Shown: piece by piece, positions 1 through 64,000 of the stretch | Numbering within the stretch: the stretch's first letter is position 1 | Layout: every line of letters starts with the position of its first letter | IMG/VR virus record: IMGVR_UViG_3300020371_000002 | DNA: 64,000 nucleotides | Reading direction: 5' to 3' (one strand) | Origin: a virus | Lineage: Duplodnaviria > Caudoviricetes | Translations under genes and position numbers: made by a program | Notes under the pieces: generated by a model | Told to the model about the DNA's origin: nothing | Seen by the model: only the letters and a program-made list of their open reading frames with translations | Databases searched by the model: none

Positions 1-1937
1 CCCTTCTTCGACTTCTTAATGGACAGGTAGTCTCTAGGAGGTTCGATTCCATTTGTTGCATTTGACACAACGGAACTGCTCTCCGAAGGCATTTGTGCGG
101 ACAGAGTGCTGTGCCTGATTCCGTGCTGTTTGATAGATTCCCTAAGAGACTCCCAATCACGCTCATATCCTGGGTTTGAAATTTCATCTACATCCTTCTT
201 ATATGTATCGATCGGCAAAATCCCATCAGAATATTTTGTTGACATAAACTCAGCACATGGACCCTTCTCTTTTGCAAGTTGATTAGAAGATTTCAACAAG
301 AAATATTGGAAAGATTCGGACAGTTTATGTACTGCGTCCCAGGCGTCCTGTGAGTCGTACTTCCACCCATGTTTAGCAAGATAATGTGCGAGACCGATGT
401 AACCCACTCCAAGGGATCTACGACCCAATGTGGCGAGTTCTGCGGCTGCAACTGGATAGTGTTGATAATCAATCAACTCCTCCAATGCACGGACGGATAG
501 ATCACATAAATTTTCCAGTTCATCGAGATCTCTGATCTTACCAACATTGATGGCAGACAGAATGCACAAAGCAATCTCACCAGACACATCATCAATATGT
601 TGAAGTGGGTCTGTAGGCAGGGTGATCTCTTGACACAAGTTACTCATATTCACCTTGTCCTTGAAGGACGAGTGAGTATTACAATGGTCGATGTTCATCA
701 GATACAAACGGCCAGTCTCTGCACGTTCCTTCAGAATGTCCAGAATGAGTTTTTGAGCTGGGATAGTTTTTCTCGGAATAGATCCATCAGATTCATAACG
801 TGTATAGAGATCATCAAATCCATCAGTACCAAAAGCATCATAAAGGCCTGGAACATCGTGAGGCGAGAAGAGGGAGATGTCTCCGTTCTGGATGAATCTT
901 TCGTAGAAGAGTTTTGAGATTTGGATGGAGTAGTCGAGTTTTCTGACACGGTTGTCCTCTGTACCTTTATTGTTCTTCAGGACGATGATGTCTTCGATTT
1001 CTTGGTGCCAGATTGGGAAGTGGACAGTCGCTGAGCCACCTCGAATTCCATTCTGTGTACAGCATCTGACAGTCGATTCAAACTTTTTAAGGAAAGGTAC
1101 AACACCTGTGTGTTGAACTTCGCCGCCTCGGATCTTACTGTTGATGCCACGGATTCTGCCTGCGTTGATACCGATTCCCGCCCTTTGTGCAACGTATTTG
1201 CCAATTGCCATATCAGAGCTAAAGATAGAATCGAGGGTGTCATCAACATCAACAAGAACACAGCTAGCAAACTGTCGAAGTGGAGTTCGCACTCCTCCCA
1301 TGATAGGTGTGGGAATGTTGATTTTGTGTTTGGAGATTGCGTCGTAGTATCGTTTGACATAATCGAGTCGATTTTCTGGAGGATACTCAGCAAAGATCGT
1401 CATGGCAATCAAGATGTACATGAATTGTGGTACTTCAAAGACCTTACCACTACTACGATCTTGTACGAGATATTTGTCTACGACCTGTCGAAGAGCTGCA
1501 TAAGTGAATAGAAAGTCACGATCATGGTCGATAAAACTATTTACCTTTTCGATCTCTTCATCTGTATATTTGTTAAGAATATCTTTGTCATAGATACCTC
1601 TCTCAACACCCGAATTAATTTGATCACGGAGATGAGGCATGTCCCTCAATCTTCCATAAAGTCCCTTCCTCAAAGAAAACAGAAGTAGCCTAGAGGCAAC
1701 AAACTGATAGTTGGGATGGTCAAGATCAATTAGATCACTCGCAGATCTGATGAGGATTTCCTGAATTTGTGCGGTAGTGATTCCGTCGAAAAACTGAATA
1801 CCCGAATTGATTTCAACCTGACTGGCAGATACTTGTGCAAGCCCCTCGCAGGCCTGTTCTACCATTTTATGCATCTTCTCTAGATCAATAGACTCGATTG
1901 ATCCATTTCTTTTCACTACTTTGATGCCGTTACTCAT
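1..1937 (-). CDS. nrdA: ribonucleotide reductase class Ia alpha subunit (3' end beyond window edge)
   Basis: Hand-translated, not in ORF track: MSNGIKVVKRNGSIESIDLEKMHK (ATP cone), PTPIMGGVRTPLRQFASCVL, catalytic SNLCQEITLP, SAQMPSESSSVVSNATNGIEPP. ATG overlaps the primase TGA (ATGA); no internal stop seen. Confidence 0.96.
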   Translation of the reverse strand, partial: MSNGIKVVKRNGSIESIDLEKMHKMVEQACEGLAQVSASQVEINSGIQFFDGITTAQIQEILIRSASDLIDLDHPNYQFVASRLLLFSLRKGLYGRLRDMPHLRDQINSGVERGIYDKDILNKYTDEEIEKVNSFIDHDRDFLFTYAALRQVVDKYLVQDRSSGKVFEVPQFMYILIAMTIFAEYPPENRLDYVKRYYDAISKHKINIPTPIMGGVRTPLRQFASCVLVDVDDTLDSIFSSDMAIGKYVAQRAGIGINAGRIRGINSKIRGGEVQHTGVVPFLKKFESTVRCCTQNGIRGGSATVHFPIWHQEIEDIIVLKNNKGTEDNRVRKLDYSIQISKLFYERFIQNGDISLFSPHDVPGLYDAFGTDGFDDLYTRYESDGSIPRKTIPAQKLILDILKERAETGRLYLMNIDHCNTHSSFKDKVNMSNLCQEITLPTDPLQHIDDVSGEIALCILSAINVGKIRDLDELENLCDLSVRALEELIDYQHYPVAAAELATLGRRSLGVGYIGLAHYLAKHGWKYDSQDAWDAVHKLSESFQYFLLKSSNQLAKEKGPCAEFMSTKYSDGILPIDTYKKDVDEISNPGYERDWESLRESIKQHGIRHSTLSAQMPSESSSVVSNATNGIEPPRDYLSIKKSKK

Positions 1938-2932
1938 GTTCGTTTCCAAGTTTGTAATTTAAGTTTTGCTTCTAATCCTTGATAGATGTTTGATTCTACC
2001 ACTTCCTGAACGTTAAGTCCAGATAAAAACATATCGTTGAGATCTTTCTCTTGTATCTCCTTAGGGAAGATGACTACCTTATGACCGAGCTGGGCGGTTC
2101 TCTCAATCTTCTTAACAATTTCTCTGTTTCGTGGTTCGTTGTCGAAGACGAATACGAACTGATGATCCAGAGTGCGGAGGTCAACATCGCTACCACACAT
2201 AGCAATAGCGTTTCTAAGGAAATGACTGTCGAATGGTCCTTCGGTGACATAGATTTGTTCATTGGTTTTAACAGAATCGAGGCCATATACTTTAAGAGCA
2301 TCGTCTTGAAGCATAATGGTTATGTACTTTATCTTAGATTTTGGTACAAGTGAACGTCCCTGATATCCAATGATTACTCCGTCACGTCGGAGAGGAATGA
2401 TGATGCGTGGCTCATCTTTTGTAACATCATCGAAGGTCTCCTTGTGTTTGTTTGTCCACTCTTTAAAGTTCTCGACGTAGTACAAATCTTCCAGTGCCTG
2501 ACTGGGAAGTCGTCTACCCTGTTCTAAGTAAATTCGAGCTGGATGTTCTTTATTTAGGTCAGAGATTTTTGGCAAACCACTCAAAATATCCTTCTTTTTG
2601 AAGACTGGTTTGGGGATAGAAATCTTGGGTTTAGGTGTGTTTGAGGCACGTCCTGTAGTACCCCTTTTATACCTCTCCATGACGTACTGATCATGCAAGA
2701 TAGTATCCTGATCCTTTAGAAAGTTTGTGAAGGTTCTGGTGACGCCACAGTTATGACATTTGAAATTATAATCATTTTTAATGATATACAAATATCCCCT
2801 AGCTTTATTCTTATGTTTCTGGGAATCACCACAATAAGGACAACGGAAGTTATACAACCCCCGTTTCTTTCTGGCAAATTTCTGTAAGCGTGACGATACT
2901 AATCCGATGTACTTGTCGTCAACGTGTACCAT
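1934..2932 (-). CDS. gp61: DNA primase (T4 gp61-like)
   Basis: Zn ribbon YNFRCPYCGDS...FKCHNCG; TOPRIM motifs YVTEGPFDS and FVFDNEPRN; KDLNDM. Confidence 0.96.
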   Translation of the reverse strand: MVHVDDKYIGLVSSRLQKFARKKRGLYNFRCPYCGDSQKHKNKARGYLYIIKNDYNFKCHNCGVTRTFTNFLKDQDTILHDQYVMERYKRGTTGRASNTPKPKISIPKPVFKKKDILSGLPKISDLNKEHPARIYLEQGRRLPSQALEDLYYVENFKEWTNKHKETFDDVTKDEPRIIIPLRRDGVIIGYQGRSLVPKSKIKYITIMLQDDALKVYGLDSVKTNEQIYVTEGPFDSHFLRNAIAMCGSDVDLRTLDHQFVFVFDNEPRNREIVKKIERTAQLGHKVVIFPKEIQEKDLNDMFLSGLNVQEVVESNIYQGLEAKLKLQTWKRT

Positions 2933-3317
2933 TTACTAGAGCCACTGTAGGTCTCCCTAGTATAACAGATGACTGTTCGTTTGACAATCGATTTAAAATA
3001 GTCTGTCCCATCGGACTGACGAGGAATGAGATGACTGCTATTGCTCCTGCAATACTCCACATCTTTCTCTCTAACATCCTCAGGCGATTCTCTACAAGTC
3101 TTATATCTCTCTCGCAACCTGTTTTTATTTCTTTCGTCCTTTCTTCTACACACTGGTGCAGTTTATCTACCTTTTCAAAAAGAACTGCATCAATGCGATC
3201 CTGTTTATCTAACTTTTCATTATGGACTGCTAAAAGCTGTCCCATCTTTACTGAGTTTTCTTGGAGAGTATCTACTACTTTTTCTAATCTTTCCAAGATT
3301 GCGGAGTTAACGTCCAT
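2919..3317 (-). CDS. hypothetical coiled-coil protein with C-terminal hydrophobic helix
   Basis: Heptad-rich helix followed by KMWSIAGAIAVISFLVSP; in operon context. Confidence 0.75.
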   Translation of the reverse strand: MDVNSAILERLEKVVDTLQENSVKMGQLLAVHNEKLDKQDRIDAVLFEKVDKLHQCVEERTKEIKTGCERDIRLVENRLRMLERKMWSIAGAIAVISFLVSPMGQTILNRLSNEQSSVILGRPTVALVNGTR

Positions 3318-3489
3318 TTTTCTTCAGGTCTTTAACGGTTTTGAGTCTCCTCTTCAGAGGCTTAGACATAACCTTGTCATATCCCGCTACGGGTCCTTCA
3401 GGAGCAGCTGCAGATGTAAAACCACCCGTACCTACAGCCATGTTTTCGTGAACAACCTTTCTGATGTTTTGGAGGATATGATCTTTCAT
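3307..3489 (-). CDS. small hypothetical protein
   Basis: MKDHILQNIRK...GGFTSAAAPEGPVAGYD; the ATG at 3489 overlaps the upstream TGA (ATGA). Confidence 0.65.
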   Translation of the reverse strand: MKDHILQNIRKVVHENMAVGTGGFTSAAAPEGPVAGYDKVMSKPLKRRLKTVKDLKKNGR

Positions 3490-3857
3490 AAGTTCTGCAG
3501 TTCTTCTAAACACACAGGATCGACTTTAATGTCGTGCAATTCAGTCTTTGGATAATCAGGGAGTCTTCCCAAATAAAGTACAAATGTTTTAACGACAGGC
3601 CAAAGGTCCTTGTCGATTTTAAAAAATAACAACGGTGTTGCTGCCTCACCAAAAACATTATAGAGGATAATAAAGTGATTAATAAGTAGATGGGCTTTCA
3701 AAACGCCAGTAGTCCTGTAACGTTTCAAAAGCCTCTTTATCCACTTGAATCTTTTTAGATCCTCTTCAAAATCCTCTTGCGTCACTGCGTGAGGATTTTC
3801 GTAGTTTTTTATGGCAAAAATAACATAGTTGCTATCATTTAGCTCATCAAATCTCAT
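3486..3857 (-). CDS. conserved T4-like hypothetical protein
   Basis: MRFDELNDSNYVIFAIKNYENP...HLLINHFIILYNVFG, recalled as a conserved T4-like phage family. Confidence 0.8.
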   Translation of the reverse strand: MRFDELNDSNYVIFAIKNYENPHAVTQEDFEEDLKRFKWIKRLLKRYRTTGVLKAHLLINHFIILYNVFGEAATPLLFFKIDKDLWPVVKTFVLYLGRLPDYPKTELHDIKVDPVCLEELQNL

Positions 3858-3888
3858 AACGGTATTCTATTTTACCTTAAGGTATATA

Positions 3889-4380
3889 TCAGCTATCTGC
3901 TAAGATAGAATCGTCGGATGCGTCTCCGCTGATAGTAGAACCTGCAACAAATACTTCAGTTTTAGTTCTGGTGTTTCCATGTTGATCGGTATATGTTTTA
4001 ATACCAACCCAACCAGCGTGTGCAACTTCGTAGATACCACCGCGTGCTGCACCAACCTCAGCTGGATCTGCACCGAAAACTTCATTACCTGCGAATGCTG
4101 CATCCTTCACAAGGTACTTAGGCGACTCACTAATGTTGAAAGACTGGGTTAAACCAGATCCAGCAGTAAGACCTGCTGCACTATCCAGAGTGAGTTGTGT
4201 ATCCGAATCAACCGACTTGATAACTCCAGAACCATATGCACCCATGGTGATCACCTGACCTGCAGCAACAAGCCCCGATGCGGAGAAAGTTGTTCCAGAT
4301 CCAGTAACTACTCCACCAGCAGTAATGGTTGTAACGTTACCAGTCGCGTATACTGTATCTTTATTTCCCCAAAGAGACAT
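3889..4380 (-). CDS. putative virion structural protein (G/A/T/S-rich, beta-type)
   Basis: MSLWGNKD...HAGWVGIKTYTDQHGN; perfect late promoter TATAAATA 35 nt upstream. Confidence 0.7.
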   Translation of the reverse strand: MSLWGNKDTVYATGNVTTITAGGVVTGSGTTFSASGLVAAGQVITMGAYGSGVIKSVDSDTQLTLDSAAGLTAGSGLTQSFNISESPKYLVKDAAFAGNEVFGADPAEVGAARGGIYEVAHAGWVGIKTYTDQHGNTRTKTEVFVAGSTISGDASDDSILADS

Positions 4381-4414
4381 GGGCTTGACTCCAATATTAA
4401 TTATGATCTAGATT

Positions 4415-4422
4415 TATTTATA
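4415..4422 (-). promoter_or_regulatory. T4-type late promoter TATAAATA
   Basis: Forward tatttata = TATAAATA on the minus strand, upstream of ORF 3889..4380. Confidence 0.85.
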
Positions 4423-4448
4423 AAAAAAGAGACCCCGTATGGGGTCTC
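4422..4448 (-). terminator. rho-independent terminator
   Basis: GAGACCCC-ATAC-GGGGTCTC followed by a T7 tract on the minus strand. Confidence 0.85.
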
Positions 4449-4469
4449 AATGAAAATTTTATTCTCTTA

Positions 4470-4673
4470 TCAAGCCTCTTCTCTAGTCTTAATTGCGGCC
4501 GTAACTGTTTCTAACAGTTTATCATCCATGTCGGTCTTAGTCAGCTTGACTGCCTTTCCAAGAATGACTAGGCAAATTTCGATTAGTTTTTCTCCAAGTT
4601 CCTCGTTTTCGGGAATCTTTGCAACAGCATCAGTAATAATTTTTGATGCGAGTGGTAGTAAGAATGATAGCAT
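4470..4673 (-). CDS. small hypothetical helical protein
   Basis: 67 aa, MLSFLLPLASKII...TDMDDKLLE; TAAATA at 4699-4704 upstream. Confidence 0.75.
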   Translation of the reverse strand: MLSFLLPLASKIITDAVAKIPENEELGEKLIEICLVILGKAVKLTKTDMDDKLLETVTAAIKTREEA

Positions 4674-4707
4674 AATAATATCAAACAGGGTACGCCCCTA
4701 TTTAGTA

Positions 4708-4932
4708 TCAACCTGCCTCAAGAGGAGATGTTCCTGTTGCGGAAGGAATATAATATCCACCATTCATAGAACTTGGTTCTGGATCCACTGGGTGCTCTAC
4801 ACTAGAAGGTGCAGTATCTTCTTTTAATTCTTCTTCAATCACTGCCTCATAATTTGTAGTGTCTTCCTCAACAATGGGTGACCCTACAACTTCTTCCTTC
4901 TTTCCTCCTAGGAGGTCTCCAAATCTAGTCAT
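4708..4932 (-). CDS. small acidic hypothetical protein
   Basis: 74 aa, Glu/Pro-rich; TAAATA at 4956-4961 upstream. Confidence 0.65.
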   Translation of the reverse strand: MTRFGDLLGGKKEEVVGSPIVEEDTTNYEAVIEEELKEDTAPSSVEHPVDPEPSSMNGGYYIPSATGTSPLEAG

Positions 4933-4958
4933 GGGTTTTCTCTATAATACTAGTTTAT

Positions 4959-5213
4959 TTATCTACCTGCATCAGCATTCACTTGAGTGCCTTTCATGGT
5001 AGCAGCTCCTCTAAGTCCTTGACCTGCGTCTAAGTGAATTACGATACCACTTCCTGCAGGGATGTTGATGGAACCCAAGTCAGCATCATCAGCTGCATTT
5101 CGAAGAGTTACATCGCCAGCACTAGAGTCAGTATTAGATACCCAGACTGCTGTTGTTGTTTTGAATTTAGTTGTTCCTGTTGCCAGAGCAGTGACAGTTC
5201 CGAGAATTTTCAT
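4959..5213 (-). CDS. small hypothetical protein, possibly structural
   Basis: 84 aa, small-residue beta-strand pattern; TAAATA at 5235-5240 upstream. Confidence 0.7.
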   Translation of the reverse strand: MKILGTVTALATGTTKFKTTTAVWVSNTDSSAGDVTLRNAADDADLGSINIPAGSGIVIHLDAGQGLRGAATMKGTQVNADAGR

Positions 5214-5237
5214 CGTAACACTAACCTTTTCAATTAT

Positions 5238-5498
5238 TTAGTCAAAATCTTTCTCTTCTTCTGGCATGAGAGTAGTCATAACACCCATTCTTTTCGCCCA
5301 AGTATCCCCAGTTTCGTCTCCTCTAATGGGATTGATACACTGGTCGTCTCCTAATTTATTACATACTAGACCAGCAAGGTCGGCTTCGTTTCCAGTCCTC
5401 CCTGTGTTCCACATGTGTTGTCCATTAATCCATGTGGCGCCACATTTTGGGCATTCCTTCCTCTCTAAAGAGAGGTCGGACAGCTCTTTCTCAGACAT
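5238..5498 (-). CDS. conserved cyanophage-type hypothetical protein with CxxC
   Basis: MSEKELSDLSLERKECPKCGATWING...LAGLVCN; start reassigned to ATG 5498. Confidence 0.7.
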   Translation of the reverse strand: MSEKELSDLSLERKECPKCGATWINGQHMWNTGRTGNEADLAGLVCNKLGDDQCINPIRGDETGDTWAKRMGVMTTLMPEEEKDFD

Positions 5499-5691
5499 TA
5501 AAATCTCTCCAATCTTTTGGTGGTTTACCAAGTTGTTTTTCTAACCGCTTACGCATGTAATACATTCTAACTTTCACATATGCATACTTAACTTGCAAAT
5601 CTGCGTATGATACTAGTCTCATTGTTTCTTCGATGCCAGCGTATGCTACCAACAGTAGAAACAATGCTACTAAAAAGTAGAAAAGAGTCAT
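5491..5691 (-). CDS. small membrane protein
   Basis: N-terminal hydrophobic helix MTLFYFLVALFLLLVAYAG; TAAATA at 5725-5730 upstream. Confidence 0.7.
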   Translation of the reverse strand: MTLFYFLVALFLLLVAYAGIEETMRLVSYADLQVKYAYVKVRMYYMRKRLEKQLGKPPKDWRDFNV

Positions 5692-5800
5692 AAGCTTAGT
5701 ATCAACTCGATACCATTCTACTACTATTTAGAAAAAATAGTGTAAAATTATGTAAAGATATCTCTATAGTTCTGTAAATGTGGTATAATCCCACACTTTA

Positions 5801-8191
5801 TTAACAATTCCAGGCCCTGAGAGACTTATTGATGCGGGAATCAGGATCGTTGGCAGTCTTTTTAGATGTCAACTTCTTCTTCATTCCACTCATTCTCGCA
5901 CAAAAACTCTTTCTACGAGGGTTCCCAACTTTCTTTGAAGGTCTCTTAAGATCGCTTCCTGGATTTTCTCTTTCGTAGCTCTTGCGTCCTTTTTCATTTA
6001 ATCCACCTTCAGGGTTTTTGCCAGACTTTTTTTGCCAATCTTCCTTTACATCAGCAGCAGCCTTACCAGAGTAAGACTTCTTGGCATTCCTCTTAACAGT
6101 ATCACTAATTTCTTTTCTACGCAAGGCATCAACAATCTTTCTTCTCTTACTATTCAAGAGAGGAGGATTTGTCTTGTCAATTGCTCTGATAGCAGCTCTG
6201 ACAATTCTTCCCTCATGTACTGTCTCCTCACGCACAGGCTTACAGTTAGGAACCATACGGTTGCCTTTCTTCTTCATACCATATGCTCTGTAACCCTTCC
6301 AACACTTCTCCATAAGTCTTTCGAAGGTATAGTTTTCAAACTCTTCCTTCTTAGTCTTATTACCCCAGTTGGCAGCACCCTTCTTACGACACTGAACAAG
6401 GCGACCAGATGCATATGCAGAAGGCCATACCTTAGCAGTTGCTTTTACTTTCTTATAACAAGCATCCTTTTCACCTGCAGCCTCTTTCATCGCACGTTTT
6501 GCTTTTGCTTTTGCAAGCAATCTTTCTCTGGCTGCATCTCGTTCGTTCTTAGGAATAGAAGTTACAGCACCTAATTTTTCGGCAGGTTTGCCTGGAACGT
6601 GTGATTCTTTCATGGTTTCCTCAGTCTTAACGTTGATTGCCTTTCCTTTTCTATCTGGATTGGGATCTTTTCTATTCTTTCTACGGAACGCAGCCTCTTC
6701 CTCATCTTTACTGAGGTTTCTCTTCATCTTAGAAGATCCACACTTGGGTTTTGTGGTTTGTCCTGGCTGTTTGGCGCAGGGCTTTCCTGAGTATTTACCG
6801 CCCAGTTGAACCCAACCAGGGGTGCCATCAGAAGAGCGACTCTTGCCAAACCAGTCACGCAAAGAATTATCACCACTCTTGTTCCCCTCCGAGACCGACC
6901 CACCGCCGTTCCCGTTTCCACCTTCGCCGTTTCCGTTTCCGTTTCCGTTACCTTCTTTCGGTTTAGAATCATCATCTTCATCTTTTTCAATGTATCCACC
7001 ACGGCCTACATGCCACCCACGGGGAATAGTCTTACACTTTTTATCAGTATAACACCAATATTTACCATCTGGACATTTCTTAGCCTCATCTTCAATAATC
7101 TCATGTGCAGTAAAGTCAACAACATGAGCCATGACATTACCATGCATGTCCTCTACGGTACTAAAACCTTCACCATAAAGAGCAGGACCTTTAGTCTTTG
7201 ACTTTGCAGCCCTTCTCTCCCCCTCTGTCGATCCTTGTTGAGAGAGGGTTCTAATCTTTTTTGCTCTTTGTGCCTGTCTATGTTTCTGGGGATCAATCTC
7301 AAATGATTCCTTAGATACTTTCTTCTCAGGGAGACCTTTATGCTTTGTTGATGCAAAGTCCTTTACATCTTTTTTCTTCATAGATGCAGCAACCTGTGCA
7401 ACCTCAGGAGATGCAGCACCTTCACCCTTCTGAGCAGCACGAACCATACCCATGAAACGTTGTTGTTTCCTAGATACAGCCTCTTCTTTAATATCTGGAT
7501 TAACCGTGATGGTATTTTTACCACTCATCGGTTTAATAATTTTTTGACCCTCAGTCTCTTTCTTTTTATCTACTTCCCATAGATACTCCTCTTTCCAAGG
7601 ATCCTGTGGCTTGTTAGACTTCCAAGGATCTGTAACTTTCTTTGCAGGTTTTGCAGAAGGTTTAGATACACCTGTCTTAAGTCCTCTATTCTTAGACTTA
7701 GAGAACATTCTCTGACCAATAGCCTTTGCTTTAGTCTTAAGTTTCTGATCAACACCAGTTGCAGCAACTGCGGCTTTACCAAGTCCACTTGCAGCGTTAC
7801 CAAGATTGGAGGCAAGAGCACCATATCCACCAGCATCACCAGTGAATGTGGATCCACTCTGGACCTTAGGACCAGAAGTAGCCTGTTTTAGACCCGCTTT
7901 TACACGGTCCATTCTCTCCTGACCAGCAGTTTTTTGTTTGGTCAACTGTTGAGCTCTCTTTCTAAGAGCCTTTGCTCTCTGCATCCTGTTTTGTTTTGCA
8001 GCAAGAGAATCGGCTCTTTGACCCTTCTCCATTGCAGTCTTCGCCTTATCTACAAACTTGTCTGCTCTCTTAGCAGCTGCAGCGGCAGGCGAAGTCTTAG
8101 ATACGGGAACCTTAGAAAGGGCATCTTTGCGAGCCTGTTTCTTAGGATCTCGGATAGAACCGATCAGATCGTCAAGACTTGGTTTTGCCAT
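5801..8191 (-). CDS. 796-aa Lys/Arg-rich modular protein, candidate internal-head polyprotein
   Basis: Long ORF of short basic modules separated by hydrophobic-x-Glu motifs; C-terminal WQKKSGKNPEGGLNEKGR...RINKSLRAWNC module recalled from other phages. Confidence 0.85.
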   Translation of the reverse strand: MAKPSLDDLIGSIRDPKKQARKDALSKVPVSKTSPAAAAAKRADKFVDKAKTAMEKGQRADSLAAKQNRMQRAKALRKRAQQLTKQKTAGQERMDRVKAGLKQATSGPKVQSGSTFTGDAGGYGALASNLGNAASGLGKAAVAATGVDQKLKTKAKAIGQRMFSKSKNRGLKTGVSKPSAKPAKKVTDPWKSNKPQDPWKEEYLWEVDKKKETEGQKIIKPMSGKNTITVNPDIKEEAVSRKQQRFMGMVRAAQKGEGAASPEVAQVAASMKKKDVKDFASTKHKGLPEKKVSKESFEIDPQKHRQAQRAKKIRTLSQQGSTEGERRAAKSKTKGPALYGEGFSTVEDMHGNVMAHVVDFTAHEIIEDEAKKCPDGKYWCYTDKKCKTIPRGWHVGRGGYIEKDEDDDSKPKEGNGNGNGNGEGGNGNGGGSVSEGNKSGDNSLRDWFGKSRSSDGTPGWVQLGGKYSGKPCAKQPGQTTKPKCGSSKMKRNLSKDEEEAAFRRKNRKDPNPDRKGKAINVKTEETMKESHVPGKPAEKLGAVTSIPKNERDAARERLLAKAKAKRAMKEAAGEKDACYKKVKATAKVWPSAYASGRLVQCRKKGAANWGNKTKKEEFENYTFERLMEKCWKGYRAYGMKKKGNRMVPNCKPVREETVHEGRIVRAAIRAIDKTNPPLLNSKRRKIVDALRRKEISDTVKRNAKKSYSGKAAADVKEDWQKKSGKNPEGGLNEKGRKSYERENPGSDLKRPSKKVGNPRRKSFCARMSGMKKKLTSKKTANDPDSRINKSLRAWNC
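6903..6952 (-). repeat. GN-coding hexamer microsatellite inside the 796-aa ORF
   Basis: Forward (ccgttt)n-like array encoding GNGNGNGNGEGGNGNGGG. Confidence 0.8.
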
Positions 8192-8194
8192 TTA

Positions 8195-8914
8195 TCAATA
8201 TCCCGAAGTATTTACCCTATCGTTATTGTCATTACCACTGTCACTGTTACCACTACCAGTGATTCTGTTTGCAATAGCATCAGAAGCAACTTGTTTTGCC
8301 ATTGGTTTTACTTTGGTAAGTGCTTTCTTTGCAAGTACCTTGGCACCACCCTTTGCAGCAATCTTAGCACCAGCCTTTGCAGCAAGACCCTTAGCAAGTG
8401 GGGCAAGTGCTGCAAGTGCAGGAAGTGCTTCTTGCATTAGTTCTTCTTTTGCAAGATGAGGGGCAGCTTTGTACAGTGGTTTACCCGTAATCTTGTTCTT
8501 CATACCAGCCTTGTAGTTCTGATATGCTTTTGTATTTCCTTTCTTATCCGCAGCAGTAACTGTGTATGCTTCTTCTACTTCCTCATTTTTGAATGAACCC
8601 TCTAGGCACTGACAAGGATCGCATCCACAAATAGGACAGTTTACAGACTCCTCAATTTCTGTTCTCTTTGCATTACAGATTACTGTTGCTTCTGCCTCAG
8701 TGAAGTCAGCAGCAATAAGTCTTTCGTATAAAGAACCAAGGTACTCAATGTGTGCTTCCGAGACCTTTCTCTTCTTCATTGCCGCCTTGATGGCTTTATC
8801 TCTGGAACCCATATACTCATCAGTTCCACTCTCTACCTTTCCGTCTCCATCATAATCCTTGTCGGCTTTTTTAGCCCCTTCATAAACCTTTTGATAAAGT
8901 TCCGATAAATCCAT
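8195..8914 (-). CDS. 239-aa modular hypothetical protein, candidate internal-head polyprotein
   Basis: Modules DYDGDGKVE, CPICGCDPCQC and an Ala/Lys amphipathic tract separated by x-x-E sites; TAAATA at 8940-8945 upstream. Confidence 0.8.
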   Translation of the reverse strand: MDLSELYQKVYEGAKKADKDYDGDGKVESGTDEYMGSRDKAIKAAMKKRKVSEAHIEYLGSLYERLIAADFTEAEATVICNAKRTEIEESVNCPICGCDPCQCLEGSFKNEEVEEAYTVTAADKKGNTKAYQNYKAGMKNKITGKPLYKAAPHLAKEELMQEALPALAALAPLAKGLAAKAGAKIAAKGGAKVLAKKALTKVKPMAKQVASDAIANRITGSGNSDSGNDNNDRVNTSGY

Positions 8915-8938
8915 TTTACTAACTAGACAGTGCTAGAC

Positions 8939-10222
8939 TTATTTATGTTTCTTTGGATCGTTAGGCTTCAAAGGTAGGATTGTTGGTTTAATTCTTTTCT
9001 TTGGTTCTCCAAATTTTCTTACAGGTTGTCCAGCAGACATAGCTTGAGCATACTCTCTATAATCATCTGTCCCAACCTCATATGCCTCTGTAAGATCTCT
9101 CAACCATGACTTAAACATAGTCCCCTCGGGGGTCATACAGATAACATAATTAGTTCCACGTCTAGTGATTCTACCGACTTCTCCAGTATTCTGATTCTCT
9201 ACTAATGCACCTACTTTAAATACCGTGCCATTCATGTAGAATTCTCTTAAACCATCAGGATCAAGTTTAGGGGCATACTCCCATACAGACTCCTTAACAT
9301 CAGAAGTCGAGTCAATACCCATAGACTTACGGAGATTATTGAAGAGTTCTTTCTTCTCCATGTTTCCGATGTTCGGAATACCTTTTACAAATCCCTTAAA
9401 GTCTCCATCTGCAGCTGCCTTTCTCATCTTAGATGCAGACATACCCTCAAGTCCCTCAGCATCTGCGTCTCTAGCACCTGCAGAAACAACCTCAATCTCT
9501 TCAAATTCGTAGAGATCACCATTATACTTATGTGCAAGACTCTGGAATTCGCTGAGTCTATCTTGTCCCACCATGATATTGAGTTTGGTGAATCCCAATT
9601 CATTCGCAGCAACCATAACATCAAAGATGGTCTTTGCATTTGGATCATCCACAATGTCCTCTGCAACATCATCGAACATCTTTCTCATGTATTCGATCTT
9701 TGTTCCAGGTTCCAGTGGATTCTTTTTCTTATCTTGTGTTCTACTTGGATATATCTTTAGTGCAAAGTTCTTTCTAGATGCTTCTGACTTTGCTCTCTGT
9801 AATAGTTTTTGATGTCCTGTTGTTGGGGGATTGAATCTACCGAATACTACAACAACCCCATCGTACTGACTAGGATCAGTATCAGGTACTTCTACATCAC
9901 TCTGCGACGTATCACCCTTCTTGGATACATCCTCTTCGCCCGATGACTTTGCAGCAGGAGTCGCATCAGGAGCAGGTTGAGCTGCTGCCTTCTTAGCAGT
10001 AGGTTCCGCAGGTTTTTGTGACTTTCCCTGACTTGGGGCATCATCGACTTTAGAGTTTTTCCCACCAGAAAACTTGAGTTTTCCATCAACGGTCTTCGCA
10101 ACAAACTTGCCCTGGCGGTCGTACCAACCACCATGACCGTCACCTACCAGTCCTCGTTGTTGTGCTTGAGTAGCAGCAGAGGTCTTGGCAGCCTCGCTAA
10201 GAAACTGTACAAAACTTTTCAT
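8939..10222 (-). CDS. HIGH-superfamily nucleotidyltransferase (phage cytidyltransferase-like) with internal-protein-like N-terminus
   Basis: VVVVFGRFNPPTTGHQKLL (HxGH variant), MVGQDR, MSASKMR; N-terminus MKSFVQFLSE; TAAATA at 10253-10258. Confidence 0.85.
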   Translation of the reverse strand: MKSFVQFLSEAAKTSAATQAQQRGLVGDGHGGWYDRQGKFVAKTVDGKLKFSGGKNSKVDDAPSQGKSQKPAEPTAKKAAAQPAPDATPAAKSSGEEDVSKKGDTSQSDVEVPDTDPSQYDGVVVVFGRFNPPTTGHQKLLQRAKSEASRKNFALKIYPSRTQDKKKNPLEPGTKIEYMRKMFDDVAEDIVDDPNAKTIFDVMVAANELGFTKLNIMVGQDRLSEFQSLAHKYNGDLYEFEEIEVVSAGARDADAEGLEGMSASKMRKAAADGDFKGFVKGIPNIGNMEKKELFNNLRKSMGIDSTSDVKESVWEYAPKLDPDGLREFYMNGTVFKVGALVENQNTGEVGRITRRGTNYVICMTPEGTMFKSWLRDLTEAYEVGTDDYREYAQAMSAGQPVRKFGEPKKRIKPTILPLKPNDPKKHK

Positions 10223-10255
10223 TGTCGGGTTACGAAGTCCTGACCATAATTTTAT

Positions 10256-11344
10256 TTATGCTTTTGTTTTAGGAAGGTATGCGGCATCACCTGCTTCAAC
10301 ATAGAATTTGAGTTCCTTGATAGCAAAATCACCATTTACTGTTCCAGACCTATTTTTAAACCTCAATTGGAATAATGTTTTATTTTGAGGCATAACTTTG
10401 AATAACAAATTATTTCCAGATTCATTTTCATTAACCAAAAATGATTGAGTCTCCTGTTCCAGTTGATTAATGTGTTCAACTGTCATCTCTTTGATCTTTG
10501 TCTTATCAATATCTACAACATCTGCAAGATCCTCACCAAAAGCAACGTCCCTAAAAAGTTGAAAAGCTTGTCCCTTGAATGTGGGTTGTCCCTGTCTAGC
10601 TTTTAGTTTAGTTAATACTTCCTTATAGAGTTTCTTAATCAAATCAACTTTCATCTTTTTCTCTGCAGGAGTTTTTGCTTTTGCAAGAGTTCCACCAAGA
10701 GTTGCTGCATACATCTCACGATCATCTACCTTAGCACCAAACCTCTGAAGAATGTCCATCATCCCATTATAAGGACTCAAGTTAGCAAGTGTTTTACTAC
10801 CAGACTTGAGAGAGAAGTTCAAAGCTCTATCAAGAACAATGTCATCATTCATTCTAACTTCTACTTCCAAGTCACCCTTCACCAATCCTCCAGAAGACTC
10901 ACCAGCAATACCATCAGCAATGATTTTAACTACAACATTATCTGATTGATTATTCTTCAGATATTGATTTTTGGTCATCTGAATCAATCTTCTGTAGTTG
11001 GTCTGAGTATACTTGATTAAATTATCAATCTTCTCACTGATCTTTCCTACATCCTGACTGTTCTTATACAGGGGTTCGTAGTTTTCCCCAAATGCCATGT
11101 TGGTAGAAGAATGTTTTAGTCTCATCTCCAACTCAACTTGGATATCATCTACTGGATTACCCGCCTTAAATTTCTTTACTACTGTCCTAAATCTTCCCTT
11201 GTGGAATAAATCTGGATCAACTTTCCTACGAAGGGTATTGACGTTAGTTTTATTAATGGTTTCGGTAGGCGATGCAAACATCTCTGCCAAGGCAATGGCA
11301 AAGATTCCTTCCATTACATCTCCTTCATTTAACTTACCAGCCAT
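10256..11344 (-). CDS. hypothetical protein, putative PD-(D/E)xK nuclease fold
   Basis: NEGDVMEG helix, KGDLEVEV and NFSLKSG motifs; the ORF is certain, the fold is inferred. Confidence 0.6.
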   Translation of the reverse strand: MAGKLNEGDVMEGIFAIALAEMFASPTETINKTNVNTLRRKVDPDLFHKGRFRTVVKKFKAGNPVDDIQVELEMRLKHSSTNMAFGENYEPLYKNSQDVGKISEKIDNLIKYTQTNYRRLIQMTKNQYLKNNQSDNVVVKIIADGIAGESSGGLVKGDLEVEVRMNDDIVLDRALNFSLKSGSKTLANLSPYNGMMDILQRFGAKVDDREMYAATLGGTLAKAKTPAEKKMKVDLIKKLYKEVLTKLKARQGQPTFKGQAFQLFRDVAFGEDLADVVDIDKTKIKEMTVEHINQLEQETQSFLVNENESGNNLLFKVMPQNKTLFQLRFKNRSGTVNGDFAIKELKFYVEAGDAAYLPKTKA

Positions 11345-11371
11345 AAAAAACCCCCTTACGGGGGCTATTTA
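11345..11371 (-). promoter_or_regulatory. late promoter TAAATA followed by a GNRA hairpin and U tract directly before an ATG
   Basis: Minus strand: gaTAAATAg-CCCCC-GTAA-GGGGG-TTTTTT-ATG. Confidence 0.75.
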
Positions 11372-11595
11372 TCTTCCTCTTCTTCGTCTTTGTTTTTGTT
11401 GAATCCGAAGGGAGCAGTCTGTTCTTCGGCTTCGGCGCGGAGTTTATGTGCAAGTGTACATACAGACTCCATGACTTTCAAACTATCTTCAACTGTGCAG
11501 TTTTCTGGCATACTGCGATGAACAATATCAAACAGTGGGAAGAACTTATCTGCAGCTTCTTTTACTTCCTCTGGTGTTAGTGGTTTACTGTGCAT
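11365..11595 (-). CDS. conserved cyanophage-type hypothetical protein
   Basis: 76 aa, LTPEEVKEAADKFFPLFDIV...APFGFNK; overlaps neighbouring genes. Confidence 0.75.
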   Translation of the reverse strand: MHSKPLTPEEVKEAADKFFPLFDIVHRSMPENCTVEDSLKVMESVCTLAHKLRAEAEEQTAPFGFNKNKDEEEEDK

Positions 11596-11794
11596 TTACT
11601 TCTCCGAGTGGTACAATAACATCTTCCTTTTCGGACAGTGCTTCTTCTGTCAGACCATCATCAATAATGTTAATGGCTTCTCTAATTCGATCAACACGGG
11701 CAGGAGCATGTTCAAAACTGTAGAGTTTTTGTTCTGCAAGGAGGAGTTGCATAACTGCCGCGGCCTGTTCAACAGTAAGTTCGATTTTAATCAT
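11585..11794 (-). CDS. small hypothetical protein
   Basis: 69 aa; ATGA overlap with the mazG stop. Confidence 0.7.
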   Translation of the reverse strand: MIKIELTVEQAAAVMQLLLAEQKLYSFEHAPARVDRIREAINIIDDGLTEEALSEKEDVIVPLGEVNAQ

Positions 11795-12195
11795 AGATCA
11801 CCTTCCTGACGATTTTCGGAATAGTAGATATCAAAACTACCATCTGGGTAACGACTCTCAAGTTTTTTCACATTGCGAGCAATCACATCTTCAAACTTAA
11901 CTTCCAATGCCATACATGCTTGAGCAACATACCACATCAGATCACCAAGTTCAATCATGAGGTGTTCTTTATTGTGAGCATCCCAAGGTTTGCCTTGGAA
12001 AATCATCTTCTTAACAATCTCCAAAAACTCACCACCTTCTGCATTGATACCAACACCAGCAGTGAGAAGACGTTCAATGTTTGCACCTTTCTCATCCAGT
12101 TCAACCAGACGGTCTGCAAGGGCAACGAAATCAGTGGACGCATCTGACGTTACGGCATTGACAAACTTTTCGTAACGTTCGAAATCGATTTGCAT
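11791..12195 (-). CDS. mazG: MazG-like nucleoside triphosphate pyrophosphohydrolase
   Basis: GINAEGGEFLEIVKK and ELGDLMWYVAQAC motifs. Confidence 0.93.
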   Translation of the reverse strand: MQIDFERYEKFVNAVTSDASTDFVALADRLVELDEKGANIERLLTAGVGINAEGGEFLEIVKKMIFQGKPWDAHNKEHLMIELGDLMWYVAQACMALEVKFEDVIARNVKKLESRYPDGSFDIYYSENRQEGDL

Positions 12196-12220
12196 ATCAA
12201 AAATATCTTATGTTGTAATT

Positions 12221-12832
12221 TTACCTGTGTGGACGTGTTTCGTCAAGCGCCGTAAAGAATTGGAACCATCCAGTTATGATAACTCTATGTTCACCCTTAC
12301 GGGCATCGATAGGTTCACTCTTATGTTTATGAGTAAACCCTGCGGGGAAGAAAATTGTCTTACCCTTCTGTGGTTTTACCTTATAGTTTTGATGAACGAA
12401 GGTAGTTTCTCCACCTTCTTCGTGATCAGTGAGGTATGTAATAAACGCGATTTGCCTATGATCATGTTCCATACCATTGTCAAAGTGTTCCGCAAAGTAT
12501 GCTCCACCAGGAGGATACCACTGAATCTTAGGAGCTCCTGTAGGACACATGGGCAAATCACTCATGTACTTATGAGAATACTTTTGAATGGAATCCATTA
12601 GATGACCCTTATAGTCATCCAATCCATAGCTAATAAACTGATCACCACAAACTTGAGGAGGAACCTGAGAGATATTAACCTCATAACAGTTCTTCAGAGC
12701 TGTATCAACTTGTCCATCAACACCAATTTTTCCTGGCTGAAGAAGACCAGCTCCGTTGCAGTTATTGGCAAGTTCAGATAAACAATCGATTGTATTATCA
12801 TCAACCCAATACTGTTCAATAAAATTATTCAT
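12221..12832 (-). CDS. 2OG-Fe(II) oxygenase (prolyl-4-hydroxylase-like)
   Basis: FAEHFD (HxD), YLTD...GGET.F, FPAGFTHKH, terminal RVIITGW. Confidence 0.88.
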   Translation of the reverse strand: MNNFIEQYWVDDNTIDCLSELANNCNGAGLLQPGKIGVDGQVDTALKNCYEVNISQVPPQVCGDQFISYGLDDYKGHLMDSIQKYSHKYMSDLPMCPTGAPKIQWYPPGGAYFAEHFDNGMEHDHRQIAFITYLTDHEEGGETTFVHQNYKVKPQKGKTIFFPAGFTHKHKSEPIDARKGEHRVIITGWFQFFTALDETRPHR

Positions 12833-14211
12833 TAGAAATTTAACTTAGAGAACTTATTTTTAGACTGTGGTTTTTCTTCAGGATCATATTCTTCATCCTG
12901 TCCACTATCTAGGAGATCACCACCTTTGGATTGTTCGCAATCATAGAGACGCATCTTGGCACGATCAATACCTACAACAAATCTCTTATTCATGTTGAGA
13001 TCATTGTATCTATTCTTCAACTGCTTCACCATAATCTGTCCTAGGTCTTCCAACTCTTCTGTAGAAATAAGGGCAAACATAAGATCAGCAGTAGCAGGGA
13101 GACCAAAGGACTCAGAAGTGTCAGTAAGGTCAACATCGGAGTTACTATAACCAGAGCGAGTGGTCTGCGTGGCAGAAACGATAGGGACGTTTGCTTCGCA
13201 AGCCAGTCCTCGAAGTTCTTCTGCAATAGCCTTAATATACGAATATGAATTGACATTGCTATTACCGCGATATCGTGAGGAAGCACATATATTAAGGTAA
13301 TCAATGAAAATAATATCAGGTCTAAATGATTTCTTAAGTGCAAGCTCGTTAAGAAGTGCCCTAAAGTGTCCACTGTGTGCAGAGGCGGTTGGATACTCTT
13401 TAATTATAAGAGAACCCTGAGTCTTTGCAGCAAGTTTAGTGACTTTTGTCTCGAACATCTGACGTGGCAAATCAGTCAGTTGTTGGATATTTACATTCAG
13501 AAGGTTCGCATCAATACGTTCAGCAATTTTCTCCTCTGCCATCTCCATTGTAATGTAAAGCACGTTACGTCCGTTAAGCAAAACGGAGCTAGCCATATGA
13601 CACATGAAAAGAGACTTACCAACACCTGTCCCAGCAAGAGCGATGTTAAGAGTCTTGTTAGGAAGACCACCTTTCGTAATTTTGTTGAAATACTCAAGAT
13701 CAAACGGGATCTTGTCTTCTTTTTGGTGGTAGAAATCAAATCGTTCACTGTAATCTTCTAAGTAATCATGACCAACATGGTTATCAAAAGAAACAGCAAG
13801 TGCGTCTGAAAGAATAGTTGGAATTGCATCTACATTCTTCTTGTCATCATTACCATCCGCAATAGAAATACTCTCAACAAGTGCCAAATAGATTGCACGA
13901 TCTCGGCACCACTTCTCTGTTTGTCTTAATAACCAATCATTGTTGGATTGTTCGTCATCGAACTTGTCGATGTAATGACAAATATCTTTGTAAGTGTCAT
14001 CATTAATATCTTTTCTTTTTTCACATTCAATGTGAAGAACTTCTTTGGTTGCAAGTTTATTGTAGTCAGTAATAAACTTAGCAATCTCTTGGAAGATAAT
14101 CTTCTCGCCAGTATTATCAAAGTAATCCGTCTTAACGAAAGGAAGAACCTTACGAGCATAATCTTCATTGAGTAGAAGATTCTTCAGGATAGTATTTTCA
14201 ATGGTCTCCAT
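12832..14211 (-). CDS. gp41: replicative DNA helicase (T4 gp41-like)
   Basis: Walker A LAGTGVGKS, IFIDYLNI, SATQTTRSG, SESFGLPATAD; start reassigned to METIENTIL (TGATG overlap). Confidence 0.96.
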   Translation of the reverse strand: METIENTILKNLLLNEDYARKVLPFVKTDYFDNTGEKIIFQEIAKFITDYNKLATKEVLHIECEKRKDINDDTYKDICHYIDKFDDEQSNNDWLLRQTEKWCRDRAIYLALVESISIADGNDDKKNVDAIPTILSDALAVSFDNHVGHDYLEDYSERFDFYHQKEDKIPFDLEYFNKITKGGLPNKTLNIALAGTGVGKSLFMCHMASSVLLNGRNVLYITMEMAEEKIAERIDANLLNVNIQQLTDLPRQMFETKVTKLAAKTQGSLIIKEYPTASAHSGHFRALLNELALKKSFRPDIIFIDYLNICASSRYRGNSNVNSYSYIKAIAEELRGLACEANVPIVSATQTTRSGYSNSDVDLTDTSESFGLPATADLMFALISTEELEDLGQIMVKQLKNRYNDLNMNKRFVVGIDRAKMRLYDCEQSKGGDLLDSGQDEEYDPEEKPQSKNKFSKLNF

Positions 14212-14756
14212 CAATTGTAATGCAAGTAGGTGCTCATAATATATTTCGGTTTCTCTGTCACAGGAAGACCGATGTGTGGATACTGCCAAGTAGGCGGGAA
14301 CACTAAGACTTTACCAGGTTCCGCTTTAATATGCAAGTCATGGCATGGGAAACATGTCTCGCCGCCATCAAATCCAGAGTTTAGATATACCAAGAAGGCA
14401 AGGTATCTCTTGGAAGAAGCATGATCCTGAACATCTACATGAACATCAAACATGTCGGTAGTGTCAGGTCTATACTTTTTAATTCTAAGTTGTTCAAAGT
14501 AAACCTTGTGAGGCCACCAGGCGGTGTACTCTTCAAGGCCTTCTTTGTATAGTCTCATCAGATCAACTATTTTATAAGTTACTAACTGAGTAAACTTAGA
14601 ATACTCTTTGTGATCGTTTAAATTTACCTGAGTAAAGTTAGGTCGCCCATCATTCTCGATCTTTTCTTGATATACAGAATCTTCAAATATATCGATCAGA
14701 GATTGACAGGTTACGGCATCAAAGACTCCTTCAAAAGTCTTGATGAACTTATCCAT
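14211..14756 (-). CDS. 2OG-Fe(II) oxygenase
   Basis: FDVHVD, FLVYLN...GGETCF, FPPTWQYPHIG, KYIMSTY; start reassigned to MDKFIK. Confidence 0.88.
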   Translation of the reverse strand: MDKFIKTFEGVFDAVTCQSLIDIFEDSVYQEKIENDGRPNFTQVNLNDHKEYSKFTQLVTYKIVDLMRLYKEGLEEYTAWWPHKVYFEQLRIKKYRPDTTDMFDVHVDVQDHASSKRYLAFLVYLNSGFDGGETCFPCHDLHIKAEPGKVLVFPPTWQYPHIGLPVTEKPKYIMSTYLHYN

Positions 14757-15750
14757 AGGTAAACTGTTCTTTTGCGATCTCGTCGAGTTTGGCCATAACT
14801 TCTTCAGTGAAGTAAGTCTCTGGTTCAGCCAAGATTTGTTTCGCGTAGATTTTCTTCCCATTCATTTCATAGCGTCCAGCAACGTTCTTCCAGAGACCAC
14901 CGAGTTCACCGAGTTCAAGAAGACCATAATATCGATCAAGACCACGCTCATCGTAATAAAGACGAATTTCCACATCTTTATTCTCCTTGGTTAGACGCGA
15001 CTTAGCAGCCTTTGCTTTGATAATATTTCCGATGACATCCTTGCCATCCTTTTCTTTTTTCTTTGAGAGATAAACAATTGTAGAAGCTGCGTACTTGAGT
15101 CCGCTACCTCCTCCCATCTCTTTAGTTGGTACATAAGCTCCGACAACATCGTAAGTGTGATTAGTTACTAACATGGGGATTTTAGCTTGCCCCAGTTTCA
15201 GAGTCAACATTCTGAAAGTACCCTTAACGAGTTGTGCCTTCGTCATGTCTCGGACATTCTTTTCGTTAAGAGCGTCCGTAATTTCTTTTTCTGTAGACAA
15301 CATTCCAAGGGAGTCTAACACAAACATACAAGGTCTGCGTTCTTCCTCAGACTTCTTAAGGTATATATCAACAGCCTTAAGTGCCTTTTGTCTAAAGTCT
15401 TCAACTGTTACAACATTTACAACAACAAACCTATCAAGAGGAATGTTTCTATCTTCTAATAACTGACGGTTAATTGCGGCTTCTGTATCAAAATACAGAA
15501 CATACCCGTCTGGATTAGATTGAAGAAAATTATTGACGACAGACAAAGAGAAGAAGGTTTTACCCGTAGAAGATTCGCCAGCGATAGCAGTGATCCGTCT
15601 ATCAGAAATCCCACCATGGAGAGACCCAGAACAAAGAGCATTAAAGATGAACGAACCAGTGTCAACGAATGCCTCACTTTCGTTAATATTTGAGGCGAGT
15701 TGGGTGTAGTCATCACCAATCTCCTTTACAATGTCTTTTAAGAAATCCAT
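14749..15750 (-). CDS. uvsX: RecA-like recombinase UvsX
   Basis: AGESSTGKT, YFDTEAA, FVLDSLGML, GGGSGLKYAAS. Confidence 0.96.
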   Translation of the reverse strand: MDFLKDIVKEIGDDYTQLASNINESEAFVDTGSFIFNALCSGSLHGGISDRRITAIAGESSTGKTFFSLSVVNNFLQSNPDGYVLYFDTEAAINRQLLEDRNIPLDRFVVVNVVTVEDFRQKALKAVDIYLKKSEEERRPCMFVLDSLGMLSTEKEITDALNEKNVRDMTKAQLVKGTFRMLTLKLGQAKIPMLVTNHTYDVVGAYVPTKEMGGGSGLKYAASTIVYLSKKKEKDGKDVIGNIIKAKAAKSRLTKENKDVEIRLYYDERGLDRYYGLLELGELGGLWKNVAGRYEMNGKKIYAKQILAEPETYFTEEVMAKLDEIAKEQFTYG

Positions 15751-15760
15751 AAGTTACTCA

Positions 15761-15925
15761 TCAAGTTCCAATTTTAATTTCGTATGATCTAACATAATTA
15801 TACCTACTTTCTTGTTCCTTTGCAAACCAGAGAGCAGCTTCTTGACTTTCCATCACCTTCATATTTTCCTCAGTCCATACGACACCATCGTCAGACCAAG
15901 CAACAATCCAATTGATACTATTCAT
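15761..15925 (-). CDS. 54-aa hypothetical protein (not in ORF track)
   Basis: Hand-translated MNSINWIVAWSDDGVVWTEENMKVMESQEAALWFAKEQESRYNYVRSYEIKIGT; ATG overlaps the gp43 TGA and the ORF fills the gp43-uvsX gap. Confidence 0.65.
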   Translation of the reverse strand: MNSINWIVAWSDDGVVWTEENMKVMESQEAALWFAKEQESRYNYVRSYEIKIGT

Positions 15926-18420
15926 AAGAAGAAACTTTCCAGAGTGTTTGTTCGTTCAACATTCCAGTCAATACAATCCATGATAACTTTGATTGGCTCG
16001 ATGAAAGATTTATTGAACTGCAACTCATAATCCACATACTTATGTAGATCCAACTCAGGAGGGAAATCCTGAATGAAAGATAGTACATTTTCTTGGATGG
16101 GATTAGGAATCTTCAGATAAACGAACTTGATTTTCTCGCCACTTTGAATGGGTTGATACTTTCGTTCAAGTCCTTTCTTCTTAGTCCAATGATTATACAG
16201 GATAACCCCTCTCACATGGATAGGGCAACCCTTCTCATACATTGTTGATGAAGATTTCCACTTGTTAATTTCAGAAACACTTCGAGGAAAAGCAATCTCT
16301 TCGGGAGGAAGATTCTTAAAATCAGTCCTACACTTTTCAATGAAAGACTGCATCTCTTCCTCAGTCGAACTCATCATTAATTTGAGTCCATCCTTAATCA
16401 TTTTTCTTACGGGAGCAGGTGTAGAGGTTTTGATTGCCTCAATACCCATGATCTTTAGTTTGGGTTCGTTATATCGAACACCTTCACTGTCCCACACGTT
16501 GAGAATATATCGTTTCTTCGCAGTCCAGATACCACGTTCCGCGATATTCTCACGTTTCATTTGCATTTTTTGGTCGTAGGCGTTAACGTAGTCGGCCAAT
16601 TCTTGGTAAGAACTTTCAATATACTTCTCAAGTTCCAACTCACAGACCTTATTAAGGAAGTTAACAACGCCCTCAGTAGTTTTCTCTCTCCCTTTGTATA
16701 CAGTGTCAACAAAAGGACCCATATTAAGATAGATACTATCAGTATCAGAAGCAATAACATAATCAATCTCCTCAGTTTTCAGCACCTTGTTAAGGTACTG
16801 GTTCATTTTATTTTCAATCCATCGGATAGATACTTGCCCTGAAAGAGTAATTGCCTCTGCATTGGCGAGTTTATAGTAACGAAAATACTGATTACCAATG
16901 GCACCATAAGCAGAGTTAAGAGCAATCTTCTTAGCCATTTGGACATTATTACATCTTGCAATTTCTTTCTCCAGTGCAATACTTGGGTTCTTTTCGTTCT
17001 CTTGTTTTGCCTTAAGCATCCTCTTCTTAAAGACAACACGTTCTTTGTACATCTTCTCCATCAACTCAGGCAAGAAACCTTTCACGTCCTTGCGGAACAT
17101 TGCACCATTGGCACACACCGCATAATCAGAATACATCTCAAAGGTAAGATCCTGATTAAGGAGTTTATCTACAGTAGCAGAAGGATGACGAGTCTCAACC
17201 AGAGTCTCTGGTGAGATATTGTACTGCATAATAAGGTGAGGATACAGAGAATTCAAGTCAAACGAAACCACCCAGTCATACTTACCAGGCTTAGGTTCCT
17301 TGACATATGCACCAGCATACTTCTCATCCTTCTGATTGCGTTCCTTTTGTGGAATAACAATGTTCTTTTTCTTCAAGTAATTATAAATGATTGCATCCCA
17401 GGTTCTAACCTGATAGGCAATATCACTAAAGTTCACCTTTGCGTCATAGGCACGAGTGAAACATAGATCAATGAGACGCAGTTTATCCTCAAGACGGTCA
17501 ACCAGTTCTACGTCAACGATGTTATAGTCTACAAACTTCTTCCAGTTGCCTGTGTAAAACTCACGGAAGGTATCAAACTCTGAGTGGTCGAGTTTATTTT
17601 GACCCAACTCCATAAAGGCAATATGATCCAATCGATAACTCTCTTGGTTTGGAGTTGCGGGTGACTTCTTATAAAGATCGAGATAATCAATCACAGAAAT
17701 CCCAGCAAGATCATATGCGATCTGCTTACGTCCCATGATCGTAAACTCATTTCTCCGAGTGATATTCCAAGGAGACATTCTCTTGGCAAACTTCTCACCC
17801 ATGATACGTTCCATACGGCCCATGAGGTACGGGATGTCGTACAACTCGCAGTTCCATCCAGTAACAACCTCAGGAGAATAGTTCTCCCACCATTGAACAA
17901 ACTTCTCGATCAGTTCAATCTCAGTATGGCAGTGAATGTATCGATAATTTTCTCGATCACTTTCGTAAGGACGGGTTCCCCAAGTAATAATTTCTTTGGT
18001 GGTATAGTCCTGAACTGTGATTAGAAGTAATTCTTCCGCACAATTAAAAACATCGGGGAAGCCACTTTCCGCAGAAACCTCGATGTCAATCGTGATTAAT
18101 TTAATTTTACTGATGTCAAACTTAATTTCATCCTCAGGATAATTATCTGAGATGAATTGGTGTGCATACCTTTCGTTGCCGTAGATACGAAATCCCTGAA
18201 CAGAACTATACTTGTCGATAAACTCACGACAGTCACGAATACTGCCTGGTTTGACGGGTTCTACAGGTTCACCCTCTAGAGTCTTATACTTCGACCTTTT
18301 CTTTGTTGGCACAAAGAGAGTTGGTTGATACTTTTGTCTATCACTAAAGTGTTTTCCGTTCTCATATCCTCGTACTAAAATGTCATTACCAATTAGGAAA
18401 ACGTTAGTGTAGAACCTCAT
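15922..18420 (-). CDS. gp43: family B DNA polymerase (T4 gp43-like)
   Basis: Exo I IDIE, SFDLNSLYP, KIALNSAYG, ASDTDSIY, KKRY; no intein. Confidence 0.98.
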   Translation of the reverse strand: MRFYTNVFLIGNDILVRGYENGKHFSDRQKYQPTLFVPTKKRSKYKTLEGEPVEPVKPGSIRDCREFIDKYSSVQGFRIYGNERYAHQFISDNYPEDEIKFDISKIKLITIDIEVSAESGFPDVFNCAEELLLITVQDYTTKEIITWGTRPYESDRENYRYIHCHTEIELIEKFVQWWENYSPEVVTGWNCELYDIPYLMGRMERIMGEKFAKRMSPWNITRRNEFTIMGRKQIAYDLAGISVIDYLDLYKKSPATPNQESYRLDHIAFMELGQNKLDHSEFDTFREFYTGNWKKFVDYNIVDVELVDRLEDKLRLIDLCFTRAYDAKVNFSDIAYQVRTWDAIIYNYLKKKNIVIPQKERNQKDEKYAGAYVKEPKPGKYDWVVSFDLNSLYPHLIMQYNISPETLVETRHPSATVDKLLNQDLTFEMYSDYAVCANGAMFRKDVKGFLPELMEKMYKERVVFKKRMLKAKQENEKNPSIALEKEIARCNNVQMAKKIALNSAYGAIGNQYFRYYKLANAEAITLSGQVSIRWIENKMNQYLNKVLKTEEIDYVIASDTDSIYLNMGPFVDTVYKGREKTTEGVVNFLNKVCELELEKYIESSYQELADYVNAYDQKMQMKRENIAERGIWTAKKRYILNVWDSEGVRYNEPKLKIMGIEAIKTSTPAPVRKMIKDGLKLMMSSTEEEMQSFIEKCRTDFKNLPPEEIAFPRSVSEINKWKSSSTMYEKGCPIHVRGVILYNHWTKKKGLERKYQPIQSGEKIKFVYLKIPNPIQENVLSFIQDFPPELDLHKYVDYELQFNKSFIEPIKVIMDCIDWNVERTNTLESFFL

Positions 18421-18707
18421 GTCGTTGCTAGTTTCAGGTAGGCGTCAATAAGTGCTTTGTGTGGTTCGACGAGTGTTAGAATACTCTCGGACGACATCAT
18501 TATAACATTATCGTCCGTATAGTCTACCAGCCAAGGAACCAATCTTTCTTGTGGTGGCAGATCTGTTTCGTGTTTACCCAAAATTTTATATGGGGAAGTA
18601 AGTTTGCAATTCGGGTTACCGATATCAGCAAGAACTTCTTCAATCCGAGTAATTAATACCTCATCATTTTTTAAGATAAGGATTTGTACATTAATTTCCG
18701 AGTCCAT
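18417..18707 (-). CDS. small hypothetical protein, Sm/SH3-like paralogue
   Basis: VQILILKNDEVLITRI, beta-rich pattern. Confidence 0.75.
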   Translation of the reverse strand: MDSEINVQILILKNDEVLITRIEEVLADIGNPNCKLTSPYKILGKHETDLPPQERLVPWLVDYTDDNVIMMSSESILTLVEPHKALIDAYLKLATT

Positions 18708-19008
18708 CCATTTTCTCCGTGTAGGATTCTTTCACAGCTTCAAGTGGTTCTACAGCAGTAACAATCCAATCTGGATCAACAGGGATACGATTTTCAGCAG
18801 ACATCGGCATCCATTGATAGAACCTGCAACTATATCTAGGTGGGCCAGATTCCTTTCCTTCAGTCAATAATTCTGGATCTTCAACCAACTTAACGATGAA
18901 AGGATTGGTCAATACCATAAAGATTGGCTTCTCATTCTCATCTACCAACTCTTGTACATCTGCAATAACTTCTTCATTTGATTTCAAGAGCAAAAGTTTG
19001 ATAGCCAT
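18691..19008 (-). CDS. small hypothetical protein, Sm/SH3-like paralogue
   Basis: MAIKLLLLKSNEEVIADV...FYQWMPMS...DWIVTAVEP. Confidence 0.8.
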   Translation of the reverse strand: MAIKLLLLKSNEEVIADVQELVDENEKPIFMVLTNPFIVKLVEDPELLTEGKESGPPRYSCRFYQWMPMSAENRIPVDPDWIVTAVEPLEAVKESYTEKMDGLGN

Positions 19009-19027
19009 TTCATCCTTTGATAGTTAA

Positions 19028-19231
19028 GTAGGGTGGGAGGAGGGGATACTTCATACCCTCATGTTATGGGAATCGCTAAAGCGAATATTTGTACATAACA
19101 ACAATGGTTCCCTTGGTCGGGGTTCTCCAGGACGGACCCAGCAGCGAGCACCACCTCTAACCATTTTACCTTACCCCGCCAAATTCCAACAGGGTTATTC
19201 AGTCACTCCCCGTTGAGTGATCAACTCAACA
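19028..19231 (-). ncRNA. manA-like structured RNA
   Basis: GGGGAGUGACUGAAUAA and GAGGUGGUGCU segments match my recollection of the manA motif. Visible helices: GUUGAGU/ACUCAAC, AUGGUU/AACCAU, UGUUAUG/CAUAACA, UCGC/GCGA. Lies just downstream of hsp20. Confidence 0.7.
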
Positions 19232-19236
19232 GATAT

Positions 19237-19265
19237 ATTATGACATAAAAAAAGGGGGGTGTCAA
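19237..19265 (-). promoter_or_regulatory. sigma70-like promoter
   Basis: TTGACA-N17-CATAAT immediately 5' of the manA-like RNA. Confidence 0.75.
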
Positions 19266-19287
19266 CTGGATTGTGCCAGTTACCCCC
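19247..19287 (-). terminator. terminator-like hairpin after hsp20
   Basis: GGGGG-TAACTGG-cacaat-CCAGTTG-aca-CCCCCC followed by a T7 tract. Confidence 0.65.
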
Positions 19288-19307
19288 GCGGCGACGATAT
19301 TCTTAAG

Positions 19308-19315
19308 TATTTATA
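19308..19315 (-). promoter_or_regulatory. late promoter TATAAATA overlapping the hsp20 stop
   Basis: Perfect consensus on the minus strand. Confidence 0.7.
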
Positions 19316-19742
19316 AGTAATCCTTTCGGTGGTGATGGTCAGGCACTACTTTACCTAATTCAATCGTCAATAGCCCATCCTCAAAAGTAACTGATCTAAT
19401 CTCCGTGTCATCGCTGAGCGTCCAACTACGAGTGAAAGTTCTTTGAGCAATGCCTCGATGGGCATATCTAGTTTCGGATTCGTCGGATTCTTTATTTCCA
19501 GTGACGAATAGTTTTCCGAATTCTGTGTAGACATTTACTTCCTCCTTTTTAAAACCTGCAAGAGCAATTTCTAAGCGAGATTCTACGTTGTTAACCTGAA
19601 CTAGGTTGTAGGGAGGGTAATTTGTCGTTTCATTTAGAGCAAAGATACGGTCGAAATAATCGTCCATACCAATTGCATTACGGGTAATCTTATCAAACAG
19701 TGTTGGTAAGTCGGCCGTAGTATATCGTGTTAGGTTTCCCAT
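19311..19742 (-). CDS. hsp20: small heat-shock protein Hsp20/IbpA
   Basis: NYPPYNLV, EIALAGF, HRGIAQRTFTRSWTL, FEDGLLTIEL; start MGNLTRY with AAGGAG SD. Confidence 0.95.
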   Translation of the reverse strand: MGNLTRYTTADLPTLFDKITRNAIGMDDYFDRIFALNETTNYPPYNLVQVNNVESRLEIALAGFKKEEVNVYTEFGKLFVTGNKESDESETRYAHRGIAQRTFTRSWTLSDDTEIRSVTFEDGLLTIELGKVVPDHHHRKDYL

Positions 19743-19800
19743 TGTACTTCTCCTTTTAAAGCGAGATTTGATTGTGTGGACCCCGAAGGCATCCACTACT
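19743..19800 (-). ncRNA. PhotoRC-II-like cis-regulatory RNA in the hsp20 5' UTR
   Basis: GUGGAUGCC-UUCG-GGGUCCAC hairpin followed by CUCGCUUUAAAAGGAG next to the SD; name is from memory of the motif. Confidence 0.55.
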
Positions 19801-19856
19801 AATTATAATACTTTCGCTCTAAAACGAGGTGTTGCAAACCCTCTTATTATGTTCGG

Positions 19857-20426
19857 TTAACTGAATGGCGGACCCCAAATCCATGCAACCAAGACTTTTC
19901 TGGTTCCAGAAAGTACGGGTGTTACCCTATGGTAAGCAAATGAAGGGAACATTGCTACCAGTCCTTTCTGTTTTGGTATTTGGATATCTTCGAAAAGTTC
20001 TAATTGACCTCCTTCATATTCTGAAGGATCACTAAGTTGAATAACCATGGTCAACTTACGGGAAGGCGATAGACCTTCAGCATAATCATGGTGCCAATCG
20101 TATCTCCCATCTTCTTCTCCTTTATAGACAACATATTCAATGGTGTCAAGGACAGAAAGATTAAATCTATAATATTTTGAATTCAGTTTATGAGCAATAT
20201 CACCAACCGCATGAAATAACCACGCAACATCTGGTCCGTTTTCTATAGTTGATACAGAAGATTTTCTATAATTTTCATAATACTCCAACGTTGCTCCAGG
20301 TTGAAGATCCATATTAGAACAGTAGTTGGTAATCCAATCTAACTGTTCATTATTGAAAACACTATCTGCAAAAACAAAAGGTGACGAAGATCCCTGCGGT
20401 GGTGAGCAAGGAGGCATCAAATACAT
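19857..20426 (-). CDS. 2OG-Fe(II) oxygenase (PKHD-type)
   Basis: YDWHHD, RKLTMVIQLS...YEGGQL, FPSFAYHRVTPVLSGTR. Confidence 0.9.
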   Translation of the reverse strand: MYLMPPCSPPQGSSSPFVFADSVFNNEQLDWITNYCSNMDLQPGATLEYYENYRKSSVSTIENGPDVAWLFHAVGDIAHKLNSKYYRFNLSVLDTIEYVVYKGEEDGRYDWHHDYAEGLSPSRKLTMVIQLSDPSEYEGGQLELFEDIQIPKQKGLVAMFPSFAYHRVTPVLSGTRKVLVAWIWGPPFS

Positions 20427-20857
20427 TAGACTTCTGCTTTCTTTTTCTTGCCGATATTATACTTGGTTTCGAGAGTCCAATCACCCTTGTCTTTATAAGA
20501 TAGAACCTTAATTTGATTTAAAGGTGCTACGTCAGAAGTTCTCTCGGGAGACACAATACTGATCAGTCCCCAATCTGATAGTAAATTGATAATTCTATTT
20601 CTACGTTGTACATCATTGAGAGTCAAATTAGCGTGCTTCCCATCTAACGCGAATAACTCTTTGAAGTGTACAATGTAATATCGGCCTTGCTTATGTAGAA
20701 TGTGGCACGACTGATAAATCTTTTTCTCTTTACGGGAGGCTACCCCAATACGAGTGAGTGTTTCTCGTACTTTCAAAAAGTCATCTGGTTCATTCAGAGT
20801 AACTTCTACCATTTGGTCTGGCGACCATGTAACTTCAGGTTCTGCAAATGCAGTCAT
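20426..20857 (-). CDS. regA: translational repressor RegA
   Basis: DDFLKVRETLTRIG, YQSCHILHKQGRYYIVHFKELF. Confidence 0.96.
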   Translation of the reverse strand: MTAFAEPEVTWSPDQMVEVTLNEPDDFLKVRETLTRIGVASRKEKKIYQSCHILHKQGRYYIVHFKELFALDGKHANLTLNDVQRRNRIINLLSDWGLISIVSPERTSDVAPLNQIKVLSYKDKGDWTLETKYNIGKKKKAEV

Positions 20858-21243
20858 TTCACACCTCCAACGTTCAGTCTGTCTCTAATAAATTTGAGTT
20901 GATCTTTATTTAAAATTTTCAAAGCCTGCATTGCTTTTTCATTACTATAGCCATAGTATTGTTTGACAGCATCAAGGTCTTGAACTTTATCCTTTCTTAG
21001 CCAAGGAGAGAATCTCTTCTTCTTCCTGATACTATTTAGATAAAAATCATATTGTAACTTGTTGTCGAGGCCTGGATACTGGTTGATCTCGTTGGAGAAC
21101 ATGATAGTATCAACGAATCCAGAAAGACATTTGTTGACAATAAACGCTGGGTATTTCTTCTCCCACATGGGATCTTCATCATCCATCAAATTGTTCTTGT
21201 TGAAGTTGATGGAATTTAAATAATCTTTCAGTTCGTAGCTCAT
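20854..21243 (-). CDS. gp62: clamp loader small subunit (T4 gp62-like)
   Basis: YLNSIRKKKRFSPW, VKQYYGYSNEKA; position upstream of regA. Confidence 0.93.
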   Translation of the reverse strand: MSYELKDYLNSINFNKNNLMDDEDPMWEKKYPAFIVNKCLSGFVDTIMFSNEINQYPGLDNKLQYDFYLNSIRKKKRFSPWLRKDKVQDLDAVKQYYGYSNEKAMQALKILNKDQLKFIRDRLNVGGVK

Positions 21244-22361
21244 CGTATAATATCAATGGATTCAGGGTTTCTATTCCACGTCTCTAACTCGGTGCGTAGA
21301 CGGCCGTCAGATTTCAGATTCTCGTATCTGTTTGTGGCTTTCTTTCTCCACCACTCAATTATGTTTTCCATGTGGAACTTGTCATAATTCTGCCCAGGAC
21401 AGAGAGTTTCTTGTTCACCAAGAATAACTTCACGAGCATTGCTGAATCCATAATCAGACATATAGAATCTTTTCTTCTCAGTCAGATTTTTTGCACTTAC
21501 AATCGCAGTTTGGAACTCCGCAACCTTTTGAGAAGGTAAGCTTTTCTTGATGATTGCGATCATCTTTTGTTGGGTCTTCAACTTGCGACTCGATGCGTCC
21601 TCCTTTACTAGGAGTTTGTCGTTGTTCCTTGCTATAAACCATCGGTTCAGATCCTTGAATATATCATCATGCAGAAGGGGTGTAAAATCACTCTCAGTGA
21701 GTCCTTTGTACCTCATGTAGGGTTTGAGTCCATCATACTGAGAGGAGGACTTTGTAGACCCGTACAGAGAGGTAGTCTCAAAGAGGCAGATGTCTGCATC
21801 ATATTTACTATTTAACTTCTCTCGTGCTGCATGGGAACAACACATTAAGGCAAGTAACTTACCTCCAAGGTAATTGAAACCAAAAGGTTGAGTGGGAACA
21901 ATAATGAATCCCATAATCGCATGGCGATTAAACCTAGTGAGTTCTGGGACATGTCCCAACCACTCATTACGAGGTTTAGAATTGATTGTAGGGGATCCAA
22001 ATCTACAGAATCCAACAATCTTTTTTGAATTGGTCTCCTGTACAATCCACTTCAGGGACTTACCAGGCACAGAAGATTCAATCGCATGAGATGTAGTAAT
22101 CTGAAGTCGTTCATTAAAGAACTCATTACTGAAACTATCCTTCTCTCCTGCTGCATAAACTTTAAAGTTCATGTCTTGCGGATGCATATCAAAGTCAGAG
22201 AACATATCATCCTCTGGACCAAACCCAGGCAGACTAGGAGTCTGTTGGGAGATTCTATCTAACTTGACATTACGAAGATATTCATCAATCCTTCCCTTGT
22301 TAGAGAAGTAATCAATGAACTTACCTGCTGCATATTCTGCATCGGTTTCACATAACTGCAT
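21240..22361 (-). CDS. DUF4338 (DruA/Mom-related GNAT)-like protein
   Basis: KIVGFCRFGSP...VPTQPFGFNYLGGKLLAL...FETTSLYG...SSQYDG resembles DUF4338; start MQLCE. Confidence 0.6.
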   Translation of the reverse strand: MQLCETDAEYAAGKFIDYFSNKGRIDEYLRNVKLDRISQQTPSLPGFGPEDDMFSDFDMHPQDMNFKVYAAGEKDSFSNEFFNERLQITTSHAIESSVPGKSLKWIVQETNSKKIVGFCRFGSPTINSKPRNEWLGHVPELTRFNRHAIMGFIIVPTQPFGFNYLGGKLLALMCCSHAAREKLNSKYDADICLFETTSLYGSTKSSSQYDGLKPYMRYKGLTESDFTPLLHDDIFKDLNRWFIARNNDKLLVKEDASSRKLKTQQKMIAIIKKSLPSQKVAEFQTAIVSAKNLTEKKRFYMSDYGFSNAREVILGEQETLCPGQNYDKFHMENIIEWWRKKATNRYENLKSDGRLRTELETWNRNPESIDIIR

Positions 22362-22363
22362 AA

Positions 22364-22903
22364 TTATAAAAGGGGAATACAACCAAAGTTGTGAGTAGGA
22401 TCTGGACTAGAATTCTCATCGGTTAGAACATCAAATCCAATGGTAATTCTTACACCATCATACTCAGAGTTATTTACCACTCTATGACGATTGTAACCAG
22501 GGCCCAAATATATGTTTCCTACTTTATTTTCAATTTTGAATCCACGTTCGAATTCAGTTGTAGTATCTTTAGGATCGATACTTACATAACCATGCCATTT
22601 GGCATCATGATTATGCCAATCTAGGACTTGATCCCGAGTATGAAAATTTACCCAAGATTGAATCCACAACCTATCATCATATCCAAGTTTGTCTCTAATG
22701 ATTGCCCTTAAGGCAGAGAACAACTTGTACATATGTACGGATGGAGAACTGGCACCAAAGATATTATATTCGTGATAGTTTCCAGTAGTATTAATTATAC
22801 CAAACTTGGTCAACGCCTCCTGAGAATGCGTCAAATCACTTATGAACTCACTCTGGTGTTGTTCAACATAATCCCAATTAACTAGAGTGTATTCATTCAT
22901 CAT
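22364..22903 (-). CDS. putative 2OG-Fe(II) oxygenase
   Basis: WIQSWVNFH...LDWHNHD, HRV, RITIGFD. Confidence 0.7.
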   Translation of the reverse strand: MMNEYTLVNWDYVEQHQSEFISDLTHSQEALTKFGIINTTGNYHEYNIFGASSPSVHMYKLFSALRAIIRDKLGYDDRLWIQSWVNFHTRDQVLDWHNHDAKWHGYVSIDPKDTTTEFERGFKIENKVGNIYLGPGYNRHRVVNNSEYDGVRITIGFDVLTDENSSPDPTHNFGCIPLL

Positions 22904-23199
22904 ACAATAATCTTTTTCTTAGGTGGAGTCTGCAACTTACTACCGTAAATTTGATTATATTGTTGAACTACTGGTTCAGCAACATCTACGTTGTAGATAA
23001 TAAACTCTTTACCCACGACGATCTCTGGATTCTCTGGGTCAATTACTGTTGCCCATTGGGCAAATCCATAACTTCCCTGATTAGGAATCACAACCAAACC
23101 GTTCTTAACGGTGATTGTTTTATCATCTTCAGAAACAACTTCTGCTACGACTTCTTCACCCGTAGTAATTCTTAGCAATCTAACATTCATTGATTTCAA
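22900..23199 (-). CDS. small hypothetical protein, Sm/SH3-like paralogue
   Basis: VRLLRITTGEEVVAEV; conserved next to gp44 in T4-like cyanophages (recalled). Confidence 0.8.
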   Translation of the reverse strand: MKSMNVRLLRITTGEEVVAEVVSEDDKTITVKNGLVVIPNQGSYGFAQWATVIDPENPEIVVGKEFIIYNVDVAEPVVQQYNQIYGSKLQTPPKKKIIV

Positions 23200-23368
23200 C
23201 CTCTCCTACTAATTCAATGTCTTCAAACTGGTCCGATGTAATTTCATGGGGACCTACTCGATACCAATGTTGTCCCTCTTTCTCTCCAAGATATTCCAAG
23301 TCGTCACACTTGTTTTCTCGCAACCACGCTTGGAGACGTAGATGCTTCAGTTCCGATTCACTAATCAT
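23180..23368 (-). CDS. small hypothetical protein
   Basis: 62 aa, HLRLQAWLRENKCDDLEYLG; overlaps both neighbours. Confidence 0.7.
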   Translation of the reverse strand: MISESELKHLRLQAWLRENKCDDLEYLGEKEGQHWYRVGPHEITSDQFEDIELVGEVEINEC

Positions 23369-24315
23369 TTGTACTCACACTCCACCATTAATTCAGTTAA
23401 CGCCGCGAGGAGGTTGATTTCCTGATCGGCAACAAATGCGGCCTGATACTGATACTTAGCAACAACGAGCACAGCAGCAGCAACGCTAGGACCTTCCAAG
23501 GATGGAACAAGAGCATCGTAAATACGACGCAGAAGTACAGTAGAATCGTTGTCCAAATTATTAACGACCCACTTACGAACTTCAGGGAACTTCTTTTCTT
23601 TGATGTTCTTGATGACATCTTGTATATTTACCTCAGAAAAACTTGCAAGGATTCCAGTGTCAATTACACCACCAACAGAATATCTCTGACACTCGTTTAG
23701 AACTCGGCGCCAATCTGGGAAGTGTTTATTAACAAGTTCTACCAAGACCTTGTTATCAGATTCAATACCCTCTGTAACCAAGATTTCTTGGAGACGTTTA
23801 AAGAACTGTGCTGCGATTGCAGGTTTGTTCTTTTTGGTGATTGCGAAATCAACGACGGCACATCTACTGTGTAACGGTTCGATGATTCGGTTTTTGTAGT
23901 TACAGGTGAAAATGAATCGACAGTTGCGACTAAACTCCTCAATAGACGCCCTAAGGAGGAGTTGTACATCGTTGGTTGTATTGTCAGCCTCATCAATGAT
24001 GATGACTTTGTGTTTAGTATCTGATGTAAGCGAGACGGTCGAAGCGAAGTTCTTCGCATTGTTTCTGACCGTATCGAGAAAACGTCCTTCATCGGATCCG
24101 TTGATGACATAATAGTCAACTCCTAATTCGTTACATAGTGCTTTTGCAACTGTAGTCTTACCAATGCCAGGAGGACCTGACAACAATAGATTGGGAATCT
24201 CACCCTTACTAACAAACTCAGCGAATGTTTTTTTAGTATCCGATGGAAGGATACATTCTTCAATAGTCTTAGGGCGATATTTTTCTACCCAAAGAAATTC
24301 ATTATTCATAATCAA
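23365..24315 (-). CDS. gp44: clamp loader large subunit (T4 gp44-like)
   Basis: LWVEKYRP, GPPGIGKTT, IIDEAD, SRC motif. Confidence 0.96.
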   Translation of the reverse strand: MIMNNEFLWVEKYRPKTIEECILPSDTKKTFAEFVSKGEIPNLLLSGPPGIGKTTVAKALCNELGVDYYVINGSDEGRFLDTVRNNAKNFASTVSLTSDTKHKVIIIDEADNTTNDVQLLLRASIEEFSRNCRFIFTCNYKNRIIEPLHSRCAVVDFAITKKNKPAIAAQFFKRLQEILVTEGIESDNKVLVELVNKHFPDWRRVLNECQRYSVGGVIDTGILASFSEVNIQDVIKNIKEKKFPEVRKWVVNNLDNDSTVLLRRIYDALVPSLEGPSVAAAVLVVAKYQYQAAFVADQEINLLAALTELMVECEYK

Positions 24316-24843
24316 TTAGACCCAATTTGGTTTTCGGGATTCGTCACGAAGATAATTAGATGCAACCCAAGGTTTGCTCCTAATGTAATTTTTGTAAGCA
24401 GTAAAAGTGTCAATGCCTGTGTTATATTTAAACTCATCGGGCATCGCACGGGCAAAGTTGTCTGCGAGATGATAGCATGTGATTGCTAGGTCAGTCTTAC
24501 GATGAAACATTCTTTTGGCTTCAAACAAAGTTTTTGCACAAGAATGTATTTTATTATAACGGTGATTGTACTCAGAGGCGAGGGCACAACCGTGTTGAAT
24601 TAACCATGCAGTATTATAAAGATTTTCTGCAGCCCACTTGGTACATGGATGATTGCGAAATGCACCCTTCTTGGTTGCATATGGTTCCCCGTTCATCTTA
24701 TGCAGATCACCCCAATTAAAATACCACTTGGAGTAGATGATGCTAAGCATCTGACAACTCTCAAGTGGCATCTTGACGATATGTTTGTCAGGGAGTGACC
24801 GAGCAGACATGTGTGGACAAGGTTCGGTCACAAAGATGTTCAT
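24316..24843 (-). CDS. pyrimidine-dimer DNA glycosylase (DenV)-like protein
   Basis: MNIF...DKHIVKMPLESCQML, HPCTKW, EYNHRYNKIH, FARAMPDEFK. Confidence 0.65.
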   Translation of the reverse strand: MNIFVTEPCPHMSARSLPDKHIVKMPLESCQMLSIIYSKWYFNWGDLHKMNGEPYATKKGAFRNHPCTKWAAENLYNTAWLIQHGCALASEYNHRYNKIHSCAKTLFEAKRMFHRKTDLAITCYHLADNFARAMPDEFKYNTGIDTFTAYKNYIRSKPWVASNYLRDESRKPNWV

Positions 24844-25526
24844 TCTTCCCAGGTAATATCAGGTTCCAAAGCAATATAATAAGTCAGATCATACTCAGTT
24901 GACTTGAATTCAGACAAAAGTTTACGAGAGATCTTGACTTCATAAGAGCCAGGAATAATTTTGATGTTCTCTACTTTGAAGTGAAGGGCAAAAGTCTTGT
25001 CAGTTTTACCAACAACTGTAGAGAATCCATTCGAAGTATCATTCTTACGGTCATGTACCTGAAGAATAATATTTCCATCTTTACCGACTACGGACCAGTC
25101 GTCAAGGTGCGATACTGCTGCAGCCTTGCGAAGTTTATCAAACTGATCAGTCTTGAGATTGAACTCAACATCCACAGAAGGAAGTTCAATAGACTTTTCA
25201 GGAGGACTCACAATCACACTAGGATCTGCAAAGAATGCAACTGCTTCATCACCATTCTCCTTCAGTTTAACGAAGGATTGAGAAGTGAAGTGAAACTCAG
25301 GTTCCCTGAACAGGTTGACCTGATTCAAGAACTGAGGCAAATCATAGATTGCAAAGTCATGAGGAAAGTCCTCATCAACATTGGCTTCTGCAAGGATATT
25401 CTTCATCACAGAAATGGTACGGAGTTTAGTACCTTTCTTGAAAAGAATAGACTGGTTGATCGTAGAGAAGTTACGCAGCAGGTTAATAGTACGATCAGAA
25501 AGTTTCATAGGTGTCCTTAGTTTCAT
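24840..25526 (-). CDS. gp45: sliding clamp (T4 gp45-like)
   Basis: MKLSDRTINLLRNFSTINQSILF, FAIYDLPQFL, YYIALEPD; start 25526 or 25508. Confidence 0.95.
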   Translation of the reverse strand: MKLRTPMKLSDRTINLLRNFSTINQSILFKKGTKLRTISVMKNILAEANVDEDFPHDFAIYDLPQFLNQVNLFREPEFHFTSQSFVKLKENGDEAVAFFADPSVIVSPPEKSIELPSVDVEFNLKTDQFDKLRKAAAVSHLDDWSVVGKDGNIILQVHDRKNDTSNGFSTVVGKTDKTFALHFKVENIKIIPGSYEVKISRKLLSEFKSTEYDLTYYIALEPDITWEE

Positions 25527-26286
25527 TATCAAGCCCTGAGAAATGCCAGAGAAGAATACAATAGTGGATGGCTTTTGTGATGTCAAGTTTGGATTTACCA
25601 TCCTTCTTACCAAACCGTGAAAGATATTTAATTGCGTTAGATCGGCAGAATGCTTCTGCATCACCAATACTCTCAATCAAATCAAGAGTCTGGGTTTTAG
25701 ACTCTTGAGAGGTGTAGTGAGATTTGTATGTTGAAGAAAGGTAATCACGAACCTCTTTCAGAATCTTATCTTCATTATACTTCCAAAATCCATTTTTGGA
25801 AGTGGCGTCAAGATTAAGATCAAAATTCACATAATCAGTACCAGAACCATCATAAGTCGGCCAGTCAACCATACCAGCAGCAACTGTATAGTTAGCAGTG
25901 CCTGGATCGATAAAACTACCAGTGTCAGTTGAGGCGAAACTAATTGTATCGGGAGCAGGATTACCAGTCATGTAAGTGTCTTCTTTCCAAAAATCTTGAT
26001 TGGGATTGTCAGGATGATAACGTCCGTTTTCATCTCGACCTTCAAAATAATCACCTTGGATTACTTCTTTTTTCATTGTAGGATCATTCATACGGCGGCG
26101 AGTAACAGTCTTACCCTTATCAGGAGATTCGTAAATGAAAGGATTCTCCCTATTAGGGTCATTGCGATCGTAATCGTACCAGTGTTTTGAATGTTCGATG
26201 TCCTTTTCTTTGTTGCTCATAATAGGATACTCATCATCAAGTGTACCGTTAAGTACGTCATAAAGTAGTGACCAAGAATTAACCAT
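25495..26286 (-). CDS. protein with C-terminal DUF3310-like domain and acidic N-terminal extension
   Basis: STYKSHY...FCRSNAIKYLSRFGKKDG...DITKAIHY. Confidence 0.7.
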   Translation of the reverse strand: MVNSWSLLYDVLNGTLDDEYPIMSNKEKDIEHSKHWYDYDRNDPNRENPFIYESPDKGKTVTRRRMNDPTMKKEVIQGDYFEGRDENGRYHPDNPNQDFWKEDTYMTGNPAPDTISFASTDTGSFIDPGTANYTVAAGMVDWPTYDGSGTDYVNFDLNLDATSKNGFWKYNEDKILKEVRDYLSSTYKSHYTSQESKTQTLDLIESIGDAEAFCRSNAIKYLSRFGKKDGKSKLDITKAIHYCILLWHFSGLDNETKDTYETF

Positions 26287-26911
26287 AACAGAAAAGGAAA
26301 TCGTCAACTAATGATTCAGCCTTCTCTTCACCAAATTTACCCTTAAGATAACCTGATACAGGATCAAGGGCTCTCATGTATTTGTCAAAATCATGATAGG
26401 TTTTGTACATGAGATTCTGGCTGGGTTTCTTTGATTCTAACATGTCTCTGTAAACAGTCAAGTATTTTTTGAAAGTTTCCAGATGTTCATCAACTTCATC
26501 AAATGTACACTTAGCGATGTAAATGTTTTCTGAGAAATGATTGCCAGGTTCAAAGAATCTATAATCTCCTTCGGACTTTGGAAGTTCTGGGATAGAAACA
26601 AGATGATGTTCTACAGGATGTTGAAAGTCAAAAACGATGATGACTTTCTTCTCAAAGAATCCCATAAGATCCATACCGAAGCATGGTAGATTCTCGCCAG
26701 TTCTAGGATAGATTATGTTGTTGTAGATGCAGGATTTTTCATTCCAGATCTCAACTTCCCTAGCCTTATTGATGTACCATTTTTTATCAGTTCCATACAC
26801 CTTGGCGGTGAGAGAGGTTCCTTTCCCCTCCCACTCGGCCCAAGTTGAATGGTGGTACAGTTCTGGAAAGGAATCAAATACTGCTTCCTTCCAATGTTTC
26901 CATAGATCCAT
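26279..26911 (-). CDS. pebS: phycoerythrobilin synthase (ferredoxin-dependent bilin reductase)
   Basis: YPRTGENLPCFGMDLMGF, KKVIIVFDFQHP, YRFFEPGNHFS, LDPVSGY...FGE match recalled cyanophage PebS. Confidence 0.9.
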   Translation of the reverse strand: MDLWKHWKEAVFDSFPELYHHSTWAEWEGKGTSLTAKVYGTDKKWYINKAREVEIWNEKSCIYNNIIYPRTGENLPCFGMDLMGFFEKKVIIVFDFQHPVEHHLVSIPELPKSEGDYRFFEPGNHFSENIYIAKCTFDEVDEHLETFKKYLTVYRDMLESKKPSQNLMYKTYHDFDKYMRALDPVSGYLKGKFGEEKAESLVDDFLFCYG

Positions 26912-27977
26912 TCTCTTCAGAGTCAAAATTTACATCTGCATCGACCTTATCATACAGTTCCAAGAAGGACTGTTTGGTTTCATCATCAAAACGATTGATG
27001 CAAACTTGAATGGCCTTTGCTTTATCTTTCCAGATAGAGAAGGCACGGATGATGTGTACAAGACGACGAGTAGAAATCACTTCCTCAATACCACCATCAT
27101 AGAAGGTCTTACGGATGATGTCTGCCCAGTCTACGAGACGCTTGCAGAAGTCGGCATCTTCACAGAGAGCCATGAGGATCTTCTGTTCGATTGAAGGACT
27201 AGGATACTCTTGTTCCATGGTGATGGCAAATCGTTCTAGGAACGCCTCGTTAAGCACGTTAGTTCCAATAAATCGCCCGTCCTCGGATCCTTTACCCTTA
27301 GTATTTGCGGTTGCAAAAACTTGGAATCCTTCTGCTGGGGTGATGAACTTTCCAATCTTCTTGAGAAAAACTCCCTTACCTTCAAGGATGGATTGAAGAC
27401 AGAGGATTTTGTTTGAGGCGAGATCGATTTCGTCAAGTAGCAACACGGCACCTCGCTGCAGTGCTTCAATGACTGGGCCATTGTGCCAGACGGTCTCACC
27501 ATTAACAAGACGGAAACCACCAATAAGATCGTCTTCATCAGTCTCTACTGTGATGTTGACGCGGATGAGTTCCCTACCCAACGTTGCACAAGCTTGTTCA
27601 ACGGAGAGCGTTTTACCGTTACCCGAAAGACCCGTAATGAACGTGGGATAAAAGATTCGGGACTGAATAATTTTGCGAATATCGTTAAAGTTACCAAACT
27701 TGACGAAGGTATCATCTTTTTGGGGGATAAGGTTCTGTTCAACGGCAGGGAGAGCAGAAGGAGCTTGGAAGTTCTTCTCAAGTTTCTCCTGAATAGTAAG
27801 GTTCCACTTACCAATACCAGCTTTGTGACCCTTCAGACGTTTCTTTACCGTTGCAAGAGAACAGTTGAAGTGGTCGGCTGCACCGAGCAGTTCGGGGACA
27901 CCAACAGACTCGCCATGGTTGTCAGTAAGATAAGTTGTGAGGTCTTCAGTGGTCACGGGGACGGGTTCAAAAGGCAT
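26874..27977 (-). CDS. MoxR/CobS-like AAA+ ATPase
   Basis: GLSGNGKT, LLLDEID, ATANTKGKG, LNEAFLERF. Confidence 0.9.
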   Translation of the reverse strand: MPFEPVPVTTEDLTTYLTDNHGESVGVPELLGAADHFNCSLATVKKRLKGHKAGIGKWNLTIQEKLEKNFQAPSALPAVEQNLIPQKDDTFVKFGNFNDIRKIIQSRIFYPTFITGLSGNGKTLSVEQACATLGRELIRVNITVETDEDDLIGGFRLVNGETVWHNGPVIEALQRGAVLLLDEIDLASNKILCLQSILEGKGVFLKKIGKFITPAEGFQVFATANTKGKGSEDGRFIGTNVLNEAFLERFAITMEQEYPSPSIEQKILMALCEDADFCKRLVDWADIIRKTFYDGGIEEVISTRRLVHIIRAFSIWKDKAKAIQVCINRFDDETKQSFLELYDKVDADVNFDSEENGSMETLEGSSI

Positions 27978-27993
27978 GTTTGTTTGTTGTCGA

Positions 27994-28056
27994 TGTATCT
28001 ATAATACACGAAAAACCCCTTCATGGAAGGGGCTGTGGGACACTTTTTGGACTGTC
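27994..28056 (-). promoter_or_regulatory. conserved early-type promoter block, copy 1
   Basis: CAGT-N6-AGTGTCCCACAGCC-cc-TTCCA-N13-CGTGTATTATAGATACA; near-identical copy at 31021-31083. Confidence 0.7.
28011..28032 (-). terminator. terminator-like hairpin embedded in the promoter spacer
   Basis: CCCCTTC-CAT-GAAGGGG-TTTTT. Confidence 0.6.
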
Positions 28057-28058
28057 TA

Positions 28059-28241
28059 CTAATTGGTCTTTTTCAATTCCTCAAAGTAAGACTCTGATGC
28101 GATGTGTCCTTTGTAGCCAGGGAAGTGGCGATCCATCATTGCACTAATACCCATCGCAGTGATGGCACTGGTGCAACGAATCCAGACTTCTTTCTTGTCC
28201 TCTAGGACTACATGTGGGAGTGGGAATTTACTTCTTTTCAT
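28059..28241 (-). CDS. small hypothetical protein
   Basis: 60 aa, FPLPHVVLEDKKEVWIRC...HFPGYKG. Confidence 0.7.
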   Translation of the reverse strand: MKRSKFPLPHVVLEDKKEVWIRCTSAITAMGISAMMDRHFPGYKGHIASESYFEELKKTN

Positions 28242-28788
28242 AAGTAAAGGTTTTGTTTTTCACTTTGGTATCGAATTCACCTGTTCTACCAGGCCTCATC
28301 TTACCAGTATTGACATTCTTGCCCTTTCCAGGCCAAGATGTTTTCGAAGTACCCTTGAGAGTTGCGGAACCCTTAGGCTTTCTTTGGATGAGTACAGAAT
28401 CCTGATCATCTTTCGACGATCCCGATTTTACATTCTTTTTGTGCTTAAGTCCAGCCTCTGTTCCAAGTTTTTCTATTGTCTTCTTAAACTTTCTCTTACC
28501 CATCTTACCAGATGAGACTACATGGGACTTTTCGCCCACCTTTTTCTCATCTTTGGTTCCAGGGTTTTCGGTGTATCTACCTTGGACCTTGGTTGGCCCA
28601 GGAAGTCCAGCGCCTCTGATTCTACGTTCAGTGCGTTTGGATCTCTCCTTATTCTCCTTCTTAGACTTATCTCCTCTCTGACCAGAAAGGATGGCCATGC
28701 CACCCTTCTCAGATTTGGATCTAATTCTATTCAGACTACTTTCTTCTAACTCAATACTCTCGAGCATGAATTGTGTGAAAGTTTTCAT
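28228..28788 (-). CDS. basic protein with internal-protein-like N-terminus (DUF3293-like pattern)
   Basis: MKTFTQFMLE leader; AILSGQRGD...EN...GRYTE...E.S...LG...QDSVL; ATAAATA at 28813-28819. Confidence 0.75.
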   Translation of the reverse strand: MKTFTQFMLESIELEESSLNRIRSKSEKGGMAILSGQRGDKSKKENKERSKRTERRIRGAGLPGPTKVQGRYTENPGTKDEKKVGEKSHVVSSGKMGKRKFKKTIEKLGTEAGLKHKKNVKSGSSKDDQDSVLIQRKPKGSATLKGTSKTSWPGKGKNVNTGKMRPGRTGEFDTKVKNKTFTYEKK

Positions 28789-28812
28789 GGTAGATACGGG
28801 GTTCAGTATTTG

Positions 28813-28819
28813 TATTTAT
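28813..28819 (-). promoter_or_regulatory. late promoter ATAAATA
   Basis: 25 nt upstream of ORF 28228..28788. Confidence 0.7.
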
Positions 28820-31005
28820 GCAATAAGGTCCACAAATTCACTCAAGATTTTCTTATTCATTTTCTTAGTACGAAGACTTTTCACAAAGGCACTCTTGATT
28901 TGACCCTTGGTTGCATCTTCTTTCACAAAGAAATCGGTATCTTGAGAAAGAGCAGTGGAAGACAATCCGAAATAAGTATCATAACCAGAACCCTTGAGGG
29001 ATACGGTCTTGGTTTTTTTCCATTTGGCAACCAACTTTTCAACTTCCATATAGTCATCAGTATACCTACGGATGAAAGAATTGGAATCACGAGGAGCAAG
29101 AACACGAATGCCAATAAAGTTGGTATCTGTAAACCTACTACCAAGTTGATTCAAAAGAGTCTCGGTAGATCCATGATAACCATCTTCTACCTTCCACTGG
29201 CATCCAGTCTTCCGATCGCGAATGAAGCAACGTTCTGGATACACAGGACGACTTCCAGTGTAAGTATCCTCAGGATTCCTATTAGAAGGAAGAACCACAG
29301 TGTACTTCATTGGAGGTGCTTCACCATCAGTCAGAACAATACACTGAACTTTCTGAACACCGTTCTTCTGTTTGAAATCAGGAATGACCTGATTCATACA
29401 GATCAGAGCCTCGTTCAGAGGCGTGCCAGAGAGTGCCAGGCGACATGGAGTTTGAAACTGTGTCTTCCACCTGTTTCCAGAGTCCGAACCCCAGGCAACC
29501 CGCCAGAGGTTCTTGAGTTGTTTCTCCAAGACAGGTCCACGAACCTTACTGGTAAGGAGATTCATCAGAGAAAAATTCCTATCAACAAACAACTCATTGT
29601 GGATTCTCTCTTCATGATGTTCTTCAGGAAATATGGCAATAGGATGTCCATATTCATTCAAGTTCTCTTGATCGTATGTGACCTTAGCCCACTCATTAGT
29701 GAAAGCATAAACATCAAATGGGATACTACACTTCTTACAAAACCAAATTAGATTATACAATTGTTTGATTGTATCAAGAAGAACATCTCCCATTGAACCA
29801 GACCAGTCCAAAACAAAAACTAGGCCATGGTTCTTACCATCAGGAACAATAGTAACCTTCTTGAAAAGATCTTCATTGTACTTGTAAGTGTGAAGAACTC
29901 CCGTGTTTAGAACACCTGTGCGAGACACAGTGGCACGAGCATATGCATCTGCAGCCTTCTTACACTCAAACTCCTTGACCAGATAGTTTACTTCTTTCTG
30001 TGCAGAACGTTTGAATTTGGCAAAGTCTTCATCACACTCCACATAACACTTATCATTAAACTCTTTCTGAAAGGTTTCAATATGTTCATGAACCTCAGAG
30101 TTGGTAGCAATCACAGTATCAAGTTTCAGTTGAGGAATCTCAAGATAAGCATTCTCTCTCCAATGATTATTTTCACTGTTAAGATCTTCTACAGCATCAG
30201 CAAAGTTTTTATCAGTAATGGTGTCTAGACCATCATACTTCTCGCCACCTTGTGGATTATTCTGAGTTTCAGCATTTTGAGGCATCAATTCATCCAATTC
30301 ATCCCAGTCACCAGGAGAAGAATCTCCACCATCTTCTCCAGAATTTTGTGGTTGACTCGGTTCAGATTGAGGTTGAATGTTCTCAGACTGTTCAGAAGTA
30401 TTATCTCCCTGTTGTGCCTTTACTTTTTGTTGAGGAGGAAGATCGTTGGGAGACTCTACAGAATCCTTACAATGTTGCCACAGTTCCCTAGAAAGTTCCA
30501 GAACATCTGAGAAAGTCTCAAGTTGTGTAGCACGATCAACAAAATACTGTTCCTTGCCACTGAAGGGAATATCTTCGAAGTTACCAATCTTGAAGAATAG
30601 ATTGAGACGATCAGCAAGAGTCAAATCTTCAATGTCAGTCTCACTGATACCAAAGAAATCATCATCAGCAAGTTTTGCGTATCCATGAAAGAAAGTCTTG
30701 TGGATTCCAGCAAAACGACGTTTAATAAGACGTTCGACTCGGACATCCTCAAGGATGTTGACAAAGTTATGAGGCAACTCAGGGTACTTGAGTTTCCAGT
30801 TCTCATTGGGAGTGAACAGCGCGTGTCCAACCTCATGACCTACTAGAAGGTCATATACAATACTTGAGGCCTTTTCCCAAAGAGGAAGGGTAAGGATGCG
30901 GCGGTCAACATCAAAGGAAGCCGTATCCACCTTGCGGTTCTCAATGATGAGATCCTCAGTTGCCAGTAGTTTGGCGAGTTGACCTTTGACTTCGTAGTTG
31001 ACCAT
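28816..31005 (-). CDS. HExxH metallopeptidase-like plus VWA domain protein (CobT-like partner of the AAA+ ATPase)
   Basis: LVGHEVGHALFT; MIDAS motif FVLDWSGSM...LSGTPL...VLTDGE; acidic linker. Confidence 0.85.
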   Translation of the reverse strand: MVNYEVKGQLAKLLATEDLIIENRKVDTASFDVDRRILTLPLWEKASSIVYDLLVGHEVGHALFTPNENWKLKYPELPHNFVNILEDVRVERLIKRRFAGIHKTFFHGYAKLADDDFFGISETDIEDLTLADRLNLFFKIGNFEDIPFSGKEQYFVDRATQLETFSDVLELSRELWQHCKDSVESPNDLPPQQKVKAQQGDNTSEQSENIQPQSEPSQPQNSGEDGGDSSPGDWDELDELMPQNAETQNNPQGGEKYDGLDTITDKNFADAVEDLNSENNHWRENAYLEIPQLKLDTVIATNSEVHEHIETFQKEFNDKCYVECDEDFAKFKRSAQKEVNYLVKEFECKKAADAYARATVSRTGVLNTGVLHTYKYNEDLFKKVTIVPDGKNHGLVFVLDWSGSMGDVLLDTIKQLYNLIWFCKKCSIPFDVYAFTNEWAKVTYDQENLNEYGHPIAIFPEEHHEERIHNELFVDRNFSLMNLLTSKVRGPVLEKQLKNLWRVAWGSDSGNRWKTQFQTPCRLALSGTPLNEALICMNQVIPDFKQKNGVQKVQCIVLTDGEAPPMKYTVVLPSNRNPEDTYTGSRPVYPERCFIRDRKTGCQWKVEDGYHGSTETLLNQLGSRFTDTNFIGIRVLAPRDSNSFIRRYTDDYMEVEKLVAKWKKTKTVSLKGSGYDTYFGLSSTALSQDTDFFVKEDATKGQIKSAFVKSLRTKKMNKKILSEFVDLIA

Positions 31006-31020
31006 GTAAATTCGTTTCGT

Positions 31021-31083
31021 TGTACCTATAATACACGATCCACATGGTCTTGGAAGCGGCTGTGTGCCACTTCTTCAACTGAC
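31021..31083 (-). promoter_or_regulatory. conserved early-type promoter block, copy 2
   Basis: CAGT-N6-AGTGGCACACAGCC-gc-TTCCA-N13-CGTGTATTATAGGTACA, with the same spacing as copy 1. Confidence 0.7.
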
Positions 31084-32793
31084 CACCTTACTAAATCCAC
31101 CCACTTTTTCGAAAGTAGTAACCTTCTCAAACTTATCTGTAAGTTCATCGACCTTGTGAGAGATCACAAAGACGTTAGCGTCTGTAATGATGTACCTAAT
31201 CAGAATACTGAACAAATCAGTACCAGAAGCGTCCAGAGAACTATCAAAGATCTCATCTAAGATCAAGAGATTAGTGGAAGAGGTATTCCTCATCCTAGCA
31301 ATATCTCTCCAAGTAAACAAAAGAGCAAGATCAATTCGCATTTTCTCACCTTCAGAGAAGGAATCGTATGAGAAACTCTCGTGAATCGGTGATTGTACAT
31401 GTTCTTTAAAATCTTCATCTAGAGTAAAATTGACATAGAAGTCCATCCTCTGCAGATACATGTTAATCTGCTTGTTCATCATAGGAAGATATCTCTTGAT
31501 GATCTTGGATTTAACTCCAGTATCCCTCATCAAGGATTGTGCAAACTCTAGATATGTTTTAGTCTCGGATTCTTTTCCTCTCTCTGTTTCGCAACTTAGC
31601 AATTCATCTTTGAGTCTGTTAAGCTTGCTTGTTTCAGAAGTTCGATTTTCAATTTGTGAGGTAGTTCTTTGAATTTCACTTTCGAGTTCTGAAGTTTGTC
31701 GTTGGTACTCAGTAATTTTTGTATTATTGGTAGAAATGCCATTGTTGATTGCAGAGATCATCGAGGATAGTTCTGCAAACCTCTTATCTTTAGACTGTTC
31801 TGTCGCGATAGATGATTTGAGATCAGAATATGCTTGGTTAAGTTCTTTGGCTTTATTTTCAATATCCCCAATCTTATTTAAGCGGAACTGATCTTCAATA
31901 TCTTGTTCACAAGTAGGGCAAACCGTATTTTCTTTGAAAAACTTGTGATCGGATGTCAAATTCTGCATCTTTTGTTGCAGTTTTGAACGAACAGAGGACA
32001 ATTTCTTAATAGTTGCATTAGACTTCGAAAGAGAATCCGCCTCAATTTGTAGTTCTGTTTCGATTTTTTTCTGATTCTTTACATTTTCTTCCTGAAGTTC
32101 TTCAGAAAGTGTGAGCAACTGTGTGATTTTATGTTGTTTCTCTTTGATTTTCTCCTTTCCACGCTTATCAAGATCGGCAATAAACTCCTCTTGCATCTCA
32201 ATCTTATCTTCAACCATGTCTTTCTTAAGAGAAAGTTGTTTTACAAGATCATTATTATCCCTAACACGATCTTTCAAGATATTACCCATGCTTGAGAAGA
32301 TCTTAATGTCCAACAAGTCCTCCACAATGTCTCTACGATTAGGGGCATTGAGTTGCATGAAGGGAACAAACGTTGCCGATCCCAGAATAACTGTCTGAGT
32401 GAAAGACTTATAGTTTAATTTAAGGATATTATCTTCCAAATACTTCTGTTGATCAATTGCATTAGGGAATTGATCCTGCATCTTACCATTTACATGAATC
32501 TCAAAGATGTTTGGTTTGATGCCTCTAATAACTTTATATTCTTTACTAAGAATGGAGAACTCAATCTCGACTACAGCATCTCTTTCATTAACTGTATTGA
32601 CGAGTTGACTCCTAGAAATCTTACGGAACGCCTTATTATACAAAGCAAAAGTCAGGGCGTCCAAAATTGTGGACTTCCCTGTACCATTATTACCTACAAT
32701 CAGATTGGTTTTATTCTGTATCAGATCAATCTCTGTGAAGATATTTCCCGTAGACAAGAAATTCTTCCATCGGATCTTCTCAAATTTAATCAT
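31075..32793 (-). CDS. gp46: recombination endonuclease subunit (Rad50-like, T4 gp46)
   Basis: GNNGTGKST, Zn hook CPTC, SFSEGEKMRIDLAL, LLILDEIFDSSLD. Confidence 0.96.
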   Translation of the reverse strand: MIKFEKIRWKNFLSTGNIFTEIDLIQNKTNLIVGNNGTGKSTILDALTFALYNKAFRKISRSQLVNTVNERDAVVEIEFSILSKEYKVIRGIKPNIFEIHVNGKMQDQFPNAIDQQKYLEDNILKLNYKSFTQTVILGSATFVPFMQLNAPNRRDIVEDLLDIKIFSSMGNILKDRVRDNNDLVKQLSLKKDMVEDKIEMQEEFIADLDKRGKEKIKEKQHKITQLLTLSEELQEENVKNQKKIETELQIEADSLSKSNATIKKLSSVRSKLQQKMQNLTSDHKFFKENTVCPTCEQDIEDQFRLNKIGDIENKAKELNQAYSDLKSSIATEQSKDKRFAELSSMISAINNGISTNNTKITEYQRQTSELESEIQRTTSQIENRTSETSKLNRLKDELLSCETERGKESETKTYLEFAQSLMRDTGVKSKIIKRYLPMMNKQINMYLQRMDFYVNFTLDEDFKEHVQSPIHESFSYDSFSEGEKMRIDLALLFTWRDIARMRNTSSTNLLILDEIFDSSLDASGTDLFSILIRYIITDANVFVISHKVDELTDKFEKVTTFEKVGGFSKVVS

Positions 32794-33062
32794 ACTTTAG
32801 GCGGGATCACACAATCTTCTGACGTGATGATGACGTACTTATAATTATACAACTCACACGTTTTTATTGCAACCTCTGCGTCAACTTCAATGACTTTCAG
32901 GGATGCATAGTCATCTGCTTCTAAGAGACCAACAAAACGTTCTGCATCGTCTTCTTCCTCAAAGATGTAGAGGGCTTTATCACCACTCTCATCTTCAACG
33001 GCATATGCACCTTCACCAGTCTGTTCCTGTAAGGCAAGAATGAACATTAGATCATTTCGCAA
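32790..33062 (-). CDS. hypothetical protein between gp47 and gp46
   Basis: 90 aa, acidic, LYIFEEEDDAERF; overlaps both neighbours. Confidence 0.75.
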   Translation of the reverse strand: MRNDLMFILALQEQTGEGAYAVEDESGDKALYIFEEEDDAERFVGLLEADDYASLKVIEVDAEVAIKTCELYNYKYVIITSEDCVIPPKV

Positions 33063-34090
33063 GCTTCTGTGTAAACTTCTCTCAGAAGTTTCTTTACTCT
33101 CTCTTTGTCTAGTTCAAAGTCAGAGTCTTCAACATATTTATTGAGAAGTGTAATAGTGTCTTCAATCTTTTCCCCATCAAAATCAACTTCCTCATCATTG
33201 ACAGATAGGTTCTCGATGATCTTTAATTCATGGACATCAGCCTTGAATAGTTTATCGATGAAGTTTTCAAACTGAACGGGATCAGTTTTCTTACGAACGA
33301 TTACCTTTACAATCTTGTTCGTATACTTAGTGGCATTAAACAAAGCAGGATTTGTATCCTCGTAATGAATGACTTCAAAGATTGTGTATGGATTTAAAAC
33401 ATACTCAATTTCAAAAGTTTCCGTATCGAGAATATGAAAACCTCTCTGATCATCTACATCATTCCAATATAGTTGATAAGGATTGCCAAGATAAAAGATG
33501 TGACCGTCACTACTCTTAGTATGATAGTGTCCAGAGAACACATAGTCAAACTTCTCGTAACAATCTTTATCCATGCCATGAGTTTGAACGTTTCCTCTGT
33601 GTAATTTGAATCCGTTCAATTCAAGGTGACCAAAAACAACTTTGGATTTGGTCTTTTCCATTTTCTCTAAAGTTTGTTCCTTGTTATCTGCACAAATCCA
33701 AGGTACAGCAAACCACTTTAGATTACCTGTTTTGTATTCTCCAGGTTCGGAGATGGGAATAATATTTGAATAATCCTCTAGGAGAGATTCAATAGCATTG
33801 ATCTCATTAGAGTTTTTATAATATGCATCATGATTACCAACCAGTTGCCATACTTTGACTCCCATCTGGTTGAGTCGATTATAAAAGTTTTTCTTGGCCC
33901 AATTCAGGGCCCAAAAGTCTACACTTCTCCTGTTATCAAAAGCATCACCCATATGAATGACTGCCTTAATCTCTTGTTCTTCTAAAGTTGGAAAGAATAC
34001 ATCTTCATAAAACCTTTGAAAATAATCATGAAATGTTTTATTACCTCTACGTCCACCAAAGTGCGTGTCCGTAATAATAGCTACCTTCAT
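33047..34090 (-). CDS. gp47: recombination endonuclease subunit (Mre11-like, T4 gp47)
   Basis: ITDTHFG, HMGDAFD, LVGNHD, FSGHYH. Confidence 0.96.
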   Translation of the reverse strand: MKVAIITDTHFGGRRGNKTFHDYFQRFYEDVFFPTLEEQEIKAVIHMGDAFDNRRSVDFWALNWAKKNFYNRLNQMGVKVWQLVGNHDAYYKNSNEINAIESLLEDYSNIIPISEPGEYKTGNLKWFAVPWICADNKEQTLEKMEKTKSKVVFGHLELNGFKLHRGNVQTHGMDKDCYEKFDYVFSGHYHTKSSDGHIFYLGNPYQLYWNDVDDQRGFHILDTETFEIEYVLNPYTIFEVIHYEDTNPALFNATKYTNKIVKVIVRKKTDPVQFENFIDKLFKADVHELKIIENLSVNDEEVDFDGEKIEDTITLLNKYVEDSDFELDKERVKKLLREVYTEACEMI

Positions 34091-34797
34091 TTACCAGAAA
34101 AAAGAGGAGTACCTTTAATTGTGGCGCAAATAACTTTGAAAATTGACTGGGTTACAGATCCTTCAAACTCTTCAAACATGTACATGTTAAGTCTGAATGC
34201 ATAGTTAGCTTCCGCAACAATCTGATTCACTGCAGAGACATGTGGGTTCATGCCACCAGAATATTTGGAAATTTGCAAGTTATCAAGAGTCTTACGATAA
34301 CATGTTTTAAACTCCTTGGCATCAGGGATGTCATCAAATTCATAGAAGTTTAAACCTTCTCCCTCTGGTGGATTCAGAGCCTTCTTGGCAATACCCTTTA
34401 GGATTTGTCCTCCAGATAGATCCCCAAGATACCTAGTATAATGATGTCCAATGAGTGACAGTACAGGTGCTTCTTCGATTCTGTGAACGTATTGTTGAGT
34501 CGCAGGAGAAGGACAGATATGTTCTCTCCAAGTGGGACCATAATAATACTTCAGATCTTTTTCTAAAGCCCTTTTCCTGTGAAGTTCGGGAAAATAAAGA
34601 TCACCTAAAACTGGATCGTCTTTCAATTTATCAAATCTCAACTCCATTGCGGAGTAGATGTAATAAAAGTTTCCAAGTAATTTTTTATATTGTTCTTCGT
34701 CAAGAACACCGCGAAGGAAACCAGCAATAAACTTACCGTTTTCTGCTGCGTTGTGGGATTCTTTAGTTCCCTGTTTTAATTCTGTTGAGAGTTGCAT
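34087..34797 (-). CDS. ho1: heme oxygenase
   Basis: LKQGTKESHNAAE, HHYTRYLGDLSGGQIL, EANYAFRLN. Confidence 0.93.
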   Translation of the reverse strand: MQLSTELKQGTKESHNAAENGKFIAGFLRGVLDEEQYKKLLGNFYYIYSAMELRFDKLKDDPVLGDLYFPELHRKRALEKDLKYYYGPTWREHICPSPATQQYVHRIEEAPVLSLIGHHYTRYLGDLSGGQILKGIAKKALNPPEGEGLNFYEFDDIPDAKEFKTCYRKTLDNLQISKYSGGMNPHVSAVNQIVAEANYAFRLNMYMFEEFEGSVTQSIFKVICATIKGTPLFSGK

Positions 34798-36086
34798 GGA
34801 AGTCCATCATATTTTTCTTCAAAATCCAAGAATCGGATTTGATTGAATCCACAATAAAGAGTCTTGATATCGAAGTAATTAAATCCTCCAATAACACACT
34901 CGTTACTTACTGTGTTTCCAATATTGGGTCGGTTACCTGCTGTGAAATCTTCATGTCTAACCTGCTCTTTCCATTGATAGGGAGTGGTAAGATCATCTGA
35001 TGTTTGAGTATCCAGTTGCATTGCATCAAAGAACTGAGCGTCATCACAAGCAACAACGTGTCTCTTCAAATTGTTCTTTGCAATTGAAGTTACCCTATTC
35101 CAGAAGGGAGTATCGTAAGTAGAACCAAACTGATAATGTAAAGAGAGTGCATATTGATAGTCCAACATTTCCTGACGGAATCTATGGTTTGCACGAACAA
35201 AGGCAGTGTAATCTCTTCTCTCTACAAAATCACAGATGTCTTCAGAAAGAAGTTTGTAATAGTCAAGTGACAGTGCCTGCAGGGGTTCAAGGAAGAACAA
35301 TCTATTACCGTTCAGTGCCTCCCACCTACTTACAACCATTTGTTTGGCGTAACGGGGTTTCCACTTGATTTGTTTGAACTCCTTATCTTCACCATACATT
35401 CTCTTGAGTTCGGCAATAGCCTCCTCGTCTGTCGTCTCGGTATCATTATAAAGATATCCGCAGTGACTTTCCCCACCATTAAGTTCTGGGAAAGGAAGTT
35501 GGAACTGCCATCCATGAGGAGTTGCAAGGTGTACCGTATGATGATACTCCTTCATCTCAGGGATGTGGTGAAGCAAAGCTGCGTTCACTGTAGGCATCAG
35601 GGGTTCGTCATACTGACTATCATCCTCATTCCAGCCACTACAATTCACAACGAAATCATACTGTTTCCCATTAATAATAATATGGGAACCGTCGCCAGCC
35701 TCCTTATATCCATTGTATTTCTCTGGGTGAAAAACGACGCCGCGCTTCTTCTCCAAGAGTTCAATGACATACTCATTCCATCTCTGGTTATCTAAATGGA
35801 AAGCAGTATGGTTACTATTGAATGGGTGAGTAAACTCTCCTCCTTTACCCCAACCAACAAAGTGTACACCGTTCTTATAGGATACAATTCCATCGTCAAC
35901 AAATGTACCGATACACATGCCAAGAACATCTCGCATCAAACACGAGATATGAGGCGTAGTAGATTCACCAACTCTAAGGAATGGCCTTTCTGGATCGTAA
36001 AAATGTTCAGTCTGGTGTCCTCGTCTGAGGAAAATCATGGAACAAACTAATGCACTTGTTCCCTTTCCGATGATAGCGATTTTCAT
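34776..36086 (-). CDS. flavin-dependent tryptophan-halogenase-like protein
   Basis: IAIIGKGTS Rossmann motif, VGESTTP, HGWQFQLP (WxWxIP variant), FLEPLQA. Confidence 0.8.
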   Translation of the reverse strand: MKIAIIGKGTSALVCSMIFLRRGHQTEHFYDPERPFLRVGESTTPHISCLMRDVLGMCIGTFVDDGIVSYKNGVHFVGWGKGGEFTHPFNSNHTAFHLDNQRWNEYVIELLEKKRGVVFHPEKYNGYKEAGDGSHIIINGKQYDFVVNCSGWNEDDSQYDEPLMPTVNAALLHHIPEMKEYHHTVHLATPHGWQFQLPFPELNGGESHCGYLYNDTETTDEEAIAELKRMYGEDKEFKQIKWKPRYAKQMVVSRWEALNGNRLFFLEPLQALSLDYYKLLSEDICDFVERRDYTAFVRANHRFRQEMLDYQYALSLHYQFGSTYDTPFWNRVTSIAKNNLKRHVVACDDAQFFDAMQLDTQTSDDLTTPYQWKEQVRHEDFTAGNRPNIGNTVSNECVIGGFNYFDIKTLYCGFNQIRFLDFEEKYDGLPCNSQQN

Positions 36087-36625
36087 TGATATAACTTAGA
36101 TTGTACTGCGTCTTTGATAGAATTGTAATCTGCTGAGTTTCCGTAGTCGTCATCTACACTGAATACTTCATCATATCCAGATCTCTCGATAATCTTTGTT
36201 CTAATCTCCATCTGCTTTTTCTCTTTCTGAATACGTCTCAGAAATGCATAATGGATAATCTGTGTAAAATAAGCAAAAGGATTGTTTGACTTTTCAGGGT
36301 CAAAGTTTTTAATATACTGAATACAGTTCTCAATGCCGTCAGACACCATGTCTTCACGGTACATGTAATTTACGAAGTTTGGTTTGTATGCAAGGTGGTT
36401 GCCGATTTTAGAGAAACAACTTCCAAGATACTCATAACATCTATTAAACTTCTTAGCAGTAACGCGATCTCTATGTTCTTTGAAATACTTGATTGATACA
36501 CGATGATTTTCGTGACCCAGTTTTTCACCGTCTTTGAAATAATCACGCAGTTCAATAACTGCGGCCAAAAACTGTTTGTTATTTACATAGTGTTCCGATC
36601 GCTTCCTTGTTGATCTAATTGCCAT
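36083..36625 (-). CDS. gp55: late-transcription sigma factor (T4 gp55-like)
   Basis: EHYVNNKQFL, KPNFVNYMYREDMVSDGIENC, NPFAYFTQIIHYAFLRRI; start MAIRST. Confidence 0.95.
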   Translation of the reverse strand: MAIRSTRKRSEHYVNNKQFLAAVIELRDYFKDGEKLGHENHRVSIKYFKEHRDRVTAKKFNRCYEYLGSCFSKIGNHLAYKPNFVNYMYREDMVSDGIENCIQYIKNFDPEKSNNPFAYFTQIIHYAFLRRIQKEKKQMEIRTKIIERSGYDEVFSVDDDYGNSADYNSIKDAVQSKLYQ

Positions 36626-36666
36626 GTCATAATTTCCTTTTGCGTGGAACTGATTCCGTTGTATAA

Positions 36667-36695
36667 AGTATATCATAAAACCTTATGCTTGACAA
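36667..36695 (-). promoter_or_regulatory. sigma70-like promoter for gp55
   Basis: TTGTCA-N17-TATACT. Confidence 0.7.
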
Positions 36696-36732
36696 GGTTC
36701 CGAATACTGTGTACAATAACTCTGTCAGAGTT
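36689..36732 (+). promoter_or_regulatory. plus-strand (antisense) sigma70-like promoter with downstream inverted repeat
   Basis: TTGACA-N17-TACAAT with TG extension, followed by AACTCTG-T-CAGAGTT. Confidence 0.65.
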
Positions 36733-37141
36733 CAGAATCAGTAGAAGCTTTATTATTATATATCTTCTCCAAGAGAAGCCTTGCGTTGGATACCGAATCT
36801 AGGTATCCCATTTTTTTGGTTACTTTAGTTTTACCTTGACCTTTCTGTCTTTGTCTTAGGAACTTTCTGTACGCACGAACCATATCACCGTTGTCATCTG
36901 CTTCTAATACAGTAATGACTTTTTCCATATCAATGACGATCATTGCATCGCCTTGACTTTTAATCCATGGATCAATCTTTACACCTTCAATACCATTAGT
37001 ATTTAAAGAGACGGTCTGCACTTGTACAGGTTCACTAAGCAAAAGAAGAGTACGGCCATTTTCTTGCGTGGGGAGAATCTCTGCGAAAATCTCTTCCCCC
37101 GATACTAGTTTAATTGTTCCGTAGAATTCTTCTTCAAGCAT
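36725..37141 (-). CDS. conserved hypothetical protein downstream of uvsW, Sm/SH3-like
   Basis: FYGTIKLVSGEEIFAEI...IDPWIK. Confidence 0.8.
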   Translation of the reverse strand: MLEEEFYGTIKLVSGEEIFAEILPTQENGRTLLLLSEPVQVQTVSLNTNGIEGVKIDPWIKSQGDAMIVIDMEKVITVLEADDNGDMVRAYRKFLRQRQKGQGKTKVTKKMGYLDSVSNARLLLEKIYNNKASTDSEL

Positions 37142-37143
37142 AG

Positions 37144-38607
37144 TTACTCTTTGAGTTTTATTTGTGTGAATTCATAATTGAAGTTTTCTTCATTGTAGAT
37201 TTTTACCCTCTCTATGAGGTGATTAAGCGTGTAGTTCTTACGATGCTTAAATGTGATGTCATCTGCGACATCATATAATACTGCCTTTGACTTGTTGTTT
37301 CCTTTCCTCAGGACTCTTCCTATGGACTGCAAGTTTCTAATCCTAGATTTACTTGGAGAGGCGAAAACAACATTGTGTAAATTTCTAATGTTTACGCCTG
37401 TGGAAAAAGTTCCGTATGATGCGATGATAATTGCATTCGATTCTGTGTCTACGATCTCCCGAACTTGTTCTCGTTCGGAAGCATCAACTCCTCCATGGAC
37501 GAAAAATACTCTTCGACCATCTTCAACAGCATTATTTATCAATTCATAAAGCACCTGTCCATGAGTTTCTACTCTGCTGTATAAAATGAGAGTATTGCCT
37601 TTAAGGTGCAATGATAGGTTTTTGATGAAATTGTTTCTCTTGGAATGACTGATTAGATATTGAATTTCATCTTCATAGGTCTCAAATTCTCGCGGGTTGT
37701 GTTTGAGTAAAAGAATTTTGATATCCAGTTTGGATAGATGCCCTCTTTGAATTAGTTCTGATGTCTGTGTGATCTTGTAACTTGGACCAAACAAACCTTC
37801 TAGAACCCACTTGTGAGTTTGAGATCCGTCAAGCGTTCCAGTAAATCCATATCTATATTTGGTATCTCTGAGTTTACTCATGATCCCAACCAGAGATTTG
37901 GATTTGAATTGATGTGCTTCGTCTCCAATGACTACATCATAGTTTGCAAAGAATTTTTTATCTAACTTGTAGATGGATTGCCAAGTTGTAATCGTTACTG
38001 TCCTTGGATCAAACTTCTCTTTACCAGAGTAAATCATATGGCAATAGTTTTCTGCATCCCAACCATAATCAATGAAATCCTTGTACATCTGTTCCACTAG
38101 GGAAGTTGTGGGAACTACAAGAAGAATTTGTTTTTTCTGTTCTGTGAAATATCTAACAATCGAATAGATCATCAAAGATTTGCCTGATGCAGTAGGCGAA
38201 ATCAATAATCTACGATTGTATTTCAATGCATCATAAACTCCATCAATTTGATAATCTCGGGGTTTATGTTTTGAGATACTGGTGATATAATCTTTGACTC
38301 CTTCTTTCGAGATGCCATCATTCTTTTCAAAAGGAGTTCCGTAAAACTTACTGTCTCGGAAACTTACTGTGTAATCTGATTTTTTTGCCCATGAAACAAT
38401 CTTGTCTAAGAGACCGACATAGATCTCTCCCGTAGCAGTAGAGTAAAGACGGATCTTACCGTCCCAATACTTACTACGATATTGAGGCATGAACTTTGCA
38501 CCTGGAACGTCAAACGTAAAATAGTCTGCAAGTTCTTGGTTGATGTATGGTTCAGCTTCAACTGTGAGAAAAACTTCGTTCTTCTTAGTAATAACAAGAT
38601 CAGTCAT
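37144..38607 (-). CDS. uvsW: DNA helicase UvsW
   Basis: SPTASGKS, GDEAH, GFTGTL, QSIGRVLR; start MTDLVI. Confidence 0.96.
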   Translation of the reverse strand: MTDLVITKKNEVFLTVEAEPYINQELADYFTFDVPGAKFMPQYRSKYWDGKIRLYSTATGEIYVGLLDKIVSWAKKSDYTVSFRDSKFYGTPFEKNDGISKEGVKDYITSISKHKPRDYQIDGVYDALKYNRRLLISPTASGKSLMIYSIVRYFTEQKKQILLVVPTTSLVEQMYKDFIDYGWDAENYCHMIYSGKEKFDPRTVTITTWQSIYKLDKKFFANYDVVIGDEAHQFKSKSLVGIMSKLRDTKYRYGFTGTLDGSQTHKWVLEGLFGPSYKITQTSELIQRGHLSKLDIKILLLKHNPREFETYEDEIQYLISHSKRNNFIKNLSLHLKGNTLILYSRVETHGQVLYELINNAVEDGRRVFFVHGGVDASEREQVREIVDTESNAIIIASYGTFSTGVNIRNLHNVVFASPSKSRIRNLQSIGRVLRKGNNKSKAVLYDVADDITFKHRKNYTLNHLIERVKIYNEENFNYEFTQIKLKE

Positions 38608-39034
38608 AACCGCGAATAAACCTCTGCCATTCAATAGAGTTCTTAATCTGATACGTTCGATTAAGAATGGTTTTTAATATACTGTCAAGATAATTGAGCA
38701 TCATTGTGTGATACTCAACCTTTGTTACACATCTGATAAGTTCTTCATCAGCATCAAGATACTTATCTAGATCTGCCTTTAATACTTTGTAGTTAAATGG
38801 GTTTTCTGCGTATACTTCTGGTGCAGATTTACCAGAGTAATATTCCCATTTTTCTTTTCTTAAAATTTTGAATTTGTTTTCCTGTGCCTTCTTAAGAGTT
38901 AGGACGTTGTTGTAGATCCTGTAATATTTGGCGTGGAGAACTGGAATTTTTGTGGATTCTAGATGCAGGTCATCGTTATCAATTTTTGCATCTTCTTCCC
39001 ATAACGATTGGATTTCATCAAGTGTCATCGTCAA
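38600..39034 (-). CDS. uvsY: recombination mediator UvsY
   Basis: LHAKYY, KWEYYSGK, YQIKNSIEWQRF; synteny. Confidence 0.92.
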   Translation of the reverse strand: MTMTLDEIQSLWEEDAKIDNDDLHLESTKIPVLHAKYYRIYNNVLTLKKAQENKFKILRKEKWEYYSGKSAPEVYAENPFNYKVLKADLDKYLDADEELIRCVTKVEYHTMMLNYLDSILKTILNRTYQIKNSIEWQRFIRGYD

Positions 39035-39557
39035 TTAAACTTACAATGTCAAAGATCGTATACTTAAATGTAGCTTCCGCCACAATATAATTTATATCAG
39101 TATTTTGAGCGTCAAATTCAATCTGAGTTAGATCTGTAGGGAACATGTCTTTGAAACTGACTCTCGCAATAGCATTCATATTACTATTGAAAATAACAAG
39201 ACCTCCATCAGAAAATGATTCAACTCCCAGTGGAGATGCTTCATCTAGATCTTCTGGAAAACCAAGACTTCTCATCCAATCGTGAATCTCAAGATAGTTC
39301 CTTAAATTTTCATCTACCAAGAATTTGATTGAGAAATCGTTGTACACTAACTTATCGCCAGGTACAGGAATATCTTTCAGATAAGTTGACTGAACTGCAA
39401 CTCCGAGATTAATGGAAGGGATATTGGCAGACTGTGAGAAAAAGTCAACAGTAGGTGCCTTTCTAAGATTGAACTTAAATCCAACGGGGGATAAGAAGTT
39501 TCTATTTCTAAGTTGTCTATCCCAGGCAGTTAATCTACCTTCACCAGTGGTTGCCAT
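39018..39557 (-). CDS. gp3: tail tube terminator (T4 gp3-like)
   Basis: NRNFLSPVGFKF, FFSQSANIPSINLG, NYLEIHDWM; synteny after gp23. Confidence 0.88.
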   Translation of the reverse strand: MATTGEGRLTAWDRQLRNRNFLSPVGFKFNLRKAPTVDFFSQSANIPSINLGVAVQSTYLKDIPVPGDKLVYNDFSIKFLVDENLRNYLEIHDWMRSLGFPEDLDEASPLGVESFSDGGLVIFNSNMNAIARVSFKDMFPTDLTQIEFDAQNTDINYIVAEATFKYTIFDIVSLIDDDT

Positions 39558-39575
39558 GGTTATCTCGTTTTTAAG

Positions 39576-39581
39576 TATTTA
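39576..39581 (-). promoter_or_regulatory. late promoter TAAATA for gp3
   Basis: Immediately after the gp23 terminator. Confidence 0.7.
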
Positions 39582-39584
39582 GAC

Positions 39585-39609
39585 AAAAAAAAGGACCCTT
39601 GCGGGTCCC
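39585..39609 (-). terminator. rho-independent terminator after gp23
   Basis: GGACCC-GCAA-GGGTCC followed by a T8 tract. Confidence 0.9.
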
Positions 39610-39635
39610 TTTGAAAGAATCGTGAATCCGATGGA

Positions 39636-41027
39636 TCACATGAGGTTTTGAACCTTGACTCTTCTGTAGTAACGGTTGGTGTTTGCACGAAGGCGACCAA
39701 GACCTTGATCGGTTCCTTCTGCGAATGGGTTCGCTACGATACCGTAACGAGTCTTGAAGCCAATCTTTGGCTGGAAGGTGTCCTGACCAACGGCGCGAAC
39801 CATCTGGAGAGGAACGTAAGGGCAGTAGAACAGACCTGCGTCGTAAGGAGAAGAACCTTTGTAACCGACAACGTAGTATTGATCTGCAGCGTTGTTTGCA
39901 GCAAATGGGTCAATGTAGACCTTGAACTTACCAGCAAGTGTACCAGCGAAGGTGTTGCCAGTGTCATCAACGTTGAGGTTAGCGTTGAGTGCAGGAGTGT
40001 AGTCGAGGAGACCAGCCATTGTGAGTGCGGAAGCAACGTCTGCGGAACACAGAATTGTGTTGCCCTTCCCTCTACGAGTTCTTTGTGCAATCTGGTTCGC
40101 ATCTCTTTCGATCTGGAACAGAAGACCCTTGAACTTCTCAACAGACCAACGACCGTTGGAGTCAACGTCGAGGTCGAATGCACCTGCGGTAGCAGTGTTG
40201 AGTGTTGCACCCTGCTCAGCAATCTTGTAGATAGTTCTGATAACTTCGCGGTTGATCTCAGCAAGAATCTCAGTAGAGAGAATGTTTGCGAGTTCCGCTT
40301 CAGCGTTCAGACCGTGGATTGCCTTCAGGTCTTGTGCAAGCTCAAGGCTGTACTCAGCTTTCAGCGCTCTGGACTTTGCAGTCACAGTGACTTTCTCGAT
40401 CGAGAATGCCATTTCCTGGAAGTGGTTGTTAGCACCATCTCCAAGTGCCTCAGCCTCTCCAGTTGCCATACCCTGACCTACGTTGTAGGCAGAAGTTGTT
40501 GCGGATCCAACTGGGTTAAGAACTGCAGGGTTGGAACCAGACTGAGAGTCTGTACCGAAACCAGCAGCTACGTCGGTCATACCAGCAGTCAGGGACTGAT
40601 CGTCGTCCTGACCAGAGAATGCAGTATCAGGCTCATTGAACAGTGCCTCAGTACCACTCTGGTTGGTGTAGCGAGAACGCATCGCGAAGATGAGTCCAGT
40701 AGGTCCAGACATTGGCTGAACACCTGCGAGGTCATAAGCGACCAGGTTAGGCATTGCACGTCTGATCAGGGAGATCAGAACTGGGTCGAAACCAGCAACA
40801 GGACCACCTGCTGCAGAACCACCAGAGAAACCACCAGTACCAGCGGAGTTGGTTGGGGATGCTTCACCGAGGAACTCAGCGTTCTCGCGGAGCATTTGCT
40901 CTTGGTTCTCAAGCAGAGCAGCAGTTACGTTGCGTCTGTGGGAGTCTTGAATTTTGTCGATACCATCTGCATCGAGCAGTGGAGCCCACTTTTCAGTGAG
41001 TTGGTTATAATTGATTTGTTGTTGCAT
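39636..41027 (-). CDS. gp23: major capsid protein (T4 gp23-like)
   Basis: FDPVLISLIRR, VQPMSGPTGLIFAMR, SRALKAEYSLELAQDLKAIHG, FYCPYVPL. Confidence 0.98.
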   Translation of the reverse strand: MQQQINYNQLTEKWAPLLDADGIDKIQDSHRRNVTAALLENQEQMLRENAEFLGEASPTNSAGTGGFSGGSAAGGPVAGFDPVLISLIRRAMPNLVAYDLAGVQPMSGPTGLIFAMRSRYTNQSGTEALFNEPDTAFSGQDDDQSLTAGMTDVAAGFGTDSQSGSNPAVLNPVGSATTSAYNVGQGMATGEAEALGDGANNHFQEMAFSIEKVTVTAKSRALKAEYSLELAQDLKAIHGLNAEAELANILSTEILAEINREVIRTIYKIAEQGATLNTATAGAFDLDVDSNGRWSVEKFKGLLFQIERDANQIAQRTRRGKGNTILCSADVASALTMAGLLDYTPALNANLNVDDTGNTFAGTLAGKFKVYIDPFAANNAADQYYVVGYKGSSPYDAGLFYCPYVPLQMVRAVGQDTFQPKIGFKTRYGIVANPFAEGTDQGLGRLRANTNRYYRRVKVQNLM

Positions 41028-41059
41028 TGTAGCTTACCTTGTGTTTTAGTTTAAAAAAA

Positions 41060-42166
41060 TCACTTCTGTGCGTTGAGTGCCTGCAGGTAAGCAGCCATGG
41101 AATTGGATACATCTCCAACTTCTTGACTGGTCTCTTCAGTTAACTCTTCGGCTACAGTTTCTTTCGGAGTGCTGGACTTTTGGGCGAAATACGCTTCTTT
41201 AAGGGTTTCCAGTTTCTCGCGATAGCTTTCTTCACTTTCAAACTCAACACCTTCTGCAAGGGAAGCAAGCTTTTCCTTTTGGGAAACAGCCAATCCTTCT
41301 GCAACATTATTAATGATCGTTTGAGCAGTTGCGTCACCCAGTCTCTTATTCAGTGCGACGTTTCTCTCAATCTGCTCGTTGAGTTTTGTCTCCATTTCAT
41401 CAAGTTTGTCTACCATAGACTCAAGTACATCGTATCTATCTTCAGGGATATTTACATAATGTGCTTCAAAAAGCTCTTTCATGCCTTCGAGGAAACTCTC
41501 GGTCATTTGAGTCTTGATACCACGCTCAACAGCGATAGCATTTTCCTCTAACCATTCCTCTGCGACATACTCAAGGTAGGAGTCGGTACGCTCGGTGAGT
41601 TCAACCTTGATAGTTTCTACTTCCTCAACGAGTTTTTTGTCGTACTCTTCCTGCAGATTCTTAGATACTTCATCTACTCTAGCGTTCAAGGCAGCCTCGA
41701 AAACAATCTTAGCCTTTTCCTTGAACTCTTCAGAGAGTTCTTCGCCACTCAGGAGGGCATTTACGTCCTCTTCGATAGCAGCTTCAACATTGACATCCTC
41801 TTGTTCCTGCACGACTTCTTCTTCAGTAGTTTCTTCTTCTGAAATTGTATCCTCAGCTTTTGCTTCGGCTTCTTCGCCATAACCAGTCTTCTTCAGACCA
41901 GCTGGCATTGGTTCGGCAGGTTTTGCACCCTTGTTCACTACATCCTTAACCTGCTTAATAGTCTTTTCAGGCGTCTTAAGCTTGTTAGAATCGTCATCTG
42001 GCTTAGAGTTCTCAGGGGTAGGACCACCGAGATCTTCTACTGCACCGTTATCGGGTACATAATTTGGTGCCTTTGGCATTGGATCGCCAGGCTTGGCGCC
42101 AGAATTGACTGCGGTTTTGGATTGCTTAGTGCCTGCTTCCATTTCCTGTAAATCCCCACGAGACAT
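41060..42166 (-). CDS. gp22: prohead core scaffold protein (T4 gp22-like)
   Basis: SEEFKEKAKIVFEAA, YLEYVAEEWLEEN; acidic coiled coil; synteny. Confidence 0.93.
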   Translation of the reverse strand: MSRGDLQEMEAGTKQSKTAVNSGAKPGDPMPKAPNYVPDNGAVEDLGGPTPENSKPDDDSNKLKTPEKTIKQVKDVVNKGAKPAEPMPAGLKKTGYGEEAEAKAEDTISEEETTEEEVVQEQEDVNVEAAIEEDVNALLSGEELSEEFKEKAKIVFEAALNARVDEVSKNLQEEYDKKLVEEVETIKVELTERTDSYLEYVAEEWLEENAIAVERGIKTQMTESFLEGMKELFEAHYVNIPEDRYDVLESMVDKLDEMETKLNEQIERNVALNKRLGDATAQTIINNVAEGLAVSQKEKLASLAEGVEFESEESYREKLETLKEAYFAQKSSTPKETVAEELTEETSQEVGDVSNSMAAYLQALNAQK

Positions 42167-42210
42167 TTGAACTCTCCTTTTAATCTGTTGTAGATATCGT
42201 AATCTATATT

Positions 42211-42218
42211 TATTTATA
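42211..42218 (-). promoter_or_regulatory. late promoter TATAAATA for gp22
   Basis: Perfect consensus. Confidence 0.85.
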
Positions 42219-42220
42219 AA

Positions 42221-42952
42221 TCAGAGATTTGACAGGAAGGACTGGAACAACTCCAGTTTCTTCTCATCAAGTCTTCCTTGATCCACTAAGTTATTTATAG
42301 TTTGCTTAGTTTCTTCGATCTTTTCCTCTACTTTAGCTTCAACTACAGCAGGGGTTTCGATCACTGCAACTGGTTCAACAGGTGCAGATTCGGTGAATGT
42401 GTTGCGTGCTTTGAGGATTCCAGCATCCCAAATCCACTCTACACCTTCCATGATTCCGTTTACGAAAGCATCTGGGGCAGAGGGATCTGCAACAATGTCA
42501 GCAGCAGTTGCTAACATGAAGTCCTCTCCAACAACTTTATAGCCTTCCTGTGTGTCACGAAGACTACCCATACCTCTTGAAGAAACTCCAAGAGTTACAC
42601 CTTCGTCCAATAAGGACTTTGCAATAACACCCATAGGAGTGTCGAGCAGTTTTGCTTTACCTACAAAATTAGAACCCTCTCTTACAAGAGATGTAATCTT
42701 GTGGGAAACTCTATCTAGATTAACAGTAGGTCCCTCAGGGTGACCAAGTTCACCAAGAGCGCGTCCCTTAGAAATGAAAGACTCGGTATATCTGTTTACT
42801 TCTTTTTCAAGAATTTCAACAGGATACATACGATTATTTCTATTCTTCAGGTTTCCTTGCAGGAAGACACCCTCAATAAACATAGATTTCTTGCCGTCTT
42901 TTTCTTCGACAAGAATCTTACACTGTTCGATTTCTTCTGTGATGAGTTTCAT
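42221..42952 (-). CDS. gp21: prohead protease (T4 gp21-like)
   Basis: ALGELGHP, VSHKITSL, GVSSRGMGSL, DIVADPSAPDA. Confidence 0.96.
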   Translation of the reverse strand: MKLITEEIEQCKILVEEKDGKKSMFIEGVFLQGNLKNRNNRMYPVEILEKEVNRYTESFISKGRALGELGHPEGPTVNLDRVSHKITSLVREGSNFVGKAKLLDTPMGVIAKSLLDEGVTLGVSSRGMGSLRDTQEGYKVVGEDFMLATAADIVADPSAPDAFVNGIMEGVEWIWDAGILKARNTFTESAPVEPVAVIETPAVVEAKVEEKIEETKQTINNLVDQGRLDEKKLELFQSFLSNL

Positions 42953-42964
42953 TTTAAGTAAAGC

Positions 42965-43285
42965 TTAGTTTTCTTCTTCATCATCTGGAGTCTCTACTTC
43001 CGCAGTAGGACTTTCAATCTCTTCTTCCTCAGAAGAATCTGTTTCTACTTCATCAGTAGGTTGTTGATCTGCATCTACCTCAGCTTCTGCTTCGGGAGAT
43101 ACTTCGTCTGTTTCAGTAGGAGGTTCATCCAGATAAGGATTTGGTCCACCAAACATGGACGCAGTAACCGCAGGGGTAACAACATCAACATTGTCAGAAG
43201 CCTTCTTAGTCAAAAGGTCTTTGATCTTAGAATGAATATCTGTAGGAGACTCATTCCCAGCGACCATATTAATTAAATCATCCAT
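42965..43285 (-). CDS. acidic prohead core protein (gp67-like position)
   Basis: Very acidic C-terminal half; lies between portal and protease; TAAATA at 43308-43313. Confidence 0.7.
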   Translation of the reverse strand: MDDLINMVAGNESPTDIHSKIKDLLTKKASDNVDVVTPAVTASMFGGPNPYLDEPPTETDEVSPEAEAEVDADQQPTDEVETDSSEEEEIESPTAEVETPDDEEEN

Positions 43286-43321
43286 AATTATGTATTGGCT
43301 ACACGCCTATTTATCACTTTA

Positions 43322-44989
43322 TTAGATTTCCCCACCCTGAGGCATTTCAGGAGCCTCTGTGGCACTACCATCTAGCTCAGGTTCTGTGACTGGTTGTCCC
43401 ATATCCATTCCCATTGCTGCACCCATTTCTGCTTGTTGTGCAACTACTGGGTCCATGATAGTTCCGTCTTTAATCTCCTTTTCAATTTCCTTATCCATTT
43501 CCTCAATTTCAGTATCAGTGAACTTGAGAATATTTCTTCTAACATAACCTGCAGAGAAATACTTTCCAAGATAAGGTTCAACGGCGCCGACGACGGCTAA
43601 CCTTTCATTCATCAACTCAGTTTCTTTGAGTTCAGAGAAATGATTATCATAAACGAAATCGTATTGAATGTGATCCTTCAAAGTTTCCCAATCTTCAGGA
43701 GAAACAATGTTCTTAAGAATCAACTGAGTTTTCAACATATCATTGAAGACTCCAGAGAATCTCTTTCTCATTCTCCCTACAAACTTAGTAAACTTGATTT
43801 CGTCTCTAAGAATTTCGGAAGAACGACCAAGGTTGAAACCCTCTCCAGATCCAGCAATACGAGACTCTGGAACACCAAGAGCTCTGTATAGTTTCTTCTG
43901 GAAATACTCGATGTCAGACAGTTCACCTAAGTTCTGTCCGCCAGGAAGAGTAGTGATTTCTGTTCCGCGACCACCTTCACGACGAGGGAGCCAGAAATCT
44001 TCAAGCATACTCATATGCTTGCGGTCATCCTTAATCTCTCCTGTCGATGCGTTATAAACCAGTTTGTTACGATAACGGTTCATAACATCACGCAGGTATT
44101 GTTCTGCTTTAATTTTTGGCAGATTACCAACGTCAATATAAAAGATTCTTCTTTCAGGAGCTCGCGATAGTCTGTAGATAACCAAAGAATCCTCAATCAT
44201 TCTAAGTTGATTGAGTGCCTTGATAGACTTATGCAAGTATGAAAGAACAGTCTGTTTATTTCTATCAACTAGGCCAGAGTGGCAGAAGGTAATTGAATCG
44301 GGTGCAATCTTGACTTTCGCCATTTGGTCTTTAAAGGCTGGTTGACCAATAGCACCAAGATTGTTTTTAGCCTGACCGACTTGTGGATCATACAGGTAAT
44401 ACTCATCAATCTGTGGAGTTTCCACAGTCTCAGCACCAATTCTTTTGATTACTGAGTTAAGACTCTTATCCTTGTTTTTAAGTTTACGAACAAACTTAAT
44501 TTTGAGTGGATCGATATATCTTACTTCTTTGAGACCGTCTTCTGGTTTGTTGATATCAATTACCTTGTGGTAAAAGACTCGCCCATCCACATACCAGTTT
44601 CTTAGAATCTCGTGACACTTTCTATCAAAGTCTAGTAACTCTTTGACTTTGGTAAATTCTGCCCTAATTAATTTCTTTAAAGAATCCGACCCAGGGACGT
44701 TCTCCAAGTCAATCTGGACTGGAGAATCGTTTTGGTCGGATACAATTGCTTCGTTTATAATATCTTCAATGGCGCTATCCACTTCTGGATGAAGCGCCAT
44801 CTCTCTATAACGTTTGATGAGATCAGCTTCGGACTTATAAACTCCGTCGATGTCTACATACTGACCGTAAAAGCCACTTGATACATAATAGTCCGAAGAG
44901 TCCTCATCAGTTCTAGGTACTGGAGATACAATCCCCTTGGAGTTATCCTTAGACTCGTCCTCTATTTTGAAACCAAATAATTTAGCCAT
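43322..44989 (-). CDS. gp20: portal protein (T4 gp20-like)
   Basis: WYVDGR, IYRLSRAPERRIFYIDVGNLP, EDFWLPRREGGRGTEITTLPGG; TAAATA at 45019-45024. Confidence 0.98.
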   Translation of the reverse strand: MAKLFGFKIEDESKDNSKGIVSPVPRTDEDSSDYYVSSGFYGQYVDIDGVYKSEADLIKRYREMALHPEVDSAIEDIINEAIVSDQNDSPVQIDLENVPGSDSLKKLIRAEFTKVKELLDFDRKCHEILRNWYVDGRVFYHKVIDINKPEDGLKEVRYIDPLKIKFVRKLKNKDKSLNSVIKRIGAETVETPQIDEYYLYDPQVGQAKNNLGAIGQPAFKDQMAKVKIAPDSITFCHSGLVDRNKQTVLSYLHKSIKALNQLRMIEDSLVIYRLSRAPERRIFYIDVGNLPKIKAEQYLRDVMNRYRNKLVYNASTGEIKDDRKHMSMLEDFWLPRREGGRGTEITTLPGGQNLGELSDIEYFQKKLYRALGVPESRIAGSGEGFNLGRSSEILRDEIKFTKFVGRMRKRFSGVFNDMLKTQLILKNIVSPEDWETLKDHIQYDFVYDNHFSELKETELMNERLAVVGAVEPYLGKYFSAGYVRRNILKFTDTEIEEMDKEIEKEIKDGTIMDPVVAQQAEMGAAMGMDMGQPVTEPELDGSATEAPEMPQGGEI

Positions 44990-45042
44990 GAATCAAGTAA
45001 TATGGGCTGTTACCCATCTATTTATCAACTCAGAGTTGGACC

Positions 45043-45732
45043 TCAAAGTTGAGTGTTTTGTACCACTTCTTCTTCAGATTTAAGAATAGTCTTGCCCTCA
45101 GTGTCAAGAGCATCCCACCATTGAACTTGAAGATCTACAGTAAACTCTTCGATAGTATCGGAGTTATCGTAGGAAACTTCAATTGCACCAACATTAGTTG
45201 GGAACACACCATGGAAAAGATATGACTTGAGAACAGGAACATTTGAACCCGCTTTAATGGGTGCATTTCCTGGACCAGGTTGAGCAACATTTGTACTCTT
45301 GATAGTATTTCTACCGAGTTGATGAACTCTAGCATCACACTGATATTGTGCTGGATTGATGTAACCAGTAGCATTGTCATGCTTATTGATTCCATTCATC
45401 CATCTCTCAAATGCATTTCTGATACCGAAATCGATATCATTGATAACAGTGATTGTCCAGACATCGAATGTTCTGTCACCAGCAATCTTGAGATTTCTTC
45501 CTCTGAAAGGAACCTCGATTACATTGATGTTAGAAGCAGGAAGGTTAGCAGCCTTAACTAAGAACCTTGAATTGTCGAGCATTTTAGTGTCCGAGCCCCC
45601 TTCCACGAAGGAAGGGAACTGGAGCTCGACCTCGAACATATTGGGTCTCGCAGCACCACCGATCAATTTCGATTTGAAATCCTCAATGGTTCTCTGGGAG
45701 ATCTGGGGATGATTTTTTGAAAAGTTAGCCAT
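45043..45732 (-). CDS. gp19: tail tube protein (T4 gp19-like)
   Basis: GGAARPNMFEV, KIAGDRTFDVWTITV, IEEFTVDLQVQWW. Confidence 0.95.
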   Translation of the reverse strand: MANFSKNHPQISQRTIEDFKSKLIGGAARPNMFEVELQFPSFVEGGSDTKMLDNSRFLVKAANLPASNINVIEVPFRGRNLKIAGDRTFDVWTITVINDIDFGIRNAFERWMNGINKHDNATGYINPAQYQCDARVHQLGRNTIKSTNVAQPGPGNAPIKAGSNVPVLKSYLFHGVFPTNVGAIEVSYDNSDTIEEFTVDLQVQWWDALDTEGKTILKSEEEVVQNTQL

Positions 45733-45772
45733 CGTTAATGAGACCTCTAGTGGATTTTGTTAAACTAATTGA

Positions 45773-48187
45773 TCAGACAGCACCGATCACTTCATCGAAA
45801 CTGATACCAGATCTTGTAGCAACGAATGTAAGACCGATGAAGTTAATCGATCTTGCAGGCTTGACGAAGATGTCAGCCTTGAACTGGTTAGCGTCAATTA
45901 CATCGGGGGTGTTATTAGTTTCGTCGCAGATAACTACGAAGTCACTAATACCTCTCTTTGCCTTAACATCGCGGAGATATGGTTCTACGATATTGAGGAA
46001 GTTAGTTCTGGTGAGAACATCGTTGAACTCAAACAGTTGAGCTTTTGCAGCTCTCTCGATTGTTGACTCGATAGTGAGGAACAAACGACGAACGTTGATT
46101 CTGTCGAATGCAGAAGCAACCTTCAGAGCAGTCTTATCTCCGAAGAGAACCATGCCAGCACCAGGGCTAAACATGACTGGGTTAACTCTCTTAGGATAAA
46201 GAAGATCTCTTTGTGCCTGAGATGGATTGAATGCAAGTTTAATTGCATTGTTGATGGTTCCTCTAGTTGCACCAGCGGGGGAGAACCATGGGAAAGAATT
46301 GATGGAAGTTCTTGCCATCAAACCAGCAACGTCACCATTCAGAGGAATGTATCTGAATGAATTGTTGAATCTGTCATACATGTACTTGTATCCAGAATCA
46401 AACACTGCATAAGAACTCGAAGGCAGTGCATCATAGAACTGGATAATACCAGAAGTCTGTGCATCAGAACTAGTGACATTAACGACACTGGCTCTGTGTG
46501 GAGAAATACATGCGATGCAATCCTTACGAGTTTCTGCAATCTGAATCAGTTTTGAAGCCTTCGCTTGCGATTCGTAGATCGAAGCGCCACCAGATGGTCC
46601 GTTGATGAGGAAGTTTACAGAGTATTCTGCGGGATTCTCCAGAACGGAATAACCACCAACTACATCTCCCAGTTCGACGTTGAATCTATCGACTCCACCG
46701 TAATCACTACCACTTGCAAGAGACCAGCTCTTAGAACCGATTGCGTTGAAAGTTGTAGATTGTGCGTTTCCGCCCCATGCACCAGTAGAGTCTACTGTGT
46801 ATCCACCCATAGAGGTGAACTTAGTACCAGTACCTGTGTGTGCAGCTCCCACAAAGATATACTCAGAGAACTGTGCAACATAGTCCTTATAGTAAACAGC
46901 GGTAGAAGGAGAAACCTTAGCATCTGCTGCCTTAGAAAGATTTGTCCACTTCTCGATGATATTACCAGAACTTCCAGTAATGTCTCCATTGTCATCAACA
47001 ATGGCAACGTGGATTTCATCATGTTCGCCCATTCTGTCTGCAGTATATTCAGAAGTCTTAGGACGATCTGCAATAGACTTCCAGTAAACAGTGCTGTTGG
47101 TGAGACCAAGAGTTTGTTGGTTATACCAGTCGGTTGCAGTATTTACATTAGAGAGGGTAAGTCCAGAACCAATACCTGACTTAATGATGAACGTGGTATT
47201 TGCCATACCAACACCAGCAGTCTGGTTAAGAATGACACCTGGATTAGAAGCCGTTGTAAATCCAACAACAGTTGCAGTCAGTGTTCCGTTAAGGGACTTC
47301 AGAGTGTCACCGAAAGTGACATATCTGCTATCAAAACTATCGAAACTTACAATAGAAGAACCAGATCCAACAGATCCACCGAATCTGTATCTCTCAATTT
47401 GCTGCTCAGTACCTGCATCGTTGTAGATTCTGTATCTGTTAGCAAAGTTTTCACTTGTAAGGGTACTAATACCAACGAAGAGGTTAGCGTCGTAACCTTG
47501 GAATGCCTTAGTAACACTTCCTTCCTCGTATGCAACCTTCGACCATGTAGTCGTTGCGTTGTCATAAATGGAGGTCAGTTTAACATCAACAGATCCCTCA
47601 TTGATCTGTGTGATCATTCCCTTCAGGAATCCAGTTTCAACCCCAACAGTACCATCAGACTTAGCTACGGAAGTTGAGAATCCTGCAGTAATTGCATATC
47701 CAACTGCAAGTCCATCTGTACCGATTGCAAGTCTCTGATCTGCAAGAGAGTCAATTACACAAACTCTTAAGTTGTTTGCCCAAGATCCAGGGTTTCTAGC
47801 AGCATAGTGCCAGTCATCCGAAACTGTGTGATTTGTGTAATAATCCTCTTGGGATAAAATCTTTAAGTTAGTAACAGCCGCTGCAGTCGGGGCGTTCGCG
47901 TTAACGAGACCCGTTCCACCGTCAGTTCTAATAACTCTTAGGACACCACCATATGAAAGATATGAAGAAGCGGTGTGCCAATATTCGTACTGTCCATCAG
48001 CAGAGTAAGGCTTTCCAAACGTATTGAGCAGATCCTGTTCCGTTTCAATCAGGACAGGTACTCCGACTGGACCCTTAGCGAAAGGACCAGCAATAGCACC
48101 AACTTGATCATTGATGTCGTCAATTCTGCCAATAGTTAAGTCAACTTCTCTTACTTTGACTCCTGGTGATACTAAATTTAACGCCAT
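45773..48187 (-). CDS. gp18: tail sheath protein (T4 gp18-like)
   Basis: SPGVKVREVDLT, PWFSPAGATRG, FDRINVRRLF, IFVKPARSINFI; TAAATA at 48225-48230. Confidence 0.97.
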   Translation of the reverse strand: MALNLVSPGVKVREVDLTIGRIDDINDQVGAIAGPFAKGPVGVPVLIETEQDLLNTFGKPYSADGQYEYWHTASSYLSYGGVLRVIRTDGGTGLVNANAPTAAAVTNLKILSQEDYYTNHTVSDDWHYAARNPGSWANNLRVCVIDSLADQRLAIGTDGLAVGYAITAGFSTSVAKSDGTVGVETGFLKGMITQINEGSVDVKLTSIYDNATTTWSKVAYEEGSVTKAFQGYDANLFVGISTLTSENFANRYRIYNDAGTEQQIERYRFGGSVGSGSSIVSFDSFDSRYVTFGDTLKSLNGTLTATVVGFTTASNPGVILNQTAGVGMANTTFIIKSGIGSGLTLSNVNTATDWYNQQTLGLTNSTVYWKSIADRPKTSEYTADRMGEHDEIHVAIVDDNGDITGSSGNIIEKWTNLSKAADAKVSPSTAVYYKDYVAQFSEYIFVGAAHTGTGTKFTSMGGYTVDSTGAWGGNAQSTTFNAIGSKSWSLASGSDYGGVDRFNVELGDVVGGYSVLENPAEYSVNFLINGPSGGASIYESQAKASKLIQIAETRKDCIACISPHRASVVNVTSSDAQTSGIIQFYDALPSSSYAVFDSGYKYMYDRFNNSFRYIPLNGDVAGLMARTSINSFPWFSPAGATRGTINNAIKLAFNPSQAQRDLLYPKRVNPVMFSPGAGMVLFGDKTALKVASAFDRINVRRLFLTIESTIERAAKAQLFEFNDVLTRTNFLNIVEPYLRDVKAKRGISDFVVICDETNNTPDVIDANQFKADIFVKPARSINFIGLTFVATRSGISFDEVIGAV

Positions 48188-48272
48188 GTCTTAGTCCTCT
48201 GGAAGAAGTTCATTTCTCTGTTATTATTTAGAAATTGCTACTTTTCCACTGGGGAAACAATGCACGAACCCC

Positions 48273-48491
48273 CTACCAGTCTGGATACACGTCTTCCCTT
48301 TCTCTACGCCTTTTAGATCTAACTCTCTTCTTTGTACACTCTTTACACTCATATGAATATGCAGATCTATTTGCTCTATTTCTTCGAGTCAAATAAAAAT
48401 CAGATAATAGATCTTTGACTTTTCCACAAGACCTACACTTCCTCTCTTGCAGAAAAAGATGTTCTAAGTCAAACTGATCATCAAGGTTCAT
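48273..48491 (-). CDS. small Zn-finger protein
   Basis: CRSC...CKEC with a basic tail. Confidence 0.7.
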   Translation of the reverse strand: MNLDDQFDLEHLFLQERKCRSCGKVKDLLSDFYLTRRNRANRSAYSYECKECTKKRVRSKRRREREDVYPDW

Positions 48492-48685
48492 TATTTTTCG
48501 GCTGCATATAATGCAAACGTTGATGTTGTGATAACGGTCATCATGTTAGCAATATGTTGTTTATCTGCCTCTCCGCACTTATTATCTTTGGCGGTAAAAC
48601 AACCTACTATGGTTGCTGCTACTATTGCTAGTTGGAAAAAGATGACGAATCTTATTAGGTTTATGACTTGTTTTTTAGTTTCCAT
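48491..48685 (-). CDS. small membrane protein
   Basis: Two hydrophobic segments; start METKKQ overlaps the gp17 stop. Confidence 0.65.
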   Translation of the reverse strand: METKKQVINLIRFVIFFQLAIVAATIVGCFTAKDNKCGEADKQHIANMMTVITTSTFALYAAEK

Positions 48686-50340
48686 TAGTAATACTCCCAC
48701 ATATAAGACCTATCACCATATTCATCAACATTCCATCTATCACCTGCACCGTCTACAAATGACTCAGTATCATCAAGACCATCACTCATGAATCCAAACG
48801 GAGCCATATCTTGTTCGATCTGATTCTTTTGTTCATCATATAATCTTTTACGGATATCATCATCCGTCATCTCCTTAAAGTAATCTTGAGCAACTAACCA
48901 TGCAAAGATTACGAGACACATTGCGAGGTCATCATTACATCCTTCTTCTGCCTGGAATGTATTCTTTGTTTGAATGAACGTGGTCAACTCAGCAATAGTA
49001 TCATAGTCACAAAGAAGAAGTTTATCGGATTCGATTAATGACTTTAAGTTCAATGATCCAATTTGTTTAACCGTCTTACTCATCTTGACACCCAGTTGTG
49101 TCTTCTTACCAGAAAATCCTTGTCCTACAACTTGACCTGCTCTACCTCTCATTGAACACATCAAAAGGTTCTGATATTCTAAGTCATAGTTTATGATTGA
49201 TGCAACTTGATCACCAATATCATTCACTTCACATAAGATATAAGCATTATTATATGCCTTTGCAAACTCATAGATGACACTAGGAAAGATCATAGGTTTG
49301 ATCGTATTGTTCCTATATTTTGCAACTAACTTGTATGGGAACTCTGTGACATCAAACACACAAAAGGCAGAGTAATCTTTTTCTACACCTCTAGCAACGT
49401 CAACAGTTACGACATAATTGTGTTCTGATTTAGGGTTTTCAAATATATCTCCACCATTACTTCTACCAATAGGATCATCATACGATAAAGCTTTCAATTT
49501 TGCAGGAGCAATCAACGTATCAATAGATCCTAAGAACTCACACTCAAACTCAACTCGGAACTGTTGTTCTGATGTGTTCTTAATTGTTTGTTCTTTCCAC
49601 GCCTCGTCTCTACCTGGAACTTCTGACCAATGAACATCTGTAGTTACATATTCATTCCTACCAAGTTCCGCATCATGCCATAATCTATAGAAGTGATTCA
49701 TACCCTTGGGGGTAGAAACGATAATCACTTTTGTAGATTTACCAGATGAAATCGTAGGATATACAGAACTGAAGAAGTCGTCTGCAATATGGTTTGGAAT
49801 GAACGCAAATTCGTCCAAGAAGATGATGTTGAAAGACATACCACGAACAGCAGAAGCAGATGTCGATGCAGCAACAATCTTTGATTTATTTTCTAGTTCC
49901 ATAGAACCCTTGTTCCATGCAACGATACCCTGTTGCATCCACATGGGTAGAGCTTCATATGCTGTTTGAAGTCTTCCTAATAGTTCTCTGGCAGTTGCAG
50001 CTTTGTTTGCAAGTATACCAATATTAACGCTATCGTTGAAGAGTGCATAATGGAGGAGATACGAAACAACGGTTGTTGACTTTCCCGACTGTCGGGGCAT
50101 CTTACAGATGTTGAATCTATTTCCATGGAAGTTTCTTACTAATTTTTCCTGAAAGGGGTACATTTCAAAAGGTACAAGACCTTTATCAAGGTTAATGATT
50201 CTGATATACTTTTCAGTAAAATATACAGGATCGTCTTTACACTTCAAATACTCCCTGATATTATCTTCTGTCCAATCTACAGCTACATTAGCTTTCTTTA
50301 GATTGGGATTACCAAGATATACGTCAGCTTGATTTACCAT
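48685..50340 (-). CDS. gp17: terminase large subunit (T4 gp17-like)
   Basis: MPRQSGKST, FLDEFAF, STPKG, TVDVARG, NDDLAM; no intein. Confidence 0.97.
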   Translation of the reverse strand: MVNQADVYLGNPNLKKANVAVDWTEDNIREYLKCKDDPVYFTEKYIRIINLDKGLVPFEMYPFQEKLVRNFHGNRFNICKMPRQSGKSTTVVSYLLHYALFNDSVNIGILANKAATARELLGRLQTAYEALPMWMQQGIVAWNKGSMELENKSKIVAASTSASAVRGMSFNIIFLDEFAFIPNHIADDFFSSVYPTISSGKSTKVIIVSTPKGMNHFYRLWHDAELGRNEYVTTDVHWSEVPGRDEAWKEQTIKNTSEQQFRVEFECEFLGSIDTLIAPAKLKALSYDDPIGRSNGGDIFENPKSEHNYVVTVDVARGVEKDYSAFCVFDVTEFPYKLVAKYRNNTIKPMIFPSVIYEFAKAYNNAYILCEVNDIGDQVASIINYDLEYQNLLMCSMRGRAGQVVGQGFSGKKTQLGVKMSKTVKQIGSLNLKSLIESDKLLLCDYDTIAELTTFIQTKNTFQAEEGCNDDLAMCLVIFAWLVAQDYFKEMTDDDIRKRLYDEQKNQIEQDMAPFGFMSDGLDDTESFVDGAGDRWNVDEYGDRSYMWEYY

Positions 50341-50527
50341 TTTTCACTTTCCTCAATGCTAACAGAATCATTTGTAACTCGGAACTACTTCTGAGTTCCT
50401 TTGCGGTTATATCTGGTGATTTTAATTTAGGGCTTCTTTGTTTTAAAGCACCAACCTTTAACATATTAGTAAGTGCTTGTTCCAGTTCTTTTCTGGCACT
50501 ATTTCTTTTCTTCACCAGTCCCACCAT
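50324..50527 (-). CDS. possible small basic protein between gp16 and gp17
   Basis: Fills the gap; start uncertain (possibly MLKV at 50464). Confidence 0.35.
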   Translation of the reverse strand: MVGLVKKRNSARKELEQALTNMLKVGALKQRSPKLKSPDITAKELRSSSELQMILLALRKVKNGKSS

Positions 50528-50930
50528 TTTTTAGAAATTTTTGCAAGTCAGCTGTAGATCCAATAAACAGTGCATTATTCGTCACACTGTTTGGACCCTT
50601 TGCATCTTCTTTATTTAAGTCTTTCATCTTTTGTTGCAGATCAATTAACTTATCCGTAGCATCTGCAACGTTCTTAATTAACTGACCAGCAACCTCGTAT
50701 GCTCTTGGAGAATCACTTTCCTGCGATAACTCAAGAATTCCATTTACAGCCTCTTGACCTTTTTCAATCAAAGAGTACAATTGAGCTCTTGTGTACTCAT
50801 AATCTTTTTCAGACTCCTGTTTACCATCTCTGATTTTAGGAGGTGCCTTAGGTTTCTTCACAATCTCCTTATCTACTGGAGTTGCTTCAATGTCTAATGC
50901 CTGATCAATTTTATCAAATTCACTACTCAT
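50499..50930 (-). CDS. gp16: terminase small subunit (T4 gp16-like)
   Basis: DYEYTRAQLYSLIEKG, SPRAYEVAGQLIK, NNALFIGSTADLQK. Confidence 0.92.
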   Translation of the reverse strand: MSSEFDKIDQALDIEATPVDKEIVKKPKAPPKIRDGKQESEKDYEYTRAQLYSLIEKGQEAVNGILELSQESDSPRAYEVAGQLIKNVADATDKLIDLQQKMKDLNKEDAKGPNSVTNNALFIGSTADLQKFLKNGGTGEEKK

Positions 50931-50935
50931 TATGT

Positions 50936-51250
50936 TTATTCTGTATATGGGTATTTAGCTCTTATTTCTGCAACCTTTGAATCGTAATCGGATTGAGTTG
51001 CTTCTCCTCTCTGAACTTTGAAGAAGAGGGGATCTGCTTCATTGAGAAATGCCTGTTGACGTTGAAACCTATTGTATTCGTTGAGTGCCAATTTGTCCTC
51101 TTCAACAGCAGCTGCATCCACGAGACTTTGATCGAATTCAAAAGGCGTGGTATCACTGATATCTCTATCAAAAACCCCAATGTCATCTTGAATTAAAAGA
51201 TTCTTATCAGGATACGCTTTGCGAATTGCTCTATGATTGTATTTCATCAC
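50936..51250 (-). CDS. small protein following fibre gene (possible assembly chaperone)
   Basis: AIRKAYP...EADPLFFK...EIRAKYPY; coupled to the upstream fibre gene. Confidence 0.6.
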   Translation of the reverse strand: MMKYNHRAIRKAYPDKNLLIQDDIGVFDRDISDTTPFEFDQSLVDAAAVEEDKLALNEYNRFQRQQAFLNEADPLFFKVQRGEATQSDYDSKVAEIRAKYPYTE

Positions 51251-53814
51251 TTAACCTCCGTTACGGTGATACGACTCCAAGTTCTTCTACCATTGGCGTT
51301 ATCCCCATCAAATGAATCTCGATTGATATAGTAATCATAAGCTGATGTAGTTTGGTTTCTAACAACGAATCTATATGTAACTGTAGAAGTGGTATTCGGT
51401 GCATCCAGATATGGATCTATAGTAGCTTGATCGATTCTATAGTTGAGATTAGTATACGGTGCAACGACTGCCAGTGATCCTTGTCTAAATCCTGAACCTG
51501 ATGGAATGATATTAGTATCTACACCACCAACAGTTCTCCTAATACCATATAAGAAAGCATAATCATACTGGAAAGAGTCTGCAAAGATAGCACCTTCAAT
51601 TAGAAACTTACTACTTGCTGAAGTAGGAGTAATATCAACACTAAATGGTAATGCTGCAAAGGAACCTTGACCAGGCACACTAATACTTGTAGACGTACTA
51701 TATATGGTCTGTTTGCAGTTTGGTGATGCATTCAGTCCAGTAAGACCAGAACCATTACCATTAAATGCATCAGCATATACAGTTGCAAATCTATTAGTAT
51801 CAAGTCCTATATTGTATTGACTGTCTGAAGCTGGTAAGATACCATCAGAAGTTATCCAAACTCTTTCTTGTCTACTACCCCCAGGTGTCTTTGTTGATAA
51901 TCTCATACTATCATCAACATGAGAGTATAATATTCGACCAGCAGGATCACCCGTAAGAGCTCTAAAATCAACCCTACCACTAGCAGGAGTCCTGAGTTCT
52001 AAAGTAGAAGGTGAAAATGTACCTGTTGTGTGAACTCTTATCGTAGATCCACTACTATTAAACAGATGCAGTTGCTCAGCTGGAGCATCGGTCCCTATTC
52101 CAATCTGACCATTTGTATCTATGCGAGCTTTCTCAGATCCATTTGTTTCAAAAGAAATGGTATTTGCTTCTGGGAATTTGATAGATGTGTCAGAATCAGA
52201 TGCATTTGCAATATGTCCATTAACAGAAATACCACTACTGAACGTGGAAAGTCCACTTACAGTCTGAGTTCCAGTAACTTGAACACCATCTCTTAAGTAT
52301 GTCTCTCCAGTAACATCCAAGTTTCCTGAATAGAATCCTGTAGTTGCTGTTAGTATTCCCACGTTAAGTTGTGGAGTTCCAGTTAGTCCAGAGGCATTAC
52401 CACTAACATCTCCCGTTAAATTACCAACAAAACCTCCAGTGGAAGTTGTGACTCCTGTAATCTCAACGCCCCCGTTTTTGGTTTCCAGGCAGAGAGTATT
52501 ATTGTAGTAGAGTTCTACACTTTTTCTAAATCTATTAAACTTTGCAATAGTAGAGTTCGCTTCATCAGTATCAAAAATAATGTCTCCACTATTACCAGAA
52601 AACTTCTGTCTGAACCTAGTATTGGTTCCATCCATGAAGAGCATGGTCTCTCCACCTGTACCAAGATTCAACTTAACGTTATCTTGATATGTGGATGGTT
52701 GTGTATATCCGAGTGGACTATCAACACTGGTTGCATTGAGTGAACCGATAGTTGCCGAAGAAATACCTACAAAATTAAAGTTGGAGTTAGCTGATGTATT
52801 AATACCAGGGTATGCAACATTAACTGTTGAGATTCCAGAGACAGGATCGGTAATAGTAATACCAAATCCAAAGTCCATCGTAACTGCAACACCTACAGCA
52901 ACGCCATCTCTACGGATATTCTGACCAGAAGATTGTGCAACAACACCTGTAAGACTTGCACCAGAACCAACAAATTCTGTTGCAGTTACAACTCCAGCAG
53001 TAATATTAGAGACATTGATGTCTGGAGATCCTGTTAATCCTTGGGAATTTACAGATAAGGTAGATATTCCAGCAGTTGTTGCATAACCAGCAGTTCCTGC
53101 ACTAGTTGCATAACCAGCAGTTGTTGCAGTTAAAGCATTACCACTGGTGTCTTGATTACCTGCAATGTTTACACCAGGCAGATCAATATCAATTGTTCCA
53201 TTGAAATTAATTCCTCCAATGGTTCTTGTCGTTTCTAATGCACTTGTTACACCTGCTTTAATTGCATACTCCGCAGTTGTTGCAATACCAGCAACTTCAG
53301 CCAGAGAAGAGATACCTGCATTTCTGGCATATGGAGTATAAAGTGCAGTGGTTGCCAAACTGGCGAGAGAGGCAGTTCCTGATAAGTTACCAATGAATGT
53401 TCCTGTAGCAAAACCTACTGCAATATCTGGACTTCCTGTCAGTCCTTGTGCAAGTTTTGCGACGTTTGCAGTTTCTGCCGTTCCTACTACGTTACCAGTA
53501 ACGTCACCTACAAGAGGTCCATAAAAATTACTATGAATAGTATCCGCAGTAATATCATCAGGCAAGAAGAAGTCTAATAACTTACCACTGTTGATATTGG
53601 ATGCATTAGTATAGTAATCTTTGGGTTGTCCACCGAGGAGATTGGAATCACTACTGATACCAGAAGTTTTGGCGTAACTTACCAGATTGGTAGCATCACC
53701 AAAAGTTTCATATAATTCAGTGAAGTTGGAGTTTACTTTGATGGCTCCCTGTCTCAGGGTATCACCCGTTCCATCGTTTACGCTGTTACCAACACCAATC
53801 GATTGTTTAGACAT
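51247..53814 (-). CDS. tail-fibre-like virion structural protein
   Basis: N-terminal anchor GVGNSVNDGTGDTLRQGAIKVNSNFTELY; AT(T/S)AGY repeats; G/T/S-rich; TAAATA at 53843-53848. Confidence 0.8.
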   Translation of the reverse strand: MSKQSIGVGNSVNDGTGDTLRQGAIKVNSNFTELYETFGDATNLVSYAKTSGISSDSNLLGGQPKDYYTNASNINSGKLLDFFLPDDITADTIHSNFYGPLVGDVTGNVVGTAETANVAKLAQGLTGSPDIAVGFATGTFIGNLSGTASLASLATTALYTPYARNAGISSLAEVAGIATTAEYAIKAGVTSALETTRTIGGINFNGTIDIDLPGVNIAGNQDTSGNALTATTAGYATSAGTAGYATTAGISTLSVNSQGLTGSPDINVSNITAGVVTATEFVGSGASLTGVVAQSSGQNIRRDGVAVGVAVTMDFGFGITITDPVSGISTVNVAYPGINTSANSNFNFVGISSATIGSLNATSVDSPLGYTQPSTYQDNVKLNLGTGGETMLFMDGTNTRFRQKFSGNSGDIIFDTDEANSTIAKFNRFRKSVELYYNNTLCLETKNGGVEITGVTTSTGGFVGNLTGDVSGNASGLTGTPQLNVGILTATTGFYSGNLDVTGETYLRDGVQVTGTQTVSGLSTFSSGISVNGHIANASDSDTSIKFPEANTISFETNGSEKARIDTNGQIGIGTDAPAEQLHLFNSSGSTIRVHTTGTFSPSTLELRTPASGRVDFRALTGDPAGRILYSHVDDSMRLSTKTPGGSRQERVWITSDGILPASDSQYNIGLDTNRFATVYADAFNGNGSGLTGLNASPNCKQTIYSTSTSISVPGQGSFAALPFSVDITPTSASSKFLIEGAIFADSFQYDYAFLYGIRRTVGGVDTNIIPSGSGFRQGSLAVVAPYTNLNYRIDQATIDPYLDAPNTTSTVTYRFVVRNQTTSAYDYYINRDSFDGDNANGRRTWSRITVTEVK

Positions 53815-53855
53815 TATCCACAGGGACTAGTATTCTATATCCTATTTAGACTTGC

Positions 53856-54926
53856 TTAGACATCCTCGTCCTTTGATGGACTGTATACTTTGCCATCATT
53901 ATAGTCATACCTGAATTCACTGAACCCAAAATCATCAGCAGGTTCAATCAATGCAGTATCCTGAGGAGTGATTACATTGAGTGCTGCACCGAAGTCGTGA
54001 TTGGTAATCATAGTGCTATATTCACCTCTTCTAACAGTAATCCTATTACCTGCAATGGACTTAATTTTCATTATTTCAGAATCAATCTCAATAAATGTAT
54101 CCACAACCAAACTGGTTGCATCAGATACTTCGAAAGAAACTACCTTAGAATTAACAACTTCTCCAAGTGTAGTTGTACGATCTTGATTGTAATCTTTGAT
54201 TGCAAGAGGTTCTGCGGTATAACGAACTTGTCTGGAGGCGTTCTTGAGATTATCGGTATTGGTCATGTAATCAACCTGAACCTTCTTAATGAGACCCTCA
54301 TTAGTAGAAGGTAGAGGACCATACATGTAGGTCTTTGCTGTAAAGTTTAAAGTATAAACAATCTCTCTTCTTGTCAAATAATCCTCAGTATAATTATCTT
54401 CAAAACTAATACTTTCCAATACAATAGGAACGTCTTTCTTTTCTCCCAATACATCAAGCATATCAATGGTCAAATTGAAACTTGGTTGAAAATATGGTAA
54501 GATCTGTTCCACAATCTGAAGTGCATCCTCATTCAATCTCGCAAGAATATTCAACTGAATTGCGATATTGTATGGTACAGGCATGAACGTTTTGTTCAAC
54601 TCGCCAGTAACACTATTAACGGCTTTAAAAGTCTGCATTGTTGAGACTTTTCTTGACCCATCATATTGAATACCAATCATCTCGAAAGACATTCTGGGAA
54701 GATCCACACTAGAAGCAGTTCTTGCAGATCCTTCAGTTCTTAATTCGGGTCTTTGTTCTAACCTTGCTAAGAATTTCTGAACTGGTCCATATGCAATAGG
54801 AACTTTAACCACACTAAGGTTTGCACCAGCACTAGTCTTGGTGCGTACTTCCATGTCGTTAAACAAGGTTCCGAATGCAATAATAGTCTTTCGGATTACT
54901 TGATGATAAAAATGTGGGGCTAACAT
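53856..54926 (-). CDS. gp15: tail sheath stabiliser/terminator (T4 gp15-like)
   Basis: FYHQVIRKTIIAFGTLFN, VPIAYGPVQKFLARL, LPRMSFE, EQILPYFQPSF; TAAATA at 54947-54952. Confidence 0.93.
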   Translation of the reverse strand: MLAPHFYHQVIRKTIIAFGTLFNDMEVRTKTSAGANLSVVKVPIAYGPVQKFLARLEQRPELRTEGSARTASSVDLPRMSFEMIGIQYDGSRKVSTMQTFKAVNSVTGELNKTFMPVPYNIAIQLNILARLNEDALQIVEQILPYFQPSFNLTIDMLDVLGEKKDVPIVLESISFEDNYTEDYLTRREIVYTLNFTAKTYMYGPLPSTNEGLIKKVQVDYMTNTDNLKNASRQVRYTAEPLAIKDYNQDRTTTLGEVVNSKVVSFEVSDATSLVVDTFIEIDSEIMKIKSIAGNRITVRRGEYSTMITNHDFGAALNVITPQDTALIEPADDFGFSEFRYDYNDGKVYSPSKDEDV

Positions 54927-54949
54927 GATATGACCAAATTATTAACTAT

Positions 54950-57229
54950 TTAGAACTCGCCAAATGGGTTCCTTTCTGAGAAGTCAAGAATCTTGTCTGC
55001 CTCAGTCTCGATGTTTTCATTATCACCAAATCCCGTGTTATCACCACTGAAATCAATAGTAGAGATCGTGTAACTAACTCCAGCACCAACAACAGATTCT
55101 CCAATGACAAAACTACCATCAACTCTGGTAAGTTCGAGAGTCTTATTGGGCATGTTCCAAGATTTGACAGTACCCTTGGTTCCACTTTCCAGACCTTCAA
55201 CTTCCATACCTCTTTCATATTCTCCGAAGGATGGATCTCTAACAGAGTCAATACCGACAGTAGGATAGTTAAATGTATATCCTGCACCAGCACTACGATA
55301 TCTAATTTGTGTGAGAGATCCTGTAACATCCAGAACTGCCTCTGCACTGACATTATTAATTGCAGTGGATGTTCCAACCGATGAAGGAATGAAGATTGGT
55401 TGAACGTATATATTTGGTGTAGTCGAGTATCCAACACCACCAGTGATGATGCCTGCAGGTCCCATAACACCTGTATTGATTACGGCAGTTGCAATACCAC
55501 CACCTGAACCGCCGCCACCAGAGATGGTTACTGTAGGTGGACTTTGATATCCAGTACCAGGATCGATAAGGAGAATTCTATCGATACCCAATCCAGTGTT
55601 TGCAGTTCTACTTGTCATAATAGCAACCGCAGTTGCCTGTACACCTCTATCTGGTTCAGTAATATAAACCAGAGGAGTATTCATGAAACCTTGTCCAGTT
55701 TCTTTAATGAAGATTGAATCCACCTTCAGTCCATCCATAACAGCGACTGCCTGTGGGACAATATTATCGCAGGTTTGAATATACTGTGCTACTTCACTAG
55801 TGTGTAAATCAACTTCCTGTTCTGTAGTAGTTGTGGGAATTTGAGTATCTATAGCAGTTCTAAACTGGGTATCAGTGGTATGTAAAATAGTGACGTGATC
55901 AAGAACACCAATATATCCAGCTGTTCTTGTTGGAGCTCTACCTGCACCAGCAACGTCAGCACCCAGTTGCAGTACATCATTACCGATGAATGGAATTGGG
56001 TCTACGTTGGCATATGGTCCTTGAGAGACTCCATTGACACTGATCCTTGCGTCTGTGCCTACCTGAACGATTCTAACGAAGTTCCAAGCATTCAGATTCA
56101 TCCTCTGAGAAGATGAAGTGGTTGTCTGTGCCGATGCGAATCTAATTTTACCATCAGGTAGATGGAAGATCTTGATCCTATCGGACCACATTAAAACACC
56201 ACCAAGATTTACATCTGGTTCCAAATCAGTTGGGTAATACCAGAAACTAATTACAATCCTGCCATTTCTTCCATCAATTGTCGATGGGAACACCAATCTA
56301 GAATTTTCTACATCTGTCGCAGCTGTGTGTTCAAATGCATTATTACCGAACTTAACTGATGTTGCAGTAGTTCTATTCGGTGGACTGAATGTAACGGTAG
56401 GAATTTCTAGGTGATTTGAACCAGAATCTGTAACTGTGATACTGGTTATTGCTTTATCGGTTAAAGATGCAGTCGCTGTTGCACCTCTTCCTTTTTCTGG
56501 ATTGGCAATAGTTACACTAGGAGTAGTAACATAACTACCATCATTGACCATATCAATATATTGAACAGACTTCACATCGGTGAATGTAGAAGCATATCCA
56601 ATACTTGCAGCTGCAGAAACTGCAGTGTCACCAATCATCTTGATGATTACAGCAGTACCCTCTCCACCAAGAGGTTCAATAATATCCTCACCTTGCATAC
56701 CAGTTTCAACATCAGAGATGTCAATGATCTCATCTTTATACTCAAAGATCTCACATCTGAGTTCATACATGAAGAGATCATTTAACTGATAGAAAGGAAC
56801 CTTTCCTTCCACATACTTAATCTCAAATAAAGCATTATCTAAAGGAAGATAAATCAAGTCGCCTTCTTGAGGTCTATTAGTTAATTTAACAGTACCTTCT
56901 GGATACATCTCCAAGAATGGACTGATGAAATCATCATACCTTTCTTTAGAAATTACTAATTGAATCTCATCTGTTGCACGAACACCAAACTTTGTTAGAA
57001 TATCTGATGGAGTACCAAACCCCTCAAAGTTGGTTAGATATGCTTCGATTCGGAAACTATCATCGAATCTAGAAGCATTAATCTCTTTAATTACTGTTGC
57101 TTCATTAATGATCTTTCTAGGAAGATACAAGACATCCTGACCAAACATCTTAAGATGTTCGTTCACCAAATCCTGAACTAACCTCTGTTCACTAGGTGAT
57201 CCGTGTAAGAAAAAAGGACTTAAAGGCAT
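54950..57229 (-). CDS. gp14: neck protein (T4 gp14-like) with large internal insertion
   Basis: QDLVNEHLKMFGQDVLYLPR, EGDLIYLP, PFYQL, C-terminal DFSERNPFGE. Confidence 0.92.
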   Translation of the reverse strand: MPLSPFFLHGSPSEQRLVQDLVNEHLKMFGQDVLYLPRKIINEATVIKEINASRFDDSFRIEAYLTNFEGFGTPSDILTKFGVRATDEIQLVISKERYDDFISPFLEMYPEGTVKLTNRPQEGDLIYLPLDNALFEIKYVEGKVPFYQLNDLFMYELRCEIFEYKDEIIDISDVETGMQGEDIIEPLGGEGTAVIIKMIGDTAVSAAASIGYASTFTDVKSVQYIDMVNDGSYVTTPSVTIANPEKGRGATATASLTDKAITSITVTDSGSNHLEIPTVTFSPPNRTTATSVKFGNNAFEHTAATDVENSRLVFPSTIDGRNGRIVISFWYYPTDLEPDVNLGGVLMWSDRIKIFHLPDGKIRFASAQTTTSSSQRMNLNAWNFVRIVQVGTDARISVNGVSQGPYANVDPIPFIGNDVLQLGADVAGAGRAPTRTAGYIGVLDHVTILHTTDTQFRTAIDTQIPTTTTEQEVDLHTSEVAQYIQTCDNIVPQAVAVMDGLKVDSIFIKETGQGFMNTPLVYITEPDRGVQATAVAIMTSRTANTGLGIDRILLIDPGTGYQSPPTVTISGGGGSGGGIATAVINTGVMGPAGIITGGVGYSTTPNIYVQPIFIPSSVGTSTAINNVSAEAVLDVTGSLTQIRYRSAGAGYTFNYPTVGIDSVRDPSFGEYERGMEVEGLESGTKGTVKSWNMPNKTLELTRVDGSFVIGESVVGAGVSYTISTIDFSGDNTGFGDNENIETEADKILDFSERNPFGEF

Positions 57230-58047
57230 TATCCGATCATGTCTAGAGGTGGCATTGCATATTCAGTCATTAGTCTCTCTTCATGGTCTTCGATCTCTCT
57301 CTGAGCATCATCGAACAGTTGTCTACCATTCATTTCAAGACCGCCAGGAAGTTTGACCCCTTGGAATTTGATCAAGTTCTGACCCCACTGTCTCTTGATT
57401 AAAGAAGTTGTATATCTCTTTAACCAAGGATCGTTGTAAACAGAAGTTGCGGATTGTGGATCCACTTCTCTGTAACAATCAATAAGAATATAATGATTAG
57501 CCGTGACTTCACCAAGGTCAATATCTAAGTATAGTCTTCTATTTTTCTTGTTGAACCTAACCTGAGCATCAGGATTGATCATATAATCAAGAGTCTCAAG
57601 GTAAGATTTTACCATTCCATAATTTAACAGATCGATTGCTCCGTAGTAATATAAATCATTCAGGAACAATTGATATTTGATATTGAATAATCCGTCCGAA
57701 ACGGATGAAGAGTCAATCTTGAAGATCTTGTTTACTCCAATGATTGAATCTGGAAGAGGTAGATAATTAGCACCTTCCTCATATTCCATTGTAGAGACGC
57801 CGCCGTGGGTACTAGTCCCAGTGGTAGTAGAAGCAATACCTGCAAAAGTATCCTTCTCCACTTCAAGCAACTTATGCTTGAGAAAAACTCTGTCTATTCC
57901 CTCACCATGTCTTTCATGGTATAATTGGATGGCATCATCGATCAGATCCTCAACTTGATCGTCGTCAACGTTGATCTCCAATACTGGTTTACCGAGTTTC
58001 CTTAGACAGTATTCCTTCAACTCGTCTCTACTAGAGGGCTTTGCCAT
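57229..58047 (-). CDS. gp13: neck protein (T4 gp13-like)
   Basis: LKEYCLRKLGKPVLEINVDDDQVED, KRQWGQNLIKFQGVKLPGG; TAAATA at 58075-58080. Confidence 0.95.
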   Translation of the reverse strand: MAKPSSRDELKEYCLRKLGKPVLEINVDDDQVEDLIDDAIQLYHERHGEGIDRVFLKHKLLEVEKDTFAGIASTTTGTSTHGGVSTMEYEEGANYLPLPDSIIGVNKIFKIDSSSVSDGLFNIKYQLFLNDLYYYGAIDLLNYGMVKSYLETLDYMINPDAQVRFNKKNRRLYLDIDLGEVTANHYILIDCYREVDPQSATSVYNDPWLKRYTTSLIKRQWGQNLIKFQGVKLPGGLEMNGRQLFDDAQREIEDHEERLMTEYAMPPLDMIG

Positions 58048-58079
58048 TCCCAAACTCTATAGGTTTCTCCAAAGTATTT

Positions 58080-58886
58080 ATGATCTTACTAACTGGTTAC
58101 AAAGGATTTATTGGTTCTCACTTCAGACAAGCACTAGGTGAAATGGGTGAGGACAAAGTGATTGGTGTCAATCAGGACAATGCCTGGGAGTTTGTCAGCA
58201 AGTTTGATGAATGGGATAAACTTAAATTAATTATTCATAATGGAGCAATGTCTTCCACCACAGAGAAGAACTGGATGACTATTGCACACTACAATCAAAA
58301 CTTCACTGCTCATCTCTTCGGAAAAGCAATAGAGTATCAGATTCCTATTAAATATGCATCCTCTGCTTCAGTGTATGGGAATCAAAAGAAGAATAGAAAA
58401 ATTATAAACCCGTTAAACCAATACGCCATTTCAAAACTAATCATTGACTACTATGTCTTAGACCATATAGACAAATTCAAACATATTCAAGGATTTAGAT
58501 ACTTTAATGTATATGGAACAGGAGAAGATCATAAGGGTGATCAAGCAAGTCCTATCAGTAAGTTTACCAAACAAATCAGAGAGACTGGAGAATTAACGTT
58601 ATTCGAAGGTTCTGATAAGTTTTATAGAGACTTTGTGTGGGTAAAAGATGTAGTGGATGTTGTTCTTAACAATACTGCTGATAGTGGTATCTACGATGTT
58701 GGTACGGGTAATCCAGTATCATTTGAAACTGTTGCTGAATTAGTCGCAAAAAAAGAGAAGGGAACCATAAAAAGGATCCCCTTCCCAGAACATCTTAAAG
58801 GTAAATATCAAGACTATACCTGTGCTAACAATTCATGGTATGAACATGATTACACTACTGTTGAAAGATATCTTGGAAGTGTATAA
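58080..58886 (+). CDS. hldD: ADP-L-glycero-D-manno-heptose 6-epimerase-like NAD-dependent epimerase
   Basis: LTGYKGFIGS, HNGAMSSTTE, YASSASVYG, PLNQYAISK, FRYFNVYG, RDFVWV, GKYQDYTCA. Confidence 0.85.
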   Translation: MILLTGYKGFIGSHFRQALGEMGEDKVIGVNQDNAWEFVSKFDEWDKLKLIIHNGAMSSTTEKNWMTIAHYNQNFTAHLFGKAIEYQIPIKYASSASVYGNQKKNRKIINPLNQYAISKLIIDYYVLDHIDKFKHIQGFRYFNVYGTGEDHKGDQASPISKFTKQIRETGELTLFEGSDKFYRDFVWVKDVVDVVLNNTADSGIYDVGTGNPVSFETVAELVAKKEKGTIKRIPFPEHLKGKYQDYTCANNSWYEHDYTTVERYLGSV

Positions 58887-59430
58887 ATCCCGTCGCAATG
58901 TATTTTTCATTTGAAGTGGGCATCTCTCCTTCATGTGCAAAGAGATAACTACATGGAAAGATAAGAACTTTTCCTGCTTCTGGTTTGATTGTTACATTGA
59001 GATCTGGAAACGATGTGCAACCACCCTCTTCAACATCATTTAGATAAGCAATAACTGCAAAGACTCTCGTAGCGTTTGGACCCGCAGTTTGATCAAAGTG
59101 TTCTAGGAAATGACCCCTGTCCTTTGGATACACTCGTACTGAAATATCTCGAAGAACTAGAGGTTCTCCCTTTGGAGTTAGATGTTCCGACTCATACTTC
59201 TCATATGCCCTAAAAAATCCTTGAGTTAGAAAATGGGATATAGCGTCATCAGGTTTAGGATATGCCTGAGTTGCAACTTTCTTAGTCCAATTCACGACTG
59301 AACCATTGGAATGGTCCATTGTTTTTCCGTCGTGATGTAATTCTGGAGTATTCTTAAACCAGTCAATAATAGTATGACATTCTTGCTGATCGTAAATGTC
59401 ATAACAACAAATAAATTCACTCAGTTCCAT
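58855..59430 (-). CDS. 2OG-Fe(II) oxygenase
   Basis: LEHFD, IAYLNDVEEGG, FPCSYLFAHEG, KYIATGF. Confidence 0.88.
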   Translation of the reverse strand: MELSEFICCYDIYDQQECHTIIDWFKNTPELHHDGKTMDHSNGSVVNWTKKVATQAYPKPDDAISHFLTQGFFRAYEKYESEHLTPKGEPLVLRDISVRVYPKDRGHFLEHFDQTAGPNATRVFAVIAYLNDVEEGGCTSFPDLNVTIKPEAGKVLIFPCSYLFAHEGEMPTSNEKYIATGFIHFQDIFQQ

Positions 59431-59808
59431 TCAGTCTCCTGGAATGATACGATTACTATCTTCATCAAAATGTTCTGAACTAAACTCAAATAGTTCTGTG
59501 TCTTCCATGGCATACATTCTATGTTTCATTCCAACTGGAACATGAAATTTATCACCACGTTCTAAAACGTCTACCGTTGCCATTTCAATGTTGTCATCCC
59601 ATCCATAGTAGATTCTGATTTTTCCACTCTGAACATAAAAGACTTCATCTTTTAGTTTATGGTAATGCCATGAACATTTTTTTCCTTTTGCAAGGAAAAG
59701 AAGTTTACCGCAGTATTGATCGCAGTTTACAATCCACTTTTCATATCCCCACCCTTTAGGTACGAATTTAATTGGATTGCCCTGCCTCGGTCTTGAAGAA
59801 ATCTCCAT
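59431..59808 (-). CDS. cupin (sugar-phosphate isomerase-like)
   Basis: KGWGYE, CSWHYHKLKDEVFYV, FHVPVGMKHR. Confidence 0.8.
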   Translation of the reverse strand: MEISSRPRQGNPIKFVPKGWGYEKWIVNCDQYCGKLLFLAKGKKCSWHYHKLKDEVFYVQSGKIRIYYGWDDNIEMATVDVLERGDKFHVPVGMKHRMYAMEDTELFEFSSEHFDEDSNRIIPGD

Positions 59809-60112
59809 CGTTTATACCTTTATCGTCAATGTAATAATCGGCAGAAGGTTTACCTAAACGTAAATCGGTAAACATGCATCCCCAATTACAAAGTTGTTTT
59901 AAAGTCAACTTGTAAAATGCATCATGTGCTTTTTGACAGTCATCATTAAATCTACCCATACCTCTAGCAGTAAAGTAGATTACCTCATTGCCTTTAATAT
60001 ATAGATCGTTTATTTGACAGATTCTATCATATCGGGGGACTGCGTGAGTATACTTTTCCTCACCCTCACCAGGATAACAGATAGTGCCATCAATGTCTAC
60101 CACATATTTCAT
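59768..60112 (-). CDS. HAD-superfamily phosphatase (capsule-biosynthesis-phosphatase-like)
   Basis: VDIDGTI, FTARG, GKPSADYYIDDK. Confidence 0.85.
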   Translation of the reverse strand: MKYVVDIDGTICYPGEGEEKYTHAVPRYDRICQINDLYIKGNEVIYFTARGMGRFNDDCQKAHDAFYKLTLKQLCNWGCMFTDLRLGKPSADYYIDDKGINDGDFFKTEAGQSN

Positions 60113-60885
60113 AGTTGTCCAATGTCGTTTTGTGTTAGTGTATAAACGCCAGGATGTTGAACCGACATCGCTGCAGCACGGTTTGCATAATCAATCGAAA
60201 CCTGCAAGTCATGGGTTTCCAAATGTCTTTTAACTAATGCGGCCAAGAATGTGTCTCCTGCACCAGTTACATCATACACTTTAACTTGGGACTCTAACGT
60301 AAAGGTAATGCCTGCCCACTTAGCACCCGCAGCACCCATCGTAACAATCATATGAGTATCGTGAGGCATATCTTCGTGTTTCTCTAAAAGATCATATTCT
60401 TTCTTATTGATCTTGTAGAAAACATTATCTTTATGATATAATTTTCTCTTTTTTGTATCTACGAAAATAGGGCCATTGAAACTTTCAATAATCTCTTTCA
60501 TCCTATCTTCGGGTAGAAAACCTTTACCATAGTCAGAAATGACCATGACATCAAATCCGCCAAAGTGGATAAACGATGATCTAAGTTGTGCTGCGGTGAT
60601 GGGACTGACTTCTTTGTCTTCGTCCATCCTCATTAATTGGTAACCACTATTCTCATCGATGAAACGAGTCTTAATGATATGTTCTTTATGAGTTAATAGA
60701 TCTGTAGCAACACCAAAAGATCTCAAATTATTATTGACATTGGCTGCCATTCCTTTGGTCTTCTCACTCCGAGAATACTTCAATACTGGAACAGGAGCTT
60801 CGGGACTTAATCTATCAACAGTACCGTAAACATATTCATCGTCACATGTATCTCCAAGGACGATTGCCTTAAATGTATCACTCAT
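60109..60885 (-). CDS. rfaE: heptose-7-phosphate kinase (HldE/RfaE kinase domain, PfkB family)
   Basis: DRLSPEAPVPV, GMAANV, ISDYGKG, DVTGAGDTF. Confidence 0.88.
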   Translation of the reverse strand: MSDTFKAIVLGDTCDDEYVYGTVDRLSPEAPVPVLKYSRSEKTKGMAANVNNNLRSFGVATDLLTHKEHIIKTRFIDENSGYQLMRMDEDKEVSPITAAQLRSSFIHFGGFDVMVISDYGKGFLPEDRMKEIIESFNGPIFVDTKKRKLYHKDNVFYKINKKEYDLLEKHEDMPHDTHMIVTMGAAGAKWAGITFTLESQVKVYDVTGAGDTFLAALVKRHLETHDLQVSIDYANRAAAMSVQHPGVYTLTQNDIGQL

Positions 60886-61282
60886 AATTTCTCAAAATTG
60901 TTTGAATGACTTTTGTAGAAGAATATCCGCCGACTCTTGGTAAGTGTCGAACTTCCTTTGCAAAGTCTGCTCCAACAACATCACCATTCTTCCAGTCTCC
61001 TCCCAAAAGAAGAATATCTGGACTATACATTTCGATCAAATCTTCTAATTCTTTCCTACTATTAAAATAGTGTACAGTATCTATGTAACGAATAGATTGT
61101 AACATTGACATCCTATAGCATAAATCATTAATAGGCTTAGAGGGACCTTTGTCGTTCCTAATCTTTTCGTCCGTATCTGTCGCTACAATAAGTTTATCTC
61201 CTAGAGAAGCACCGACTTTAAACAATTCAATATGCCCTGGGTGCAAAATATCAAATGTTCCGTTAGTAAAAACAATCTTCAC
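60878..61282 (-). CDS. heptose-1-phosphate adenylyltransferase (HldE/RfaE domain II)
   Basis: FTNGTFDILHPGH, DKGPSKPIND, LLLGGDW, GYSSTKVI. Confidence 0.88.
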   Translation of the reverse strand: MKIVFTNGTFDILHPGHIELFKVGASLGDKLIVATDTDEKIRNDKGPSKPINDLCYRMSMLQSIRYIDTVHYFNSRKELEDLIEMYSPDILLLGGDWKNGDVVGADFAKEVRHLPRVGGYSSTKVIQTILRNYE

Positions 61283-62082
61283 TTAGGTTCTCCGTACTGT
61301 CCATATTTTAAAAATTTCTGATACTCACTATGATTCACTGGTAAGAAAGTTCCTGGGCCACCTAAGAAGATGAAGAACATTTGAACCAATCTCCAAGTAT
61401 CTCCAGTAAACATTCCAGGTTTAATATAACCTGTATGGAGAATGTTTGCAGGATACATTACAAACCTATTATACTTCATTTCGGCAAGATGTATCAGTTC
61501 CCACTCCTCCTCACTATCTGTAATATAATTATCGTAATAGGGGTACTTATTTTTCTTCTTTAACCAGTTATCTATTTTATCTGGATTGCCCAGTTGATCA
61601 CCTTCTAAGGTATAAAATGATGTGCCACCTGCACATTCTTCATCCTTATTAAGATATACAGTTGCAGCATATAACATCCCACCATCATCATCCACATGGG
61701 GGACAATAGGTTTTAGATTTTCTGATTGAGTCACATTGACACAGAATGTCAATCCCTTAATGGAATCTTCTACCCTAGCAGGAGTAATTTTTTTCTCCTT
61801 CATGTGATCTCCATAAACACTACCAAAAATGTTAGTAAAGAATGGAGTTAATGATGAGAAATCATAGTATGCATCTACCCTGTGGCCAGGCGCCCCTGCC
61901 AAAATAATTGGATTATTCGTACATGGAATCTGTAAGGCCAGATCTCTAACCATTTCTGGGTTCTTGTAGAAGTTATCAATAGTGACAATTTTGGATTTCT
62001 CTGGTCCAATTGTATGAACACTTGCTTCTAGATCATCACCCAAAGCAAATACTTCATGTTCATCAATAAAAGCTTTTTTCAT
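61279..62082 (-). CDS. 2OG-Fe(II) oxygenase-like protein (DUF6445-like), copy 1
   Basis: IDNFYKNPEMVR, VPHVD, YLN...GGTSFY, MKYNRFVMYP..ILHTGY, RLVQ. Confidence 0.8.
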   Translation of the reverse strand: MKKAFIDEHEVFALGDDLEASVHTIGPEKSKIVTIDNFYKNPEMVRDLALQIPCTNNPIILAGAPGHRVDAYYDFSSLTPFFTNIFGSVYGDHMKEKKITPARVEDSIKGLTFCVNVTQSENLKPIVPHVDDDGGMLYAATVYLNKDEECAGGTSFYTLEGDQLGNPDKIDNWLKKKNKYPYYDNYITDSEEEWELIHLAEMKYNRFVMYPANILHTGYIKPGMFTGDTWRLVQMFFIFLGGPGTFLPVNHSEYQKFLKYGQYGEPK

Positions 62083-62813
62083 GGATCTAACGCAACGAAC
62101 ATCATTTGAATTAATCTATAGAGATCACCAGTAAACATATCTGGTTTCATATAAGCAGTATGTACTACATTGCCTGGATACATTACCAGACGATTATATT
62201 TCATTTCTGCAACACTGAGTAATTCCCAATCAGGAACATTATCAGTGTCTGTAATATAATGATCCCAGAATTTTTCTTTACCTTTTGATTTTAACCACTG
62301 ACCAATATCTTCATTGGTAATGGATTGTTTACCATTTAACATATAGAACGAAGTCCCGCCCTGGCACTCCTCAGGCGTGTTTAAATAGATTCCCGCAGCA
62401 AATAACATAGAATCCCTATCATCGATGTGTGGGGTCACTGGCGGTAGGTTTACGGACTGATTAATGTTGACACAGAAGGGAGTTGTACGAACTGACTCAT
62501 AAATTTGGTCATCACTAACATTCTCTGTCAAATCCCCATATACAGTCCTAAACAAGTGTCTAAAAATAGGATATAAAGATTCGAAATCATAATGACCAAA
62601 CACTCTAGTGCCAGGAGTTCCTGCCATTATCTTTGCATTCTCTGTCGGAGGAATACTTAAAGTAAGATCTCTAACCATGTCTGGATTCTTGTAGAAGTTA
62701 TCAACAACAACTACACGAACTTCTTCTGGTCCAATAACATGAACACAAGCTTCCAGATTTGGATTTACTTCAAAGACTTCTTTTTCATTAATAAAGGGTA
62801 TATTCATTTCCAA
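62079..62813 (-). CDS. 2OG-Fe(II) oxygenase-like protein (DUF6445-like), copy 2
   Basis: VDNFYKNPDMVR, TPHID, GGTSFY, MKYNRLVMYP..VVHTAY; tandem paralogue of copy 1. Confidence 0.8.
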   Translation of the reverse strand: MEMNIPFINEKEVFEVNPNLEACVHVIGPEEVRVVVVDNFYKNPDMVRDLTLSIPPTENAKIMAGTPGTRVFGHYDFESLYPIFRHLFRTVYGDLTENVSDDQIYESVRTTPFCVNINQSVNLPPVTPHIDDRDSMLFAAGIYLNTPEECQGGTSFYMLNGKQSITNEDIGQWLKSKGKEKFWDHYITDTDNVPDWELLSVAEMKYNRLVMYPGNVVHTAYMKPDMFTGDLYRLIQMMFVALDP

Positions 62814-64000
62814 GGATTAACCGCTTTTTCTGTAAGATAATTTAAAGATGCAAAGTTATCTACTACTTTCTCAGCGACAGGAAGATAATCATATTTACCA
62901 ACTTCATTATCAAGGAATCTTTGTAAAAGTTCTCTAGAAAATTGTGGTGGCAGATCTATGTCTTTACTGCAAACTGGATAATCCAATTGTTTCAACCAAC
63001 AGAACCAATTTGCACCTGAGAACATTTCTTTACCTACATCATTGATACTCTTAGCTGCATACGCAAAGTCATTTGCATACCATTCCAGAGTTGGTGAAGA
63101 TTTATAATTCTGTTTAACCCATAACCAGAACTTACCTTCTTGTTTTGGTCTAGAATAATGCATATTCACAAAGTCAATAGAATTCTCATAGAATGCCTTC
63201 ATGTTTGCATTATACAAATCAATATCATGTTGATCGTAATTACGAGTCTTAATTCTCCTCAAAAACTCCCAAGCGCCTGCTGAGATGAGTCCAATACCTG
63301 TACTCTCCAGTGGTTCAATAAATCCACCCGATAACCCAATATTAACAACATTCTTCTCCCAGAAATTGCGAATGTAAAAAGGAGTCCAATCTAAAACTTT
63401 AAGACTGCCCTTTTCCAATCTTTGATCCCAATATTCAATAAAGAAATCTGCAGCTTCATCTATAGGAGTAACACTTCTATTGAATACTAAACCTGTTCCA
63501 TACCTTTTACTTGTAGGAATTTTCCAAATCCATCCATGTTCTACAGCATCACATGCAGTATATGGTTTTAATTCCTTAGTTCTATCAATGTATGGAACAT
63601 GACCAGCAACGGCAGTATCACAGAAAAGTCTATCAGTGAGATCTACTCTATCTTTATCTTCTCTAAGTAAACCTTTAAATCCAGTGCAGTCTACGAAAAA
63701 ATCTGCTTCATGACAATCACCATTAGCAAGACTTAAAGAATGGATATATCCATCCTGAGTTCTATTGACAGACATAACATCAGCTTCTATAAAGTTAATT
63801 CTGTCAGAAATCTTTCCTTTAATGAATTTTACAAGAAGAGAAGCATCAATATGTTGTGCATAGATTTTTAAATTATCAGGATCTATTTTATTATCTCTAA
63901 CTGCTGCATTGTAATGAATTTCACAATCAGTCTTTTTGTTAGGAAAATGTTCTTGATTCTGTGACCACAATTCATGTATTGTAATATCTGATCCTGGGAA
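62804..64000 (-). CDS. tryptophan-halogenase-like protein (5' end beyond window edge)
   Basis: FFVDCTGF, HGWIWKIP (WxWxIP), GFIEPLESTG; frame stays open to the window end (FPGSDITIHELWSQ). Confidence 0.9.
   Translation of the reverse strand, partial: FPGSDITIHELWSQNQEHFPNKKTDCEIHYNAAVRDNKIDPDNLKIYAQHIDASLLVKFIKGKISDRINFIEADVMSVNRTQDGYIHSLSLANGDCHEADFFVDCTGFKGLLREDKDRVDLTDRLFCDTAVAGHVPYIDRTKELKPYTACDAVEHGWIWKIPTSKRYGTGLVFNRSVTPIDEAADFFIEYWDQRLEKGSLKVLDWTPFYIRNFWEKNVVNIGLSGGFIEPLESTGIGLISAGAWEFLRRIKTRNYDQHDIDLYNANMKAFYENSIDFVNMHYSRPKQEGKFWLWVKQNYKSSPTLEWYANDFAYAAKSINDVGKEMFSGANWFCWLKQLDYPVCSKDIDLPPQFSRELLQRFLDNEVGKYDYLPVAEKVVDNFASLNYLTEKAVNPWK

Follow-up and report, generated by a model that had tools for sequence, protein, structure and literature searches.

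Does the open reading frame at 5801..8191 (minus strand) encode a protein that acts whole, or a precursor that is cut into many small ones? The frame lies in a 64,000-nucleotide stretch of DNA (the window) from a T4-like marine cyanophage, and a sequence-only reading of the window had described the product as a polyprotein of short basic peptides, cut by the phage's own prohead protease. The frame given there is a genuine ORF of 796 aa plus stop, with its ATG 3 nt past the stop codon of the upstream gene, and its product is named P0001 here. The strong basicity noted for its modules holds for the whole protein, which has 130 Lys, 55 Arg, 93 Asp plus Glu and a net charge of +92. By similarity over its conserved core, P0001 is a member of T4-GC119 (PHROG 727): the phrog_727 match covers residues 387-796 (E 2.6e-145), and the tblastn match of P0001 in S-SM1 falls inside SSM1_115, annotated T4-LIKE GC 119. 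Clustering of the family at 50% identity leaves 8334 representatives. In Sullivan et al. 2010 (PMC3037559) it appears as a hypothetical/structural protein that belongs to a mobile petE/PTOX/zwf/gnd cassette.

Modules and their exchange

P0001 is made up of about 10 discrete modules, which include DUF3008, DUF6321 and a weak DUF5872 match (Table 1). DUF6321 (PF19846) scores above its gathering threshold at residues 724-794 (profile 1-72 of 72, 80 bits versus 28.5, E 2.1e-22), and DUF3008 (PF11450) is found when the module is searched alone (residues 230-300, profile 1-57 of 57, 26.8 bits versus a cut-off of 24), the score on whole P0001 being 19.6 bits and under the cut-off. M6 reaches 19.8 bits against DUF5872 (PF19197), below the cut-off of 27.5 and over profile positions 6-46 of 116 only, and judged by its sequence it is possibly a distant relative of the N-terminal half of that domain. 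When Pfam was run per module, nothing beyond these three matches and a sub-threshold 'cobra toxin' hit was obtained; the toxin identity was not accepted for the three-Cys M3 (17.3 bits versus a cut-off of 25.3).

The 11 Cys residues picked out in the sequence-only reading are all present, at 373/380/386, 472/484, 578/601, 630/650 and 764/796, i.e. as a pair or triple per module, and each is at least 90% conserved in a 75-sequence alignment. M4 is the most conserved module and is predicted to be disordered, the position of M5 is occupied by a DUF192 domain instead in most relatives, and a spacer ending in IIE↓G likewise stands before M3 in relatives of P0001. The M3 linker DNA carries a hexanucleotide repeat at 6906-6949.

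Table 1. Modules of P0001 and other features of the window referred to in the text (arrows mark candidate or reference cleavage positions; aa, residues of P0001)
Feature	Position	Strand	Remarks
M9 = DUF6321, aa 718-796	5804..6040	-	autonomous small helical domain, Cys 764/796
M8, basic helical, aa 661-717	6041..6211	-	D-V-K-E↓D end
M7, aa 629-660, CWKGY...C beta-hairpin	6212..6307	-	then VREE/TVHE↓G
M6, aa 571-628, KDACY...WPSAYASG...C	6308..6481	-	weak DUF5872 match; ends R-L-M-E↓K
M5, helical, aa 530-570	6482..6604	-	A-M-K-E↓A end
M4, aa 436-529	6605..6886	-	Cys pair 472/484; ends NVKTEE-TMKE↓S
M3 three-Cys mini-domain (aa 368-404) and Gly/Asn repeat linker	6887..7090	-	V-S-E↓G end, 433-435
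Acidic spacer, aa 342-367	7091..7168	-	ends I-I-E↓D
M2, aa 296-341	7169..7306	-	begins after K-E↓S, terminates GPALYGE↓G
M1 = DUF3008, aa 237-295	7307..7483	-	Pfam match, module alone
Short conserved peptide, aa 207-236	7484..7573	-	ends D-I-K-E↓E
N-terminal Lys/Ala-rich helical region, aa 1-206	7574..8191	-	lineage-specific; ends at conserved Y-L-W-E↓V (204-206)
TAAATA late-promoter-like motif	8209..8214	-	starts 23 nt upstream of ATG, within 3' end of upstream gene
Cytidylyltransferase-like gene	8939..10222	-	same late-promoter island; N-terminus MKSFVQFLSE↓A resembles T4 CTS
gp23 major capsid protein	39636..41027	-	carries reference site L53-G54-E55↓A56
gp21 prohead protease	42221..42952	-	Peptidase_S77, E 2.7e-37; proposed enzyme, in trans

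The AlphaFold picture of P0001 is that of beads on a string (AF2 model of the full-length protein, pLDDT 49, pTM 0.21), and the single integrated fold that the sequence-only reading had named as evidence against itself does not appear in it. Almost all candidate sites lie in segments with pLDDT <50, the helices at 35-105 of the N-terminal region reach pLDDT 76-86, and M9 folded alone gives pLDDT 84.5 and pTM 0.61. Searches with the M9 model returned nothing at E <= 0.001 from the PDB with Foldseek and, among 48,161 chains compared with VIA-align, a best Z of 4.5 to a generic helical chain. The search of AFDB clusters gave only unnamed proteins of 80-130 residues (25-45% identity among the better-scoring rows), and language-model look-alikes were viral hypothetical clusters only.

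Mapping of the modules in 270 relatives with jackhmmer gave a dominant order, M3-M4-M6-M7-M9, and besides it dozens of permutations, duplications and internal copies of M9. The order is not fixed among relatives, and the proposal that the modules are discrete and shuffled between phages is supported. Moreover, M9 exists as a stand-alone gene of 83-84 aa in three complete podophage genomes, where the protein starts MAKSPAW; M9 of P0001 shares 73-79% identity with its 83-aa counterparts in the Pelagibacter phages HTVC034P and HTVC115P, and 62% with the 84-aa protein of P-SCSP1q. The S77 protease is absent from all three of these genomes, and S-SM1, which has the multi-module form, encodes it. 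Matches to M4-M7 in the isolate database are cyanophage or marine-virus records, bar two Roseobacter phage records, and the Roseobacter phage record among the matches listed covers only part of M6. The literature search returned nothing on DUF6321 or DUF3008, and the M9 homologue goes unmentioned in the cryo-EM paper on P-SCSP1u.

Glutamate motifs at the module junctions

The eleven Glu sites at which P0001 had been proposed to be cut are all found in its sequence (DIKE 233-236, VSKE 292-295, LYGE 338-341, VSE 433-435, VKTEE 521-525, MKE 527-529, MKE 568-570, LME 626-628, VREE 653-656, VHE 658-660 and VKE 715-717), and comparative analysis added two more, LWE 204-206 and IIE 365-367. The implicit argument that their number is remarkable fails. 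In P0001 alone, [LI]xE occurs 6 times with 3.3 expected (p ~0.1) and the looser hydrophobic-x(1-2)-E 16 times with 13.5 expected (p 0.26), so hydrophobic-x-Glu is not enriched above chance within the single sequence and this argument was dropped. A count at chance level, together with the predicted disorder of much of P0001, is in line with a chance mosaic, i.e. small ORFs of unrelated origin joined by fusion, or low-complexity sequence, in which the Glu motifs are incidental. Such an origin is hardly credible, and we regard it as effectively refuted by homologue conservation and environmental variants: Cys, Trp, Gly and Pro positions are conserved in thousands of homologues, 26 near-identical full-length environmental variants of P0001 were detected, and virion proteomics has found a family member.

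The evidence that the sites in P0001 are meaningful comes from comparison of junctions between proteins. The motif was sought within 9 residues before the module anchor in 36 ordered module pairs, and hydrophobic-x(1-2)-Glu was present at 408 of 464 unique internal junction contexts (88%, with a background of ~17%; the sequences are related). P3 of the junction Glu is L in 22%, I in 20%, V in 20% and M in 6%, and overall P3 is hydrophobic at 72% of junction Glu versus 25% of other Glu in the same proteins (Fisher 5e-71, for sequences that are not independent). The motif is conserved regardless of the flanking modules and, as expected of a polyprotein, the same short motif recurs at the borders of units that occur independently. 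M1 has [IV]xE before every internal copy, with N-terminal copies that begin MP(A/S)(V/L)S; for M7, hydrophobic-x-E was found in 93% of 146 unique internal contexts; between internal M9 and the module after it lies a conserved spacer, xYEPxGxx[IL]xE; and M4 terminates across relatives in NVKTEE-T-hydrophobic-x-E. A module that opens a protein starts at the same boundary with M plus 2-5 residues, nearly always without the motif (MPAV-SKKQQR, MAS-KSGD, MA-SFDIN, MAKNGK-C). In population variants, a 4-residue indel turns the M5/M6 junction from A-M-K-E into S-L-G-E, and the motif is kept.

These data bear on whether P0001 is cut at all. It might function intact, as a beads-on-a-string virion or DNA-binding protein whose small basic domains attach to DNA or to the inside of the capsid, with hydrophobic-x-Glu as a preferred linker composition in which acidic linkers balance basic domains. 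In agreement with this, the linkers ahead of M6 are generally acidic, and M9 itself contains a nearly invariant L-N-E (residues 731-733), so that either some motifs of this kind escape cleavage or M9 is cut further. However, an acidic character by itself does not account for L, I and V being favoured at precisely P3 (72% versus 25%), and linker composition leaves unexplained the near-absence of the motif from N-terminal module copies, its retention across the indel and the presence of modules as separate genes in podophages that lack the protease. We thus consider it rather unlikely that P0001 stays whole.

Candidate protease, probable late expression and a family member in virions

Our preferred reading, which we hold to be reasonably likely, is that P0001 is a late-made polyprotein that is packaged in the prohead and cut by gp21; it is probably cut into about a dozen mini-proteins inside the capsid. 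Late-expressed P0001 would enter the prohead, where gp21 would cut it after the Glu of hydrophobic-x-Glu at every module boundary. Roughly a dozen pieces would be released, namely a 22-kDa basic helical N-terminal fragment, several strongly basic mini-proteins of 3-10 kDa with one conserved Cys pair each, and a few short acidic spacers. The basic products would remain with the packaged DNA and probably enter the host along with it; that they bind nucleic acid or have an early role after injection is a guess. In T4, gp21 recognises L/I-x-E, cleaves behind the Glu and breaks core proteins into several fragments (PMC9026906). The FLGE↓AS site that the sequence-only reading had noted in the phage's own gp23 is indeed there. 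At the junctions, P3 may also be V, M, F or Y and is non-hydrophobic at some (KE↓S before M2, LHTE↓D before M9), all of which lie outside the strict T4 rule.

Late expression is suggested by the motif TAAATA, which stands 23-40 nt ahead of 9 of 10 island genes examined (the P0001 gene and 8 of 9 others; ~0.045 expected per gene) and also occurs upstream of gp22, gp20 and gp18. Near the P0001 gene, the strict late promoter TATAAATA was not found, and only the shorter TAAATA/ATAAATA is present. The family of the cytidylyltransferase-like gene in the same island (T4-GC190) was detected in S-SM1 virions (PMC3037559).

For the family of P0001 itself, SSM1_115 was detected in purified whole virions of S-SM1 with 13 peptide counts, in data that give presence only and do not resolve head from tail, and the Syn9 homologue was not detected in virions (PMC3037559, Table S8). 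Such presence data and the 13 peptide counts are compatible with an intact protein as well. The genes of the family range from 276 to 2985 nt in 16 phages (PMC3037559), which fits a modular family. The text on the S-SCSM2R virion proteome does not name it.

The N-terminus of P0001 is not like a capsid-targeting sequence (CTS): it starts MAKPSLDDLIGS and has its first Glu at residue 55. About 10 N-terminal residues ending in L/I-x-E, of which the T4 CTS MKTYQEFIAE is the model (PMC8442874), are lacking in P0001 and likewise in most relatives, a point in favour of a protein that remains intact. Five relatives (P0232, P0255, P0155, P0162 and P0170) have CTS-like leaders, which read MKTFADFINE↓S-KSGD..., MKTFSQFLLE↓A, MKKFNQFLEE↓A and, in two of them, MRTFVDLYE↓A. 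These leaders end at the same module boundary, for which linker composition offers no explanation. The gene of the MKTFADFINE relative comes after gp13-gp14-gp15-gp16 in a T4-like contig, and in the alignment P0162 and P0170 have an extra CTS-like N-terminal extension relative to P0001.

The polyprotein might also be processed elsewhere or by another enzyme, e.g. in the host-cell cytoplasm or after injection, by a host protease or another phage protease, and the modules would then be cytoplasmic host-takeover factors and not head contents. The absence of a CTS from P0001 would suit this possibility, as would the place of its gene, in an island apart from the structural genes and ~30 kb distant from those for the head (39.6-45 kb), and the stand-alone homologues of HTVC034P, which are found among small early-looking genes near a DnaA-like gene. 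Nevertheless, we regard it as improbable: the motif fits the rule for gp21 and gp23 of this phage itself carries L-G-E↓A, a late-promoter-like motif precedes the P0001 gene, S-SM1 virions contain a family member, the stand-alone gene adjoins capsid genes in HTVC115P and P-SCSP1q, and the canonical family locus in other cyanophages (S-SM1, S-RIM8, S-E7), outside which the P0001 gene lies, is between g16 and g17. Processing by gp21 in the prohead remains the reading that we prefer.

Implications and known systems

Marine T4-like cyanophages have a major ecological impact and rank among the ocean's most abundant viruses. To our knowledge, no role has been assigned to most of the 'structural proteins' of their virions, and we know of no defined counterpart of the T4 internal proteins in these phages. 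A wider picture, put forward tentatively, is that their capsids may be loaded with combinatorial sets of disulfide-braced basic mini-proteins, which the head protease would release from one polyprotein and which would go into the host together with the DNA as first-strike factors (nucleic-acid binding or anti-defence). The units might be exchanged between myoviruses, which would carry them fused in cassettes with protease sites, and podoviruses, which would have them as tiny genes of their own, and the protease motif would be a universal connector for any module. If the reading is true, there would be an explanation for a very large hypothetical family, which involves three Pfam DUFs and has >8000 representatives after clustering at 50% identity, the logic of T4 capsid targeting and gp21 processing would reach cyanophages, and hydrophobic-x-Glu at junctions would be a simple rule that predicts mature virion peptides. 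It would also be a natural example of one protease motif that permits the exchange of modular small proteins between phages.

The general ideas involved are already known, namely the cutting of core proteins into peptides by gp21, CTS cargo and polyvalent capsid proteins. Our literature search found no cyanophage polyprotein, no substrates of a cyanophage prohead protease and no account of T4-GC119 as a polyprotein. The statement that no such system had been described needs qualification: the family was already listed as the virion protein T4-GC119. Taken together, the sequence-only interpretation of P0001 as a polyprotein is partly supported.

The nearest described entity is T4-GC119/PHROG 727 itself, to which P0001 belongs by sequence. 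No modules, junction motif or processing were reported for it (PMC3037559), and P0001 differs in lying outside the g16-g17 locus and in an extra N-terminal part of 371 residues. The T4 internal proteins IPI-III and Alt are basic, late-made and head-internal, with an N-terminal CTS of ~10 residues, and are cut by gp21 after L/I-x-E (PMC9026906, PMC8442874). Some relatives of P0001 resemble them in their CTS-like leaders, whereas P0001 has neither a CTS nor sequence similarity to any internal protein, and where those are cut only once, P0001 would take ~12 cuts, to yield unrelated basic Cys-pair mini-proteins. T4 gp22, gp67 and gp68 are cut into several fragments by gp21 (PMC9026906), but these substrates with several cuts are acidic and belong to the scaffold, and most of their fragments are lost from the head. 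Many head and ejection proteins of the giant phages phiKZ and SPN3US are substrates of a diverged gp21 homologue, which cleaves behind the Glu of a short motif and makes thousands of cuts in each capsid (PMC9026906); the motif is another one, and the substrates are large unrelated proteins trimmed of propeptides, not chains of mini-proteins.

Polyvalent proteins (Iyer, Burroughs, Anand, de Souza, Aravind 2017, PMC5512222) likewise combine many unrelated domains, 2-15 of them, in one polypeptide. They are predicted to ride in the capsid, to be delivered along with the DNA and, in some cases, to be freed by proteolysis; the paper does not mention cyanophages. Their domains are enzymatic or anti-defence (MPTase, ART, ParB, nucleases) and often self-cleaving, whereas P0001 consists of basic mini-proteins of 25-90 residues with a proposed protease in trans at a fixed junction motif; by Pfam, P0001 contains none of these polyvalent domains, only DUFs. 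Finally, the arrays of tiny basic genes in marine podophages (DUF6321, DUF5872) contain the same modules as P0001, and their neighbours are also tiny and very basic. There, however, each module is a gene of its own, the junction motif is missing and the genomes lack an S77 protease, whereas in P0001 the modules are fused in one reading frame.

Recombining modules of the studied protein

The sequence-only reading had proposed that the studied protein is a polyprotein of basic peptides, cut by a protease after Glu residues. All the Glu sites and Cys pairs that it listed are found in the sequence; the number of motifs within this single sequence is not remarkable: its loose pattern was counted 16 times where 13.5 were expected (p 0.26), and [LI]xE 6 times where shuffled sequences gave 3.3 (p about 0.1). 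With the motif count at chance level, the polyprotein claim must rest on comparative evidence.

We divided the protein into an N-terminal region (residues 1-206) and nine modules, M1 to M9, and each was mapped onto 270 relatives with jackhmmer. The commonest order was M3-M4-M6-M7-M9 (88 proteins), and dozens of further orders occurred, e.g. M4-M7-M6-M9 and M7-M4-M6-M9. In other permutations M1 took several positions, an internal M9 was followed by M3 or M4, or M7 was duplicated, and in proteins of 1200-1386 aa a large share of the module set was repeated. The modules are therefore real, recombining units, in agreement with the earlier suggestion that they are shuffled between phages. All 11 Cys are conserved in at least 90%, with one pair or triple per module. 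Along each of the relatives P0029-P0036 (1019-1386 aa) the query aligned twice, in two overlapping regions. At the linker between M3 and M4, relatives carry GN-repeats of varying composition and length.

Pfam assigned residues 724-794 (M9) to DUF6321 (E 2e-22), and when modules were scanned alone it assigned residues 238-291 (M1) to DUF3008 (26.8 bits, over the cut-off), with a weak DUF5872 match at residues 578-615. In PHROGs, separate segments matched 14 families, whose lengths differ widely. An exhaustive HMMER search returned 8334 cluster representatives at E <= 0.001, in which one query stretch matched at differing positions in proteins of 140-979 aa, and a word-based search gave more than 7000 matches, many with a DUF192 domain in place of residues 530-570. 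This domain (PF02643, about 110 aa) sits between M4 and M6 in most family members, bordered by ...NVKTEE and ...IDxEE|G junctions, where the studied phage has the short helical M5 instead.

The full-length AlphaFold model (mean pLDDT 49, pTM 0.21) does not show one integrated fold. Ordered islands are predicted at helices 35-105, the three-Cys module, the M7 hairpin and M9, while almost all candidate cleavage sites lie in segments with pLDDT <50. For M4, which is the best conserved of the modules, disorder is predicted. Modelled alone with its own alignment, M9 reaches pLDDT 84.5 and pTM 0.61 and is, by this model, an autonomous small helical domain, for which no informative structural neighbour was found.

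A Glu motif at module junctions

Each module was anchored on an invariant motif and the upstream residues were read. Hydrophobic-x-Glu stands one to four residues ahead of internal module copies: [IV]xE precedes M1 in 12 of 12 unique contexts, and hydrophobic-x-Glu precedes M7 in 93% of 146 unique contexts, M4 in 80% (typically [MV]SE) and M9 in 95%, where one or two spacer residues intervene. M8 follows hydrophobic-x-E|G, while M2 begins after KE|S and ends in GPxL[YFMI]GE; M4 ends in NVKTEE-T-hydrophobic-x-E. With all modules pooled, the motif was present in 408/464 unique contexts and 36 ordered neighbour pairs, against a background of about 17%. The residue two before the junction Glu (P3) is hydrophobic in 72% (L, I, V or M account for 68%), compared with 25% for other Glu of the same proteins (Fisher 5e-71; the sequences are related, and this value treats them as more independent than they are). 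From this comparison, two sites overlooked by the sequence-only reading emerged, LWE 204-206 and IIE 365-367.

A module that opens a protein starts at the same boundary with Met and 2-5 residues, and the motif is missing in nearly all such cases (MPAV-SKKQQR, MAS-KSGD, MA-SFDIN, MAKNGK-C). Internal M9 copies show the usual C-terminal ...LRAWNC, then a conserved spacer xYEPxGxx[IL]xE, then the next module. Environmental variants that are 98% identical to the studied protein (e.g. the relative P0007) have four extra residues at the M5/M6 junction, which reads AANKSLGE instead of AMKE; A-M-K-E becomes S-L-G-E, so the motif survives the indel. The variant L-G-E is identical to that of the L-G-E|A site in this phage's gp23, which the first reading had quoted correctly.

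The T4 capsid-targeting sequence (CTS) is MKTYQEFIAE (PMC8442874), and five relatives open with similar decapeptides: MKTFADFINE|S, with M4 starting directly after; MKTFSQFLLE|A; MKKFNQFLEE|A; and, in two relatives, MRTFVDLYE|A, preceding a stretch homologous to the studied protein's N-terminus. The gene with MKTFADFINE lies directly after gp13, gp14, gp15 and gp16 on a 70-kb T4-like contig. In the window, the cytidylyltransferase-like product begins MKSFVQFLSE|A, close to the T4 CTS, and its first 60 residues match cytidyltransferase genes of many cyanophages (tblastn).

Genomic setting and virion association

The window comes from a T4-like cyanophage of Kyanoviridae type, and near-identical copies of the studied protein occur on environmental contigs of 226-232 kb. 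A gap of 3 nt separates the upstream gene's stop from the studied ORF's start. TAAATA or ATAAATA lies 23-36 nt ahead of the start in all four genes of the row and 27-40 nt ahead in 5 of the 6 smaller downstream genes checked (chance expectation about 0.045 per gene), and also ahead of gp22, gp67/68, gp20 and gp18; the strict TATAAATA was not found at the studied gene. This pattern fits a late-transcribed block.

Coordinates of features in the window and, where named, in podophage genomes
Feature	Coordinates	Strand	Remarks
Island	3889..11400	minus	TAAATA/ATAAATA 23-40 nt upstream of start codon in 9/10 genes checked
Studied ORF	5801..8191	minus	796 aa, Lys-rich (K 130, R 55), net charge +92; last of four-gene row
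M5/M6 insertion of variants	6482..6493		aa 567-570
Hexanucleotide tandem repeat	6906..6949		codes for Gly/Asn linker between M3 and M4
Upstream gene of row	8195..8914	minus	239 aa; begins MDLSELYQKVYE|G; own Cys cluster, Ala/Lys-rich tail
Cytidylyltransferase-like gene of row	8939..10222	minus	PF01467, PHROG 395; T4-GC190 member
Further gene of row	10256..11344
gp23, gp22, gp21, gp20	39.6-45 kb
gp21	42221..42952	minus	Peptidase_S77, E 2.7e-37
Acidic protein gene	42965..43285	minus	106 aa, extremely acidic; between gp20 and gp21, position of T4 gp67/gp68
HTVC034P, genes flanking stand-alone DUF6321	668..2573		45-82 aa, extremely basic
P-SCSP1q, genes flanking stand-alone DUF6321	1459..1877		45-82 aa, extremely basic

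The 239-aa protein is perhaps a further cargo protein encoded in this island. The 106-aa acidic protein, which has no Pfam match, might serve in the core as acidic partner of basic cargo.

In isolates, we found the multi-module core in cyanomyoviruses. The S-SM1 homologue, SSM1_115, is annotated T4-GC119 and lies between g16 and g17, adjoining another virion protein gene; S-RIM8 and S-E7 have their homologues at the same locus. T4-GC119, with gene lengths of 276-2985 nt across 16 phages, was detected in purified S-SM1 virions with 13 peptide counts, and the virion protein T4-GC190 (cytidylyltransferase family) with 25; the Syn9 T4-GC119 homologue was not detected in virions (Sullivan et al. 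2010, PMC3037559, Table S8).

M9 also forms a separate gene of 83-84 aa, with an N-terminus of MAK(S/T)P(A/L)W or similar, in the Pelagibacter podophages HTVC115P and HTVC034P and the T7-like cyanophage P-SCSP1q. It adjoins capsid genes in two of the three, and in HTVC034P and P-SCSP1q other tiny, very basic genes flank it, one of which carries a WSARKAQLLAKRYKAAGGGY stretch reminiscent of M6 / DUF5872. No Peptidase_S77 was found in these three complete podophage genomes; S-SM1 has one. Fusion with a protease site versus separate genes would fit two routes to the same small proteins, in a small sample of three podophages.

Proposed processing in the prohead

T4 gp21 cleaves after L/I-x-E, takes off the CTS and splits core proteins into several fragments (PMC9026906). 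Our best reading, which we hold to be somewhat favoured by the data, is that the studied protein would be made late, enter the prohead as a polyprotein and be cleaved by gp21 at the module junctions. Taking E295 as the site ahead of M2, predicted products are a basic fragment of ~22 kDa (residues 1-206), a 30-residue peptide, basic pieces of 27-89 residues with pI 9.6-11, a near-neutral M3 piece with the Gly/Asn linker (pI 5.4), a 26-residue acidic spacer and two pentapeptides. We infer that these would reside in the head, be ejected and be active. The reading is weakened by the missing CTS in the studied protein and most relatives, a junction P3 range wider than in T4, a conserved L-N-E inside M9 and the Syn9 result. 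Because positional conservation is strong across phages of different hosts, our guess is that the peptides have a conserved target, which would be nucleic acid or else some universal component of host or phage; we consider plain charge neutralisation, or a role as fast-evolving host-specific effector, less likely.

The family is known to date only as hypothetical or virion protein. The sequence-only reading knew of no description of such a system, and we found none in the literature of T4-GC119 as a polyprotein or gp21 substrate; the concept of a cut polyprotein itself has clear relatives in the T4 internal and core proteins, in the head processing of phiKZ and SPN3US, and in polyvalent proteins (PMC5512222).
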